Shown here piece by piece: positions 1 through 58,508 of a stretch of DNA of 58,508 bases (within the stretch, counting starts at the first letter, position 1; the number at the start of each line of letters is the position of its first letter). This DNA is from Escherichia phage KarinMuster_Bas82: the sequence record PQ850612.1. One strand, given 5' to 3'. Position numbers and translations under genes: made by a program. Under the pieces are notes generated by a model. The model was given only the letters and a program-made list of their open reading frames with translations. It was not told the DNA's origin and made no database searches.

Positions 1-1764
1 ATGAATAAGTTTACTGGAAATATTCATAATTACCCGCGCTGGCGGGATGCTTACGCAAACGACGAACGTATCTGGCGAAAAGGTCAGCCACGACCAGATT
101 ACAAACAGTGTTACATTGACCGCATTAACCTGTTAAATCGTATGCGCACGGATCGGACAATTGTCCCGGTACTGAAAAAGTATTACGAAACAAACCCGGT
201 AGCATTCATTCTCGACTGGGCGTTTACTTATGACCCGCGTAACGTCGGTACTGAATACCCACCCAACATGCCTTTCTGCCTTTTCGAACGTCAAATCGAC
301 ATGGTTCAGTTTGTTTACGAAGCGCTTGAAGACAAAGAAAAAGGGCTTTGGGAAAAATCGCGAGACTATGGTGCGACCTGGGTAGCCTGTGGTTTGTCCG
401 TGTGGGCGTGGCTGTATCGTCCTGGTTCGTCAGTCGGCTGGGGTTCACGTAAAGAACAGCTTGTCGATAAACTGGGCGACCCGGATAGTATTTTTGAAAA
501 GATTCGCCAGATTATCCGCGCATTACCACCGGAATTACGTCCTGTTGGTCTGCGTGAAAAAGATCATCTGGTTTATATGAAATGTATCAACCCAGAAAAC
601 GGTGCAACAATTACTGGTGAAGCTGGCGATAACATCGGTCGTGGTGGTCGTAAATCTGTCTATTTCTTGGATGAAGCGGCACACGTAGATCGTCCTGAAC
701 TGATTGAAGCGTCGTTGTCAGCTAACACCAACGTCCGTATTGATATCAGTTCGGTTAATGGCGTCGGTAACGTTTTTTATCGCAATCGTAAAGCTGGTCT
801 GGAATGGGAACCGGGCAAGAAATTACCTCGTGGTAAATTGCGTGTTATGGTTCTGGACTGGCGCGATCACCCAGCTAAAGATGACGAATGGTATAAGCGA
901 GAAAAACAATCGTTCGCTGAAAAAGGTTTACAGCATATTTTCGCACAGGAAGTTGACCGCGATTATGCCGCTGCTGTTCAGGGTGTACTGATTAAAGCTG
1001 AATGGGTTCGCGCTGCTTTTGATGCTTTCCGTGACACAGAATGGCGCAAAGCTAATGGACTACTTACACCAACAGGTCAACGTATCGCCGGACAGGATGC
1101 CGCAGACGGTGGTGAAGATGCCAGTGCGCTGGTAATTGCTCACGGTGTATTCCTGACACATCTGCAACTTGACCACAGGGGCGCTGAACTGGCTGCACCA
1201 GGAATGTTGACGATGGCTAATATGCTGGGTGTTGATGAATACTGGTACGAAGTTAACGGTGTTGGTACAGGCGTTAAAGTAGCGGCAAACGACCGAAAAG
1301 ATATTTTACGCTTCCGTGTGCGCCCGTGGTTACCGAATGGAAAAGTTGTGGATCCGGGTGGTGATATTATCGGTGGTACGAAACCTGGCGATAAAGACCG
1401 TAAATCAAACAAAGATTATTTCTCAAATTATAAAGCACAGGCATCGTGGGCGTTACGCCTGCGTTGTCAGCGAATTTATAAATGGTATGTGGAAGGTCAA
1501 CCACAGGATCCGGACGAAATCATTCTGATTGATCCATCACTGGAAAATGCACAACGGTTAGAAGCTGAGTTAAGTCAGCCAACGTATACCAGTAACGGTG
1601 CCGGGAAGATTGTGATCGACAAGAAACCAAACGGAAGTAAGTCACCAAACTTTTTCGATGCTGCGGTTATTGCACTATCACCAAAACGCACTGAATTTGT
1701 CGAAGAACCATTTACTGGTGGTGTGAATCCTGTTGGTACTCCTGAATACGGTGACATTTTTTAA
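1..1764 (+). CDS. terL: terminase large subunit
   Basis: 587-aa ORF; deviant Walker A-like KSRDYGATW, Walker B-like VYFLDEAAH, acidic C-terminal nuclease-like half; ORF starts at window base 1 so true 5' end may lie upstream. Confidence 0.75.
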   Translation: MNKFTGNIHNYPRWRDAYANDERIWRKGQPRPDYKQCYIDRINLLNRMRTDRTIVPVLKKYYETNPVAFILDWAFTYDPRNVGTEYPPNMPFCLFERQIDMVQFVYEALEDKEKGLWEKSRDYGATWVACGLSVWAWLYRPGSSVGWGSRKEQLVDKLGDPDSIFEKIRQIIRALPPELRPVGLREKDHLVYMKCINPENGATITGEAGDNIGRGGRKSVYFLDEAAHVDRPELIEASLSANTNVRIDISSVNGVGNVFYRNRKAGLEWEPGKKLPRGKLRVMVLDWRDHPAKDDEWYKREKQSFAEKGLQHIFAQEVDRDYAAAVQGVLIKAEWVRAAFDAFRDTEWRKANGLLTPTGQRIAGQDAADGGEDASALVIAHGVFLTHLQLDHRGAELAAPGMLTMANMLGVDEYWYEVNGVGTGVKVAANDRKDILRFRVRPWLPNGKVVDPGGDIIGGTKPGDKDRKSNKDYFSNYKAQASWALRLRCQRIYKWYVEGQPQDPDEIILIDPSLENAQRLEAELSQPTYTSNGAGKIVIDKKPNGSKSPNFFDAAVIALSPKRTEFVEEPFTGGVNPVGTPEYGDIF

Positions 1765-1772
1765 AACAGTGT

Positions 1773-1803
1773 GGCGGGATTATTCCCGCCCGTTTTCTTT
1801 TTA
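1773..1803 (+). terminator. rho-independent terminator after terL
   Basis: GGCGGGA-tta-TCCCGCC hairpin followed by T-rich run. Confidence 0.6.
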
Positions 1804-1837
1804 ATTCTTGACAAATTACATTATAAATGTTTGTAAA
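1803..1837 (+). promoter_or_regulatory. promoter-like element, degenerate copy of conserved family
   Basis: AATTCTTGACAAATTAC with -35 TTGACA about 1808-1813; -10 not clear. Confidence 0.4.
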
Positions 1838-1926
1838 TTATATGTTAGATTAATGTAACGCGTTTATACTCCTGTAGGTAACCGATCGGTTACAGTTAAT
1901 TAACATTCTCTCACAGGAGTTTCAAC

Positions 1927-2625
1927 ATGTCTGACATGACTTTAGTTCCCACTGGCGGTTTCGGCGGTGAAGCTGGCGCGGCTGCACTTGGTGGTGGTAT
2001 CGGCGGTCTTATCGGTTCCTGGTTCGGTAACGGCTGGGGTGGTGCCGGTGGTTGGGGTGGTCGTGGTATTGGTGCTGCTGAAGGTGTTGTTGTTCAGAAC
2101 TCTCTGGATACTAACGCTATTCTTCAGGCTATTAATGCGGCGTCACTGGCTAACATTCAGGGTCAGAATGGTACTAACCTGACTGTTGAACGCTCAGCAG
2201 CTTCTACCTATAACGGTCTGACCCAACAAAACACACAAAACCTGCTGGCAAACGTTCAAGGTTTTGCAGGTCTGAACACTCAGATTCAGCAGGGTACGAA
2301 CACCGTGACCAATGCGATCTGTGCGTCTGAAACTGCGGCACTGACTCGTTCTTTCCAGGCACAGTTAGCGGCTGAGAAGTGTTGCTGCGAAACCAACCTG
2401 AACATTGAACGTCAGGCGGAAGCAACTCGTGCACTGATCCGTGATCAGTTCGCACAGTCTCAGGCTGTTCTGATTTGTGACCTGAAATCTCAGATTCAAA
2501 CCCGTGACTTCCAGTTGTCTCAATTGTCACAAACGTCTCAGTTGGCGTGCAAAATTAACCAGGTCGATCAGCTTATTAACTTCAAGCTGCCTACTCCGCA
2601 AACTCCACCGACTGGCTGCTGCTAA
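1927..2625 (+). CDS. glycine-rich / Q,N-rich protein ending in Cys-Cys
   Basis: 232-aa ORF with SD AGGAG upstream; N-terminal GGxGG tract, C-terminal CCCE and terminal GCC. Confidence 0.6.
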   Translation: MSDMTLVPTGGFGGEAGAAALGGGIGGLIGSWFGNGWGGAGGWGGRGIGAAEGVVVQNSLDTNAILQAINAASLANIQGQNGTNLTVERSAASTYNGLTQQNTQNLLANVQGFAGLNTQIQQGTNTVTNAICASETAALTRSFQAQLAAEKCCCETNLNIERQAEATRALIRDQFAQSQAVLICDLKSQIQTRDFQLSQLSQTSQLACKINQVDQLINFKLPTPQTPPTGCC

Positions 2626-2675
2626 TTGGTCAACTAAGCGCCTCTGTACGGGGCGCTTTAACAGGAGATAAGAGT

Positions 2676-3035
2676 ATGCATTACAAACCGTATTACGTTA
2701 TCAAAAAAGACGATGATGACGATGAAGAGGAAGATGTAGAAATTCATCACCATCATCATTATCACCACGGGCATCACCCGGACACGATGGGAGTATTTCA
2801 TCATGATAGCTATGCTGGCGAACATGATTCAGTTATGGCCCATGTTAAAGCACGTATGGATAACCCTCCTTCGACTTGGGCGTCGTACCACGATAAGCCC
2901 GGCGGGATGATGTCCATTGTTGAAATGGAATATCGCGAACTGATGGAAGAAAAAACCGAAGGTTCGACGTCTGGTATTAAAAAAGAGCTAACGGATCTGG
3001 CTGCAGCCTGTATCCAAGCACTTAAAAAGATGTAA
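2676..3035 (+). CDS. histidine-rich acidic protein
   Basis: 119-aa ORF, SD AGGAG; DDDDDEEED tract followed by HHHHHYHHGHH. Confidence 0.6.
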   Translation: MHYKPYYVIKKDDDDDEEEDVEIHHHHHYHHGHHPDTMGVFHHDSYAGEHDSVMAHVKARMDNPPSTWASYHDKPGGMMSIVEMEYRELMEEKTEGSTSGIKKELTDLAAACIQALKKM

Positions 3036-3051
3036 CTAACAGGAAACCGAC

Positions 3052-3555
3052 ATGCAGAATATTAACGCAGGTATGGGTGTCACCCAGTTTAACGGTATGA
3101 AACCGCGAAGCACTATTAACATTGGTGGTGTGGAGTGGTCATTACGTCGGGATGCCACTGACTCAACAACAATGTTTCCTCATCCGAAGGTAAGCTGGCT
3201 TAACGCTGGTTGTGAGCCGATGGGTGATGGTCGTTTTCATTACTGTTGGATTTTGGGTGTGATTCCCCCGACACCGGGGACAATCGAACGACCTGTTAAT
3301 GTGATGTATGTTGGTTTCCATCAATTTAAAATTAATATCGCACCTAATTCAATTAGTCAGGCTGATTTAGACAGGATGCATGTTTATGTCAGCGATACTT
3401 CTCACTTTGCTGGTGAATTTGTCAGTAAGTTTTTAGGTACAGAACCTGAACCTGTGGAAACTCGTGAAAATATCAGCCCGTGGCCCCCGATGAATGATCC
3501 TCGTGAGCAACCAAAAGTAGCAAAAAATAAGGTAAACGAAGATGACGAAGAATGA
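3052..3555 (+). CDS. hypothetical protein
   Basis: 167-aa ORF with SD AGGAAA, same operon. Confidence 0.5.
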   Translation: MQNINAGMGVTQFNGMKPRSTINIGGVEWSLRRDATDSTTMFPHPKVSWLNAGCEPMGDGRFHYCWILGVIPPTPGTIERPVNVMYVGFHQFKINIAPNSISQADLDRMHVYVSDTSHFAGEFVSKFLGTEPEPVETRENISPWPPMNDPREQPKVAKNKVNEDDEE

Positions 3556-3796
3556 AGGGGTAGACAAAGTAGTCGAAAGTCTGGGGTTACGCGCACACGT
3601 AATCGTAGACGAAGGTCACAGTCAAGAAGCGATCATGAAGTCGGCATTTAACGATTTTAAAGCATTGGGTTCAATGAGTGGGGTCATGGCAGTGATGACT
3701 ACCGGGAAATTGAGCCAGCAACAGTTAGACCTGGCGCAACGTATCGCTGTGAAAGTAATTGCCGTTTTAGGTCTTAAAGAGTCAGAAAAAGCGTAA
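3542..3796 (+). CDS. hypothetical protein
   Basis: 84-aa ORF overlapping upstream stop. Confidence 0.45.
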   Translation: MTKNEGVDKVVESLGLRAHVIVDEGHSQEAIMKSAFNDFKALGSMSGVMAVMTTGKLSQQQLDLAQRIAVKVIAVLGLKESEKA

Positions 3797-3982
3797 AAAG
3801 GGGGTTATTATGTGTTGTAGAACATCGTGTTGTCTGGGAAGTCCTGCTACGCAATTTGGTCTTCTTCAGTCACAGATTGCACATACTCAGGCCGTTTTCA
3901 GAGGGTTTACCAGTCCGTTCATAGTACCGTTACAGTTTTCCGCGTTCACAGTTAGGCCTTTTGTGTTTTACTGATCGACTTT

Positions 3983-4008
3983 GCCCCAGAACTGTCCGGG
4001 GCTTTTTT
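3983..4008 (+). terminator. rho-independent terminator
   Basis: GCCCC...GGGGC hairpin then TTTTTT at about 4003-4008. Confidence 0.6.
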
Positions 4009-4283
4009 CAACGTCTGAAAGATGAAAGAACAGCGAGGCTAACAGAACCTAAACCGAATATGACGGCGTATGTTAGCTGATATTGAAGTTTCACAAAACC
4101 GTAATAATCGCTTTGTAATTCCACGATGTCAAAAGCAATTGAAAAACTGGTTACCAGCAACATGATTGAAAGAACACGAATCAGAGCAACTGCTAACCCT
4201 ATCACCCCTTGTTCTTTTTTCTCAGTTGTAATAACGACAACAATCATTAACAGAAGCGAAAAAGCAATATACATGTATTCCAT
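4008..4283 (-). CDS. small membrane protein
   Basis: 91-aa ORF, two hydrophobic segments. Confidence 0.5.
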   Translation of the reverse strand: MEYMYIAFSLLLMIVVVITTEKKEQGVIGLAVALIRVLSIMLLVTSFSIAFDIVELQSDYYGFVKLQYQLTYAVIFGLGSVSLAVLSSFRR

Positions 4284-4443
4284 AATTATTAGTCCCGATA
4301 AACTTCAGCACACCCATAAATTTTACCAGGGTTGTAAACCTGTTCAGCTTGTAACGCACCCTGACACTGTTCGAACGTCATAATGCGTTCTGTCACAGGT
4401 TCAATAGCCACACTATGCAGAACGAGCACCAGTACGTAACCAA

Positions 4444-4773
4444 TTAACATTTTCTTAGAGTCTCCCGCCAGCTCAGCCCGTGTAGGTTTACTTTACATAT
4501 AAGAATAAACGGAATATCAGGATCATACCATGAGCTACCGCTAATGTATGGGTCGTGTTCCCACGCGTAAACTTCACCGTCAGCATTAGTAGTAATAACT
4601 GTATAGTTTTCTGGTATAGTTACTGACAATCCAAAATACATTACAGTTTTATAAAGATTCATTTCAACCAGTGTCATTTTACAATCTGGTGCTTCTTCGT
4701 GGATATCCCACGATTTACCACAGTGTGAACACTGATATTCATCGTTACAGCGAATAGCGTTTACATGATTCAT
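4444..4773 (-). CDS. hypothetical Cys-containing protein
   Basis: start re-assigned to MNHVNAIR with SD AGGAGAATAATC; CSHCGKSW motif. Confidence 0.5.
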   Translation of the reverse strand: MNHVNAIRCNDEYQCSHCGKSWDIHEEAPDCKMTLVEMNLYKTVMYFGLSVTIPENYTVITTNADGEVYAWEHDPYISGSSWYDPDIPFILICKVNLHGLSWRETLRKC

Positions 4774-4775
4774 GA

Positions 4776-4934
4776 TTATTCTCCGTTTATCATACCTTTC
4801 GGATAACATTTCGCCCACACGTGGCGTCCGGCTGTACGAATATCTTTGTTTACTTGTTCACATGCAGATTTACTATTAAATTCAGCGCTGCCGGCCATAT
4901 TACCACTAAGAATGAAAATCAGAACATATACCAT
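4776..4934 (-). CDS. small protein with signal-peptide-like N-terminus
   Basis: 52-codon ORF MVYVLIFILSGNMAGSA...; stop overlaps next start. Confidence 0.3.
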   Translation of the reverse strand: MVYVLIFILSGNMAGSAEFNSKSACEQVNKDIRTAGRHVWAKCYPKGMINGE

Positions 4935-4937
4935 AAA

Positions 4938-5084
4938 TTAAAACCCCTTACTTTTAGCAATTTGTTGTGCACGTTTTTTAGTGTGACCAGCCGAAATTAA
5001 ACGTTTAATTTCGGCTTTACGACGTACAAAGTGATCGGCGCGTGAATTTTCAAACCACGACTGACTAATATTTCTTGGATTCAT
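4938..5084 (-). CDS. small basic protein
   Basis: 48-aa ORF with SD GGAGACAG; ATGA overlap with upstream gene. Confidence 0.4.
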   Translation of the reverse strand: MNPRNISQSWFENSRADHFVRRKAEIKRLISAGHTKKRAQQIAKSKGF

Positions 5085-5392
5085 TTAACTGTCTCCGGTA
5101 CAAACCACATTGACGCAAGATATGCACACCCGGCAATTTTATGTTCGTGTTTAGGTTCGAAACTACCCAGAATCACGCTGATGTGTGCGTGGGCCTGTTT
5201 AAAATCCACACCTTTAACAGCAACCGCGTATTCTTTCAGACCATTGAAAAACCATTTGCTGACCCACTGATTCCACGGGTTAGAATTTTCGAAAAATTCT
5301 TTCGGAATACTACCCATCGCCGGGAGAAATTCAGCAATGTTTTTAGGTCCAAAAGCAATATCCAGTTGTGTAATATTTTCATTCGGTTTCAT
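5081..5392 (-). CDS. hypothetical protein
   Basis: 103-aa ORF, first gene downstream of conserved promoter. Confidence 0.55.
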   Translation of the reverse strand: MKPNENITQLDIAFGPKNIAEFLPAMGSIPKEFFENSNPWNQWVSKWFFNGLKEYAVAVKGVDFKQAHAHISVILGSFEPKHEHKIAGCAYLASMWFVPETVK

Positions 5393-5423
5393 AGTTATTA
5401 CCCTTCGTTCATTTGATGACTAA

Positions 5424-5466
5424 AGCATAATCGCACGTTTGCAATCCGTCAAGAATTATTTTAACA
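5424..5466 (-). promoter_or_regulatory. conserved phage promoter (leftward)
   Basis: minus strand reads TTAAAATAATTCTTGACGGATTGC; -35 TTGACG, 17-bp spacer, -10 TATGCT. Confidence 0.6.
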
Positions 5467-5534
5467 CCGTGCAAAAAAACCATCACTGATATAACATACG
5501 TTAAGAACCGTAAACCGTATGGAGCCTGTAGAAC

Positions 5535-6890
5535 ATGGCTGATCAACAATTCGAACAACTAGCCGTTGCCGGGTACAGTCGAACAGGCAACCAGGTAAAC
5601 GACGATTTCCTTCCTAAACTAAACGGTAAACAAGGCCGTCGTATTCTTCGTCAGATGGCTGAGAACGATGAAACGATCGGTGGTGTACTGTTTGCCATGA
5701 GCAGTGTTTATCGTTCTGTGCAATGGCTTTTCGACCCATCTGACAAAGATGATCCAGAAGCTATCCGTTATTCAGAATGGTTACAGGATGCTATTGAAAA
5801 TAAAATGGGTGATCCGCGTGGTGCACTCCCGGATGATACCTGGTCCGCGTTCGTTCAGACATGGACAGACGTTGATGTATTCGGCTGGGGTTGGTATGAC
5901 ATCTGGGTCAAAGACCTTGATGACGGCACCGTGGGTATTGCCCGTCTGGTTCCTGTAGCACCTGAAACACTTGCTGGATGGGATATAGAAGAACCGACAG
6001 GTTATGTTCGTGGTATTTATCAACGTTCACCTAACCAGGGTACAACGACGTTAATCACTCGTGACCGTTCGCTTCATTTGATTTCAAGTCCGAATAAAGG
6101 TAACCCGGAAGGTTTATCACTGCTGCGCACAGCTTATCGTCCGTGGTACTACAAAAAAGTGAATATGGAAATCGAATCCATACTTGCCGAACGTGGTACA
6201 GGGTTCCCGGTAATTACTGTTAACGCAGATATTAAGAAAGCGGCTAATGACCCCAACGTTCCTGAACAACAACGTCAGGCAGCACAGGCGATGATTGATA
6301 ACTATGAAAACATCGTCGCTAATATCAAACGCAATGAACAATCAGGACTGGTGATTTATTCTAAACCGTATATCACGGGTTACGATAACGAAACAGGTGT
6401 TACCACGTATGGTGGTGAACAACAGGTGAAACTGGAATTCGTTACACCTAACCAGACCAGTTCCGTGGATATTGATCGGACGATTAAACGTCTGGATACC
6501 AGTATTGCTCGCGCGTTACTGGCAGATTTTATGTTTTTCGGAACGGGTGGTAATACCGGGAATAATGCTAACCTGGGTAGTCGTACTGAATTATGGATCC
6601 GCGCAATGCAATCACGTATTGATAGCATTGTAGAATGTGTTAACCGTCAGTTGATACCACAGTTATGGTCGTTAAACGCATTTCCTGATGAATACCGCCC
6701 GTCGATTCGCGCCGGGTCGATCAGTAAAGACAGTATCGAAACGTTGACCACTGCACTTGCACGACTTGCACAAGCTGGCGCACCTGTATTCCCGGATCCA
6801 GACCTTCAGGAATACGTGTATAAAGAGGCGGGTCTACCTATTACGGGGATTGATAAAGCCGGGGACGGATTACCGTCTATTGACGACTGA
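5535..6890 (+). CDS. portal protein (putative)
   Basis: 451-aa ORF, size and position in morphogenesis module; no diagnostic motif. Confidence 0.5.
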   Translation: MADQQFEQLAVAGYSRTGNQVNDDFLPKLNGKQGRRILRQMAENDETIGGVLFAMSSVYRSVQWLFDPSDKDDPEAIRYSEWLQDAIENKMGDPRGALPDDTWSAFVQTWTDVDVFGWGWYDIWVKDLDDGTVGIARLVPVAPETLAGWDIEEPTGYVRGIYQRSPNQGTTTLITRDRSLHLISSPNKGNPEGLSLLRTAYRPWYYKKVNMEIESILAERGTGFPVITVNADIKKAANDPNVPEQQRQAAQAMIDNYENIVANIKRNEQSGLVIYSKPYITGYDNETGVTTYGGEQQVKLEFVTPNQTSSVDIDRTIKRLDTSIARALLADFMFFGTGGNTGNNANLGSRTELWIRAMQSRIDSIVECVNRQLIPQLWSLNAFPDEYRPSIRAGSISKDSIETLTTALARLAQAGAPVFPDPDLQEYVYKEAGLPITGIDKAGDGLPSIDD

Positions 6891-6898
6891 ATGAAAAA

Positions 6899-6925
6899 GG
6901 GACCAGAAACGGTCCCTTAATTTTT
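6899..6925. terminator. bidirectional terminator between convergent genes
   Basis: GGGACC-agaaac-GGTCCC hairpin with T-rich flank. Confidence 0.6.
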
Positions 6926-7256
6926 ACTTAGTTTCAGGCTGCACGATTGACAGTAATTTACTCGCTTCATCAACCGCAGTCTGAATACGAGTCTGTAACG
7001 GATAACTGTTGTTGATCGCACGTTCCAGCGTTTTATCAAGCAATTGTAGTTTAACCTCATCATCGCCAGTGAACGCGTACATATCAGCAACGACTTCCTT
7101 AAACTGTGATGCTTGCTCAACAATAGTCGTGGTTACAATGTATTTCCAGACTTTGTTAAGTAGTTTAAATTTCACTTCGTTGTCAGCAACTGCATCAACC
7201 AGAATTTCAGCAGCAGTCTTGTCATATTTAACAAGCTCAAGAATTTCAAAACGCAT
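6924..7256 (-). CDS. hypothetical protein
   Basis: 110-aa ORF. Confidence 0.45.
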   Translation of the reverse strand: MRFEILELVKYDKTAAEILVDAVADNEVKFKLLNKVWKYIVTTTIVEQASQFKEVVADMYAFTGDDEVKLQLLDKTLERAINNSYPLQTRIQTAVDEASKLLSIVQPETK

Positions 7257-7271
7257 TTAAGTTTTCTCCTG

Positions 7272-7616
7272 TCAATTAACGTACTTCGCGATCAGTTTAT
7301 CACAGTCTTCGCGACAGGTAGCATACTTAAACAGGTCACTGGCTGCTTCTGCCCGGTAGTCAGTATCAATGGTGTAATGTTCATTAACATAGTTATAGGC
7401 TGCAAGGTAGTTACTGAACATCCCCGTGGTTACCACTTTCGGTTGTTCCCTTACGACCTTACCGTTAAACAGATATGCGATTAGCAAAATCAGACCACCG
7501 ATCACAGGACTTGTGAGAAATGCGATAAAGAACCATACACCAGGGTTACGACCTGTTTGTTTGGCAACACCCGCGACAACCAGACAGAAAAGAATCCATA
7601 AAATAATGAATAACAT
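7272..7616 (-). CDS. membrane protein
   Basis: 114-aa ORF, two N-terminal hydrophobic helices; downstream of conserved promoter. Confidence 0.5.
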   Translation of the reverse strand: MLFIILWILFCLVVAGVAKQTGRNPGVWFFIAFLTSPVIGGLILLIAYLFNGKVVREQPKVVTTGMFSNYLAAYNYVNEHYTIDTDYRAEAASDLFKYATCREDCDKLIAKYVN

Positions 7617-7646
7617 GATTATGTCCTCCTTTGTTTTGATGTTTGT

Positions 7647-7690
7647 AGGTTACACGTCCTTGTGTAATCCATCAAGAATTATTTTAAATT
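7647..7690 (-). promoter_or_regulatory. conserved phage promoter (leftward)
   Basis: TTAAAATAATTCTTGATGGATTAC; -10 TAACCT. Confidence 0.55.
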
Positions 7691-7936
7691 ATCATAGACG
7701 GGCGGTAAACCCATTGCGGCCTGTACAGACCGTTTTTCGTATTCCTCCCGAAGTTTCTGAAGCTGTTCAATACCGATGTCACAACCACGCATTATATCAG
7801 CGCACAGATCGTTGTAGGTCGCTTCAGATTGCTTGCTGTGTGGGTAATCAACACAGGACGGATCTGCAATAATGACTTTCGGCAGATACGCGACAGTATC
7901 GCCCATTGCGTTTTTAAATATCGTCATAGTTAGCAC
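7679..7936 (-). CDS. hypothetical protein
   Basis: 85-aa ORF. Confidence 0.4.
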   Translation of the reverse strand: MLTMTIFKNAMGDTVAYLPKVIIADPSCVDYPHSKQSEATYNDLCADIMRGCDIGIEQLQKLREEYEKRSVQAAMGLPPVYDNLK

Positions 7937-8409
7937 CCATGATTAAGTTCCTGACCTGGTTGAACACGAGTACCACAACATTTACAAACATAGCGCCACT
8001 CAAAACCGGGTTGTTCGTTGTAATTACGCCACCCTGCGTTATATAAAGCTGACGCAAGTTTAATATAAGATTCAGAACCTTTAGAATCACCATAATGACT
8101 AATTAAAACATAAACTAGGTTATCAATATCCTTTTCACGTTCTTTCGGAATAGGTCTGAAGTTTTCCGCGTTACCTACAATAAACGATTGTGTACCGTCA
8201 TCAGGCTTTAACCATGTATCATCACCATGATGACCTAATACCGTCACCTTTACCCAATCGTGATCAACGCTTGCTAACCACTCGCATACTGTACCGACAG
8301 GTGGTAAACCTTCACCATCCCATTGTTGTTTTTCATTCACATAGTCAGGACAAATACCATGTTTTTGATCACTGTTATCACGCATGTGTTTTTCACAAAA
8401 ACTTTTCAT
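7930..8409 (-). CDS. hypothetical protein
   Basis: 159-aa ORF. Confidence 0.5.
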   Translation of the reverse strand: MKSFCEKHMRDNSDQKHGICPDYVNEKQQWDGEGLPPVGTVCEWLASVDHDWVKVTVLGHHGDDTWLKPDDGTQSFIVGNAENFRPIPKEREKDIDNLVYVLISHYGDSKGSESYIKLASALYNAGWRNYNEQPGFEWRYVCKCCGTRVQPGQELNHGC

Positions 8410-8735
8410 AAATACGACCCCACAATTGCTGCACAGTTGACGATCGCTAAACGCGTTGCTTTTTCACGGTCTTCTCCGTGGCTAACTGGTTGCTTATAAT
8501 TAACGCCGGTGTCAGGGTTATTAACCGTCACTTCGTTGTCACGAACATCCAGATCCATGTACATGTTAACCATCAGACTGAAAGCATCCTCATTACGTGT
8601 AAGAGGGTTCCACAGGCGACCATTACCTATATCAATACCTTCGTTTATGTAACGTTCGTCGTACGCGACGTAATATTTACCCTGGATTTCAGCAGCCTTT
8701 GCTGCGTTAACTAATAAATCACGATTGTTCATCAC
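8406..8735 (-). CDS. hypothetical protein
   Basis: 109-aa ORF, overlapping stop/start. Confidence 0.5.
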   Translation of the reverse strand: MMNNRDLLVNAAKAAEIQGKYYVAYDERYINEGIDIGNGRLWNPLTRNEDAFSLMVNMYMDLDVRDNEVTVNNPDTGVNYKQPVSHGEDREKATRLAIVNCAAIVGSYL

Positions 8736-9235
8736 ACCCGTCCTGTTGATCCAAACCCGCCATTACGCTGACTATCAACATCTGGTAATTCTTCCACTTC
8801 AACCAGATTAACAGGTTCGACACGTTCAACCATGAGCTGACAAACGCGTTCACCGTCTGCGATAGTCTGTAATTTCTGCCCGTGGTTAGTCAGCGTAACG
8901 TAGTATTCTTCTTTATAATCACGATCACCGATACCCACACAGTTGATCAGTGACAAACCGTGTTTAAGACTCATGCCGGAACGTGGATAAAATTTAATGC
9001 AATATCCGTTATCAACTGACATTTTCAGACCAGTGGGGATCATAGCGCGGTCGCCGGGCCATAATGCGATTGTTCCTGCAACAACCGGACGTTCTACTTT
9101 AGCGCCTGATTCTGTGAATATGGTTACCGATTCTTCCCATAGGCAAGCACGAACGTCTAATCCGGCGCTGTCTGGTGTTGCACGTGTCGGAAGTTCAGCG
9201 TGGGGTGTTAGTTTTTTGATATACAGGTTAGTCAT
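8732..9235 (-). CDS. dut: dUTP diphosphatase
   Basis: 167 aa; dUTPase motifs AGLDVRA, PRSGMSLKHGL, GIGDRDYKEE, RNGGFGSTG. Confidence 0.9.
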   Translation of the reverse strand: MTNLYIKKLTPHAELPTRATPDSAGLDVRACLWEESVTIFTESGAKVERPVVAGTIALWPGDRAMIPTGLKMSVDNGYCIKFYPRSGMSLKHGLSLINCVGIGDRDYKEEYYVTLTNHGQKLQTIADGERVCQLMVERVEPVNLVEVEELPDVDSQRNGGFGSTGRV

Positions 9236-9395
9236 TGTTTAATTCCTTTTGTTTTACTAGTAAAAAATCAATTTCAAGAGAACCTTGTCGATCTAAAATC
9301 TCGGTGTATTTACGGACACGAATTGGTAAAAGTTCACCACTATCAATCAGATCCGAGATTTCTCGCAATTGTTTAGCAACATCTTCATTAGTCAT
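9228..9395 (-). CDS. small hypothetical protein
   Basis: 55-aa ORF with SD GAGGAA; stop overlaps dut start. Confidence 0.4.
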   Translation of the reverse strand: MTNEDVAKQLREISDLIDSGELLPIRVRKYTEILDRQGSLEIDFLLVKQKELNND

Positions 9396-9430
9396 TGTTT
9401 GATTCCTCAGTGTGTTTCGTTCGTGACAAA

Positions 9431-9474
9431 TGTTAGTGTTACTGCTTGCAATGTGTCAAGAATTATTTTAAAAT
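9431..9474. promoter_or_regulatory. divergent promoter pair built on the conserved element
   Basis: leftward -35 TTGACA with -10 CTAACA; rightward -35 TTGCAA (9446-9451), 17-bp spacer, -10 TAAAAT. Confidence 0.55.
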
Positions 9475-9502
9475 TCTGTCAACGTTAACCAATGAGGAAC
9501 GA

Positions 9503-10243
9503 ATGATGTTTGAACATCCGTGGAATATACCTGCATATGATGCTGAAAGTGAAAAACAATCACTTGACTATCGAATGAAAACACAACAATTAGACTGGAG
9601 TGAAGCGCCAGACTGGGCTACATGTGTTGTTCTTAATAAGACAACAAACACTTTTGCATGGTCTGACGGTTCAATGTACGCACCAATTTTAAGAAATCCA
9701 CCACAAATTATGGAGAATGCTGATGACTTTGAAATCTTTGAAAAACGCTCTTGTGGTCCAGCAACACCTGTCAAAACAAAACTGTTAATGACACCGAAAG
9801 CCCGTGGTAACACTTATGAAGAATTCATCGCAACCGGGTGGAACGACGACCAGTTAGTCGAACATGGTTATGCTATTCGTACTAATGATAAACCACCATT
9901 TGAACAACAGTCATTAGCAGACTTACACTTGGCGCATCTATTCACACCTGTTCAACAACCATCAACAGCGTCTGACTTACTGAAACAGGCTGAACAGCTA
10001 CTGACAGAACGTGGTAAGCAGTATGACACGTCTGGTCAGGAACGTTCGTCAGCTAAAATCGTTGCTGCGTTTAACACAATTACCGGGCGTGACTTAACAC
10101 CAGGTGAAGGGTGGTTATTCCTGATGCTGTTAAAAGCGGTTCGTTTTTATTCCAATACTGAAACACCATATCGTGACAGTCTGGAAGACCTGATCAGCTA
10201 CGCTGCATTACACGCAGAGGAATATCTTAACAATGAACGGTGA
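9503..10243 (+). CDS. hypothetical protein carrying TYEEFIATGWNDDQL motif
   Basis: start re-assigned to MMFEHPW with SD GAGGAA; motif shared with the DUF2815-like protein. Confidence 0.55.
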   Translation: MMFEHPWNIPAYDAESEKQSLDYRMKTQQLDWSEAPDWATCVVLNKTTNTFAWSDGSMYAPILRNPPQIMENADDFEIFEKRSCGPATPVKTKLLMTPKARGNTYEEFIATGWNDDQLVEHGYAIRTNDKPPFEQQSLADLHLAHLFTPVQQPSTASDLLKQAEQLLTERGKQYDTSGQERSSAKIVAAFNTITGRDLTPGEGWLFLMLLKAVRFYSNTETPYRDSLEDLISYAALHAEEYLNNER

Positions 10244-10415
10244 ACAAGCATTCGACCTTCTGGTTAAATACGACATTATTGTTATTCACTGTGACCGTGA
10301 ACAAATCGTTTTCACAGATGATCTTTGTTATGAAGAACCTTATGACGGTGATAAACGGTCTGCCACGATTCGGTTAATCGAACGTGTGGCACGTGACAGA
10401 GGGGAACTATTATAA
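10233..10415 (+). CDS. hypothetical protein
   Basis: 60-aa ORF. Confidence 0.35.
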   Translation: MNGEQAFDLLVKYDIIVIHCDREQIVFTDDLCYEEPYDGDKRSATIRLIERVARDRGELL

Positions 10416-10609
10416 TGGTTCAAACTATTTCTGAATTACTACCCACCGTTTATGGCAACGTGACAGAACTTGCCAGGCGAATTGGGTGTAACAAAGCGAC
10501 AGTTTATAAATATATGGATGACACCAACGGTGAATTTCACGCGGTGGTGAATGGTAAGTTGATGGTTAGACCAGGTTTTAAAGGACGTTATACTCGTGAC
10601 AAAAGATGA
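10415..10609 (+). CDS. hypothetical protein
   Basis: 64-aa ORF. Confidence 0.35.
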   Translation: MVQTISELLPTVYGNVTELARRIGCNKATVYKYMDDTNGEFHAVVNGKLMVRPGFKGRYTRDKR

Positions 10610-10725
10610 AAAATTATTACGTGAACTTGAAATAGACTACGAACGAGCACAAAAAGCGTTACAGTTTCTGGAAGAACAGATCCGCGAAGTTAAGAATCGC
10701 ATTCAGGGAACTGAAAAACGTAATC

Positions 10726-10752
10726 TTCCACGCCCGTAACACGTGATATAAT
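10726..10752 (+). promoter_or_regulatory. possible extended -10 promoter
   Basis: TTCCAC ... TGATATAAT immediately upstream of hairpin. Confidence 0.3.
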
Positions 10753-10754
10753 CG

Positions 10755-10782
10755 GCCTCAGTGTGTTAACTGAGGCTTTTTT
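10755..10782 (+). terminator. hairpin plus T6 abutting the next start codon
   Basis: GCCTCAG-loop-CTGAGGC then TTTTTT; 3' arm contains the only SD-like GAGG for the 10783 gene. Confidence 0.5.
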
Positions 10783-11742
10783 ATGGCTACTAAAGACCCA
10801 TACCCGGATATTTCAGACAAGTATGACGCTCGCATTCGCGAAGCACTTGACGTTGTGTGGGAAAACGTGCGTCGTAGTGAGTCGTTAGCCAACCTGGAAT
10901 ATATCATTGAAACTCAGGGTATTGCCGGATTACTCCCCATTCTTGAAACACTACCTGATGAACTTAGTGCACAGTTGCGTCCGGTTATTGAAGACGCGAT
11001 CGCCGAATCAGGTCGTGTAGTCGTTCAGGTTTTACCGAAAGCGGCTGTGACAGGTCCGGTTGTGTTCAGTCTGGTCACCCCACAGGTCAGTACGTACATC
11101 AACAACTATGTCGGACAACTGATCCGTGAAGTCAGTGATGAAACAGTCAAAGCTGTTCAGATTGCTGTTAACCAGGGTGTGGTAACCGGACGAAATCCGC
11201 GTCAGATAGCCCGTGATTTTAGATCATCAATAGGGTTAACCACACGGCAAGAAATGACGGTTCAACGTCTGCGATCAGCACTGGAAAAAGGTGAAGCAGG
11301 TTATGTGAACAGTCTGACCACTGTTACAGACAGTGCGAAGAACGCTGTAAGTGCCGGGAAACTATCACAGGCGAAGATTGACCAGATAATCGAACAGACA
11401 CGCTTGCGTTACGTAAAACAGCGTACAGAGACAATAGCGCGTACTGAATCACTTCGTGCTGTATCAGTTGGTCAGGATCAGGCAATACGTCAGGGACAGA
11501 TTACCGGGGCTATTAGTAATGAATTGCTGAAGCGCTGGTTATATAGAAAGGATGGTCGGACACGTGATGCGCATATTTCCACGGGTGAAATGAACGGTTG
11601 GATACCAATGAACAGACCGTTTTCAACGCCGTTAGGACCACTTATGTTTCCTCGTGATCCTAACGGTAGTGCCGCGAATGTGATTAATTGTCGTTGCAGG
11701 GTACAGTACAGTTTGCCGGAAGATATAGGTTCATTGGGTTAA
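10783..11742 (+). CDS. head morphogenesis protein (Mu F / SPP1 gp7-like)
   Basis: 319 aa; C-terminal RTRDAHISTGE...NCRCRV motif. Confidence 0.7.
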   Translation: MATKDPYPDISDKYDARIREALDVVWENVRRSESLANLEYIIETQGIAGLLPILETLPDELSAQLRPVIEDAIAESGRVVVQVLPKAAVTGPVVFSLVTPQVSTYINNYVGQLIREVSDETVKAVQIAVNQGVVTGRNPRQIARDFRSSIGLTTRQEMTVQRLRSALEKGEAGYVNSLTTVTDSAKNAVSAGKLSQAKIDQIIEQTRLRYVKQRTETIARTESLRAVSVGQDQAIRQGQITGAISNELLKRWLYRKDGRTRDAHISTGEMNGWIPMNRPFSTPLGPLMFPRDPNGSAANVINCRCRVQYSLPEDIGSLG

Positions 11743-11969
11743 TCAGGTTCACGCCAGTCAAGAGGTCGCACATCACATAACAGACGAACATTATCTTCAA
11801 ATTTTATGTTTATCCTGTGATGTGCAGTATCATTTTCATAAACAGAAGGCCATATTTCATAACCCTGAACAGTTCGTGCCACCCACTTGTTAACGCTTGC
11901 CAGATGGATCAACACTTCACAACCAACGGGAGGAAGGTTTTTACCATCCCAAATCTGTTTCATTCCCAT
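11739..11969 (-). CDS. hypothetical protein
   Basis: 76-aa ORF. Confidence 0.4.
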   Translation of the reverse strand: MGMKQIWDGKNLPPVGCEVLIHLASVNKWVARTVQGYEIWPSVYENDTAHHRINIKFEDNVRLLCDVRPLDWREPD

Positions 11970-12136
11970 AGCGGTTACTCCTGTTCTGGTTTAAACACGC
12001 GACTGTTTTAAGTGCCATTGAGCAATGCAGAAGAACGTTGAACCGGGGGCACTAAAACCGTTAAACAAACCGCCATTTTTCAAAAGATTTTTAGCGGCTT
12101 TTCTATGTGCACGCCGTTTTTTACGCTTATCAATGG

Positions 12137-12412
12137 TCATTCCTGTTTCTCCCCGCAGAACGGACAATAAGACATTTTGATGTTGGTTTCCAGGCGTGTG
12201 AAGTTCTTCGCCAGTTCACCGTTTTTCTTTTTAGCACGGTATGCAAGACGATATTTCAACATAACGTGAATTTTACCAGACGTCAGACCGAAACACTGAT
12301 TATCCCAGCCCACTTTATCAAACAGGTTAGTGCTGACTTCCGAACCTATTGGTACTTTTTCCATCAGACGTTTTTGAAGTTCGTCACCAACTTTTTTCAT
12401 GCAATCACACAT
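12137..12412 (-). CDS. hypothetical protein with C-terminal CPFCG
   Basis: 91-aa ORF. Confidence 0.45.
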   Translation of the reverse strand: MCDCMKKVGDELQKRLMEKVPIGSEVSTNLFDKVGWDNQCFGLTSGKIHVMLKYRLAYRAKKKNGELAKNFTRLETNIKMSYCPFCGEKQE

Positions 12413-12573
12413 TATACATACCTCGATAGACGTCTTAATCTAACGATTAATCTTGTGACTTTACTCCAGTCAGATTCAGTAAAGTCGTCCACATCTTTAG
12501 CCCATAACTCATTAACATGTCGTGGGTTATATGGTTCTTTCTTGACAGGCTGTTTCCGTTTCTTTTTACCCAT
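12412..12573 (-). CDS. small basic protein
   Basis: 53-aa ORF MGKKKRKQPVKK... with SD GGGGAATAAC. Confidence 0.35.
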   Translation of the reverse strand: MGKKKRKQPVKKEPYNPRHVNELWAKDVDDFTESDWSKVTRLIVRLRRLSRYV

Positions 12574-12576
12574 AGG

Positions 12577-12957
12577 TTATTCCCCAGGGTGACGGATGTT
12601 TAAATCAGGGAGAATTTGCATCGGGTTAAACGTAACACGATAACGATACTGGTCTGTTGGTGAAGGGTCTGTTTGTTCAATGAAATAAGTTACCTCCGTG
12701 GTTAACCCCATAAAATGTTTCTTAACGTCGTTCGGACCAGTTTTACAGGTGATTTCGATCTCTTTGCTAGTGTTCTCACGGGCACAACGACCTTCGATAG
12801 ACAAAAGATACTCACCGTTACGAACGTTATAGAAAACGATACGACGATTTACTTCAAAGTTAGCTGCAGCGGTTGCAACGTTACGACTGGCAACATCAGC
12901 AGCGTTATCACAGGCTGTCAGGGTTGTTAACATTGCGTATAGAATCAGTTTCTTCAT
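12577..12957 (-). CDS. lipoprotein (candidate superinfection exclusion)
   Basis: 126 aa; signal peptide plus lipobox MKKLILYAMLTTLTAC. Confidence 0.6.
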   Translation of the reverse strand: MKKLILYAMLTTLTACDNAADVASRNVATAAANFEVNRRIVFYNVRNGEYLLSIEGRCARENTSKEIEITCKTGPNDVKKHFMGLTTEVTYFIEQTDPSPTDQYRYRVTFNPMQILPDLNIRHPGE

Positions 12958-12972
12958 TTTAGTGTCTCGGAG

Positions 12973-13356
12973 TTATTTAATGATTAATGTTGGTTGTAAG
13001 TCTTCTTCATACCAAGTCCAACCAATGCATGTACCATCTTCAGCATCAACATATGGTTTCAACCAGTCGATAAATTGTTCAATTTCGCTATCATAGTTTT
13101 TAATATCACTACGACTAAAAACATATTGAGTATCGGTGAAATCAAATTTAGGACAACTATTTATTACTTCCGGGTGATGATAAAAACTGCTACAACTACC
13201 AATAAAATTCCATCTGGGAAGACTGAAAAACTTATGTTGTGGTAGTTTCTCTGGTTCTTTTTCACCACAGAACATGTGTGCAATAATAGCTTTCACATCC
13301 ACAGGTGCATCTACTTTAATCTGACACTTCAACACTAATTCGGTATACATTCCCAT
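12973..13356 (-). CDS. hypothetical protein
   Basis: start re-assigned to MGMYTELV with SD GAGGGTG. Confidence 0.5.
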   Translation of the reverse strand: MGMYTELVLKCQIKVDAPVDVKAIIAHMFCGEKEPEKLPQHKFFSLPRWNFIGSCSSFYHHPEVINSCPKFDFTDTQYVFSRSDIKNYDSEIEQFIDWLKPYVDAEDGTCIGWTWYEEDLQPTLIIK

Positions 13357-13402
13357 TTTCACACCCTCGTTCATAAGCAACCCATCGCTGCTTCCCGTGA
13401 TA

Positions 13403-13446
13403 AAGATACCCTACCGTCTGTAATCCGTCAAGAATTATTTTAAAGA
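13403..13446 (-). promoter_or_regulatory. conserved phage promoter (leftward)
   Basis: TTTAAAATAATTCTTGACGGATTAC; -10 TATCTT. Confidence 0.6.
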
Positions 13447-13557
13447 TACAGCTAATACAGAACGTGTACTAACTGTACATGGTTTTACATAGGTTTCATG
13501 ATTTTGAGTTGCGGCTAATACTGAATCTGTATTAGTAGATCATAGATTCATAGATCG

Positions 13558-13660
13558 CGTCATGTTTATTTTTAACCGACCATTCTCTATCTTATTCTTT
13601 TTATTATCTTTTTATAGATAACATAGAAAACATAGATAAACAGAAGAGTAGTATAAGTAG
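13558..13660. repeat. AT-rich ~100-bp repeat, copy A
   Basis: about 90% identical to 53274-53375; shared core CTCTATCTTATTCTTTTTATTATCTTTTTATAGATAACATAGAAAACATAGATA. Confidence 0.8.
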
Positions 13661-13730
13661 TAAAAGTTGCTGCAAGTAGGAGAGGTTTAAAAGGTATAGG
13701 GAGTCGCATACTTCCCATGAATCTATACAT

Positions 13731-13769
13731 AAAATAATTCTTGACGGATTACACCGACACAACTACCCT
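13731..13769 (+). promoter_or_regulatory. conserved phage promoter (rightward)
   Basis: AAAATAATTCTTGACGGATTAC; -10 TACCCT. Confidence 0.55.
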
Positions 13770-13799
13770 GTGGTTAAGAAAACAAGAAGGGTTGAATGT

Positions 13800-14147
13800 A
13801 TGGATCCGAACATCAGAGTTGCTACAGACGAATTCATTCGTCGCGCCCGTAAAATTCATGGTGATCGTTACGACTACTCATTCAGCATTGTTGAAGATAG
13901 TTCCAGCACCGTGGTTATTATTGACCGTGAAACTAACACAGTGTTTTTCCAGGTTGTCGCTGAACATCTGGACGGTGTTGAACCAGTAACGACTGCTGTT
14001 GAACCAGTAACGACTGCTGTTGAACCGATCAATAATCTTTCTGAGACATTCTGTAACGTTGTAAACAGCGTGTATCACCAGTGCAATTATTCATCTGAAA
14101 TGTTAGAATTTAGTCATGTTGAAACAATACGAGGACAATCCCCGTGA
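13800..14147 (+). CDS. hypothetical protein with T5orf172-repeat-like motif
   Basis: start moved to ATG at 13800 (SD AAGGG); EFIRRARKIHGDRYDYS resembles repeats of the 22440-23354 protein. Confidence 0.45.
   Translation: MDPNIRVATDEFIRRARKIHGDRYDYSFSIVEDSSSTVVIIDRETNTVFFQVVAEHLDGVEPVTTAVEPVTTAVEPINNLSETFCNVVNSVYHQCNYSSEMLEFSHVETIRGQSP
13978..14031 (+). repeat. 21-bp in-frame tandem duplication
   Basis: GTTGAACCAGTAACGACTGCT x2 plus partial third copy. Confidence 0.7.
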
Positions 14148-14554
14148 TTAACGTAAAAGTTAATAAGGTTGACAACTCACTACGTATGGTATTCGGTTGG
14201 GGTAGTATCTGTAAAAAACGTAATCAGGAGACAGGCCAGTTAGAAATTTACACAGACACGGACAACGAGCAATTTCCCGAGGATGTCACTCTGAAAGCAT
14301 GGCTGGACTTTATGAATTCTGACCAGCGCATCATGGACAATATGCACAATGAACAACCTGTTGGGAAAGTTGTGTTTGCGTTCCCGATGACTGAAGACAT
14401 TGCGGCAAGTTTTGGGCTGGTTGATAAACTGGATCAGACAGGCGTCATTGTTGGTACGTTGATAACTGATGACGAAGTTTTGAAAAAGTTTCAGACTGGT
14501 GAATATACGGGATATAGTATCGGTGGAACTGCATATTATGAGGATGTGGAATAA
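14144..14554 (+). CDS. hypothetical head-module protein
   Basis: 136-aa ORF, overlapping stop/start. Confidence 0.5.
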   Translation: MINVKVNKVDNSLRMVFGWGSICKKRNQETGQLEIYTDTDNEQFPEDVTLKAWLDFMNSDQRIMDNMHNEQPVGKVVFAFPMTEDIAASFGLVDKLDQTGVIVGTLITDDEVLKKFQTGEYTGYSIGGTAYYEDVE

Positions 14555-15813
14555 TGCGTACAGATGGTACTAATCATTTACGCCGCGCTAAATCGATGAA
14601 GATCGGTTTTCTGTCCGGCGTGACAAAACCTGCTCACGAGGGAGCAAATGCTCTTGTTCTTAAATCACATTCAGAACCGCCTGCTGTTGTTCTTTTAAAG
14701 TCAACATTTAGTGCAGCACTGGCTGAAAAAGAACTTGAACAGAAAGTTCGTGATTTCCTCTCTAATTCGTGGATGTTGAACGATGCGCTTTATGAAGCAG
14801 CAGAGGATATTGCAAAAGATGATTCTATTACCGATAAACAAGCAGCATTGCGTGACGCGGTAAATGAATATATTATAACGTTGCAACAGGCCGCTGGTAT
14901 TTCGATGAATAAAGCGAAAGGTGGTAAAACTGAAGGCGGTGAAGTTTTCCCGGCATCTGATTATGCATATGTACCAGATCCAGAAAAACCTTCAACCTGG
15001 AAACTTCGTTTAACAGCTACCCCTGGCGGTGAACCTGATGCGCGTATTGTAGGCGCTGCACTTGCTGCATTAGGTCCGGGTTATCGCGGTAACAAAGTTG
15101 AAATCCCTGAAGCCGATTTAGCAGGTGTGAAAAACAAAGTCCGATCCGCGTGGAAAAAATTACACCCGGACCAGGAAGTACCTCAAGTTTTAAAAACGGC
15201 AGAGGAAATCGAAATGTCCGAACTGGAAAAATACAAAGCCCTGGCTGAGATGAACGACGTCCATAAGGCGTATCATAATTCTCTGCCTGAATCTGATCAG
15301 GAAGCATTCCGTAAAATGGATGCGACTGCTCGCGATGCCCTCGTGACGATGGCTAAACAGGCTGATGAATCGTTTACCACGATTGCGGGTCAGGTTGTTC
15401 AGAAGTCTGTAGCTGGTCCAATGTATGACGTTCTGAAATCTCAGGACGAACAACTTCGCAAAGCACAGACTGAAGCGGCACTGGCGAAAGCTGAAAAAAT
15501 CGTGAACACTGATTTCGCACACATTCCGGGTGAAATGGTACAGAAAACCCAGATGGTTATGACTCTTGAGCGTTTACCGGAAGCGGATCGTAATTTCCTG
15601 GTTGAAAAACTCAAACAGGCCGACGAACTCTGGAAAGCACGTAAAGAGCCAGCCGCGCCGAATGGTAGTGGTAAAGGTTCCAGTGCACTGGAAGACATGA
15701 TCAACGAATGGCTGAAAGCAAATCCGGGTAAAACACGCACCCAGGCTATGCAGGCCATTTCTGCAACTAAAAAAGGTCAGGAAGCAATCGAAGCGATGCG
15801 AGGTGACGAATAA
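14554..15813 (+). CDS. putative scaffolding protein
   Basis: 419 aa, charged and predicted helical, upstream of capsid gene. Confidence 0.45.
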   Translation: MRTDGTNHLRRAKSMKIGFLSGVTKPAHEGANALVLKSHSEPPAVVLLKSTFSAALAEKELEQKVRDFLSNSWMLNDALYEAAEDIAKDDSITDKQAALRDAVNEYIITLQQAAGISMNKAKGGKTEGGEVFPASDYAYVPDPEKPSTWKLRLTATPGGEPDARIVGAALAALGPGYRGNKVEIPEADLAGVKNKVRSAWKKLHPDQEVPQVLKTAEEIEMSELEKYKALAEMNDVHKAYHNSLPESDQEAFRKMDATARDALVTMAKQADESFTTIAGQVVQKSVAGPMYDVLKSQDEQLRKAQTEAALAKAEKIVNTDFAHIPGEMVQKTQMVMTLERLPEADRNFLVEKLKQADELWKARKEPAAPNGSGKGSSALEDMINEWLKANPGKTRTQAMQAISATKKGQEAIEAMRGDE

Positions 15814-16223
15814 TGGCTAAGAACAGCAAAATCTACTGGAACTATGAGCGCCCGACCCGTGCCGTTGCATCCGTGGCTATTTCGGCAGGTGTTGGTCTTG
15901 TTCTGGATACCAGTTTAGGTGACACTAACCAGTGTGTACCTAAATATAAACTCCCAACGGCTGGCGGTCGTATCGACGGTGTAGCTGTTGATGATGCCAC
16001 TGCTGGTGTATTCTTCGACCTGGTAAATGAAAAAGAAAAATTCGTACCAGTAAAAGCTGCTGCAACGTTCGCCACAGGTGTTGAGCTTGCTGTTGGTGCT
16101 GACGGACGATTCCAGACCGCTACTACTGATCAACTGGTTGTGGCTATTTCTCAAACTGGTGCCACTGCTGAAAACCAGGTAGTTACCGCATTACTTATTG
16201 CACCGTATTCTAAAGGAGCATAA
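15813..16223 (+). CDS. putative head decoration/structural protein
   Basis: 136 aa immediately upstream of capsid gene. Confidence 0.35.
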   Translation: MAKNSKIYWNYERPTRAVASVAISAGVGLVLDTSLGDTNQCVPKYKLPTAGGRIDGVAVDDATAGVFFDLVNEKEKFVPVKAAATFATGVELAVGADGRFQTATTDQLVVAISQTGATAENQVVTALLIAPYSKGA

Positions 16224-16226
16224 CCG

Positions 16227-17246
16227 ATGAGTTACAAACAGAATTTTCGCGACGTTGGCGCATCAGATACATTCCTGTCTAACTTTTCTGTAAGTTACTG
16301 GCAGGATACATCACTGTTTGTCGGCACTCGTTATTTCCCGGTAGTTCCTGTTAATCAGGCTGCTGGTAAGTTTCTGACTTACCCGAAAGGGTATTTCGGT
16401 CGTCCGGTTAACTCCAAACGTGCCGAAGATGGTGTTGCTAACACTATTGGTTATAAAACCAAAAACCAGGGTTACACTGTTGATGACGATGCGATCCGTA
16501 TCTTCATTTCTGACAAAAAACGTGCAAACGTTCAGAACGGTCAGCAACTGGATATGGAAGCATCAGCAGTAACCACAGATGCGCTACTGATCAACAAAGA
16601 AGTGGATTTTGCTGAAAAATTCCTGACTGCTGGTAAATGGGGTCTTGATTTCCAGGGCAAAGACGCGTCTCCGTCCACGGGCGAATTCCTGAAATGGTCT
16701 AATGCGAATGCCGATCCGATTGGTGATATCCTGTCACGTCGTGTTGCGTTCTCTCTGGCATCCGGTGGTCGTCGCTGGAACAAAGCGCTGATGACGCTGG
16801 ACGTGTATGACGCACTGACCCGTAGCCCGGCTGTTATTGACCGCATTAACGGTGGTTCTACCACTCAGAATCCGGGGATCGTGACTAAACAGGCACTGGC
16901 TGCACTGCTGGAAGTTGACGAACTGGAAATCATGCAGTCCGTGGTCAACATGGCTGCTGATGGCGTTGAAGACAGTAACGGCAATCCGCTGTCAGACTTC
17001 CAGTTTGCTAAAACTGGTGTGCTGATGCTCAACTATGTTGAACCGACTGTTGGCAATATGAAACCTGTTGCGGCTGCGGGCTTCGTGTGGAACGAGTTCA
17101 TCGGTCTGGGCGTTAACAACGGTCCGTCTATCCGCACCTATCCTGGTGTTGAAGGTCGTCGTGGTAATTTCGTTGAAGCGGAATTTGCCATTGATGTTCA
17201 GATGGTTGCACCTGACCTGGGCGTTCTGTTCTACGACGCGGTTTAA
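16227..17246 (+). CDS. major capsid protein (putative)
   Basis: 339-aa ORF in canonical position; weak hairpin plus T-run follows. Confidence 0.6.
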   Translation: MSYKQNFRDVGASDTFLSNFSVSYWQDTSLFVGTRYFPVVPVNQAAGKFLTYPKGYFGRPVNSKRAEDGVANTIGYKTKNQGYTVDDDAIRIFISDKKRANVQNGQQLDMEASAVTTDALLINKEVDFAEKFLTAGKWGLDFQGKDASPSTGEFLKWSNANADPIGDILSRRVAFSLASGGRRWNKALMTLDVYDALTRSPAVIDRINGGSTTQNPGIVTKQALAALLEVDELEIMQSVVNMAADGVEDSNGNPLSDFQFAKTGVLMLNYVEPTVGNMKPVAAAGFVWNEFIGLGVNNGPSIRTYPGVEGRRGNFVEAEFAIDVQMVAPDLGVLFYDAV

Positions 17247-17265
17247 TAACAACTGTGGTATTATT

Positions 17266-17293
17266 AAGGGGTGGCTTATGCTGCCCCTTTTTT
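17266..17293 (+). terminator. weak terminator after capsid gene
   Basis: GGGG...CCCC hairpin then TTTTTT. Confidence 0.4.
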
Positions 17294-17308
17294 CATGAGG
17301 TTAAAATC

Positions 17309-17662
17309 ATGCGTAATTCATATGATCCGTCACTGAAATATGTTTTCACCCGTCCGATGCTGTGGAACGGTAAACAGATGTCCGCTGGCGATAAAGTATC
17401 AACATCAAAAGCTACCCCGGCTGTTTTAAATGCCCTTGTGCGTATGCGCCACATTGAACCAGCTACTGCGACCGTTGAAGAACCAGTGACTGTAGCAACC
17501 GAAGAATCGACATCAACCACATCTGCTGAAATCCGACGTGACGCGCCAAAAACCTATAACGTTTATGTTATGGGTATGCCGATGAATTCAGAATCGTTTA
17601 GTAGTAAAAGTGCCGCTGCTGAATGGTGTGAATCACAAGGCTTGACATATAACTATTCTTGA
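17309..17662 (+). CDS. hypothetical structural protein
   Basis: start at MRNSYDP with SD GAGG. Confidence 0.45.
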   Translation: MRNSYDPSLKYVFTRPMLWNGKQMSAGDKVSTSKATPAVLNALVRMRHIEPATATVEEPVTVATEESTSTTSAEIRRDAPKTYNVYVMGMPMNSESFSSKSAAAEWCESQGLTYNYS

Positions 17663-18077
17663 CCTATTGTTAAGTCAGTGACAGAACTGCATAGCAGACA
17701 CTATCACTTAATCGGTCGAAAGACGCCGGATAAACGTAACCGGCACATAACAGATAAGAGCATTGAGTTGTTTAAAGTGGTGCTGCGACGATTATCATAC
17801 ATCTCAGTGCTCTTATCGTTGTGGTGAATTGCAGTTCTCAGAAACAACCAGAAGATAAGCGCCTGGCACTGCAACCCAAACACTCGCTGATAAGGAGGTG
17901 ATCCTTATCTTGCTGGCGGGAAAGCCGCAAATCGTGGGTAAAGCATGTTGTGAAACATCCTGAACTGCGTGTCGTTTTACATAACTGGTTATTCACGTGT
18001 CACGCATAGGGGTATGTTGGGACGTCAGGTGTGGATGACCAGTTATGTAAAACCCTCATTATCACCCAGAGCCATTT

Positions 18078-18103
18078 GCCGTCTGTTTAAGACGGCTTTT
18101 TTT
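18078..18103 (+). terminator. rho-independent terminator
   Basis: GCCGTCT-gtttaa-AGACGGC then TTTTTTT. Confidence 0.6.
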
Positions 18104-18142
18104 CGTGCTAATATAACGAAAACATTTCTCACAGGTGATCAC

Positions 18143-18553
18143 ATGGCTATTACAGTTGAAGGTATTCGTTATTTGATCAGTGTCCCTGATGTTACTGATG
18201 AACAAATTCAATGGTACATTGACAACGGTTATACAAATCCTCTCAGTATTTGCGTCGCTCTCTGTGATTATATGGCGTCTATTGCCAGCAACGATACTGA
18301 CATTAAAGTAGGTCCGATCTCACTCAGCAGTAGTCAGTCAGCAGACGCCTGGAATAAACTTAAAAAAGATTTTATTTTACGTATTAATACTGGCGCTGAT
18401 TCAGGTGGCGGTTTGTTAGGTGGTTTTATGGGTGTCGGTGGAGCTACATTAACTGGCGCTGGTATGCAACCTGCTATTCAGCGTGGTCAGTTCGACAACC
18501 CACCTGTAACACTTGAAAGCGGTGGTCGTGCATTTAACGAGGGTGAACGGTGA
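18143..18553 (+). CDS. hypothetical structural protein
   Basis: start re-assigned to MAITVEG (SD AGGTGA) downstream of terminator. Confidence 0.5.
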   Translation: MAITVEGIRYLISVPDVTDEQIQWYIDNGYTNPLSICVALCDYMASIASNDTDIKVGPISLSSSQSADAWNKLKKDFILRINTGADSGGGLLGGFMGVGGATLTGAGMQPAIQRGQFDNPPVTLESGGRAFNEGER

Positions 18554-18927
18554 TGACAGACAAACGTCAAAGTGTCCTGAATGGTGTTACTCGTGCACTT
18601 GCTGAAGTAGGTGAAGATTTGACGGTAAAACGTGTGACAACAGTTCCCAATCCGTCTAATCCTACATTACCGGGTACAACCGTTACTGAATCGCATACGT
18701 GCCGTGGTTATATTTACCCATTAGAAAAGTGGGATCCGACTACTATGACCAGAATAACCACAACAATGGTAATTATGGATAGTCAGAGTTTTGAACCACG
18801 ATTCGTTCCCGATCGGGGGGATGTTGTGGTTGATGAACGTGGTAAAGAATATCGCCTTCTTGATCGTCAAAACCCACGATTGTTAGGGGATGATATGGCA
18901 TTTATTCACCCTGTTGGAGCTGCCTGA
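18550..18927 (+). CDS. hypothetical head-tail protein
   Basis: 125-aa ORF. Confidence 0.45.
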   Translation: MMTDKRQSVLNGVTRALAEVGEDLTVKRVTTVPNPSNPTLPGTTVTESHTCRGYIYPLEKWDPTTMTRITTTMVIMDSQSFEPRFVPDRGDVVVDERGKEYRLLDRQNPRLLGDDMAFIHPVGAA

Positions 18928-18928
18928 T

Positions 18929-19360
18929 ATGGCTAAGGCTAACGTTAATGACATAAACCGTATAACAGGTGTCTTTAAAGACATTAAAGCTGACCTGCGA
19001 GATTTTACCGATCGTGAAGTCATCCGGTATGTCCTGACGTTACGTAATATTCTTGTCAGTGAACCACCTGACGGTACACCTGTGGATACAGGCTGGGCAA
19101 GCAACAACTGGTGGTTCGATCAGGGGCAACCCGCTAATAGTCCTGATACACCAACAGGTAATGTTGAAGCCAGTAAAGCACGTATCGAACAGGATACGGT
19201 CACTATCAGCAGTATTAAAGTTAATGGTCAGGAACTGCATATTACTAACAACGTTCCTTACATTGGGGTTCTCAATGGTGGTAGCAGTACACAGACACCT
19301 TCCGGGTTTGTCGAACGTGCTATATTAAAAGCCGGAATAATGGTGAGGTTTAATCAGTGA
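18929..19360 (+). CDS. hypothetical head-tail protein
   Basis: start at MAKANV with SD GGAG. Confidence 0.45.
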   Translation: MAKANVNDINRITGVFKDIKADLRDFTDREVIRYVLTLRNILVSEPPDGTPVDTGWASNNWWFDQGQPANSPDTPTGNVEASKARIEQDTVTISSIKVNGQELHITNNVPYIGVLNGGSSTQTPSGFVERAILKAGIMVRFNQ

Positions 19361-19782
19361 TGACACTCTCAGATGTTTCAGGAATTGTTTATAATCGCGT
19401 TCTGGCGAATCTTCCCGTGGAAATTACGCCTGACAGATTTACAATCGCTTCTGGTCAACTTCCTGACGACACTACAGAAAAACCAGGTCTGATTCTGACA
19501 CACAATCCCGGTCCGTGGACAATAACCACGCTGGGTGGGGAAGGTATTTGTCGTCGTCGTTTAAGAACAGGAAACGTTTTTTTACAGGTACGTACACCTG
19601 CTCAGTATGGCATGGACACTTTGAGTATTGATATTGCGGATCGGCTTGCAAAATTATTTGAAGGTGTCTGGCAGGATCGCCCGTTAATTTACACGAGTGT
19701 TGATATTCGTCATCAGGGTCGTGATAACGCGTGGTTTTTAACGAACGTCGTACTTAGTTACGAATACGAAGAAATATATTAA
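19357..19782 (+). CDS. hypothetical tail-module protein
   Basis: 141-aa ORF. Confidence 0.45.
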   Translation: MMTLSDVSGIVYNRVLANLPVEITPDRFTIASGQLPDDTTEKPGLILTHNPGPWTITTLGGEGICRRRLRTGNVFLQVRTPAQYGMDTLSIDIADRLAKLFEGVWQDRPLIYTSVDIRHQGRDNAWFLTNVVLSYEYEEIY

Positions 19783-19818
19783 ACTACGAATGATTGCAAT
19801 CAAACGAGGCTTAGAACA

Positions 19819-21276
19819 ATGGCTGAATCAATTTTTAAATGTTCGCAAACACCTGCGGCTGATGTAAACGCAACACGACTCAGTGTGGCAAAAGTCTGTG
19901 AACCTGTTTCTGGTACACCCTGGACTGTTCAACAACCGAATGAAATCAGTTCTTACAGTGCTGATATTACAAAGACTCAGCGTACACCGATCAGTACGGA
20001 CCGATCTGCACGTAAAGGCACGGTAACTAACGTAGAAGTTGCACCGGGTTTTCAGACAGACCTGACACTTGATACGTTCCGCTACTGGGGTGATGGGTTC
20101 CTTTACAGTAAATGGGTCGGTGCTGGTGCAATTGATATTGACGTTACCAGTGTTGGCGCTGACGCTTATAACGTTACTACTCTTGATGCGGCATTACCTG
20201 AAGGTGCTCTTGTTTATGCGACAGGTTTTACACTGGCTGCAAACAACGGTTTGAAAACTGTAGGCGCTGATAGTACCACTACTGCCATCAACGTGTCAGG
20301 GCTTACTGCCGAAGCGTCACCGCCTGCTGAAGCTCGTTTATATCTCGTGGGGTATGCTGCAGCGTCTGGTGACATCGCTGTTAACAGTAATGGTCAGTTG
20401 ACGTCTACCACCCTGGATTTTTCCACACTGGGTTTAGTACCGGGACAGTATGTTTATATTGATGGTCTAACACAGTCCGTAACCAGTAAAATGGCCCGTG
20501 TGACTATGGTTGGTGATCATATTCTGACTCTCGCTAACAGTGAATTCACCACTGAAGAAGGTACGGGTAAAACTGTACGTTTATTTGTTTCCAGTTTTGT
20601 TCGAAACGTTCCTGTTGACTCTGCAGAGTTCGTTAAAACTGAATACACAATGGAAGCACGTTACAACACGACACCTGTTATTTATGAATATGCGCGTGCT
20701 GTAGCTGCAAACCAGATGACGATCAACGCACCGTTGACTGAAAAAATGACAATGGATCTGACGTTTGTAGCACAGGATTTATCAGCACCGTCAGAAACCG
20801 CGCTACCGGGTTCCGGGTATGTTGAATTCGTGGCTAACGAAGCGTACAACACCGTAACGAACCTGAACCGTGTACGACTGACCGGGATTGATGATAGTGG
20901 ACTCAGTACGTTCCTGAAAGACGTTACTGTCACCGTGAATAACAACGTGTCAGGTGAAAACGTGCTGGGCGTGATGGGTGCTGCGTTTACCAACATCGGT
21001 AACCTGGAAATCACAATGGAAACTGAAACGGTGATGACGGACGGTGCTGTACTGGCTGCGATCCGTAACAACGCAACAGTCAACTTCGAACTTGCCGGGG
21101 TAAACGGTGATGGTGCAATTGTGGTTAACATCCCCGCTATGACACTGGGTGACGGTTCTAAGAACCTTGCAACGGGCGAAAAAGTGAAAGTCACTGTTAG
21201 CGGTAACGCCCACGAAGAAGAGTCGATCGGTTTTATGATTGGGTTCAGCTTGTTCCCGTACTTGCCTACAGCATGA
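19819..21276 (+). CDS. major tail protein (putative)
   Basis: 485-aa ORF upstream of chaperone and tape measure; strong terminator follows. Confidence 0.5.
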   Translation: MAESIFKCSQTPAADVNATRLSVAKVCEPVSGTPWTVQQPNEISSYSADITKTQRTPISTDRSARKGTVTNVEVAPGFQTDLTLDTFRYWGDGFLYSKWVGAGAIDIDVTSVGADAYNVTTLDAALPEGALVYATGFTLAANNGLKTVGADSTTTAINVSGLTAEASPPAEARLYLVGYAAASGDIAVNSNGQLTSTTLDFSTLGLVPGQYVYIDGLTQSVTSKMARVTMVGDHILTLANSEFTTEEGTGKTVRLFVSSFVRNVPVDSAEFVKTEYTMEARYNTTPVIYEYARAVAANQMTINAPLTEKMTMDLTFVAQDLSAPSETALPGSGYVEFVANEAYNTVTNLNRVRLTGIDDSGLSTFLKDVTVTVNNNVSGENVLGVMGAAFTNIGNLEITMETETVMTDGAVLAAIRNNATVNFELAGVNGDGAIVVNIPAMTLGDGSKNLATGEKVKVTVSGNAHEEESIGFMIGFSLFPYLPTA

Positions 21277-21296
21277 CATGGTAGATGGTAGTGGTT

Positions 21297-21320
21297 GCCC
21301 GGTTAACGCCGGGCTTTTTT
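21297..21320 (+). terminator. rho-independent terminator
   Basis: GCCCGG-ttaacg-CCGGGC then TTTTTT. Confidence 0.7.
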
Positions 21321-21322
21321 GT

Positions 21323-21586
21323 TTATATTTTACCCTCCTGCATCAATCCTTCAGCAACAGTCATTTGGTAACGTGGTGCTTTCCATGCTTGAAGTGCTTT
21401 TTCTGCACCTTTTTGTGTTTTATACGGTTTGATACTTGTTAAAATAGCAGTTGTAATACCTGCACCATAACCACGGTCTGTTTCCTGACAAACTCGAAAC
21501 AAACCATCAATTTGTTTAACTACTAAACGTTTGAACGCAATGTTGCCCGTTTCTTTGTTGATGTAGCGTTGAATTACCCGTTCCAT
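21323..21586 (-). CDS. hypothetical protein (leftward moron)
   Basis: 87-aa ORF with own conserved promoter. Confidence 0.45.
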   Translation of the reverse strand: MERVIQRYINKETGNIAFKRLVVKQIDGLFRVCQETDRGYGAGITTAILTSIKPYKTQKGAEKALQAWKAPRYQMTVAEGLMQEGKI

Positions 21587-21618
21587 TATTTTAACCCTCA
21601 GTTCGTTTCGTTGAGTTA

Positions 21619-21660
21619 AAGATACCTTAACAGGTGTAATTCGTCAAGAATTATTTTAAA
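21619..21660 (-). promoter_or_regulatory. conserved phage promoter (leftward)
   Basis: TTTAAAATAATTCTTGACGAATTAC; -10 TATCTT. Confidence 0.55.
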
Positions 21661-21724
21661 TATCTTGCGTAATTTGTACAGAACTATTACTATCTAATCG
21701 TCTACTACATAAAAGGTAAAAACC

Positions 21725-22147
21725 ATGTCAAAGTTTGACCATCTGAAAAAAGCACTTTCTCCACTGGTGCTGAAGTCTTCTGCTGAACTGATTTTAAATA
21801 AAAATTTCAGTATCACCGTGTTGAACCTGAACACCGCTAACCAGGTATATAACGTAACAGTCGCGGACTATGTAAAACAGAACGGTGTGTTGTCTGAAAA
21901 TTTCTTTGAAAAACTGTGGAATCAGGAATATACACCAGAAGGTGTTAAGTTCGTGGCTAACGTTCTTATGCTGGACTGGAAACTGATTGGTGAAGATGAC
22001 AAACCGGAACCATTCAGTGTTGAAGAAGCTATTGAACTGTTAAGTGATGAACGTTTTGGTCAGGTGATCTACAGTCGTGTTATTCAGTTTGCAATTAATT
22101 CCGCATTTTTCCAGGACGAATGGGAAAAACAGATTGAAAAAAACTGA
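21725..22147 (+). CDS. tail assembly chaperone (short form)
   Basis: 140 aa upstream of tape measure; slippery site at 3' end. Confidence 0.65.
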   Translation: MSKFDHLKKALSPLVLKSSAELILNKNFSITVLNLNTANQVYNVTVADYVKQNGVLSENFFEKLWNQEYTPEGVKFVANVLMLDWKLIGEDDKPEPFSVEEAIELLSDERFGQVIYSRVIQFAINSAFFQDEWEKQIEKN

Positions 22148-22443
22148 TTGACTTCCTCTTGTGGAACGAGCGGACAGACGGGGATGACCTGGACTGGGTT
22201 GCACAAGGGGCGGCTGCACGTGGTATATCTGTTCCGGTTGTTGTACGGAAACGTCCTGAATTGCGACCTGATGCTATCTTTTACTGGAATGCTTTTTTGG
22301 ATTTGATAGGTGCTGATTGGGTTGCTTGTGAGCGTTATGCACGGGTGTATAACGTTGATGTACAATTCCTATGGAAATTATTGGTAGCATTGCGGTCTGC
22401 ACGTGTTGTCGAGATGAAGAAAAATAAACATAAGCCCGGTTAG
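21725..22443 (+). CDS. tail assembly chaperone frameshift-extended form
   Basis: fusion ...EWEKQIEKN-LIDFLLWNERTDGDD... by -1 shift. Confidence 0.55.
22138..22144 (+). other. -1 programmed frameshift site A_AAA_AAC
   Basis: heptamer ends 1 nt before stop; -1 frame open for 94 further codons to 22443 and lacks its own ATG/SD. Confidence 0.6.
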
Positions 22444-22457
22444 TTCCGGGCTTTTTC
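22433..22457. terminator. hairpin terminator between convergent genes
   Basis: AGCCCGG-ttagtt-CCGGGCT then TTTTT. Confidence 0.55.
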
Positions 22458-23354
22458 ATTTATGTAGTCGAGGATTGCAGGAGAGTATTTAAACCACTCT
22501 GTAGCACCGTCAAAGCCTTTGAGACGCGCATTAAGTTCACGGAAGACCTTGTGTACCTCTTGTTCCAGTTTGTAAGCATCAGCGCCGTGTGGAAACGGGT
22601 ATGACACGAGTTTAACCACTGGGTGTGTTGTTTCGCGTTGTAGTTGTCGTAGTCGCCGTTTTAAGTCGTTTGTGATACCGACTTTAAGCAGAGTAGGGCA
22701 CTTTTTATCGTCAGCTAACACGTAGAGTGTACCGGGTTCTGACGGGTTAAAACCTGTTTGTGAACACTGAGGACAACCATGTTTTTTATGCAAATGCATG
22801 GCTGGACGTTGTTCAAACACTCCATGCTCTGGACAGATGATTTTTATTCGAGTGAAATTGTTAATATACGCCACCAACGAATAGTCGTAACGGTCCCCAT
22901 GAACTTCGCGAGCACGAGTAATGAAATCTTCGGCGCCTAAGCGTTTTTGTTCAGACGACTGTTTACGAGCACATTGTGGGCAACCTTTCCCGTGAACATG
23001 ATTGCCCGGTGTCTGTTCAAACACACCATGTATCGGACAGATAATCTTCACAGGTGTGCACCAATTCACATACTCCACCAGCGAATAGTCATACTTGTCC
23101 CCATGAACTTCACGAGCACGAGTGATAAACTCTCCTGTGGTTAAACGTTTTTGTTCAACAGTACATTGGGTACAACCTGCTTTCATTGAAGTGTGATTGT
23201 TCGGAGTCTGTTCAAATACCCCGTGTTCGGGGCAGATAATTTTTACTTTGGTGTTAGCACCTTCATACTCCACCAGCGAATAGTCATACTTGTCACCATG
23301 AACTTCACGGGCACGCGTGATAAACTCTTCTGTGGTTAAACGTTTCCTACTCAT
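22440..23354 (-). CDS. T5orf172/GIY-YIG-like domain protein with three N-terminal repeats
   Basis: 304 aa; three ~60-aa repeats (EFITRAREVHGDKYDYSLVEY...CPxHGVFEQ...C.QC); C-terminal GTLYVLADDKK...LLKVGITNDLKRRLRQL. Confidence 0.6.
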   Translation of the reverse strand: MSRKRLTTEEFITRAREVHGDKYDYSLVEYEGANTKVKIICPEHGVFEQTPNNHTSMKAGCTQCTVEQKRLTTGEFITRAREVHGDKYDYSLVEYVNWCTPVKIICPIHGVFEQTPGNHVHGKGCPQCARKQSSEQKRLGAEDFITRAREVHGDRYDYSLVAYINNFTRIKIICPEHGVFEQRPAMHLHKKHGCPQCSQTGFNPSEPGTLYVLADDKKCPTLLKVGITNDLKRRLRQLQRETTHPVVKLVSYPFPHGADAYKLEQEVHKVFRELNARLKGFDGATEWFKYSPAILDYINEKARN

Positions 23355-23355
23355 C

Positions 23356-23535
23356 TTATTTGTTGCTTTTTAACACAGCCCAGATTAACGCACCTAACCA
23401 ACCGACGAATGTCCAACCCGCAAAGATGTTAAGTAAAATAATTGCTGTTTGTTGTTTATGTTTAACGTTAATCGCGATGAGTGCTGGGATCAGATATACA
23501 GCAGCGATTAAGAAAAGAATGATGAAAGTAGCCAT
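23356..23535 (-). CDS. superinfection immunity (Imm)-like small membrane protein
   Basis: 59 aa MATFIILFLIAAVYLIPALIAINVKHKQQTAIILLNIFAGWTFVGWLGALIWAVLKSNK; not in ORF track (below size cutoff). Confidence 0.55.
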   Translation of the reverse strand: MATFIILFLIAAVYLIPALIAINVKHKQQTAIILLNIFAGWTFVGWLGALIWAVLKSNK

Positions 23536-23565
23536 TTTGTAACCCTCCGTTGTTTTGTTGATTGT

Positions 23566-23607
23566 AGGTTACACGTCCTTGTGTAATCCGTCAAGAATTA
23601 TTTTAAA
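23566..23607 (-). promoter_or_regulatory. conserved phage promoter (leftward)
   Basis: TTTAAAATAATTCTTGACGGATTAC; -10 TAACCT. Confidence 0.55.
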
Positions 23608-23669
23608 CGTTTGTTGCTTTTTAGACCCGTGTTAAACTGTGTATATGCTTCGTGAAAAGGTTAACCACA

Positions 23670-26237
23670 ATGGCACAGTATCCGATTGATATAAAAATAG
23701 ACACTGGTGACGCTGACAGAAATCTTAACAGTCTTAATAACCAGTTAGACCAAACAGCTAATTCTGCAAAATCTGCTGCACAAGCTGCAAACACTTTATC
23801 AAAAAGTGAACAGCAAGCTGCAAAATCTGCACAAGTAATGGCGTCAAATACTGGTAACGCTACATCATCTTTAAAGGCGATGGCATCTGGCGTAAATCTT
23901 GCAACAAACGCCGTTCGTGGTTTTATGGCAATAGGTGCGGTGTCTTCTGCTATTGAGTTAGGAAAAGCGTTTATTGTTGCGGGTGATGCAGCTAATCAAC
24001 TCGAAGCTCGTATTGCAAGATTGACCGGGAGTACATCATCAGCCGAACAAACATTTCAAACACTCGCGGATATTGCCTCTAAAACAGGTGGTGGTCTTGC
24101 TGATACTGAACGTTTATGGGAAACCTTATCATCGTCATTAAAGGATAGCGGCGCAACAAACGATCAGATATTACGATTAACTGAAACACTTCAAAAAATA
24201 GGTCGTGTTGGTGGTTCATCTGCTGAAGAAATGTCTAACGCATTACGTCAGTTTGGTCAGTCAATTTCATCTGGTGTAGTTCGTGCGGAAGAATTTAACA
24301 GCATTATTGAACAGATGCCAGAACTGGCAAGACAAATGGCTGCTGGTTTAGGTATTTCAATGGGTGAGTTACGCCAGAAAATGCTGGATGGTGAACTTAC
24401 AGCGGAACAAGCATTGAATGCTATCATTCGTCAAACGCAAAATGTTGATGAAGAATTTAGCAAATTGCCACGGTCTTTAGATCAAGCTACGAATTCGTTA
24501 TCTGTATCGTTAGCCACGTTTGTTGCAAGCATGAATGACGTGACTGGAGCATCAAATCTTGCTGTAAACGCTATTGATACACTTACAGGTTTCATCAATA
24601 AATTAGGCGATGATTCAACAACAACTGCTGATAAATTGTGGTCAATAGCTGGCGTAATATCTAAGTTACAACCAGGTGCTATTGGGGCATCCCTTGCTGA
24701 TCTGGTCTGGTCAAACGATGATGTAAATAATGCAAAAGCGTACAATGACCAGGTTGATAGATTTGTTAAAGCATCTGCGGCTGGATACGAACAAGCTAAA
24801 AAAAACCGTGATGCTACAAAACCTATTTCTATAAAAGGGACAAATGCATCAGACGCGGAAGCACAAAAACAGATTAAAAACCTGAAAGAACAGATTACCT
24901 ATACCCAGGCGCTTGCTGACGGTAATTATGAACTGGCAGCAAGTCAGAAACTGGGTAACAAAGCAACAAAGGAACAGATTGCAGACTACGCCGCGTTGTT
25001 GAAACAACAGGCAGAATATAAAGAAAATCAAAAAAACCAGAAGAAATTAGCCAGTGCTGAAGCATCTGCGGCTAAACGTGCACAGAAAGAACTGGAACGT
25101 AATCAGGCTGCTAACCAGAAATACCTGAAAACGCTTCAGGATAAAATCAATGCTGGTAATTATGATGTTCAGTTAGCACGCGAACAGGTTCAGATTGCTT
25201 TAACACAGGGGTCGTCTGTTGAACAACTTACAGCAACGTATCAGAAAGAATATCAGGTACGTCAACAGTTAACGCTGGCATCACAACAGGCAGAAGCACA
25301 ATCACGACTGAATAAAGACGCGACTGATGCTGAACGTGCCGCTGTTGATGCACATGTGGCTGCATTGCAACGACAACAGCAGATAGCACAGTTAAGCGCA
25401 GATGTAAAACAAGTTGACATTGATGTGAAAGCACAGTTGAACCCGTATCAATCACAAATTGATCAGGTTAATCAACAGGAAGCAACACGTCTTAGTATTA
25501 TTCAAACTGCCCGTGAACAAGATTTAATTAACGAGCAACAATACCAGGACATGAAAACGCAGATTCAACAGGCCGGGGAACAAGCCCGTACGAATCTTGC
25601 AAACGCTAACTACAGCTTGTTGCTACAATCCAGTGCTGATTTTTTGGGTCAAATGGCTGCCGGTCTGGCACAATCTAAAGGTGAGCAATCAAACGCGTAT
25701 AAAGCAATGTTTGCACTGTCTAAAGCCTTTAGTATCGCACAGGCGAGTATTAACCTGTGGACAGCCGTTAGTCAGGCTATGGCGTTGCCGTTCCCGGCGA
25801 ATATTCCGTTCATTGCACAGGCTTTATCATACGGAACAAGCGTGTTAGGTAACATTCAGTCTGTGGCTGCAACAGGTTTTGCAACGGGTGGTTATGTTAA
25901 AGGCCCGGGTACAGGTCAGAGTGACAGTATAAACGCACGTTTGAGTAATGGTGAATTTGTCAGTACCAAACAGGCTACCAGTCGTTATCGCAGCACTCTG
26001 GAAGCAATGAATCGTGGGACATATACCCCCGGATCTGAAGGTGGTTCGTCACCTAATATTCAGGTTCATAACTACGGTGGTGAACGTGTTCAGGTGAAAC
26101 AAGGATTAACACGGGATGATGTAGTGCTTATCATAGGTGAAGAATTCCCACGACAATCAGCGGCACAATGGAATGACCCGTACAGTCAGACAAATAAAGC
26201 GTTCAGGTCTAACTATGATGCGAACAGGAAAATATAA
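23670..26237 (+). CDS. tail tape measure protein
   Basis: about 855 aa from MAQYPID start (SD GAAAAGG); long Q/A-rich coiled-coil-like sequence. Confidence 0.85.
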   Translation: MAQYPIDIKIDTGDADRNLNSLNNQLDQTANSAKSAAQAANTLSKSEQQAAKSAQVMASNTGNATSSLKAMASGVNLATNAVRGFMAIGAVSSAIELGKAFIVAGDAANQLEARIARLTGSTSSAEQTFQTLADIASKTGGGLADTERLWETLSSSLKDSGATNDQILRLTETLQKIGRVGGSSAEEMSNALRQFGQSISSGVVRAEEFNSIIEQMPELARQMAAGLGISMGELRQKMLDGELTAEQALNAIIRQTQNVDEEFSKLPRSLDQATNSLSVSLATFVASMNDVTGASNLAVNAIDTLTGFINKLGDDSTTTADKLWSIAGVISKLQPGAIGASLADLVWSNDDVNNAKAYNDQVDRFVKASAAGYEQAKKNRDATKPISIKGTNASDAEAQKQIKNLKEQITYTQALADGNYELAASQKLGNKATKEQIADYAALLKQQAEYKENQKNQKKLASAEASAAKRAQKELERNQAANQKYLKTLQDKINAGNYDVQLAREQVQIALTQGSSVEQLTATYQKEYQVRQQLTLASQQAEAQSRLNKDATDAERAAVDAHVAALQRQQQIAQLSADVKQVDIDVKAQLNPYQSQIDQVNQQEATRLSIIQTAREQDLINEQQYQDMKTQIQQAGEQARTNLANANYSLLLQSSADFLGQMAAGLAQSKGEQSNAYKAMFALSKAFSIAQASINLWTAVSQAMALPFPANIPFIAQALSYGTSVLGNIQSVAATGFATGGYVKGPGTGQSDSINARLSNGEFVSTKQATSRYRSTLEAMNRGTYTPGSEGGSSPNIQVHNYGGERVQVKQGLTRDDVVLIIGEEFPRQSAAQWNDPYSQTNKAFRSNYDANRKI

Positions 26238-26740
26238 TGAGCAATACAGATGATTTACCACGACTTGAGTACGGCGCGAAAATGGTGTTACCTGAGCGTG
26301 ATAATTACAGTTATAACCCGCCGTGGGGTGTAACTAAATCTGATATTTCCGGGACGCTATCACGGTTAGGTCGTAGCGCCTTTGGTGGTCCTGCTCAGGT
26401 ATCGTGTACAATTCAGTTATATAGTCCTGCGATGCTTCAGTGGTGGGACGATTTTTATAATCTGGAAATCGCTGAAGGTAGTAAGCGGTTTGTGATGCAA
26501 CTGTTTGTGAACGGTTTGATTCAGGAACACGTTGTTCAGATTGTCAGTAACCCGTCATCCTCTGTTGTAGGATGGAAAGGATCTGTTGATCTACAGTTAC
26601 AGGCTGTTCCGGTAATCGACCGTTGTGCAATGGCGTCACGATTGTTAATCACTAAATGCCAGGGTGATTACGCTGCTTGTTACCTTAAAGAAATTATTGA
26701 TACTGGCCTACTCTTAAATAACGCGTGGACACCAGAATGA
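26237..26740 (+). CDS. minor/distal tail protein (putative)
   Basis: 167 aa directly after tape measure. Confidence 0.45.
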   Translation: MSNTDDLPRLEYGAKMVLPERDNYSYNPPWGVTKSDISGTLSRLGRSAFGGPAQVSCTIQLYSPAMLQWWDDFYNLEIAEGSKRFVMQLFVNGLIQEHVVQIVSNPSSSVVGWKGSVDLQLQAVPVIDRCAMASRLLITKCQGDYAACYLKEIIDTGLLLNNAWTPE

Positions 26741-27243
26741 AAGACGAACTGCGTGAATTATTAACGGTCGCAACAACTGGTAAAGGTGTTGTTGACGGTG
26801 TGAAACTGAACCATAGTTCATGGCCCAATCCGCTATACATCACCAGTGTTTATCCGGGATTTATCGCTGTGCATGAAGACGGTAAGGAATATGAGTATGA
26901 GTACGTTCCGATGTCCGTCAAGAAGGCGAATAAACAAAACGATTTATCACAGGATTATTCATTCACCATTCAGGATCTGAATGAAGTCGTCGGTGTATAT
27001 CTGGACTTAATTCCGCTTGACAGTAATGAAAAACCATCTGTTGAGTTACGAACGTTTGTTTATCGTGAAGATGGTTCCATGTCTGATATTCAGGATGGGC
27101 CATATCTTCTGGAATCTGGTGATATTACTACCGAACCACAGGGTTGTACGTTCACAGCATCACCACCTATTACAAACTTCGCCGGGACAGGTGAATTATA
27201 TACGTTCGAACGTTTTCCTACATTGCTGGCGTATGCAACATGA
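26737..27243 (+). CDS. minor tail protein (putative)
   Basis: ATGA-overlapping start. Confidence 0.45.
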   Translation: MKDELRELLTVATTGKGVVDGVKLNHSSWPNPLYITSVYPGFIAVHEDGKEYEYEYVPMSVKKANKQNDLSQDYSFTIQDLNEVVGVYLDLIPLDSNEKPSVELRTFVYREDGSMSDIQDGPYLLESGDITTEPQGCTFTASPPITNFAGTGELYTFERFPTLLAYAT

Positions 27244-27599
27244 TCGGTGATCGCTACGATATTGATAAATGGAATTGTACACACGAGGTCAGTCAGTGGT
27301 ATCAGGTGCACAATTACCCACACGTATTGAAAACTGTTTCAGGTGATGAATGGGATATTGCGTTTGTCAGATGGATGCGAAAACGTTTTTCACTAATCAC
27401 CGCACCGGAACAAGGCGCACTTGTACTGATGAAGAACAGATATTCAGGCGGTTTTCATGTTGGTGTGTGGGATTGTGGAATGGTTCATCATTGTTATCAG
27501 CCACCTGGTGATTCACCAGGACAGACAATCAGATCACCTTTGAGTATAATCAAGACAGCACATAAAGAAATCACATTCTGGAGAATGAAAAGTGTCTAA
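27240..27599 (+). CDS. tail assembly protein, NlpC/P60-like (putative)
   Basis: 119 aa; candidate Cys/His in WNCTHEVSQW and GGFHVGVW. Confidence 0.4.
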   Translation: MIGDRYDIDKWNCTHEVSQWYQVHNYPHVLKTVSGDEWDIAFVRWMRKRFSLITAPEQGALVLMKNRYSGGFHVGVWDCGMVHHCYQPPGDSPGQTIRSPLSIIKTAHKEITFWRMKSV

Positions 27600-30123
27600 A
27601 GTCATCTATCACACTAATCCTGTTGAACACGCGGATAACGTTGACTTTGGTGAATGGATGCTGAAACGCTGGCCTGTGGGTACAGTTCGTCCGCGTGGGT
27701 TACTGATTTATAAAAACGATGAGAACATCACCCAAAAGTGGGTTACTGACCCCAGCGTATTAACGGATCCTGATGCCGTTTATCATATTTATGAACTACC
27801 AAAAGGTGGGGTGGTTAGTGCAATAACGAAAGTTATCAGTACGATTTTAAACCCTATTTTAAAATTATTCATGCCGAACACCAGTGCGTCGGCTAATCTT
27901 AAGAACTCACGTTCAGCATCGTCTAACAACGCGCTTCAAGGGCGTACTAATGCTTCGCGACCGGGTGAGCGTATTTCTGATATACGCGGTCGTGTACTGG
28001 CATATCCTGACCTTTTAATGGACTACCGAATCTTCATTGACCGAACAGAATACGAAGTTCAGTTTCTGTGTCTGGGTGCTGGTGAATACGAAGTCGAAGA
28101 CGTTCGTGATGGTATTACACCTGCGGTAAATATCAGTGGTGAAAAATTAGACTTTTATAAAAAAGGTAATGCACCAGGGTATGGTTCTCCATATATGAAT
28201 ATCGGTGGTGCAATTGATATTAACACTTTTCCGATCATGGTTGCTAAGTCATCGAACGAAGCAGACGGATCTGAAGTCAAGCCACCAAACTATGCTGATA
28301 TCAGCAAAGCGAGTTTTAAAATTTACAGCACTGGTGAAATTGACACTACGATTTCCAGTGATGATAACATTACGATTGACTGGTCGGAACGTGCACCAAT
28401 CGGTAGTAAAATTCGTTTATCACAATTTTACAGTTTTACACCTAATACTTTACCGTTAAACACGTATGTACGTAATGACCTATCCGGTGAATATGATGTT
28501 ATTTATGCAGGTGAGAATACGTTAATCATTGATACTACTGGTCGTGAAGGTTGGGATGCTCTGTCTGAAAGTGGTCAGGCTGCATATACACAGGCTTATT
28601 TGCGAAACGATGGTTACTGGGAACTTGAAACCACTGAAGGAAGCGGGAGTATTTTATACAAGTTTTCACCGTCTCTTGACAGTACCACGCCGTATATTGT
28701 CGGGCCTTATCTGATTGACAGTGCGGATAAGTTGATGATTAACTTGTATGCGCAGAACGGTGTGTATAAAACTGATGGTGATATTTATCCGTTTACCTGT
28801 GATTTCCAGGTAGTGTTGTCAGATCCTAATGGTGTGAAAGCGAATGTGACACACTCTATGTCTGTTCGTGGTCGTTATACAGAAGCTGTAGGCAGTTCGT
28901 TAATTGTGGACAACCCTTTTGACGGTCCTGTTAACGTGTCTGTAAGACGACTGTCAAATACAGACAAAGATTTCGAAGGGTCTGTTGTTGATAACATTAA
29001 GTGGCGCGATTTATACGCTATCACGAACGTTTCCCCGCGTTCCTACGGTGATGTGACATTGATCCATACTGTGACAAAAGCAACAAACGCTGCACTGAAA
29101 CAAAAAGAACGTAAATTAAACATGATTGCAACCCGTGTGTATAACGGTGTTGCAAGTAGTAATTTTGCAGACGTTGTAATGTCAATGCACACAGATCCTT
29201 TATTTGGTCGTCGTACATTAGACACAATTGATTGTGACGCTTTATATGCTGTTCAGGAACAACTTCTTGAATATTTTGGTGATCAACGAACAATTGAAGT
29301 TGGTTATACATTTGATAACAACAGTACGACTTACGAAGAAGGATTGGACACTGTCTGTAACACCGTAAACGTTAAACCATATCAGATCGGTAGTGTATTG
29401 TATTTCTGGCCTGAATTACCACAGGAGCACTCTGCAATGCAGTTTGGTCACGCGTTTAAGATCCCTGACAGTGATAAGCGGACACGTTCTTTTGCACCAC
29501 CTAAAGAATATACTGGTGTTCAGGTTAAATATTTCGATCATGATGAAAAATCGTATTTGTATGTAACTAAAGGTGAAGAAACAAACCTTAATAAGATAGA
29601 CCTTGTTGCGTGTCAGTCGCGATATCTTGCAAATATCCGTGCTAATCGTGAGATGAATAAGTTACGTTATCAACGTATCACCCACGAGTGTACAGCGCTT
29701 AGTATCGGGTTACAGGCTACCCCAGGTATGCGTGTGGATATGATTGATAATACCCGTATGAAACAACACGAAGGTATCGTAGTCGATGTTGACGGTTTAA
29801 CGCTTATTCTTAGTGATCCTGTTACGTTCACCACGGGTAATACATACAGTATAACGTTAACCCACCGACTGGGAACACTTGAAAATATTCCTGTAACTGC
29901 CGGGGATGATGAATTTTCAGTGGTAATTGCTTATCAACCGTCTGAAGAAATTTACACGGGGTGGTTACGTGACCGTACCGCATATGTTATCCGTGCTGAT
30001 GACGAACGTAGCAAATTAGCGATGCTTGTTCAGAGTATGGAACCGTCAGGAAGAGACAATAACTATCAGGTAGGGTTAACGTGCATCAATTACGATGCAC
30101 GTTATTATCAGGATGATTTATAA
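27592..30123 (+). CDS. tail tip / central fibre protein (putative)
   Basis: 843 aa, GTG start with SD GGAG, last gene of tail operon. Confidence 0.5.
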   Translation: MSKVIYHTNPVEHADNVDFGEWMLKRWPVGTVRPRGLLIYKNDENITQKWVTDPSVLTDPDAVYHIYELPKGGVVSAITKVISTILNPILKLFMPNTSASANLKNSRSASSNNALQGRTNASRPGERISDIRGRVLAYPDLLMDYRIFIDRTEYEVQFLCLGAGEYEVEDVRDGITPAVNISGEKLDFYKKGNAPGYGSPYMNIGGAIDINTFPIMVAKSSNEADGSEVKPPNYADISKASFKIYSTGEIDTTISSDDNITIDWSERAPIGSKIRLSQFYSFTPNTLPLNTYVRNDLSGEYDVIYAGENTLIIDTTGREGWDALSESGQAAYTQAYLRNDGYWELETTEGSGSILYKFSPSLDSTTPYIVGPYLIDSADKLMINLYAQNGVYKTDGDIYPFTCDFQVVLSDPNGVKANVTHSMSVRGRYTEAVGSSLIVDNPFDGPVNVSVRRLSNTDKDFEGSVVDNIKWRDLYAITNVSPRSYGDVTLIHTVTKATNAALKQKERKLNMIATRVYNGVASSNFADVVMSMHTDPLFGRRTLDTIDCDALYAVQEQLLEYFGDQRTIEVGYTFDNNSTTYEEGLDTVCNTVNVKPYQIGSVLYFWPELPQEHSAMQFGHAFKIPDSDKRTRSFAPPKEYTGVQVKYFDHDEKSYLYVTKGEETNLNKIDLVACQSRYLANIRANREMNKLRYQRITHECTALSIGLQATPGMRVDMIDNTRMKQHEGIVVDVDGLTLILSDPVTFTTGNTYSITLTHRLGTLENIPVTAGDDEFSVVIAYQPSEEIYTGWLRDRTAYVIRADDERSKLAMLVQSMEPSGRDNNYQVGLTCINYDARYYQDDL

Positions 30124-30537
30124 CAAGTTATCTCAACCACTGGCTTGGTTTTTGTTGCAACATCTGAGCAGTGGAAAGACAAGCAGACAGGAGAAAAGAA
30201 AGAACAGACTGAATGGCATCGCGTAGTCATCTTCGGGAAACTTGCTGAAGTTGCAGGAGAATACCTTCGCAAAGGTTCTCAGGTTTATATCGAAGGCCAG
30301 CTACGTACTCATAAGTGGACTGACAGCAACGGCGTAGACCGATATACCACTGAGATTGTCATTTCACAAACGGGAGGCGTTATGCAGATGCTTGGTGGTA
30401 AACGTGATGATTCTGGTCAGCAACAACGCCAGCAATCAGGCCAGCAACCGCAACGACAACAGCAGCAACCAAAACAACAAAGCCAACAAGGAGGAAATGA
30501 GCCATCAATGGACTTCGACGACGACATTCCATTTTGA
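30124..30537 (+). pseudogene. ssb: N-terminally truncated SSB homolog
   Basis: frame open from tail-gene stop; about 85% identical by eye to E. coli SSB from ATSE(S/Q)W to the C-terminal MDFDDDIPF; first ~34 residues absent; no ATG or SD. Confidence 0.65.
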
Positions 30538-30558
30538 AGATATCAGAAGAGTAGAGAA

Positions 30559-30585
30559 AAGGCCCCTTTCGGGGCCTTAATTTTA
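30559..30585. terminator. bidirectional terminator
   Basis: AAGGCCCC-tttc-GGGGCCTT with T-rich flanks. Confidence 0.65.
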
Positions 30586-30674
30586 ATCGCAAAGTAATGC
30601 TTTGGTGAAGTTTGGCGCCCACGGCATCCTGTCAGAAATTACTAAATCTCGAATTAGAATCCCACAAACTGAGA

Positions 30675-32618
30675 TCACATCTGAATCCATGTGTTCCCAT
30701 CAAACATAAAGCCAACCTTATCACCGCCAGCTAACACCTTTGGAGTATTCCCTGTTGTAACGATATGACCGGCAGTAGAAGGCGTTATTGTTAGGTTTTG
30801 CCAGGAGGTGGCGTTTTGTATCCATAATGTATATCCTTCAGGTATTACCGAACCATTGACGGCTGTTGTGTTTATGGTAGCTATCTCAGCTGCCCCTGAC
30901 GGAAGCGTTAGCTTCATGAATGATGAGTTTGTCTGGCTGTATCTTACCGAAAGCACTCCAGAAACACCGCTTGCATCCTGTGTTGCATATCCGGGTCGCG
31001 GAGCGCCGCTTCCGTATATCGCAGCGCGAACATTACTGATGCTGTTCTTGTCAAAAGCGTTGTTAAAAGTCACTCCAGCCTGAGTGACCAGGTCATAGTT
31101 CAAAGTTGGTGTGATATTAACAAGATTTGAAACATTGACTAATGGTCCTATCTTTATAGAGTCATTAACGTGGGTTGATTCGCTAGTAATCCGCCCGTTC
31201 ACATTAGATATATTCAGCAAATTAGCCGCCTGTGCGTCAATAATTTGCCCAGTAACTTCGCCAGCTGAAATATTTGATATGTTTGCGGTGTATATTTTAT
31301 CGACTGCATTAGCCACCAGTGCCAATGACGCTATTGACGCTCCAGAGCTTGCCAGATTGTTAATGTTAATTTCATTGATGACGCCAGTATCAGACTGCAC
31401 CACCATGTCGTATTTGCATCCAGACGTTACAATATTCGATACATTAACCTTCTGTAGTTGAGCGTCTTGCGCAAAAACCCACAAGCCAATATTGCAGTTT
31501 TCATTTCCATCAATGGTAATATTGGTAATATTAGAGAAACTGGCATCACCAAATGCACTATCAGATTTAACAATAACACCTGTGTTTGAGTTTCTGGATA
31601 TTATATTATTCGTGATTGAATAACCACTTTTGTGCGCGAGGCTATATGTATTCTGTATGCCTATGCAATCTTCAATAATTGAATATTTATAACCTTCACA
31701 CAGAATAGAGTGAAATGCATCGGTTGGATTTCGTCCCAGCCCAATGCAGTTTCTTATAACGCAATACTGCCCTGATTTTTCAGGAGCTGAGACGGTGAGA
31801 GCATCACCAGCTGTCGATGGGAACCGGAACGAACCATGATCGACTCCAATATTGCTGATTTGTACGTTTTTGCCGCTAAATCTGAGCGTACCGACGATAA
31901 TGCTGCCATCAAGAAGACGTGTTAGCAATGAATCTGCATAGGGCCGCTTATCGCCAATGATGGTCACATTATCGTATGGTATAGCGTCGCCATTCCAAAC
32001 ATATGTTTTGCATGGAATTCTAAGTGGCAGTCCGTTGGCCGAGGCCCACGAAAGAGCATCTAATATGGCATTGGTGTCATCTGTACTTCCATCACCTTTT
32101 GCGCCAAAGTCATCAGGCGTCTTGTACCCCATTTTGAGGATATCAAACTCTGCCTGTACGGTCCTGCCGGATGTTGTACCAACTAGACCTGCGCCTGTGG
32201 TTAGGGCCAAGTCACTTCTCAATGAAGCATCACCAACACTAACCCACGCTCCTAATTTAACCTCCCCTGTGCTATCTGGAGTTGAGCCGGCTGGAACGAT
32301 TTTTGGAAACCCCCCGTCCCATCGGTAATATTCTCCTGTCGACTTATATCGCAACACCTGGTTAGGCAATGTTAATGTCGCGCCATCTTCGAAGCTATCC
32401 ATTGTGATATAGCCAACCTGAGATATAGCCTGATTGTACAGGTTTTCTAAACCATCAAGCGTCTTGTTGGTAACTGATTGATCACGGATCGTATCGGTAA
32501 CATCCAACGCATGATTACCGTTAGCATCACGACTTTTCGCAACGTGTTCAATATGTAAAATCGCTTGTTTGCCTGTTTTCAAATCATCAGCACTGATATA
32601 ATCGTTACAGTTAGCCAT
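30675..32618 (-). CDS. tail fibre / tailspike with pectate-lyase-3-like beta-helix
   Basis: start at MANCNDY (SD GGAG); FGAKGDGSTDDTNAI motif and repetitive beta-helix-like body. Confidence 0.7.
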   Translation of the reverse strand: MANCNDYISADDLKTGKQAILHIEHVAKSRDANGNHALDVTDTIRDQSVTNKTLDGLENLYNQAISQVGYITMDSFEDGATLTLPNQVLRYKSTGEYYRWDGGFPKIVPAGSTPDSTGEVKLGAWVSVGDASLRSDLALTTGAGLVGTTSGRTVQAEFDILKMGYKTPDDFGAKGDGSTDDTNAILDALSWASANGLPLRIPCKTYVWNGDAIPYDNVTIIGDKRPYADSLLTRLLDGSIIVGTLRFSGKNVQISNIGVDHGSFRFPSTAGDALTVSAPEKSGQYCVIRNCIGLGRNPTDAFHSILCEGYKYSIIEDCIGIQNTYSLAHKSGYSITNNIISRNSNTGVIVKSDSAFGDASFSNITNITIDGNENCNIGLWVFAQDAQLQKVNVSNIVTSGCKYDMVVQSDTGVINEININNLASSGASIASLALVANAVDKIYTANISNISAGEVTGQIIDAQAANLLNISNVNGRITSESTHVNDSIKIGPLVNVSNLVNITPTLNYDLVTQAGVTFNNAFDKNSISNVRAAIYGSGAPRPGYATQDASGVSGVLSVRYSQTNSSFMKLTLPSGAAEIATINTTAVNGSVIPEGYTLWIQNATSWQNLTITPSTAGHIVTTGNTPKVLAGGDKVGFMFDGNTWIQM

Positions 32619-32644
32619 CTTTAAGTCTCCAGGAGTGTAGAACA

Positions 32645-32968
32645 ATGTCTGATAACCCAGTGTTGAGGTATTGGCCTATAATAGCATTTGTTGCCACGGG
32701 GTTGGTAGGTTACGGGGTAACTCAAAACCAAATCAATTCTAATGAAAAAGATATTGCAGATGCAAAAACCTATGCGCACGAGGCGCTCAATCTGGCAAAA
32801 CGAGTGGAATCCCGTGTGGATGTCCATGATATCAAAATTGAATATCAGGCAACACAGAACGCTGAAATCCTCACCAGTGTTAAAGAGCTAACACAGTCAA
32901 CAAATGACCTGAAAGTTGTTATTGAAGGTTTGAAAGCGGAACAACGTAAAACCGGGAGTAAGCAATGA
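32645..32968 (+). CDS. membrane protein, TM plus coiled coil (holin/antiholin candidate)
   Basis: 107 aa, single N-terminal TM, first gene of lysis cassette. Confidence 0.4.
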   Translation: MSDNPVLRYWPIIAFVATGLVGYGVTQNQINSNEKDIADAKTYAHEALNLAKRVESRVDVHDIKIEYQATQNAEILTSVKELTQSTNDLKVVIEGLKAEQRKTGSKQ

Positions 32969-33354
32969 GTAACTTTAAATTCAGTCAGAGAAGTGAAAAT
33001 AATCTGAAAGGGGTTAATTCAGATCTTGTGAAAATCGTGCGTCGGGCACTTCAGTTATCACCCGTTGATTTCGGTATCACAGAAGGTTTACGAACTGTTG
33101 AACGACAACGACAACTGGTTGCTGCAGGTAAAAGTCAGACGATGAACAGTCGTCATATTTCGGGTCATGCTGTGGATGTATTCGCATATCCTACACCTGC
33201 CGGGTCGTGGGAATGGAAATACTACGAACAAATTGCCACTGCATTTAAACAGGCTGCAAAAGAACTGGATATTCCTGTTGAATGGGGCGGTGACTGGAAA
33301 ACACTGAAAGATGGTCCACACTTCCAGTTACCACATGCGAAATATCCCGCGTGA
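32965..33354 (+). CDS. endolysin, peptidase M15-like
   Basis: 129 aa; SRHISGHAVDV metal-binding motif. Confidence 0.75.
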   Translation: MSNFKFSQRSENNLKGVNSDLVKIVRRALQLSPVDFGITEGLRTVERQRQLVAAGKSQTMNSRHISGHAVDVFAYPTPAGSWEWKYYEQIATAFKQAAKELDIPVEWGGDWKTLKDGPHFQLPHAKYPA

Positions 33355-33364
33355 GATAACAATC

Positions 33365-33595
33365 ATGGACAAATTCAGCATATTACGTAACACAACCGGG
33401 GGGATCTCTTTAAGCCGCGCACAAGCGGCTTTAGGCTTCCTCGTGGTAACAGGGATTCTGATTTATCAGGCCGTGGACCGCACACTTGATGATACAGTGC
33501 TATTAACCTATTTCGGTTTCTGTATAGGTCAGTATGTTGGTGCTAAAAAAATCGCTGTAGATAAACAACGAGGTACACCAAATGACAACCCGTAG
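33365..33595 (+). CDS. holin-like two-TM protein
   Basis: start at MDKFSIL; two hydrophobic segments and charged C-terminus. Confidence 0.45.
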   Translation: MDKFSILRNTTGGISLSRAQAALGFLVVTGILIYQAVDRTLDDTVLLTYFGFCIGQYVGAKKIAVDKQRGTPNDNP

Positions 33596-33980
33596 TGTGT
33601 TAATCACCGTTGTTGCGACCGTTCTTGTGTTAAGCGTAGGTGCGTATACGTGTTACCACGCGGGATATAAAGTACGGGTAAATGAAGAACGTCAGGAACG
33701 TTTAGACGATGCACAACGGGAACAACAACGGTTAAAGGCACAACAGGAACTGGCAGATGATGTACTTCGTGGTTTAGCTGGCTGGTCACAGAATACTAAA
33801 ATCGTGGAAATACGACATGAAAAGACTAATACTGTTTTTCGTAATGAGTGTCTTACTTCTGAATATCAACGCCTGTACAACGAACGAGTTACCGAAGCAG
33901 AAGCCCGTTTATCAGGCCGCATTAGTTCAGAAGTGTCAGACCGAAAACCTTCCACGGCTGAACGGTCTGACAGGAAATGA
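33582..33980 (+). CDS. i-spanin (Rz-like)
   Basis: 132 aa; N-terminal TM then coiled-coil. Confidence 0.55.
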   Translation: MTTRSVLITVVATVLVLSVGAYTCYHAGYKVRVNEERQERLDDAQREQQRLKAQQELADDVLRGLAGWSQNTKIVEIRHEKTNTVFRNECLTSEYQRLYNERVTEAEARLSGRISSEVSDRKPSTAERSDRK

Positions 33981-34065
33981 TTCAACAGATGTTAATGACC
34001 AGTGGTTAGATATTTATTTCAAATGTGCAACTATTCACAATGCATTAGTAGACAGTCTTCAGTAA
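33817..34065 (+). CDS. o-spanin (Rz1-like lipoprotein), embedded
   Basis: 82 aa in alternate frame; lipobox LLLNINAC. Confidence 0.55.
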   Translation: MKRLILFFVMSVLLLNINACTTNELPKQKPVYQAALVQKCQTENLPRLNGLTGNDSTDVNDQWLDIYFKCATIHNALVDSLQ

Positions 34066-34278
34066 ATCTTCAACCGATACTTCAATCCACGATGCGGGAA
34101 CCGGATATTCAGTCCGGTACATGAACAAGGATGTTCCTATCAACCCGTGTGGATCTGTTTTAATCCCTCGCATGTTCAACAATGGAAAAAACTGTTCGCG
34201 TGTTTGTGGCAACCGTGCAAAGCGCCCTGTGGGACGTTTCGCCGGGTCCATAGGGTTAAATTCAACGATTGTGGACAT
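34045..34278 (-). CDS. hypothetical protein
   Basis: 77-aa ORF, last gene of leftward operon. Confidence 0.35.
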   Translation of the reverse strand: MSTIVEFNPMDPAKRPTGRFARLPQTREQFFPLLNMRGIKTDPHGLIGTSLFMYRTEYPVPASWIEVSVEDLLKTVY

Positions 34279-34783
34279 AACAATAACTCCTGTACGCTTG
34301 TCGTTTTATTTTCTGATAGTCAGAAACTTTTACAGATCTCGTTTTACATTCACCGATACGATATGGGTCGAAAACAAACATCACCTGTGAACGGTCATTC
34401 CCTCCTGCTGGTAACTTGGTATCAGGATCTACAAACGCTATACGACCTTTAAATACCCATAGTTCTGAACAATGTGTCAGTGCTTTGTGAAACCAGTCTG
34501 CAGACGTCATAGCGTTCACGAGTAATAACGAACCAGTTCCCTGATGAACAGTGGTTATTATTTTATTAACCCAGGGGGACGGATCGCTATACGGTGGGTT
34601 GCACCAGACGAACCCACCACCATTACTTTGAACAATTGAATGCCAGTCTTTATTCAGACTATCAGTGATAAATAACGAACATTTAGCGTTAGAACCATCG
34701 GTACACACATCAAGAACAAGTGGGAATTCACGAGAAACGTTATCAATAAAATCCCACGGTGTTTCCCAGTTGTCTTTAGCCAT
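34262..34783 (-). CDS. dam: DNA N6-adenine methyltransferase
   Basis: start at MAKDNWETPW; motif FVWCNPPYS. Confidence 0.7.
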   Translation of the reverse strand: MAKDNWETPWDFIDNVSREFPLVLDVCTDGSNAKCSLFITDSLNKDWHSIVQSNGGGFVWCNPPYSDPSPWVNKIITTVHQGTGSLLLVNAMTSADWFHKALTHCSELWVFKGRIAFVDPDTKLPAGGNDRSQVMFVFDPYRIGECKTRSVKVSDYQKIKRQAYRSYCYVHNR

Positions 34784-35129
34784 GTTCCGGTACGCTCTCC
34801 ACGCTGTAATAAACGGGGATACCCAGACGTTCAGCTTCTGCAATTTCTGCAATAGTCCCGGACGAACGACGATAATCAGGAAGCACCAGAACAGCATCAC
34901 AGCGGCGCATAATTTCTAACGTGCCTGATAGATAGTATTCAGGCTGTATGTTGCGTAAACCGCCGTCAAAGTCCCACAATTCGGTGTTCTTGTGAGGGAT
35001 AACCGGGAACCACCCCGGACGTTGTAAAGTAAGTCGTTTACCTGCCTGTTCAGCGCGTGACACGTTACGGGATGTTTTAAGCGCACAATCAGCACGATAA
35101 GGCCCGGCAATGTAACAGAGTTTAATCAT
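34776..35129 (-). CDS. nucleoside 2-deoxyribosyltransferase-like (DUF4406-like) protein
   Basis: start MIKLCYIAGPY with SD AGGAAA; family assignment from memory. Confidence 0.45.
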   Translation of the reverse strand: MIKLCYIAGPYRADCALKTSRNVSRAEQAGKRLTLQRPGWFPVIPHKNTELWDFDGGLRNIQPEYYLSGTLEIMRRCDAVLVLPDYRRSSGTIAEIAEAERLGIPVYYSVESVPEHG

Positions 35130-35445
35130 GGTTGTTTTCCTGCATCTGTAAGAACACAATCATTGCGGCACGGAGTGGGTTAGCGTCTTGAATCATATGA
35201 TATGGGGTACTATCACTGCCAACTTTTCTATGCGCTGCCTTCCATAATCCATTTTCTGGCGCTGGGATAATGCCAATTCTGTTCTCTACGATAATCGGCT
35301 CTGCGTCAGTCGGATTAGTGGTATATTTGAAACCACCCCGTGACCAACAACCTCGGATATCTTTATCGTCAGCATGAACACCGTAAATAACTTTCAAAAC
35401 AAGGCGATCAATATCTCTATCGTTCATCTTACTGTAATCAGTCAT
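35122..35445 (-). CDS. hypothetical protein
   Basis: 107 aa, SD GAGG. Confidence 0.5.
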   Translation of the reverse strand: MTDYSKMNDRDIDRLVLKVIYGVHADDKDIRGCWSRGGFKYTTNPTDAEPIIVENRIGIIPAPENGLWKAAHRKVGSDSTPYHMIQDANPLRAAMIVFLQMQENNHD

Positions 35446-35974
35446 GACGATTCATTCCCTCTAACATGTCCCAGATAAGCGCAACACGGCGCGGATCCGT
35501 GCTGATAGTGTGTAAAGTTTCACATCCGTAATGCCATCCCCAACGAACGGATAATTCAGACAGCAGATAACCACGGGAGTTAGCCAGTTCAGCCAGTTCA
35601 CCAGGTTTGAACGTCGTTGTATTAGGTTCTGTAAGAACACGAGTACCACAGATAGCGTCACTGATGCGCCATGGTTTCATCAGATCATCAACCTTGTACC
35701 AGTTACTGATACTGATTTCAGACGTTCCCCAGCGTGCAGCCAGTTTCAGACGTTCCTGACGGGCCGGGAACATTGGCATCTGTGGTAAACGTAGTTGGAT
35801 TTGTTCTGCAGGTTCGAACATGTCATCGTCTGTTAAACGAAATTCACCACGGTCATCAATATAAAAACCACGGGAACGACCGTCGCGGGTGAACCCGTCA
35901 ACACGGTTATAAATTTTACCGGGAGTAAAGACACCAATCGGTGAACCAGTTACGAATTTGTGTGAAGTATGCAT
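35438..35974 (-). CDS. hypothetical protein
   Basis: 178 aa, SD GAGG. Confidence 0.5.
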   Translation of the reverse strand: MHTSHKFVTGSPIGVFTPGKIYNRVDGFTRDGRSRGFYIDDRGEFRLTDDDMFEPAEQIQLRLPQMPMFPARQERLKLAARWGTSEISISNWYKVDDLMKPWRISDAICGTRVLTEPNTTTFKPGELAELANSRGYLLSELSVRWGWHYGCETLHTISTDPRRVALIWDMLEGMNRHD

Positions 35975-36013
35975 TGTTATCGCCTCAATAAGTTTTAAAT
36001 AATTCTATACGGT

Positions 36014-37870
36014 TTACCGAAGTGGTGCAACGAGTTTTTCAGCTTCTTTGATGTAAAAATCATAATTGAGCGTTGCCCGGTTAAAACGTTTCATGTCGTT
36101 GCACTCAGTGGTCAACCAACCTTTACACACTGACATGCGGCGTTCAGGCGCATCAGGGTTCAGTTTCAGTGATTTTGCCAGCGGTGGCATGACTTTTGTC
36201 AACGGTGCACCATCTGTACTGACGTAATAACGGGTAATGTTTTGAACCTGTTTATCACCCCATAGTAATTTGCTGTTACGCGGTACTTTCGTCACCAACA
36301 TAAAATCGTGAATGTCTTCGTGTGATGTTATAAAATCACGAATGTCTTTATTGTGTACCAGTGCTGCTTCAGCCGCTTTTGCGACAACCTGCATGCTGTG
36401 GTTTTGATGCCAACCCAGATCAACGCTGTGACAATAAGCGCCTTTACGTTTAACTTTCTTACCGCCTTCATAAACAGCGATGTAATTATTTACATCGCGG
36501 ATAAACATCACGTCATAAATCGCTTCTTCAAGCTGGAGTTTAGTTAATTTTTCCCACGCGTGACGAACCTGTTCTACTTGTCCGGTAAATACTCGTGGTA
36601 CGTAAACTGTAAGACCATCTGTGTTAGCCTGGATCATGGATAAACCAGGGATTTTCAGAAGTTCTTCAGCCAACATGCACAAAAGTAACTGTCCGTTAAT
36701 CGTAATAGCCATTGTATAAGCAGGATCGTAGAATGGGCTGTATACGTTATTACTGTCACCATACACACCGTTTAACGCCAGTTTTAACATTGCGTTTTCT
36801 GGTGTACCTTTCGGGTAACTGGAACGCATGTCATAAACATTTTTATAAATGGTGCAAAATTGTTTACCCAGATGTGCCGGATAAAGTTCATTACTGATCG
36901 CAAGGTTCGGGTAAAAACTGGCAACGTCCAGATCGATGATCACATAATTTTCAGTGGATCTTATAGTTTGAGATTCAATAGACCCGTGGATACCACCCGT
37001 ACCAAAATCAAACGAGAACCCGTTAATGTCTGCACTTAAATCTGTAAATACACCTTTTGTTTCAGTGATGACCTGCTGACGTAACCAGTTAAGAACACGA
37101 TTAAATTCAGGCTGTTCAAAACGGACATAAGGGAAAATCACGCTGTTTAATGCGATTGATAGTCTGTGCGTCTGTCGTGGTTTTCTACTACCCGGTTCGA
37201 AACATTGAATACCTGATTTTTCAAGTTCCATGATGAAATAGTCTTTACCGATTTTCGTGTCATTATGGTTCATGAAATTACGACCGTATTTAGCAGAAAG
37301 TTCACGACGAAAATCGATCAGCTTTTTACTGTGTTTATAAAACATCAAAGTCGCTTTTAAATCGTGTATCAGATATTGACGAAGCGTATCAATTTGAGAA
37401 TCGGTTAAGTAAGTCCCTGGCGTAAATGGGAGGTCTTCAATGTTTTCCATTCTCATATTGAATTCAAGTGTTTTCAGACTTGTTCGTTTTGCCTGATTGT
37501 CGAAATGATGAATTTTATACAAATCAAGCTGGGGGACTATCCAGTCTTTTTCCCACACCATATGAGCAAAACGATTTTCATCACCGGCGTTAATTATCGA
37601 ATCGCCTTTTTTGTAAATGTCTGCGTTGGTGATATACATGATGTTGTTCAAAATAGAATGCTGAACAGGATAGTCGTAACCCAGATTGTTATAACCAACT
37701 TCTTCAGCACGATGTTCACGCAAATATTCCGTGAAGAAGTAAAAAGCCTGACGATCATCGCGACGATGTGAAATCTCAAAAATATAAGGCGTTTCAGTTA
37801 ACGCGTGAATAGCACCGAACAGGAAAACATTAGGATAGTTTTCAATATCATGAACGTAAGCATCTAACAT
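36014..37870 (-). CDS. DNA polymerase, compact family-B-like
   Basis: 618 aa; Exo I-like VHDIEN, motif A-like DLDVASFYPNL, motif B-like KLALNGVYG, motif C-like ANTDG. Confidence 0.65.
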   Translation of the reverse strand: MLDAYVHDIENYPNVFLFGAIHALTETPYIFEISHRRDDRQAFYFFTEYLREHRAEEVGYNNLGYDYPVQHSILNNIMYITNADIYKKGDSIINAGDENRFAHMVWEKDWIVPQLDLYKIHHFDNQAKRTSLKTLEFNMRMENIEDLPFTPGTYLTDSQIDTLRQYLIHDLKATLMFYKHSKKLIDFRRELSAKYGRNFMNHNDTKIGKDYFIMELEKSGIQCFEPGSRKPRQTHRLSIALNSVIFPYVRFEQPEFNRVLNWLRQQVITETKGVFTDLSADINGFSFDFGTGGIHGSIESQTIRSTENYVIIDLDVASFYPNLAISNELYPAHLGKQFCTIYKNVYDMRSSYPKGTPENAMLKLALNGVYGDSNNVYSPFYDPAYTMAITINGQLLLCMLAEELLKIPGLSMIQANTDGLTVYVPRVFTGQVEQVRHAWEKLTKLQLEEAIYDVMFIRDVNNYIAVYEGGKKVKRKGAYCHSVDLGWHQNHSMQVVAKAAEAALVHNKDIRDFITSHEDIHDFMLVTKVPRNSKLLWGDKQVQNITRYYVSTDGAPLTKVMPPLAKSLKLNPDAPERRMSVCKGWLTTECNDMKRFNRATLNYDFYIKEAEKLVAPLR

Positions 37871-37950
37871 AATAAAATCCTGATAAGTAAATGGGGCACT
37901 ATGGCCCCATGTCTGTTTAAAGCGGTATGTTGTCCCAGTTCCAGTAACTA

Positions 37951-38997
37951 TCAGTAACCGTTACCGTTGAGAAAATTCGGGGCCGGAGTAGTCATTACCA
38001 TATAACCGTTAGCGATCAGTTGTTCATCGTTCCAACCTTGCGAGATAAACTGTTCATAAGTAGCACCACCTGCTTTTTCAGTCATTACCTTCACAGGTGC
38101 TGCCGCTGGTGTAGGCGCTGCTACAGGTGCTGCCGCTGGTGTAGGCGCTGCTACAGGTGCTGCCGCTGGTGTAGGCGCTGCTACAGGTGCTGCCGCTGGT
38201 GTAGGCGCTGCTACAGGTGCTGCCGCTGGTGTAGGCGCTGCTACAGGTGCTGCCGCTGGTGTAGGCGCTGCTACAGGTGCTGCCGCTGGTGTAGGCGCTG
38301 CTACAGGTGCTGCCGCTGGTGTAGGCGCTGCTACAGGTGCTGCCGCTGGTGTAGGCGCTGCTACAGGTGCTGCCGCTGGTGTTACGCCGATCGGACGTGC
38401 ACCTTCAGGCATTGCAGGAGCCGCACCGAACACAGAGGCAGGAGCCGGACCGGAAATGATTTCTTCACCTGCATAAAGCAATTGTGCCATTTCCATGTTG
38501 ATATATACGCCAGCCTGATTACCTGTACGACCGTTTGCAACAGATGATCCGCTGATACGGTAGTAATAACCTTTTTTCGCCAGATTTTTATCAATAACTG
38601 GCTGGTACGCTGCGTTATAAACCGGACACGCGTCAATAGCCACGTTGCGTGAGAAACCAATTACCCAGTGACCAGCATAACCAGTTTTACTCGCATGTTT
38701 CGGATCATCACCGTTAATAATTTTCCATGCGAAAGTAGGTTGTTGTGGTTCGCCGTTCACATAGTGTGAGTTCGCCGCTCGCATAATCGCCTGGAATACC
38801 GCACCCAGTTCACCTTGTTCTTCCCACCAGTTCGCCGCTGTTTTAGGAAACGCCAGACCAACCCACCAGTTGTGTTTTTCAGGTGCTAACGGTTTATTTT
38901 CGTGGTCATGAGTGTTGATATCGAAAAAAGAACCGCCAACCAGACGACCAACCGGAGTTACAAAAGATTCTTTCTGTGCCATGTTATTAACCTTCAT
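37951..38997 (-). CDS. DUF2815-like protein with (PAAAPVAAPT)n linker
   Basis: 348 aa; alternative start MAQKESF at 38982; nine perfect decapeptide repeats; C-terminal TYEQFISQGWNDEQL. Confidence 0.55.
   Translation of the reverse strand: MKVNNMAQKESFVTPVGRLVGGSFFDINTHDHENKPLAPEKHNWWVGLAFPKTAANWWEEQGELGAVFQAIMRAANSHYVNGEPQQPTFAWKIINGDDPKHASKTGYAGHWVIGFSRNVAIDACPVYNAAYQPVIDKNLAKKGYYYRISGSSVANGRTGNQAGVYINMEMAQLLYAGEEIISGPAPASVFGAAPAMPEGARPIGVTPAAAPVAAPTPAAAPVAAPTPAAAPVAAPTPAAAPVAAPTPAAAPVAAPTPAAAPVAAPTPAAAPVAAPTPAAAPVAAPTPAAAPVAAPTPAAAPVKVMTEKAGGATYEQFISQGWNDEQLIANGYMVMTTPAPNFLNGNGY
38089..38382 (-). repeat. 30-bp perfect tandem repeat, 9 full copies plus partial ends
   Basis: identical 30-mers TGCCGCTGGTGTAGGCGCTGCTACAGGTGC, in-frame. 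Confidence 0.9.
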
Positions 38998-40143
38998 TTA
39001 AAGTGGACGTGCGCCAGTCGGCATCGTCACGGGTTTATTAAAAACAGATTCTGCCAGTGTGCTGTGACCTTTACGCGGGTCACTGTCAGGTACTAAAACT
39101 GGCTGACCTTCTGGTTTTGTCGTACACATGTCAACAAGTGCCGGAGGCAGTGATTTTTCCAGTGTTGACAACGGTTTTAATTTACGTTCGTACAATGTTT
39201 CAGGGTTTACACCAAACATGGGTGCAGCACCGATCAGTTTTCCTTCGTCCGTAAGCTGACGTCGGGTTTGCTTTGTTGCAAGTTTAAAACCCGGTAAAGC
39301 CTTACCCATGCGAACAAAATGTAACCCCTGAGTATGTAACGCTGTTTTTGCTTCAGAAGAACGTGTATACAATTCTTCAAGAAGTGCCAGACGACGCGCT
39401 ACTTCTTCTGGCGTAAGTGATGGTGGTGCATCAAGAACAGTAGCCAATTCTAAAACCCTCTCATACATCGCCGGACACATACCACGCGCCGGACAGTAAT
39501 GACAATGACTACCAACATTTAACGGTGCGTCTGGTTTATGTGCTTCGTTAAACCCGTGTTTAAATCGTTCAGCCCATTCCATCAATGTTGCCCGGTTAAA
39601 CTCCCATCGTCTTACAGGTCCGAGTGGGTGATAAGCCCGTGGCTGAACAATTGTGAACACAACACGCTTAACGGTGTCGATGCAACGTTGGTCCAGTGCG
39701 TAATAGACCCCCTGTGAGTTATCAACTGCTTCAACTGCGACATGACCGTATTTATAATCCCATACGTAAAGCGTATCAGTATTAAAGTCATACCAGCAAT
39801 AATCACAGGTTCCATACTGACCGGGTAACAACCAGTCAATGTAAATGCGAACTTCTGAAAACAGCGGATCGAGTTTCGCACCAACTGAAAGAACATCTGT
39901 TATAAAGTCATCCGCGTAAACATGCATGTCTTCAGTAACCTGAACACCGTTAGGAGCAAGACACGGCATTAATGGCGGTTTGCCTTTAATCTTCTGTTCT
40001 AACACCCAGTGTCCGGCTGTACCTTCTTCAGCACTGGGTGATGATGGTTCTACATAATCAATCCGCTGTGACAGTTGAACGCTACCCGGACAAGCTAACC
40101 AACGTTTTGATCCACTGGCACTAAAGGTAGCGTGACTGGTCAT
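38998..40143 (-). CDS. PD-(D/E)XK exonuclease, Cas4/DUF2800-like
   Basis: 381 aa; N-terminal SGSKRWLACPGS and C-terminal Cys cluster CHYCPARGMCPA. Confidence 0.6.
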   Translation of the reverse strand: MTSHATFSASGSKRWLACPGSVQLSQRIDYVEPSSPSAEEGTAGHWVLEQKIKGKPPLMPCLAPNGVQVTEDMHVYADDFITDVLSVGAKLDPLFSEVRIYIDWLLPGQYGTCDYCWYDFNTDTLYVWDYKYGHVAVEAVDNSQGVYYALDQRCIDTVKRVVFTIVQPRAYHPLGPVRRWEFNRATLMEWAERFKHGFNEAHKPDAPLNVGSHCHYCPARGMCPAMYERVLELATVLDAPPSLTPEEVARRLALLEELYTRSSEAKTALHTQGLHFVRMGKALPGFKLATKQTRRQLTDEGKLIGAAPMFGVNPETLYERKLKPLSTLEKSLPPALVDMCTTKPEGQPVLVPDSDPRKGHSTLAESVFNKPVTMPTGARPL

Positions 40144-40913
40144 CAGAATGCCCCACCCATTTGTTTAACAGATTCAGCCTGACCAACAATGTTTTCAGCA
40201 TCAGCCGGGGCCGCGTTAATGCGTTCAATCAGTTCGATGATAGATTTCAGTTTTACTGGGTCGTCAATCTGCATCACGTTCTGAGTTTCATACAGTCCCA
40301 TGATTCGCTGACTTAATGGCGCAGCACGGTCACCCGTAATTTGTCCAAACATCTGCATCAGTGCTGACTGAAGAACCTGTGTGTTATAAACTTTAGCCGG
40401 ATCCGTGGTTACAGGTTGCTCGACAGGCGCGACTGGTGCAGCCGGTGCTGCTGGTACAACTGGAGCTACCGGAGCGGCAGGAACCGCTGGAGCAGGATCA
40501 ACAGGTGCTACATAACCCGGTGCAAGTTCTGCAGGTCCGGTATAACGCCCTGCTTCAACTGCTTCAGCAATAAGTTCACGTTTAACACCGTCAACAAACG
40601 CTTCATCCAGTTTTTTCTTTTGACGCCACAGACCATCACCTTTGTTCAGGGATTTACTGTCAGTGTGGATACGTGGATCGTGGCGCAAACCCCATTTGTC
40701 GAACTCTTCAGTGCTGGTTTCGTTATCGTCAACATCTTCAGTTGGTGCAGATACAACAGGCAGTGATTCAGCAACGACAGTCACGGTTTCTTTAGTGATA
40801 CCATCACCCTGAGCAGTCATGAGTGGTGCAGCACCAGTCGCAATCGCTGCTGCCAGATTGTTGATCGCAGTTTCCAGACCCGGAGCAGTTACAAGTAATT
40901 TAACTTCGAACAT
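40143..40913 (-). CDS. hypothetical protein with Pro/Ala/Val-rich linker
   Basis: 256 aa, SD GAGGAA, first gene after tandem promoters. Confidence 0.5.
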   Translation of the reverse strand: MFEVKLLVTAPGLETAINNLAAAIATGAAPLMTAQGDGITKETVTVVAESLPVVSAPTEDVDDNETSTEEFDKWGLRHDPRIHTDSKSLNKGDGLWRQKKKLDEAFVDGVKRELIAEAVEAGRYTGPAELAPGYVAPVDPAPAVPAAPVAPVVPAAPAAPVAPVEQPVTTDPAKVYNTQVLQSALMQMFGQITGDRAAPLSQRIMGLYETQNVMQIDDPVKLKSIIELIERINAAPADAENIVGQAESVKQMGGAF

Positions 40914-40944
40914 TACGTTTTCCTCTTGTTGTTTGGTTGTCGCT

Positions 40945-40987
40945 AACTTTAAAAGGTATTGTGTAATCTGTCAAGAATTATTTTACA
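40945..40987 (-). promoter_or_regulatory. conserved phage promoter (leftward)
   Basis: AAAATAATTCTTGACAGATTAC; -10 TAAAGT. Confidence 0.55.
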
Positions 40988-41007
40988 CTCGCCTTTCGTT
41001 GATGCAG

Positions 41008-41051
41008 ATGTTAGAGGAATAAGTTGCAATACGTCAAGAACTATTTTAAAC
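41008..41051. promoter_or_regulatory. divergent promoter pair built on a variant element
   Basis: leftward TTGACG with -10 CTAACA; rightward TTGCAA (41023-41028), 17-bp spacer, TAAACT. Confidence 0.5.
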
Positions 41052-41083
41052 TTTTTTCACGATTCGATATTACAGGGTAGAAA

Positions 41084-42745
41084 ATGAAAGCTCGTTATTA
41101 TCAGACTGAAGCTGTCAATAACGTATGTCAGGCGTGGTCAAGCGGTGCTGACGACGTGATTCTTGTGCTTCCCACGGGGGCAGGAAAAACGTTCTGTATG
41201 TCTGAACTGGTAAAAACAAGAGACGGTGTAAAAGTCATCCAGGCACACCGTAAAGAACTGGTTAGTCAAATCGCAATGGCTGTTGCTCGCCAGGGATTAC
41301 CACACAGATTTATAGCGCAAAAAGATACTGTTAAGTTTGCAACTAATCAGCAGATGAAAACGCTTGGTTACAGTACCTATTCCCCCGGTGCTGACATCGT
41401 TATTACCAGTTCACAAACGTTAAGAACAAAACAGTACGAACGATGGTACAACGACGTGTCTCTTGTATTCAGCGACGAAGCGCATCACCTGGTGCGTGGC
41501 ACACAGTGGGGAGACTGCCGGGAAAAATTCCCTAACGCTAAAGGTCTGGGTGTTACAGCTACACCGATCCGTGCTGACGGTAAAGGCTTAGGTCGTCATG
41601 CGTCAGGTTACGCAGATCAGATGATCATTGGTCCGTCAATGCGTGAGTTAATCAGTCAACAACATCTGGCTGATTATCGTCTGATTATGGCTGAAACAGA
41701 CCTGGAATTAACTGCAGAAATGATTTCCCATACCACGGGTGATTACAAACCTTCTGCGTTAAAAAAAGCGATGGAAGATTCAAACATTGTTGGTGATACC
41801 GTTAGCACGTGGAAAACGTATGCAGATGGTTTACTCACTGTTGTGTTTACGTGTGATGTGGATTCTGCTGAAGCACTGGCACAAGAATTTCGCGATGCGG
41901 GTATTCCAGCAGAGGCGATCAGCTCACGAAACAGCAATCAGGAACGAGCGGATATCCTGGAACGTTTTGAACGACGTAAAACACTCGTGCTGTGTAACAA
42001 CGATTTATTCGGTGAAGGATACGACTGTCCTGCAATGGAATGTGCTGTAATGGACCGTCCAACAGAATCTTACTCTTTGTTTGTACAACAGATGGGTCGT
42101 CCGTTGCGTTTCAAACCGGGTAAAAAAGCACTGATTATTGATAAAGTCGGTAATGTTCGTCGATTTCTGGCCCGTGGTTTTCCACTTCCCGATCAGCATT
42201 ACAACTGGTCTTTAGACGACCGTGACCGTCGTTCATCAAACAGCAGTGGGAACAGTAACACAACATGTACAAACAAGGGTGATCCTGATAACGGTATTCC
42301 ACCGTGTCTGAAGCCTTATCCGTCTGGTCTTCCGTGCTGTCCGTATTGTGGTCATGTTCCTGAAAAAGTCGAACGCTCAGGCCCGGATCGTGTAGAAGGT
42401 AATTTACGTGAATTGACACCTGAAGAACTGGAAGAATTACGCCGGGCAGTTGTGATAATCGACCGTGATCCTGTTGCGGTAAAAGAACAAATGTTGAACG
42501 CTGGTGCACCCCCTGTTGCCGCTTACAGTGCAATGAAAAACATTCAGGCAATGAACGATGCACAGCGTAAGTTACGCGGCATGATTACCACATGGGCCGG
42601 TATTCAGCGTGACAAAGGTATACCCGTTGATGACGCTTACAAGATGTTTTACAGGGTGTTTGGTGTTGATGTGCTCAGTGCTCAGGGATTACGCACTCAT
42701 GAAGCTAATGAACTCGCTGCAAGGGTTGCAAGTTCATTAATCTGA
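41084..42745 (+). CDS. SF2 DEAD/DEAH-type helicase
   Basis: 553 aa; Walker A LPTGAGKT, Walker B FSDEAHH. Confidence 0.8.
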   Translation: MKARYYQTEAVNNVCQAWSSGADDVILVLPTGAGKTFCMSELVKTRDGVKVIQAHRKELVSQIAMAVARQGLPHRFIAQKDTVKFATNQQMKTLGYSTYSPGADIVITSSQTLRTKQYERWYNDVSLVFSDEAHHLVRGTQWGDCREKFPNAKGLGVTATPIRADGKGLGRHASGYADQMIIGPSMRELISQQHLADYRLIMAETDLELTAEMISHTTGDYKPSALKKAMEDSNIVGDTVSTWKTYADGLLTVVFTCDVDSAEALAQEFRDAGIPAEAISSRNSNQERADILERFERRKTLVLCNNDLFGEGYDCPAMECAVMDRPTESYSLFVQQMGRPLRFKPGKKALIIDKVGNVRRFLARGFPLPDQHYNWSLDDRDRRSSNSSGNSNTTCTNKGDPDNGIPPCLKPYPSGLPCCPYCGHVPEKVERSGPDRVEGNLRELTPEELEELRRAVVIIDRDPVAVKEQMLNAGAPPVAAYSAMKNIQAMNDAQRKLRGMITTWAGIQRDKGIPVDDAYKMFYRVFGVDVLSAQGLRTHEANELAARVASSLI

Positions 42746-42786
42746 TGGTAATCTGCATAGAAATATTTTAAACGTAAGGAACTGTA

Positions 42787-43293
42787 ATGCGTGATTTGAT
42801 GGTTGACATTGAAACGTGTGGTACTAAACCGGGTTGTGCAGTGCTGTCAATTGGCGCTGTTTACTTTGACCGTCAGGGTAATATTGGTGAAACGTTTTAC
42901 GCATCAATGGGTTTTAATGCACTTGCTTATGGTCACACAGACCCTGACACTATGAAGTGGTGGTCGCAGCAGTCAGAACAAGCACAAAAAGATGCTTTTG
43001 GTGGTACTGCTGATCCTGTTCAGGTTGCTAAAGATTTTGCCAAATTCATCTGGCACGATGCTAAACCGTGGGGCAATGGTTCCACATTCGATATCACTAT
43101 TCTGGAAGCATGGTTTAATGCGATTGGTGTTCGTTGCCCGTGGAAGTTCTGGAACGTCCGTGATGTTCGTACCGCTGTTGATTTGCTGGGTATTAACCCG
43201 AAAGAATTTACCCGTGACGGTACTTACCACAATGCGTTAGACGACTGTTTACACCAGATTAAATATCTTACTAACGGGACTAAAACATTATGA
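42787..43293 (+). CDS. DnaQ-like 3'-5' exonuclease
   Basis: 168 aa; VDIETCG and YHNALDD motifs. Confidence 0.7.
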   Translation: MRDLMVDIETCGTKPGCAVLSIGAVYFDRQGNIGETFYASMGFNALAYGHTDPDTMKWWSQQSEQAQKDAFGGTADPVQVAKDFAKFIWHDAKPWGNGSTFDITILEAWFNAIGVRCPWKFWNVRDVRTAVDLLGINPKEFTRDGTYHNALDDCLHQIKYLTNGTKTL

Positions 43294-43781
43294 CAACGCT
43301 TGAACAATGGGCGATTCGTCACGGTGTTAGTCAGATGGCGTTGTACGAGTTATACGCGCTTTATCAGCCTGACGGAACACCACACGAAGACGGTGTAAGT
43401 GAAAGCGCCACCAGTAAAGAGTGTGAACTGATTGCGGCACGTGCAGGGCAACGTATCTGGCGTAATAACTCAGGTGCTCTGAAAAACGAAAAAGGAATGA
43501 TGGTTCGTTATGGTCTTGGCAATACCAGTGCGAAAATTAACGCTGTTATGAAGTCAAGCGACTACATCGGCATTAAAACCAAAATCGTTACACCGGATAT
43601 GATCGGTTCGAAAGTGGGTGTCTTTATTGCTGCCGAAATGAAACGCCCTGACTGGCACATGATCCCCAGTGATAAACGTGCACAAGCACAGGCCACTTTC
43701 GGTGCGATTGTTGAAAACGCAGGTGGTGAATTTCGTTTCATCACTCATCCTTCACAATTTGAAAAATGGATTAAACAATGA
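43290..43781 (+). CDS. VRR-NUC-like nuclease (putative)
   Basis: 163 aa; SDYIGI ... FIAAEMK resembles PD-(D/E)XK core. Confidence 0.45.
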   Translation: MTTLEQWAIRHGVSQMALYELYALYQPDGTPHEDGVSESATSKECELIAARAGQRIWRNNSGALKNEKGMMVRYGLGNTSAKINAVMKSSDYIGIKTKIVTPDMIGSKVGVFIAAEMKRPDWHMIPSDKRAQAQATFGAIVENAGGEFRFITHPSQFEKWIKQ

Positions 43782-43951
43782 ATACTGAACGCATTGAACG
43801 TCTACAAAAACTGATTGATAACCACGGTATTGAAGCTGTTGCTAAACGTCTGAACGTTACTGAAATTCATGTTAAACGTAATCTGCTTACCGGGCGATCT
43901 GCTATCAACCTGGTCAAACTGATGGCTGCTGAACGTCAGTTCGGAGCGTAA
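43778..43951 (+). CDS. small hypothetical protein
   Basis: 57-aa ORF with overlapping start; below ORF-track cutoff. Confidence 0.4.
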   Translation: MNTERIERLQKLIDNHGIEAVAKRLNVTEIHVKRNLLTGRSAINLVKLMAAERQFGA

Positions 43952-43954
43952 ATT

Positions 43955-46309
43955 ATGAAAGGGTTACTGAACCGTAAACAGTGGGTCATGTGGCGACTTG
44001 AGACAGTTGCCGATCGTCCAAAACCAACGAAAGTACCATACAGTCCAGTACACGGTTACAAAGCCAGTACCACTAACCCTAACGACTGGTCTGACTATCA
44101 CACCGCGTTAGGTATGGCGCAAATGTACGGTATGTCTGGTGTTGGTTTTGTATTCACAGAAAACGATCCGTACTTCTTTATTGATGTCGATAACTGTCTG
44201 GTAGATCAGGCAACAGCCACATGGTCACCACTGGCGCATGAATTCGTAAACCGTTTTCCAAATGCGTACACCGAAGTAAGCCAGTCAGGAACAGGTTTGC
44301 ACATCATCTGTGCTTATACCAGCATACCGGAAGGTTTTAACAGTCTGAACGACCAGAAAACCGGGCTGGAAATGTACTGGCGTGATCGTTTCGTCGCGAT
44401 GACGCTCACGGGTAATGGTGATGTTGATATTGATTATACCCAGGGCATTCATGATTCTATTGCCCGGTATGGTCGTATCCGTTCAGACCGTTCCGCACGC
44501 TGGACAACAGCACCCTGTGATGACTGGTCAGGACCGACAGACGACGATGAACTGATTAAAATGGCGTTAAATTCGTCCAGTGCTGCTTCAGTATTTGGCA
44601 ATAAAGCGTCATTTGCGGATCTGTGGAATGCAAACGTTGAACGCCTGTCTGTGTCATATCCTAGTGACCAGGGGAAAGACTACAACGCATCAGCAGCAGA
44701 TGCTGCCCTGTGTTCACACCTTGCGTTCTGGACCGGGAAAGATTGCGAACGTATTGAACGATTGTTTAACCGTTCCGGGCTGGTTCGTGGTAAATGGACA
44801 GATCGTCAGGACTACCGTGAAAACACAATTCTGGGCGCTGTGGAACGTTGTGATACGGTTTATCGTAGTCAACCGACGCTGACACCAGAACTGATGAAAG
44901 CAGTCACACCAGCGCCTACCGTCGTTCCTAATGGTGGAACACCTGCGTATATGAGTGTGAAACCCGGTGAAGGTGCATATGGTTCAAACCACACGGTTAA
45001 CGCATCCACGTTCGTTAATAACTATTATCCGAACAACACATTGATTTTCGTCCAGCAACAGCCGTACCGGTTCAACGGTCGCGTGTGGGAACGTGTGAGT
45101 GAAGATGAACTGAAACATCAGATATCTATGGCAATGCTCGCCAGCGAACCAAAAGCTGACGTAATTAACGGTACGTACAAGGTTTTGTCGTATTTATTCA
45201 CACGCGCTGATCGTGAGCTTGGAACATGGCCAGGTGTTGATGTGTCACACTACATTGTATGTCAGAACGGGATACTGGATGTACACACGGGTAAATGTGA
45301 TGCACATAACCCGGATTTCTTTACGACCAGTATTTTACCGTATAGCTACGATCCGTTTGCCCGTGCGCCAGCATTTGAACAGTTTTTAAATACAACTCTG
45401 GAAGGTGATCAGGAACGTATTGCACTGTTGCAGGAATGGCTGGGTTACATGCTTGTCAACTCATATGACTATCAGAAAGCGATGCTGTTGATTGGTGCAC
45501 CACGTTCCGGTAAAGGTACGATTGGTCGCATCATTCAGGCACTGGTAGGTGATGAAGCGTATGCAGGGGTCACACTGGAGGGTTTAGCTAGTGATGCGGT
45601 ACTTGAAACTGTGTTGGATAAATCTGTGCTGTTTATTGGTGATGCTCACAGTGTGTCCGGGCCTGATCGCAACCGAATTCTGGACCGTTTCAAATCTATT
45701 ACAGGTTGTGATGCGATTCCGGTTAATCGTAAATATAAAGGTGCATGGAACGGTCGTTTACCGGGACGTATGACACTGGCTGCTAACAACATTCCGGCAT
45801 TTGCTGATGATTCAGGTGCAATGGCTAACCGTTTGCTGATCCTGCCATTCAACATTTCGTTCCTGGGTCGTGAAGATACCACTCTGGAAGCACGACTGAT
45901 GAAAGAACTACCGGGGATCTGTAACTGGGCGATTGAAGGTTTACAACGGTTACGTGCTAACGGACGGTTTACTGAACCAAAAGCAAGTCTGGAAGAACGT
46001 CAGGAAATTATGGATCAACAATCACCACTTAGAAGTTTTATCAGAGATTGTTGCGAATTGGTATCTGATGGTGAGGTGCACACTGAAGAACTCTATGGTC
46101 GTTATCGTCTCTGGAAAACACAGGAAGGTGGTCCAGCAATGACTAAAACTGCATTTAGTCGGGCATTTAAATCCACCCTTCGTGGTAAAGTGAAAAAAGA
46201 CGTCGTTAATATAAATAACGTTCGACTAAACGGTTTCAGGGGTATTCGTCTTCTCCCTTTTCAGTCAACAGCTAATGTAGTGCCTTTCCCACCTGCGAGT
46301 AACGGTTAG
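43955..46309 (+). CDS. DNA primase (prim-pol N-domain plus P4-type ATPase domain)
   Basis: 784 aa; FFIDVDNC and Walker A GAPRSGKGT. Confidence 0.75.
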   Translation: MKGLLNRKQWVMWRLETVADRPKPTKVPYSPVHGYKASTTNPNDWSDYHTALGMAQMYGMSGVGFVFTENDPYFFIDVDNCLVDQATATWSPLAHEFVNRFPNAYTEVSQSGTGLHIICAYTSIPEGFNSLNDQKTGLEMYWRDRFVAMTLTGNGDVDIDYTQGIHDSIARYGRIRSDRSARWTTAPCDDWSGPTDDDELIKMALNSSSAASVFGNKASFADLWNANVERLSVSYPSDQGKDYNASAADAALCSHLAFWTGKDCERIERLFNRSGLVRGKWTDRQDYRENTILGAVERCDTVYRSQPTLTPELMKAVTPAPTVVPNGGTPAYMSVKPGEGAYGSNHTVNASTFVNNYYPNNTLIFVQQQPYRFNGRVWERVSEDELKHQISMAMLASEPKADVINGTYKVLSYLFTRADRELGTWPGVDVSHYIVCQNGILDVHTGKCDAHNPDFFTTSILPYSYDPFARAPAFEQFLNTTLEGDQERIALLQEWLGYMLVNSYDYQKAMLLIGAPRSGKGTIGRIIQALVGDEAYAGVTLEGLASDAVLETVLDKSVLFIGDAHSVSGPDRNRILDRFKSITGCDAIPVNRKYKGAWNGRLPGRMTLAANNIPAFADDSGAMANRLLILPFNISFLGREDTTLEARLMKELPGICNWAIEGLQRLRANGRFTEPKASLEERQEIMDQQSPLRSFIRDCCELVSDGEVHTEELYGRYRLWKTQEGGPAMTKTAFSRAFKSTLRGKVKKDVVNINNVRLNGFRGIRLLPFQSTANVVPFPPASNG

Positions 46310-46328
46310 TCATTGCACAAGGATGTGT

Positions 46329-46368
46329 AAAATAATTCTTGACGAATTACAGAGGTGTGCGCTATAGT
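46329..46368 (+). promoter_or_regulatory. conserved phage promoter (rightward)
   Basis: AAAATAATTCTTGACGAATTAC; 18-bp spacer; -10 TATAGT. Confidence 0.6.
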
Positions 46369-46399
46369 CTGTACATCAAGTGAACAAGGAGTGATTGTT

Positions 46400-46612
46400 A
46401 TGAAACCACACTACCGATTAATGAGACTTTCACAGTGTCCTAATGGAACACGGTTTTATTTTTATCGTCTGAAGCAACTATTACCTTTCACGTTAATTGC
46501 TAACAGCTTCAAGAAATACGAAAGTATTTATCACGAGGGTCACGATTTTAATATTACCGCGAGAAAATACAGAACGTCTATTCATAAACTTGTGTGGGCT
46601 AAGGTGAACTAA
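46400..46612 (+). CDS. hypothetical protein
   Basis: start at MKPHYRL with SD AAGGAG. Confidence 0.45.
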   Translation: MKPHYRLMRLSQCPNGTRFYFYRLKQLLPFTLIANSFKKYESIYHEGHDFNITARKYRTSIHKLVWAKVN

Positions 46613-46614
46613 TA

Positions 46615-46854
46615 ATGGGTGGTCGTGGATCATGTCGTCGAACTCGTTCATTACGCTGCAGTAAGTGTTATGAGCGAAACCTACGTGATTATTTATTAGG
46701 GTTTGGTACACGCAACTGGGAAAACGTTGAAGTTACTGGTGAAAATGGAAACACTTACACCTGCCGTTGTGAATCCTGTGGTCACACTTATCAAACAACA
46801 TCAGCGGCTGCACGTCGCGAATGGAAATGGAAGAAAAACCATGTTGACAACTAG
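46615..46854 (+). CDS. small Cys-pair protein
   Basis: 79 aa; CSKC ... CRCESC. Confidence 0.45.
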   Translation: MGGRGSCRRTRSLRCSKCYERNLRDYLLGFGTRNWENVEVTGENGNTYTCRCESCGHTYQTTSAAARREWKWKKNHVDN

Positions 46855-47098
46855 TATTTTCATACTTGTATTTTGGATAATCATCGTTATACGTATAATT
46901 ATTTGTGCTGTCATACAAAGAAAAATGATTGATTTTTATTATTCTGATAAAAGTGGTTGGGACACACATCAACAGAGTATGTTTGATGCTTACCCACAAT
47001 TAGATACTTTCAAAATGATTTTTAAATTCTGGGTATGGCCTATGTCAAAATTCTATCCTGAATACAGGAAAGGTAAAAACCATGAAAAACATATTTGA
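46841..47098 (+). CDS. membrane protein
   Basis: start at MLTTSIF; hydrophobic N-terminus. Confidence 0.4.
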   Translation: MLTTSIFILVFWIIIVIRIIICAVIQRKMIDFYYSDKSGWDTHQQSMFDAYPQLDTFKMIFKFWVWPMSKFYPEYRKGKNHEKHI

Positions 47099-47279
47099 CC
47101 GTTTAATTACTGTTATCGTATTTCTTGTATCCGTAACGCTCGCGTCTTGTATTGTCGGACTAATGACCCGTGGTAATCATGCGGAAACACCGTGGTGGTT
47201 TCTGGCAGGTATTGGATTATTAGCGGCTGCGGCATCAATTGGTGCTTGCATGTGGGGAGTGAAAAACGATCATGACTGA
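47082..47279 (+). CDS. small membrane protein
   Basis: 65 aa, two hydrophobic segments. Confidence 0.45.
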   Translation: MKNIFDRLITVIVFLVSVTLASCIVGLMTRGNHAETPWWFLAGIGLLAAAASIGACMWGVKNDHD

Positions 47280-47487
47280 ATTCGGTGCTGTAATCAAAAA
47301 AGAAGACCGTTATGCACATATTGATACCCGGATTACCTGGGTTGATATCAGTGAAGCTACTCTGTTCAGTTCAACTTACATGGCTGGTGTTGCACTTAAA
47401 TCACTTCGCGATCAGGGTTTCAATTGCAGAAAAGTAACAATTGCTCCTGTTAAAATCACGCGGATCGTAGAGGAAACAGAAGGATGA
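47272..47487 (+). CDS. hypothetical protein
   Basis: 71-aa ORF. Confidence 0.4.
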   Translation: MTEFGAVIKKEDRYAHIDTRITWVDISEATLFSSTYMAGVALKSLRDQGFNCRKVTIAPVKITRIVEETEG

Positions 47488-47511
47488 ATATTGCTGGTAG
47501 GAGTATTGATT

Positions 47512-47709
47512 ATGCAAGTAGGTAATTGTTATTTATATCCTAAAACAGATCTGTTTGAAAAATGTTGGGTGGTAATAACCTATTCAAATCCGTGTCAGGG
47601 AGTTATCATGTGGGATGATGGTAAATGTCAGACTTCAATGATAAATGATCAGGACATGCGAGGCTGTCAATTAGTTGGATGTAATATGAAGATGAGATCA
47701 ACACAATGA
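47512..47709 (+). CDS. hypothetical protein
   Basis: start at MQVGNCY with SD AGGAG. Confidence 0.4.
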   Translation: MQVGNCYLYPKTDLFEKCWVVITYSNPCQGVIMWDDGKCQTSMINDQDMRGCQLVGCNMKMRSTQ

Positions 47710-48101
47710 TAATCGTCGTCACAGGTGGTCGTGACTTCAACGACAGAGTAGCAGTATTTTCCGCGTTAGGACTACTTCACAAACAATTCCCCATTACCGA
47801 ACTAATTGAAGGTGGTGCGTCAGGTGTTGATAACCTGTGTAAGCAATGGGCGCAGTTACACAGTATTCCTGTGCGTAGTTGCCCGGCAGCGTGGGACGAT
47901 CTGACTGTACCTGGTGCGGTTGTAAAACAGGGCAAGCACGGGCCTTATAACGCTGTTGCAGGTCATCAACGTAATCAGGCGATGTTAGAGGGTGAGCCAC
48001 GCCCTACATATGGTGTTGTGTTCCCCGGTGGGCGTGGTACTGCTGATATGCATCGTCGCATGTTGAAAGCTGGTTTAACTGTGTGGGTTCCATATCCTTA
48101 A
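47706..48101 (+). CDS. SLOG-type Rossmann protein (DprA/Smf- or DUF2493-like)
   Basis: 131 aa; VVTGGRDF and EGGASGVD motifs. Confidence 0.45.
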   Translation: MIIVVTGGRDFNDRVAVFSALGLLHKQFPITELIEGGASGVDNLCKQWAQLHSIPVRSCPAAWDDLTVPGAVVKQGKHGPYNAVAGHQRNQAMLEGEPRPTYGVVFPGGRGTADMHRRMLKAGLTVWVPYP

Positions 48102-48137
48102 AATAATTCTTGACAGATTACCAACCATCCCCGATAA
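48101..48137 (+). promoter_or_regulatory. conserved phage promoter (rightward)
   Basis: AAAATAATTCTTGACAGATTAC; 17-bp spacer; -10 GATAAT. Confidence 0.65.
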
Positions 48138-48172
48138 TTAGCCTCAGTTAACACACATGAGGCTAAACACAA

Positions 48173-48403
48173 ATGGCTAATAAAATTCATAAAGTCGATG
48201 ACACTTTTGTCATTTCAGATGATGGCGGTTGGTTGCCTGGCTGTTATGACAGTTTTGAAACAGCAGAAAAAGCACATGCTGTTAAACATTTGGAAAACTG
48301 GAATTTCCTTCAACGTCTTCAGAATGAAGCAAACACCCGTAATGGTGGCGTAGAAGGTGTGATCACTCTTAATGATATTGAAAACAAATCTGCACGGAGC
48401 TAA
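48173..48403 (+). CDS. hypothetical protein
   Basis: 76-aa ORF behind promoter and 5' hairpin. Confidence 0.5.
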   Translation: MANKIHKVDDTFVISDDGGWLPGCYDSFETAEKAHAVKHLENWNFLQRLQNEANTRNGGVEGVITLNDIENKSARS

Positions 48404-48408
48404 CAACC

Positions 48409-49176
48409 ATGGCTAACATTAATTCCCTTCGCAAGCTGTCTGATACCGATAAAACCAATGTAAAACGTGGTAATGCGTATCGTATTGATCCGCATATCAT
48501 CAAGATTCGTCCAGGGCATAACCCACGCGGTGTGTTTACCGACAACTACTGGGAAACTGAAGCAGCACTGGCACACATTGAAAACTTTCGTCAGGCTTAT
48601 ACCAACGGTGATTTCGTTCCACCGATCGTGGTACAGGTTGTTGACGGTGTTCCGTATGTTCAGGATGGTGAGCATCGTTTACGTGGTGTATTGGCAGCTA
48701 TTGAAGCCGGGACGCCGATTCTGACAGTAGATGTTGTTGAATCGTCCGGTGACGAACTACAACAGACCCTGACACTGTTAAAAGGTAATGAAGGTAAACC
48801 GTGGTCCCCTGTTGAACGTGCTGTTATTTACGGTCGTTTCCGTTCATATGGCATGAGTGTTGAGCAGATTGCTACACAAGTCGGTAAAACCGTTCAGCAC
48901 GTTTACGAACAACTGAATATTCTTGATATGCCGCTGGAACTTAAACGTCGTATTCAGAACGGTGAAATCAGCGCATCAGCAGCCATACGCCAGTTCAAAG
49001 CAGGTGATAAAGAACCAGTAGTCACGCGTCGTCCGCCTGCTAAACTGGTACGATCTGCAGTGGAAGCAATTCGTGGTGAATGGTCTGTAACCCGTTCGGA
49101 AGGTGGTAAAGTCCTGGTTGAACTTACCGCTGAACAGTTCGAAGCGTTAAAAGCACTGAAGGAGCACCAGTTATGA
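48409..49176 (+). CDS. ParB-like nuclease-domain protein
   Basis: 255 aa; VVQVVDGVPYVQDGEHRLRGV. Confidence 0.55.
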   Translation: MANINSLRKLSDTDKTNVKRGNAYRIDPHIIKIRPGHNPRGVFTDNYWETEAALAHIENFRQAYTNGDFVPPIVVQVVDGVPYVQDGEHRLRGVLAAIEAGTPILTVDVVESSGDELQQTLTLLKGNEGKPWSPVERAVIYGRFRSYGMSVEQIATQVGKTVQHVYEQLNILDMPLELKRRIQNGEISASAAIRQFKAGDKEPVVTRRPPAKLVRSAVEAIRGEWSVTRSEGGKVLVELTAEQFEALKALKEHQL

Positions 49177-49343
49177 AAACTATATCAGACAACTTAACAT
49201 CAATTTACGGTACATTGACCTGTCGTTCTAAATTAAAACCGTTGACAAAAGAAGAAGAATATCAGTGTAAATTCAATAATAGTTTCCCCAGCGTTAATGA
49301 AAATCGTTGGATTGCCAAACTAACCGGGAGTAAAAAGAAATGA
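49173..49343 (+). CDS. small hypothetical protein
   Basis: 56-aa ORF with ATGA overlaps on both sides. Confidence 0.3.
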   Translation: MKTISDNLTSIYGTLTCRSKLKPLTKEEEYQCKFNNSFPSVNENRWIAKLTGSKKK

Positions 49344-49564
49344 CTATCCGACTGATGAATCCAACCGTTGCCCGTAATATTAAACCGGGCGACAAGATTG
49401 AAGTATTTAATGAATGGTACTGGGTACGCTATATCAATTACCACGGGGCAACACTTACCCTTCGCTTACAACCGGAAGATGAACCGCTATCACCATTTTG
49501 CGAAAACGACCGCGTTGTGGTGACAGTACCAGAAGATTTAACGATTGATGTCGAGGTGCGTTAA
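49340..49564 (+). CDS. hypothetical protein
   Basis: 74-aa ORF. Confidence 0.45.
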   Translation: MTIRLMNPTVARNIKPGDKIEVFNEWYWVRYINYHGATLTLRLQPEDEPLSPFCENDRVVVTVPEDLTIDVEVR

Positions 49565-49954
49565 ATGACTGTATATGAAATGGAAGGTTTTCTTCGTGGT
49601 AAATGTATTCCGGGCGACCTGAAAGTTAACGAAACAAACGCTGAATATCTGGTGCGTAAGTTCGGTGAACTTGAAAATAAATGTGCGGCGCTGGTTGCGG
49701 AGAATGCGGCATTTAAGGACATAAACGCATGGTGTAAAACAGATGCGTTCAAAAACATGTATCGTGAGTTCAAAACAGCAGAAGCAGTTGGCTGTTGCGA
49801 CATTGACTGCATGCATGACGCAATGATGGTCGCAATTATGCACGCGCCTAAAGCACCAGCAACCGACGCTTTCCTGGCTGAAGTACGGGCCAGCGAACTT
49901 GATAGTTTAGCTGGTGTGGCTGAAACAATGTTGGTCAAATTCTCCAATCAGTAG
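49565..49954 (+). CDS. hypothetical protein
   Basis: 129-aa ORF. Confidence 0.5.
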   Translation: MTVYEMEGFLRGKCIPGDLKVNETNAEYLVRKFGELENKCAALVAENAAFKDINAWCKTDAFKNMYREFKTAEAVGCCDIDCMHDAMMVAIMHAPKAPATDAFLAEVRASELDSLAGVAETMLVKFSNQ

Positions 49955-49970
49955 TGCTCATCTGATATGC

Positions 49971-50309
49971 ATGATGTTGTGGGATGGAAGATGGTTCTCC
50001 AGCAGGCCAATAATCGCGCCGTCAAACTTCGTAAAAGGTGTGTTCGTGTATGAGTATCCGACTAACAGGTTCCCTCGTAACGGTTTGAAGTGGTCCGCAC
50101 GAGATCTGGCGTTATTAAAAATTAATGCGGGGAAGATCAGTGCGGACGAAATAGCGTACTACCTTCGCCGGGACGTTGAAGCGGTGCACATTAAAGCGTC
50201 ACGTCTCGGTATATCACTGGTAACCAATAAATGTAAACGTGGTCATGCGCGAGTTTACCAAAAAGGTAGATGGCGCTGTCCTGAGTGTAGAAAATTAAAA
50301 GGGTATTAA
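49971..50309 (+). CDS. hypothetical protein (start uncertain)
   Basis: in-frame ATG at 49971 without SD; alternative GTG about 50046 preceded by AAGGTG. Confidence 0.35.
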   Translation: MMLWDGRWFSSRPIIAPSNFVKGVFVYEYPTNRFPRNGLKWSARDLALLKINAGKISADEIAYYLRRDVEAVHIKASRLGISLVTNKCKRGHARVYQKGRWRCPECRKLKGY

Positions 50310-50311
50310 AT

Positions 50312-50557
50312 ATGAGCACTAAACTTCAACTTGGTTTTTCACCACTATCAAAAACTATCATGCTGGCAAAAATGCGCGATATTGAAGGTGGGCGTATGCG
50401 CGTTGGTAATGATCCCGGTCGTGATGTAACCAATGAAGCAGCACAGTTAGTATGGCAACTGGTTATTGCTGAAGGTGGTGAGATCGCGTGGGAACTGGAT
50501 GATGGTTCTCGCATGGTGTTGAAGGCAGAAAAACAAACAGAGGTACAACCATCATGA
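50312..50557 (+). CDS. hypothetical protein
   Basis: 81-aa ORF. Confidence 0.45.
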   Translation: MSTKLQLGFSPLSKTIMLAKMRDIEGGRMRVGNDPGRDVTNEAAQLVWQLVIAEGGEIAWELDDGSRMVLKAEKQTEVQPS

Positions 50558-51123
50558 CACCTGAACAATTCGCAACAGCAGCACACGGTGATCAACTTCG
50601 TAAGTACACCAACGACCCATATGTTAACCACTGCCGGAACGTTGCTGAACTGGTTAAACGCTATGGTGGTACGCCGGATATGGTTACCGCTGCCTGGCTG
50701 CATGATGTCGTTGAAGATACGCCAGTGACAGTGGGTGATGTGTGTTCGCAGTTCGGTGAAACTGTGGCACGTTATGTTGATCAGCTTACTGATGTGAGTC
50801 GTCCACACCACGGCAACCGTGTTAAGCGTAAAGCACGGGACATCGACCATTTATCACGGGCTGAACCTGTGGTGAAAACTATAAAACTGTGTGATCTGCT
50901 GGATAACACATCTTCAATTGTCCGACACGATCCGAAGTTTGCTGTAACGTACCTGGCCGAAAAACAACTCATGCTTGCTCACCTGTCAGATGCAAGTAAT
51001 CAGGAGTTATATGCGCTTGTTGAGCGTGAATTGTTTAAAGCCAAATACAAACTAACGAACGTCCAGTTGACAGCGTTTGACAAACACTACGACGCACTGG
51101 TTAAAGCGATGGGGGATCTGTGA
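50554..51123 (+). CDS. HD-domain hydrolase, SpoT/RelA hydrolase-like (small alarmone hydrolase candidate)
   Basis: 189 aa; AAHGDQLRKYTNDPYVNHCRNVA and AAWLHDVVEDT. Confidence 0.7.
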   Translation: MTPEQFATAAHGDQLRKYTNDPYVNHCRNVAELVKRYGGTPDMVTAAWLHDVVEDTPVTVGDVCSQFGETVARYVDQLTDVSRPHHGNRVKRKARDIDHLSRAEPVVKTIKLCDLLDNTSSIVRHDPKFAVTYLAEKQLMLAHLSDASNQELYALVERELFKAKYKLTNVQLTAFDKHYDALVKAMGDL

Positions 51124-51125
51124 TT

Positions 51126-51296
51126 ATGAAAGAAATAGAACAACTGGTTAAACGTTTACGTGCTGCTGGTCATCAACTTACTGTTGAAAATAACTGGATA
51201 GTGGTTAATCCACCATGTTCTTTATCTGATACGCTTTTAATTCAGAAATTGAATAAAGGTGAAAAACTGGCTAAGTATATTAAGGAAAACCCGTAA
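51126..51296 (+). CDS. small hypothetical protein
   Basis: 56-aa ORF with overlapping start. Confidence 0.35.
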   Translation: MKEIEQLVKRLRAAGHQLTVENNWIVVNPPCSLSDTLLIQKLNKGEKLAKYIKENP

Positions 51297-51436
51297 TGAA
51301 ACTAAAACTTCCAGGATACTGGTTTTCCGTAAGCTGGAACAGTTACAGTAAGTGGGGTTATTTCAAACTGTGGTATGACGGGCCGTACCGCGCATTCTGG
51401 ATCGGTCGTCTTTGTTTCGAATGGTGGTGGCGATGA
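51296..51436 (+). CDS. small Trp-rich protein
   Basis: 46-aa ORF. Confidence 0.3.
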   Translation: MKLKLPGYWFSVSWNSYSKWGYFKLWYDGPYRAFWIGRLCFEWWWR

Positions 51437-51654
51437 TTGCAGATAACTTACTGTGTAAACTACGTGCGGACCTGATTAATAAAAAGTTTTGTCGTGATAT
51501 AAACAAACCACTTGTATTTGTAAAAGTGCTCAACGTCTATAGAGCAGGTCGTGGTTTTAAGGTTATGTTCAGATACGGTGATGACGGTCCTGTCGTATAT
51601 TGTGGTTACACCAATTTTTTGAAACGTTACCCGGAGGAACTAACACATGAATAA
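51433..51654 (+). CDS. hypothetical protein
   Basis: start at MIADNLL (track ORF begins 51412). Confidence 0.4.
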   Translation: MIADNLLCKLRADLINKKFCRDINKPLVFVKVLNVYRAGRGFKVMFRYGDDGPVVYCGYTNFLKRYPEELTHE

Positions 51655-51856
51655 AGCATCGCCTGTAGAAATACGTAAGTGTCTTGAAATGGCAAACAGT
51701 CTTGCACATGCCGGGATTAGATTTGTCCCTGTACCAGTAACCAGTGATGATGAATTTAATTCGCTGGTTACTCATTCGTACGGGATGCTAAACAAAATAG
51801 CAGACGATTGTGATACAACTAACCGCCAGTTCGAAAGTCTGGCTAAACATGAATAG
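51647..51856 (+). CDS. hypothetical protein
   Basis: 69-aa ORF. Confidence 0.4.
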   Translation: MNKASPVEIRKCLEMANSLAHAGIRFVPVPVTSDDEFNSLVTHSYGMLNKIADDCDTTNRQFESLAKHE

Positions 51857-51906
51857 TTAATCGTCAGTGCGCTCTATGTGGCGCACGTTTTCTATGAGGT
51901 GTACCG

Positions 51907-52245
51907 ATGAGTTTGTTTCAATGTGAAAACTGTGGATGTGTTGAAAATACCGCTCTGTCTTCTCAGGGGTTTAACGGTTTCTTTGAAAAGATGTACGACT
52001 GGTTATATGCACCGGGAAGGAAAGGTAAACGATTATGTTCAACGTGTGGACCTGTTAAATACAAAGATGGAAAAGATACCGAATACGGTAAATGGCATAA
52101 CGTTTTTCCACGGCGGTATTTACCATTGGGTAAGTTTAAAACGAATCGTCAGGGTAATCTGGAAAATGTTGAAACGGGTGAAACAGATTATCAACCTTAC
52201 ATACTTAAACAGGATGGCGACTGGAAAAACGAACCCTTCTGTTAA
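51907..52245 (+). CDS. zinc-ribbon-like protein
   Basis: 112 aa; CENCGC ... CSTCG. Confidence 0.5.
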   Translation: MSLFQCENCGCVENTALSSQGFNGFFEKMYDWLYAPGRKGKRLCSTCGPVKYKDGKDTEYGKWHNVFPRRYLPLGKFKTNRQGNLENVETGETDYQPYILKQDGDWKNEPFC

Positions 52246-52251
52246 CAAAAA

Positions 52252-52278
52252 GCGGGGTAATCATCCCCGCTATCTTTA
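52252..52278. terminator. bidirectional terminator
   Basis: GCGGGG-taatcat-CCCCGC with T-rich flanks. Confidence 0.6.
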
Positions 52279-53031
52279 TTGACCCATCATATCTTTATAC
52301 ATCATCAAAACAACATCATCCGGCATATTGTCTACATCACAATGTGGGTTGTGTGATAACGCATACAGTCTGATTTTCTCCTTCAAATCGCTGACATCGA
52401 CTACAGGTGCTTCCACTCGTGCTACAGGTGCTTCCACTCGTGCTACAGGTGGTTCCACTCGTGCTACAGGTGGTTCACAAACCATCACGTTAAACGGTGT
52501 ACCGGTGCCTTCGTATTTTTCAAGCAAATCGACCATTACGTTTACACATTCCGGGATCCATCCCCGGCGCAAACCATTCTGAATCCAACTGTCAGTAATT
52601 GTGTGTTCGTTTAAATTCCTGCGTAGCACATATCTTGCACATTCAAAATTACCGCACATCGCCTCAAACCGTGTCCACACGTCGTGACCGTGAACAGCTT
52701 CCAGGATCTGTGAATCAACGTATCTGACACGTTGCCAGTAGTTATTAGCAAAACGCCTGTGCGGTAATTTCTGACGGAGTTCGGTAACCGGTATTGTGTG
52801 TTTAAGAACAATGTTTTCGTCAGAATATTGTACTGGCAAGGGTGACAGTGTGAAGTCAGTAATCTCTTCAAGAATAATACTGATCGTTTCATATTTAGGA
52901 TGAAACCTACCGCTTAACCATTGGTTGTAACGACCAACAGTTACCTTAACACCTCGACGATTAAGGTATTCAACAGCATTTTGTACCCCGCCTTTTAAAT
53001 CTATCAATTCGTCTAAAAGGTTCTTTTTCAT
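52276..53031 (-). CDS. hypothetical protein with (E)PPVARV repeats
   Basis: start at MKKNLLDEL with SD AAGGGTG; four 21-bp in-frame repeats. Confidence 0.5.
   Translation of the reverse strand: MKKNLLDELIDLKGGVQNAVEYLNRRGVKVTVGRYNQWLSGRFHPKYETISIILEEITDFTLSPLPVQYSDENIVLKHTIPVTELRQKLPHRRFANNYWQRVRYVDSQILEAVHGHDVWTRFEAMCGNFECARYVLRRNLNEHTITDSWIQNGLRRGWIPECVNVMVDLLEKYEGTGTPFNVMVCEPPVARVEPPVARVEAPVARVEAPVVDVSDLKEKIRLYALSHNPHCDVDNMPDDVVLMMYKDMMGQ
52401..52500 (-). repeat. 21-bp tandem repeat x4 plus partial
   Basis: CTACAGGTGCTTCCACTCGTG x2 then CTACAGGTGGTTCCACTCGTG x2. Confidence 0.8.
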
Positions 53032-53069
53032 TATCACACCCTTCTTGTTTGACCACGGGTAAATCATAA

Positions 53070-53260
53070 CGCGCGTTAGCAGCTAGTGCAAGACGTGCTT
53101 TATATGTTAGTGTATTTACACCTAACGCACGTTGTGCTTTAGCAGCTAGTGCAAGATGCACGTTGTGTATTAGCTGTTAGTGCACGTTGTGTATCTATGT
53201 TGGTACAGCTAATGCACGTTGTGAATTATGTAGTGCATATAGTGCATTAAAGTTATACTT
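53070..53260. repeat. iteron-like array
   Basis: GCACGTTGTG x4 at 24-32 bp spacing, TTAGCAGCTAGTGCAAGA x2, TATTAGCTGT recurring. Confidence 0.75.
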
Positions 53261-53273
53261 AACATAGATTTCG

Positions 53274-53375
53274 TCATGTTTATTTTTTAACCAACCTCTC
53301 TCTATCTTATTCTTTTTATTATCTTTTTATAGATAACATAGAAAACATAGATACAAAGAAGAAGTAGTATAGAAA
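53274..53375. repeat. AT-rich ~100-bp repeat, copy B
   Basis: near-identical to 13558-13660. Confidence 0.8.
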
Positions 53376-53642
53376 GATAGAGATAGTGCATATAGTGTAT
53401 TAGCTGTAAATAGAGCTAAAATAAAAGTCTGGGAGATACCTATTGTAATCTATGTTTTTATGCAAGTCTTTGAATTGATTGTGATTATGGGCTACGTATT
53501 TATGTATGTAGTCGAAAATTAGTGCATGTTGTGCACTAACTGTAAAATTAATACTAACATTGTATTAGCTGTAAAACAGGGCGTGTGGACAACCCGTGGG
53601 TATCTGTGGGAAACTAATTTAAAATTTATGGGAGACAAATTT

Positions 53643-54278
53643 ATGAAAATTTCAGACCGGGCTAAAAGAGCTGCTCTGGAGTTGTCGCCGGAACAGCTTA
53701 AGTTCGCCAACCTGTGGTTAGATCGTGTCAATAATGGCTTCAGCAATACGCGATGCGTTTTAGAAGCTTATCCGGGTCACACGTCTGATGCAGCGGCTGC
53801 AACGACCGCACACCGCCTCCTGTCGAATACGAAGGTGTTGAACTATCTGGACGCGATGGGAAGTCATGCGCTTGAGTCTGTCGGGGAATCGTTAACGAGT
53901 CGTGTTGAGTGGTGGAAACGAGCGGCAAGCACGGCTGAAGAATTACTGGAACCGTATTGTCAGCGTGTCATCGTCCCTGGTGAAGACGATACAGAAGCGA
54001 AACACCTGTGGGTGAACAGTACCGACGATATCCCCAGTCATCTGCAACAGTACGTAGTTTGCTACAAACGTTACATGCTGGGTGGATACATTCTGGTGAC
54101 ACGTGAACTGTTCGACCCGAAAACTCGTGCAAAAGCGTCTGAACAACTGGATAAGATCACCGGGAACAGTATCGACCGTGTGGAATTGTCTGGCGTGGTT
54201 GGAAACGTGGTTCAGAGTGTTCCTGAAGGTGCAACCATCGACGACATCGCGCAACTTTATCAGAAGGCACTCAAATAG
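53643..54278 (+). CDS. terS: terminase small subunit
   Basis: start at MKISDRAK (SD GGAGA); LSPEQLKFANLWLDRVNNGFSNTRCVLEAY...AHRLLSNTKVLNYLDAM matches terminase small-subunit N-domain pattern. Confidence 0.65.
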   Translation: MKISDRAKRAALELSPEQLKFANLWLDRVNNGFSNTRCVLEAYPGHTSDAAAATTAHRLLSNTKVLNYLDAMGSHALESVGESLTSRVEWWKRAASTAEELLEPYCQRVIVPGEDDTEAKHLWVNSTDDIPSHLQQYVVCYKRYMLGGYILVTRELFDPKTRAKASEQLDKITGNSIDRVELSGVVGNVVQSVPEGATIDDIAQLYQKALK

Positions 54279-54369
54279 GCGGTTGTTCCGGCTTAAATAA
54301 CACCGGAAACCGTTTGCGTTTTCGATAAACAGGGTTGAGTGGTGCGATGGTACAGGGTAGGGTGTTAAA

Positions 54370-54390
54370 GCCCCTTACGGGGCGTTTTAG
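54370..54390 (+). terminator. possible terminator after terS
   Basis: GCCCC-ttac-GGGGC then GTTTT. Confidence 0.35.
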
Positions 54391-54683
54391 AGCTTATCAC
54401 GTAAAATCGCTATTTCGCTCATTGCTGAAAACATGTTTGATTTCATACGATCAGATTTTTCGATACGACATTTATCGTTGATTATAGAAATGGCGATATT
54501 GAAAGCCTCAATTTTCGCTTCTTTTATCGCTTGTTTACGGGGTTTTTGTTTTACCTTCGGTATTTCACGAAGGCATTTTGGAATATAATTCATTACTGGA
54601 CATATAAGAACCTTCAACCAAACATTTTTGCTTCGATTGGTTTTACACGATAAGCGAAAATCACACCGACCTGAAAAGCACAT
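54387..54683 (-). CDS. hypothetical protein
   Basis: 98-aa ORF; start may be internal Met. Confidence 0.35.
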   Translation of the reverse strand: MCFSGRCDFRLSCKTNRSKNVWLKVLICPVMNYIPKCLREIPKVKQKPRKQAIKEAKIEAFNIAISIINDKCRIEKSDRMKSNMFSAMSEIAILRDKL

Positions 54684-54777
54684 TCACCATATTCAGCTAC
54701 GATATATTTTTCACACTCTTCTTTAGTTTCGAAGTTTTTCATTTTTCGGTTCCTCACAATTCGTTGTCTATGTGAGT

Positions 54778-54824
54778 AATTTACACATCCTTGTGCAATC
54801 CGTCAAGAATTATTTTAAATAAAA
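54778..54824 (-). promoter_or_regulatory. conserved phage promoter (leftward)
   Basis: TTTAAAATAATTCTTGACGGATTGC; -10 TAAATT. Confidence 0.55.
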
Positions 54825-54843
54825 CCCCGGTTAGTTCCGGGGT
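54824..54843 (-). terminator. terminator hairpin
   Basis: CCCCGG-aactaa-CCGGGG then TTTTATTT on minus strand; same loop as the 22433 hairpin. Confidence 0.5.
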
Positions 54844-54851
54844 AATGTTCA

Positions 54852-55187
54852 TTATTCGCCCAACGCTTCTTTCAACAACCGATACGTTTCAGGACATTTA
54901 CCGGATCCGCGTTCACGTTCATAAGCTGCGCTAATAACATCCCAGTTTTCAATCACGCCTTTAAACGCCGGACACTTTTCAGCAATCAATGGAAAACTGT
55001 TTCTGATTTCCGGTACAGCTTCAATCAGGAACCAGCAACGGCGAAAATCAGCAACATCCCGTGGCGCACGAAATCCCCATTCACCATCCATTTCGTTACC
55101 TGTGTGAATGCAGACCATCGTTTTAGAACTCAGACCAGTTTCACCAGAGCATAACCACTGAATAATACGTTCCTGTTCTGTTTTCAT
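54852..55187 (-). CDS. hypothetical protein
   Basis: 111-aa ORF overlapping rdgC stop. Confidence 0.5.
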
Positions 55188-56101
55188 CGTTTAGCCTCCC
55201 CACCCAAAGCAGTGATAAGTTGTTTAATCAGCATTGAAAGTTCACCTGTCATCAGTACAAAATCAGCGTCGAATCGTGCCAGAACATCTTCACGATTCAT
55301 GTCGTCATTCTGTAACACCAGTTCGTCACAGAATTTCACACGGTTTAACGCCGTGCTGTCAGTTAGCGTAAACGTTACCCGCTGCTGCCAGTCCATCGCC
55401 AGCTTTGTAACGAATTTCCCGGCTTCAATATGTGTGGCTATTTCATCACTGGTTAAATCCTGTTTTTTAACGCGTGCAACACCGCCATCAGTCAGGTTCG
55501 CTTTCAGTTCCGCAGAATCACCCATCGCGAAATAATCGCCAGGGACTTTACCGAGTTTTACCCACTCCGTTGTTGTCAGTTCAACAGGGTTTTCCATCGT
55601 CAGCGGGACGACTGGCAAACTACCCAGGGATTTACGCAACAGTGCTAATGCATCTTCAGCCCGTTTAGCACTGGGCGCATCAACCACAATCAACCCGTTA
55701 GTGATGTCGATCCACAACTGTGTACGACTGTTTTTAACGAATGCGCGTGGTAACAGGCTGTGCAATACTTCATCTTTCAACGCGTCTTTCTCAGTCTTTT
55801 TCAGGCGACGACCCTGTTCCGTTTCCAGTTTAGTGATACGTGCGTTCAGATGCTGTTTAATGACCGGACCCGGAATAATCTTTTCCTGTTTCTGGATGGT
55901 CAGCAGATATTGCCCATTAGCCTGGTGAACCAGCGTATGATGTTGTTCAGTTGCCGGAATCCATCCAGTACGCGCCATATCCTGTGAACCACATGGATTG
56001 AATTGAAACGCATACAGGCTGTCTTCCAGTGTTGGTAACTGGGCCATTAATTGCATCGGGTTAGTCAGACGATAAATGATTGCGTTTTTAAAGAAGTTCA
56101 T
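55184..56101 (-). CDS. rdgC: recombination-associated protein RdgC homolog
   Basis: 305 aa; [36 protein letters not shown] and [16 protein letters not shown] closely resemble enterobacterial RdgC (from memory). Confidence 0.75.
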
Positions 56102-56331
56102 AATTCAATGTCCTGTTTTATTCGTGAATGAAGTAATCAACCGTTTTGGTTTACTTTTCATATAATTAACCAAAGCATTTCATTTCCTGTTCCTTCTTTT
56201 CTTCGCCTCGCGTCGGGCTTTTGCAATACCTGTTTTACGATGTGGTTGTTTACGATCAGTAATAATTCCTTGTGTTGGAACACCCCACAACGTGTTAGTG
56301 GAACTTAACAATTTAATCGCGTAATCAAGAA

Positions 56332-56598
56332 TCATACGTTCACCACTTTTAAATCAGGTGTCAGGCTACGATGGTCATGATGACCGTTCATGGTAAATGA
56401 GAAAGTGTAATCGCACTGCTCACCATCGAACGTGAAGGGGATTTGAAACCCTGTATCGTCAGTGATGCGAACTTTAACCGGGTATTCAGCTTGCGGATCG
56501 ACCGCTACAACAGTGCCGAATGGCTGAGATTTGCGACGTGCGAGAATTTCTAACAATCGTGGACTGGTGATTTCTACGTGTTGACCAGTTTTAAACAT
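56332..56598 (-). CDS. hypothetical protein
   Basis: start at MFKTGQHV with SD GGAG. Confidence 0.5.
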   Translation of the reverse strand: MFKTGQHVEITSPRLLEILARRKSQPFGTVVAVDPQAEYPVKVRITDDTGFQIPFTFDGEQCDYTFSFTMNGHHDHRSLTPDLKVVNV

Positions 56599-56630
56599 GG
56601 TGATAACTCCAGTTGTTTTACACAAACTGA

Positions 56631-56674
56631 AGTCTATCTGATAATGTGTAAGCCGTCAAGAATTATTTTAAACC
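56631..56674 (-). promoter_or_regulatory. conserved phage promoter (leftward)
   Basis: TTTAAAATAATTCTTGACGGCTTAC; -10 TAGACT. Confidence 0.55.
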
Positions 56675-56849
56675 GTCCATCACTGTCTGCAGCGTAACAA
56701 ATACCGTGACTGTAGATTGTCGCAGTTCGTGTAATGCGTTGATAGTCTGAGCATTGGTTACGAACACGCAGGTCATACCCGGATTGTACGATCAGCCAGG
56801 TTGCAATGATGGCGAGTAATTTTAAAACGTATCTGAACATGTTCCACAC
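56634..56849 (-). CDS. small membrane-anchored protein
   Basis: 71 aa; hydrophobic N-terminus; overlaps promoter element. Confidence 0.35.
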   Translation of the reverse strand: MWNMFRYVLKLLAIIATWLIVQSGYDLRVRNQCSDYQRITRTATIYSHGICYAADSDGRFKIILDGLHIIR

Positions 56850-56911
56850 TCCTGTTTGATAGTTTCAGGGTAGTGTGGAACTGGCGAAGATGGTATAGGA
56901 TTTACGATAAT

Positions 56912-57334
56912 TTAACAGGGGTTTCGACTGGCATAAAACTTTGTACCGACTGGCATACGTTCCATGTTGAGTTTTCCGCGCAGGTGTTTGTATGTTTCAC
57001 CGGGAGAACGTAGTTCTGCTTCACACGGTCTTTCAACAATTTCACCCACGGGATCACCTAACGCGCCTTTCCATCCTTCCCACATTGCGCACATGGTGAT
57101 AAACCAGACACTACCTAAACTGGCTTTCTTGTTCTCCCAGAACCAGTCGATGAACTCTATCGACATTCCATGTTGTTTTGCAATTTCGTAACGGTCATCC
57201 ACTTTTTTAACCCTCCACCCATATTTAGCACGATTCATAGCGGTCCGTTCATCATTCGTGGTGAACAGTACGCGCCCGGATTTATGACAAATGTTCCACA
57301 TTATAACTACCGCCTGAATAGTGATGTTTACCAC
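56912..57334 (-). CDS. hypothetical protein
   Basis: 140-aa ORF; start uncertain. Confidence 0.4.
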   Translation of the reverse strand: MVNITIQAVVIMWNICHKSGRVLFTTNDERTAMNRAKYGWRVKKVDDRYEIAKQHGMSIEFIDWFWENKKASLGSVWFITMCAMWEGWKGALGDPVGEIVERPCEAELRSPGETYKHLRGKLNMERMPVGTKFYASRNPC

Positions 57335-57342
57335 ACAACGAT

Positions 57343-58193
57343 CTACTTACACGTTTCACACTTGGCCCCTTCAGCCTTGTCTATTCCACACTGCAAATAT
57401 TCATTTTCTTTTTGTTCTAATGTTTTTCCACGACACAAACCAACAGTGGTACTTTCTGGTGTCATTTTATATTTCTGATAGTTTGCTTCCAGTTGTCGAA
57501 CACGGTGATAGTGTGCCGGATACATTGTGCGTAACATGTGGATTTCACCACCTGTCAAATGAGGGCAACATATACAACTTGATTTACCAGGATAATACAA
57601 ACCAACTTCTTCAACTGCGTCAGACTCTTTTTCACCAATATCCCAGTCAAATAATGGGAATACCTGACACCATTTATCTTCTGGTTGCCACTTGGCAGCC
57701 CGGTTTGGTTCATCAGCGTTAATACCAACAATACGTAAAATCGTACCCGTGTGACTGGACAATGGACGACCTTTACCGTTGACACCCCATGCTTTCCAGG
57801 CTTTGGGGTGGTTGTTGAAATATTTATCAGCAGTTTCTTTTTTAAAACGTAAGCTACATGATTTAGAACCGAAAGCAGCAGCCGGGAGATCGTTAGCTGC
57901 TTCTGCCGTACCAATTACGCTTAATGGAAAACCGTATTTATCTTTCTTATTGAGTATTACAACTTTCGACCAGTTGCGGTCAGCGCACCATTTTTTAAAT
58001 GTTCTATGAACTTATAGGTGTGAGGAAATTCTGAACCCGTATCACAGAAAACGATTTCGTCAGGTTCAAATCCGCGTTTATACAGTTCTGCAATTAACAT
58101 TGCTGTGTCATCACCCATACCGCCCATAACTACACGAAAACTGGTGCTTATCCACGCGAGTTCGATAGGTGGGCGATTGTTGAAAAGTATCAT
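57343..58193 (-). CDS. PAPS reductase-like protein split by a -1 frame change
   Basis: N-terminal frame 58193-57957: VVMGGMGDDTAM and FCDTGSEFPHTYKF; body in -1 frame, open from about 58008 with no start codon until TTG at 57762; frames overlap at A6 run 57996-57991. Confidence 0.55.
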
Positions 58194-58403
58194 TAGAAGT
58201 AGCTCCCAGTAGACTTTACATCATCAACATTCTGTAAACCGTTAGTGACTGTTGCAACTATACGATGAAGTTTATGGTTCATTTACCGACTGATTTTAGA
58301 TCCAACATATATACCTGCGAACATGGTTAAAGCACCCATGATAAAGCCTATTACAAACGTATATTCTTCCACGATTCACTACTCCTGTTCATTTGATAAC
58401 CAG

Positions 58404-58447
58404 ATTCTAGTTGTTCATCTGTAATCTGTCAAGAATTATTTTAAACC
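58404..58447 (-). promoter_or_regulatory. conserved phage promoter (leftward)
   Basis: TTTAAAATAATTCTTGACAGATTAC; -10 TAGAAT. Confidence 0.6.
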
Positions 58448-58508
58448 TCTGTTACCACACGTCACCCGTGGTAAACTGTACAGAACAGTTACAAACGGGT
58501 CGATAACC

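What the first reader, a model, noticed from the sequence alone, without database searches (positions are those of the whole stretch)
57343..58193. PAPS-reductase-like gene split across two frames at an A_AAA_AAT slippery heptamer
The N-terminal 78 codons (PP-loop-like VVMGGMGDDTAM and FCDTGSEFPHTYKF) stop at 57957, while the rest of the protein is encoded in the -1 frame, which is open from about 58008 but has no ATG/GTG/TTG until 57762. The frames overlap at ...TTA AAA AAT GG... (about 57998-57988), the same X_XXA_AAY heptamer type used at the tail chaperone site. This is either a homopolymer sequencing error, a genuine pseudogene, or a second programmed -1 frameshift giving a short and a full-length product.
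Basis: seen in the sequence. Interest (0 to 1): 0.6.

Follow-up and report, generated by a model that had tools for sequence, protein, structure and literature searches.

The report
One-base deletion splits phage accessory gene
A phage gene for a PAPS-reductase-like enzyme is broken into two reading frames because a run of seven A's has lost one A; this is a real, inherited mutation in a dispensable gene, not a sequencing error and not a conserved programmed frameshift.

Summary
On the minus strand a 78-codon ORF (58193..57957) and the -1 frame (open 58011..57343) together encode one 283-aa PAPS-reductase-like protein. The frames meet at CAT TTA AAA AAT GG (A6 run at 57996..57991).

Three results decide the interpretation.
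1. The exact 78-aa product, including its out-of-frame tail, is called on at least 16 public contigs. These represent five distinct phage genotypes besides the window, so this is not a one-off sequencing error.
2. A 99%-identical intact allele reads CAT TTA AAA AAA TGG (A7). A 283-aa protein identical to the fused reading also exists, so the window allele is a one-base contraction, A7 to A6.
3. More distant orthologs (Salmonella, Morganella and Vibrio phages, 11 IMG/VR loci) are single ORFs with no slippery heptamer. No downstream RNA structure is present (z = 0.16).

Relatives show other lesions in the same gene: a T7-run frameshift in Klebsiella phage Carvaje and an ~0.9 kb deletion in phage PJ16.

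Best reading: a young loss-of-function, or at most leaky, allele on a mobile ~1.1 kb accessory cassette. A_AAA_AAT is intrinsically slippery, so trace full-length protein is possible. Nothing indicates the frameshift is selected. Interest is low.

The parts
57957..58193 (-). ORF-A: 78 codons. Residues 1-67 are the true N-terminus of the PAPS-reductase-like protein (beta1-alpha1-beta2 and half of alpha2 of the nucleotide-binding core). The last 11 residues (NGALTATGRKL) are out-of-frame tail.
   Evidence: AF2 secondary structure; SD-like GGGAG at 58207-58203; the ATG overlaps the TAA of the upstream ORF (TAATG), read directly
57343..58011 (-). -1 frame open stretch encoding residues 67-283 of the protein. 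There is no start codon before the TTG at 57762, so residues 67-144 can only be reached by a frame change.
   Evidence: alignment to intact orthologs
57990..57999 (-). Frame junction T TTA AAA AAT: A6 run at 57996..57991, heptamer A_AAA_AAT at 57996..57990, overlapping T_TTA_AAA at 57999..57993. This is the site of the A7 to A6 contraction.
   Evidence: the intact L027 has TTTAAAAAAATGG; the window and 10 contigs have TTTAAAAAATGG
57343..57762 (-). The 139-aa ORF that gene callers report (TTG start). It is the C-terminal part of the same protein, carrying the invariant Cys residues C207, C210, C279 and C282. It is not an independent gene.
58193..58282 (-). Upstream 29-aa ORF whose TAA stop overlaps the ATG of ORF-A (TAATG). 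It is part of the cassette.
   Evidence: no Pfam match
58283..58372 (-). Upstream 29-aa hydrophobic ORF (GTG start), part of the cassette.
   Evidence: no Pfam match
58404..58432 (-). Promoter-like site TTGACA-17-TAGAAT (11 of 12 matches) at the head of the cassette. This is a consensus match only.
57337..58458 (-). About 1.1 kb accessory cassette. It is nearly invariant (0-2 SNPs in the gene) across phage genomes whose flanks differ by about 4%. Phage PJ16 has lost 58453..57558 of it.

Best explanation
The gene is a frameshift allele of a normally uninterrupted 283-codon gene for a PAPS-reductase-like (PP-loop, Fe-S type) enzyme. A run of seven A's (TTA AAA AAA, Leu-Lys-Lys) lost one A, most likely by polymerase slippage during replication. 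Ribosomes starting at 58193 therefore leave the true frame after Lys67 and stop 11 codons later, making a 78-aa fragment that holds less than a third of the Rossmann-like core. Residues 67-144 have no start codon of their own, so the enzyme is not made, apart from whatever trace arises from spontaneous -1 slippage on A_AAA_AAT. The gene sits on a young, mobile ~1.1 kb accessory cassette in the variable region between the two terminase genes. Loss of the gene is evidently tolerated. Shown: the A7/A6 difference, the independent occurrences of A6, the intact orthologs and the absence of a stimulator. Inferred: the direction of the change (A7 to A6), loss of function, and neutrality.
For: 1. Intact allele L027 (protein P0001, 99% identical) reads CAT TTA AAA AAA TGG. 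The window and contigs L018-L026 read CAT TTA AAA AAT GG, and the only indel in the gene is that one A.
2. P0126, a 283-aa protein on 4 contigs up to 59 kb, is identical to the fused reading. Eight further intact 283-aa variants lie in the same 90% cluster and differ among themselves, so A6 is nested within the diversity of intact alleles.
3. The exact 78-aa product is on at least 16 contigs. By their flank SNP patterns these are five genotypes besides the window.
4. Orthologs at 57-80% identity are single ORFs reading CTG AAG AAG, CTT AAG CGC or GTG AAA GCG at the site, with no heptamer.
5. dN/dS between the window and Carvaje is 0.04 in both halves of the gene, so it was a working protein gene until recently.
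6. Independent lesions exist in relatives: Carvaje has a T7-run frameshift at another position and of opposite sign, and PJ16 has a deletion leaving only 64 codons.
7. The downstream 92 nt fold no better than shuffles (z = 0.16), and I saw no SD-like element upstream.
8. The site lies in the middle of helix 57-72 of a single compact domain (pLDDT 91), so the fragment cannot be a domain.
9. PMC4066793 reports that A7 and T7 runs are under-represented in E. coli genes, possibly because of indels or transcriptional slippage. Heptamers without a stimulator give at most about 10 times a 0.055% background, and heterogeneous A-site codons such as AAU shift poorly.
Against: No further disabling mutation has accumulated in any A6 copy, and of the 4 SNPs in the gene 3 are synonymous. 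This has no statistical weight: P = 0.10-0.25 once the transition bias and a probably recombinant SNP are allowed for. The A6 allele has spread into backgrounds about 4% apart and in two upstream contexts (L019 versus the rest), which is a little unexpected for a dead gene. It is, however, the normal pattern for any young insertion whose flanks recombine with cassette-free relatives. The heptamer uses the same P- and A-site tRNAs (Lys, Asn) as the phage's own tail-chaperone site A_AAA_AAC, so some full-length protein is plausible. An alternative order cannot be strictly excluded: CTT AAA AAA, then loss of C giving the A6 allele, then gain of A giving A7.
Confidence: 0.8

Rival explanations
1. 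Recently evolved programmed, or at least exploited, -1 ribosomal frameshift. Ribosomes slip on T_TTA_AAA_AAT to make a small amount of full-length enzyme alongside the abundant 78-aa product, which throttles a costly or toxic activity.
For: A canonical X_XXY_YYZ heptamer sits exactly at the frame junction, with a second overlapping one. Slipping gives a protein colinear with intact orthologs (HLK[K/N]WC). The same phage uses A_AAA_AAC at its tail-chaperone site. The A6 allele persists undecayed in six genotypes.
Against: The arrangement is not conserved. The nearest allele is intact with A7 and all more distant orthologs lack any slippery site. No stimulatory structure is present. Unlike the tail-chaperone site, no stop codon follows the heptamer directly. 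Expected efficiency without a stimulator in E. coli is at most about 0.5% (PMC4066793). The heptamer is an automatic by-product of an A7 to A6 contraction. Other relatives inactivate the gene in unrelated ways.
Confidence: 0.08
2. Reversible ON/OFF switching (contingency-locus style). The A-run flips between A7 and A6 at high rate, so the phage population always holds both expressing and non-expressing variants.
For: Both tract lengths circulate in otherwise near-identical alleles. A6 occurs with two different upstream contexts, and L019 shares a synonymous SNP with the intact L027. This is compatible with recurrence, or with recombination. Carvaje's lesion is also a homopolymer length change.
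Against: A7 is short for a contingency tract. All 10 copies next to the terminase large subunit are A6 and the one copy seen at the other site is A7, so tract length tracks descent or context rather than flipping freely. The 3' SNP pattern of all A6 copies is the same, which fits a single origin.
Confidence: 0.08
3. Homopolymer sequencing or assembly error: the real genome has A7 and an intact gene.
For: Single-base homopolymer miscounts are the most common artefact, and the gene is otherwise perfectly intact with dN/dS of 0.04.
Against: An identical A6 appears in at least 16 contigs from several unrelated projects and assemblers. Other contigs from the same kinds of data assemble A7. Tract length correlates with genomic context.
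Confidence: 0.03

Closest known systems
Homopolymer-indel frameshift alleles (split genes or pseudogenes) in phage accessory ('moron') genes
   Same: A single-base length change in an A7 run. An intact near-identical allele co-circulates. The gene lies in a variable region, and relatives carry other lesions (a frameshift at a T7 run, a deletion).
   Different: The residual sequence happens to be a canonical slippery heptamer, so the allele may be slightly leaky. No secondary decay has occurred yet.
Programmed -1 frameshifting of tail assembly chaperones (lambda G/GT type), present in this same genome at 22138..22144
   Same: An A_AAA_AAY heptamer read by tRNA-Lys and tRNA-Asn, with a -1 shift giving a longer product.
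   Different: The G/GT arrangement is conserved across tailed phages, and here the heptamer is followed directly by a stop codon. The PAPS-reductase-like site is absent from all orthologs, its 0-frame stop lies 11 codons further on, and the short product is not a folding unit.
PAPS reductase / PP-loop ATP pyrophosphatase superfamily (CysH, PF01507; DndC and SspD of DNA phosphorothioation systems; TtuA; PHROG 424)
   Same: PHROG 424 at E = 1e-30. Pfam PF01507 just above its cut-off. PADLOC SspD at E = 7e-9. Top Foldseek matches are CysH structures 6vpu and 1sur, and TtuA. Four invariant cysteines (C-x2-C and C-x2-C) suggest an Fe-S cluster like those of APS reductase, DndC and TtuA.
   Different: Only 15-17% identity and TM-score 0.4-0.5 to solved structures. 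The nucleotide-loop motif is GGMGDD rather than SGGKDS. I saw no ECGLH-type C-terminal motif. It is a stand-alone gene without Dnd or Ssp partners, and its substrate is unknown.

Membership tests
Programmed -1 ribosomal frameshift site | X_XXY_YYZ slippery heptamer in the 0 frame at the frame junction | tested here: met
   A_AAA_AAT at 57996..57990, and T_TTA_AAA at 57999..57993
Programmed -1 ribosomal frameshift site | Stimulatory element: a downstream hairpin or pseudoknot 5-9 nt after the heptamer, or an upstream SD-like sequence | tested here: not met
   The MFE of the 92 nt downstream is -16.4 kcal/mol against a shuffle mean of -16.9 (z = 0.16). No GGAGG-like sequence lies in the 20 nt upstream (read).
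Programmed -1 ribosomal frameshift site | Two-frame arrangement and heptamer conserved among orthologs | tested here: not met
   The 99%-identical L027 is in one frame with A7. SP-031, SenTO17, Henu15, Vibrio phage 1.023.O and 11 IMG/VR loci are single ORFs without a heptamer.
Programmed -1 ribosomal frameshift site | Both products are made in a fixed ratio | not testable with these tools
   Needs a reporter assay, western blot or mass spectrometry.
Frameshift pseudogene caused by a homopolymer indel | A near-identical intact allele differs by one base in a mononucleotide run | tested here: met
   A7 in L027 against A6 in the window. P0126 equals the fused protein.
Frameshift pseudogene caused by a homopolymer indel | The variant is heritable rather than a read error | tested here: met
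   At least 16 contigs, representing five flank genotypes besides the window.
Frameshift pseudogene caused by a homopolymer indel | Relaxed constraint or secondary decay after the lesion | tested here: inconclusive
   Only 4 SNPs in the gene among the A6 copies, 3 synonymous and 1 not. There is no power to test this.
PAPS reductase family (Pfam PF01507) / PP-loop ATPase fold | Profile match at or above the curated threshold | tested here: met
   PF01507 scores 22.6 bits against a cut-off of 22.5, over residues 34-89 only, so this is marginal. PHROG 424 matches at E = 1.2e-30.
PAPS reductase family (Pfam PF01507) / PP-loop ATPase fold | Rossmann-like alpha/beta fold matching solved members | tested here: met
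   AF2 model with pLDDT 91. Top Foldseek matches are CysH 6vpu (E = 8e-6) and 1sur, TtuA 5gha, and yeast PAPS reductase 2oq2, with TM-scores of 0.4-0.5.
PAPS reductase family (Pfam PF01507) / PP-loop ATPase fold | Canonical SGGxDS PP-loop and, for CysH proper, the C-terminal ECGLH catalytic cysteine | tested here: inconclusive
   The loop reads MGGMGDDT, with invariant G25, G27, D28 and D29. No ECGLH motif is present. Instead there is a conserved GLCRG and four invariant Cys residues. It is therefore a superfamily member, not shown to be a CysH.
SspD / DndC (DNA phosphorothioation ATP pyrophosphatases) | Profile match, and partner genes (SspABC or DndABDE) nearby | tested here: not met
   A weak SspD match (33.8 bits, E = 7e-9). 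Neighbours in the window and in six other phages are unrelated small ORFs, a terminase, or a methylase.

The most novel reading that the evidence does not exclude
The A6 allele is not dead. It is a newly arisen 'leaky frameshift' that the phage exploits, using the same Lys/Asn slippery heptamer type as its tail-chaperone site. This would hold a costly PAPS-reductase/SspD-like enzyme at about 1% expression, and would explain why this version of the cassette has spread undecayed into several diverged phage genomes.
Probability: 0.08. Interest if true: 0.5.

Novelty: already known. Interest (0 to 1): 0.15.

Why it matters
Mainly for annotation. The 78-aa and 139-aa 'hypothetical proteins' called on this and many metagenomic contigs are two pieces of one disrupted gene. 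They should be annotated as a frameshifted PAPS-reductase-like pseudogene, not as a recoding site. The case also shows that a slippery heptamer at a frame break is what a homopolymer contraction automatically leaves behind, so it is not by itself evidence of programmed frameshifting. A minor further point is that the gene family is widespread in enterobacterial and Vibrio phages, strongly constrained (dN/dS 0.04) and of unknown function. Natural knock-out alleles alongside near-isogenic intact alleles would make a convenient starting point for finding out what it does.

Tried and rejected
The number of independent A6 origins therefore could not be resolved.
- Exact-pattern scans for the site, allowing A6 or A7 and including a degenerate pattern covering Carvaje-type alleles, found nothing in JGI metagenome contigs or GTDB genomes.
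- Megablast of the cassette found nothing in complete E. coli genomes or in plasmids.
- A sequence search of the PDB gave only noise. The fold search was needed to place the protein.
- A selection test on SNPs within the A6 alleles had too few events.
- The paper on 9NA-like phage genomics (PMC6819911) is not held.
- A split-enzyme reading, with the 78-aa and 139-aa pieces working together, was rejected. Residues 67-144 include many invariant positions (W69, W75, S76, L103, P104, F108, G109, C113, K118) and have no start codon.
- Transcriptional slippage was rejected as a main route. By general knowledge of bacterial RNA polymerase slippage, an A6 run is too short. This was not tested here.

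Full report
**What is there**

On the minus strand an ATG at 58193 opens a 78-codon ORF ending at TAA 57959-57957. The ATG is preceded by GGGAG at 58207-58203 and overlaps the TAA of a 29-codon upstream ORF. The -1 frame is open from 58011 to the stop at 57345-57343, and its first possible start codon is the TTG at 57762. The two frames meet at CAT TTA AAA AAT GG. The A6 run is at 57996..57991, the heptamer A_AAA_AAT at 57996..57990, and an overlapping T_TTA_AAA at 57999..57993. Joining the frames there gives a 283-aa protein.

**What the protein is**

- The fused protein matches PHROG 424, 'phosphoadenosine phosphosulfate reductase', at E = 1.2e-30.
- It matches Pfam PF01507 marginally, at 22.6 bits against a cut-off of 22.5.
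- In PADLOC its best match is SspD, at E = 7e-9.
- An AlphaFold model built from 38 homologs has mean pLDDT 91 and is one compact alpha/beta domain.
- The best solved-structure matches are CysH PAPS reductases (6vpu, 1sur, 2oq2, 2o8v) and the Fe-S sulfurtransferase TtuA. TM-scores are 0.4-0.5 and identity is 15-17%.
- Four cysteines (C207, C210, C279, C282) are invariant across the family. I infer that they bind an Fe-S cluster.

'PAPS-reductase-like' is therefore right at superfamily level. It is not shown to be a CysH, and the gene has no Dnd or Ssp partners nearby. The frame break falls in the middle of helix 57-72, so the 78-aa product is not a folding unit. Residues 67-144 carry many invariant positions and cannot be translated without a frame change.

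**What the genome is**

The window is a complete, circularly permuted genome of a 9NA-like siphophage (Nonanavirus/Sashavirus), opened at the start of the terminase large-subunit gene (terL).
- Alignments of related contigs run from window position 1797 down through 1 and continue at 58508.
- The closest records are E. coli phages AVIO78A and PDP46 at about 96% identity.
- Its size fits the ~58.5 kb BASEL Nonanavirus phage KarinMuster (PMC11990801). That identification is an inference only.

**Is the frameshift real?**

Yes. The exact 78-aa product, including its out-of-frame tail, is called on at least 16 public contigs from ENA and Logan assemblies. All of them read TTTAAAAAATGG. By the SNP patterns of their flanks they represent five different phage genotypes besides the window. 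Other contigs of the same kind of data assemble an intact gene. A one-off read or assembly error is therefore excluded for the allele, although the reads of this particular isolate could not be inspected.

**What happened at the site**

The representative of the 90% protein cluster, P0001, is an intact 283-aa protein 99% identical to the fused reading. Its DNA (L027) reads CAT TTA AAA AAA TGG, and that one extra A is the only indel relative to the window. Another member, P0126, is on 4 contigs of up to 59 kb and is identical to the fused protein. Eight more intact 283-aa variants lie in the cluster and differ among themselves. The nearly monomorphic A6 allele is thus nested within a more diverse set of intact alleles, so A7 to A6 is the likely direction.

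A7 runs are known indel and slippage hot spots and are under-represented in E. coli genes (PMC4066793). A contraction of TTA AAA AAA necessarily leaves A_AAA_AAT. The presence of a slippery heptamer at the break therefore needs no further explanation.

**Is it programmed?**

The evidence says no.
- Orthologs at 57-80% identity are all single ORFs. These are Salmonella Cornellvirus SP-031 and SenTO17, Morganella phage Henu15, Vibrio phage 1.023.O, 11 IMG/VR loci and more than 100 database proteins.
- At the site the four fetched orthologs read CTG AAG AAG, CTT AAG CGC or GTG AAA GCG, none of which is a slippery heptamer. The other orthologs match as single uninterrupted ORFs or full-length proteins.
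- The 92 nt downstream fold no better than shuffled sequence (z = 0.16), and I saw no SD-like element upstream.
- In E. coli, heptamers without a stimulator reach at most about ten times a 0.055% background, and heterogeneous A-site codons such as AAU shift poorly (PMC4066793).

What remains is that the site is intrinsically slippery. It uses the same tRNAs (Lys, Asn) as this phage's own tail-chaperone site, A_AAA_AAC at 22138..22144. That site, unlike this one, is followed directly by a stop codon. Trace full-length protein is therefore plausible.

**Evolutionary context**

- dN/dS between the window and Klebsiella phage Carvaje (both frames repaired) is 0.04 in both halves of the gene, so it was a constrained protein gene until recently.
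- Carvaje's copy is itself split, at a T7 run about 50 nt upstream and with the opposite sign. At the window's site Carvaje reads through in one frame: TAT CTT AAA AAA TGG.
- E. coli phage PJ16 has lost window 58453..57558 and keeps only the last 64 codons.

The gene belongs to a ~1.1 kb cassette at 58458..57337. The cassette holds a promoter-like TTGACA-17-TAGAAT, two 29-codon ORFs and the gene. It is almost invariant among genomes, with 0-2 SNPs in the 851-nt gene. The flanks of those same genomes differ from the window by about 4%: 65-75 mismatches in the 1764 nt of terL and 15-18 in 431 nt downstream.

In L027 and Carvaje the gene sits at a different place, next to the small terminase gene. 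This is the signature of a young, mobile accessory module whose flanks recombine with cassette-free relatives. It needs no selection on the frameshifted state.

Among the A6 copies there are only four SNPs in the gene, three synonymous and one Met to Val. That is too few to test constraint: P is about 0.1-0.25 after allowing for transition bias.

**Verdict**

This is a genuine one-base homopolymer contraction that inactivates a dispensable accessory gene, or at most leaves it leaky. The kind of event is well known and the finding is of low interest. Its practical value is for annotation, and as a natural knock-out of an uncharacterised but widespread phage enzyme family.

My confidence is about 0.8 for the mutation reading, about 0.08 each for exploited frameshifting and for reversible switching, and about 0.03 for a sequencing error.

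Noticed in passing
L001 (Klebsiella phage Carvaje OL604152) 2502-3354, T7 run at about 2643-2651: The Carvaje ortholog is also split into two annotated CDSs (50 aa and 239 aa). The break is at a different homopolymer (GTTTTTTTG, where the window has GTTTTCTG) and has the opposite sign. An intact Carvaje-like protein (P0128) exists in public data. Whether Carvaje's break is a real mutation or a sequencing error is unknown.
   Followed up: partly
window 57337-58458; L027 3904-4863; L002 (PJ16): The gene belongs to a ~1.1 kb module with its own promoter-like site. The module is found at two alternative sites: next to terL in the window and L018-L026, and next to the small terminase gene in L027 and Carvaje. 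PJ16 has partly deleted it. It is near-identical across genomes whose flanks differ by about 4%.
   Followed up: partly
window 22138-22144: The tail assembly chaperone -1 frameshift site is A_AAA_AAC, followed directly by TGA. The -1 frame continues as KKLIDFLLWNERTDGDD... to 22443.
   Followed up: partly
window 22440-23354 (minus strand): A 304-aa ORF with repeated DUF723 motifs and a T5orf172 / MUG113 domain (homing-endonuclease type) lies on the opposite strand, between the tail chaperone genes and the tape measure gene. DUF723 proteins sit at other positions in related contigs L018 and L019.
   Followed up: partly
window 1-1764 and 58194-58508: The window is a whole circularly permuted genome opened at the terL start codon. 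Related contigs align straight across the junction from 58508 to 1.
   Followed up: yes
L004 (Morganella phage Henu15) 1501-3273: In Henu15 the intact ortholog lies immediately upstream of a C-5 cytosine DNA methylase gene. Together with the weak SspD similarity, this hints at a role in DNA modification. Not examined further.
   Followed up: no
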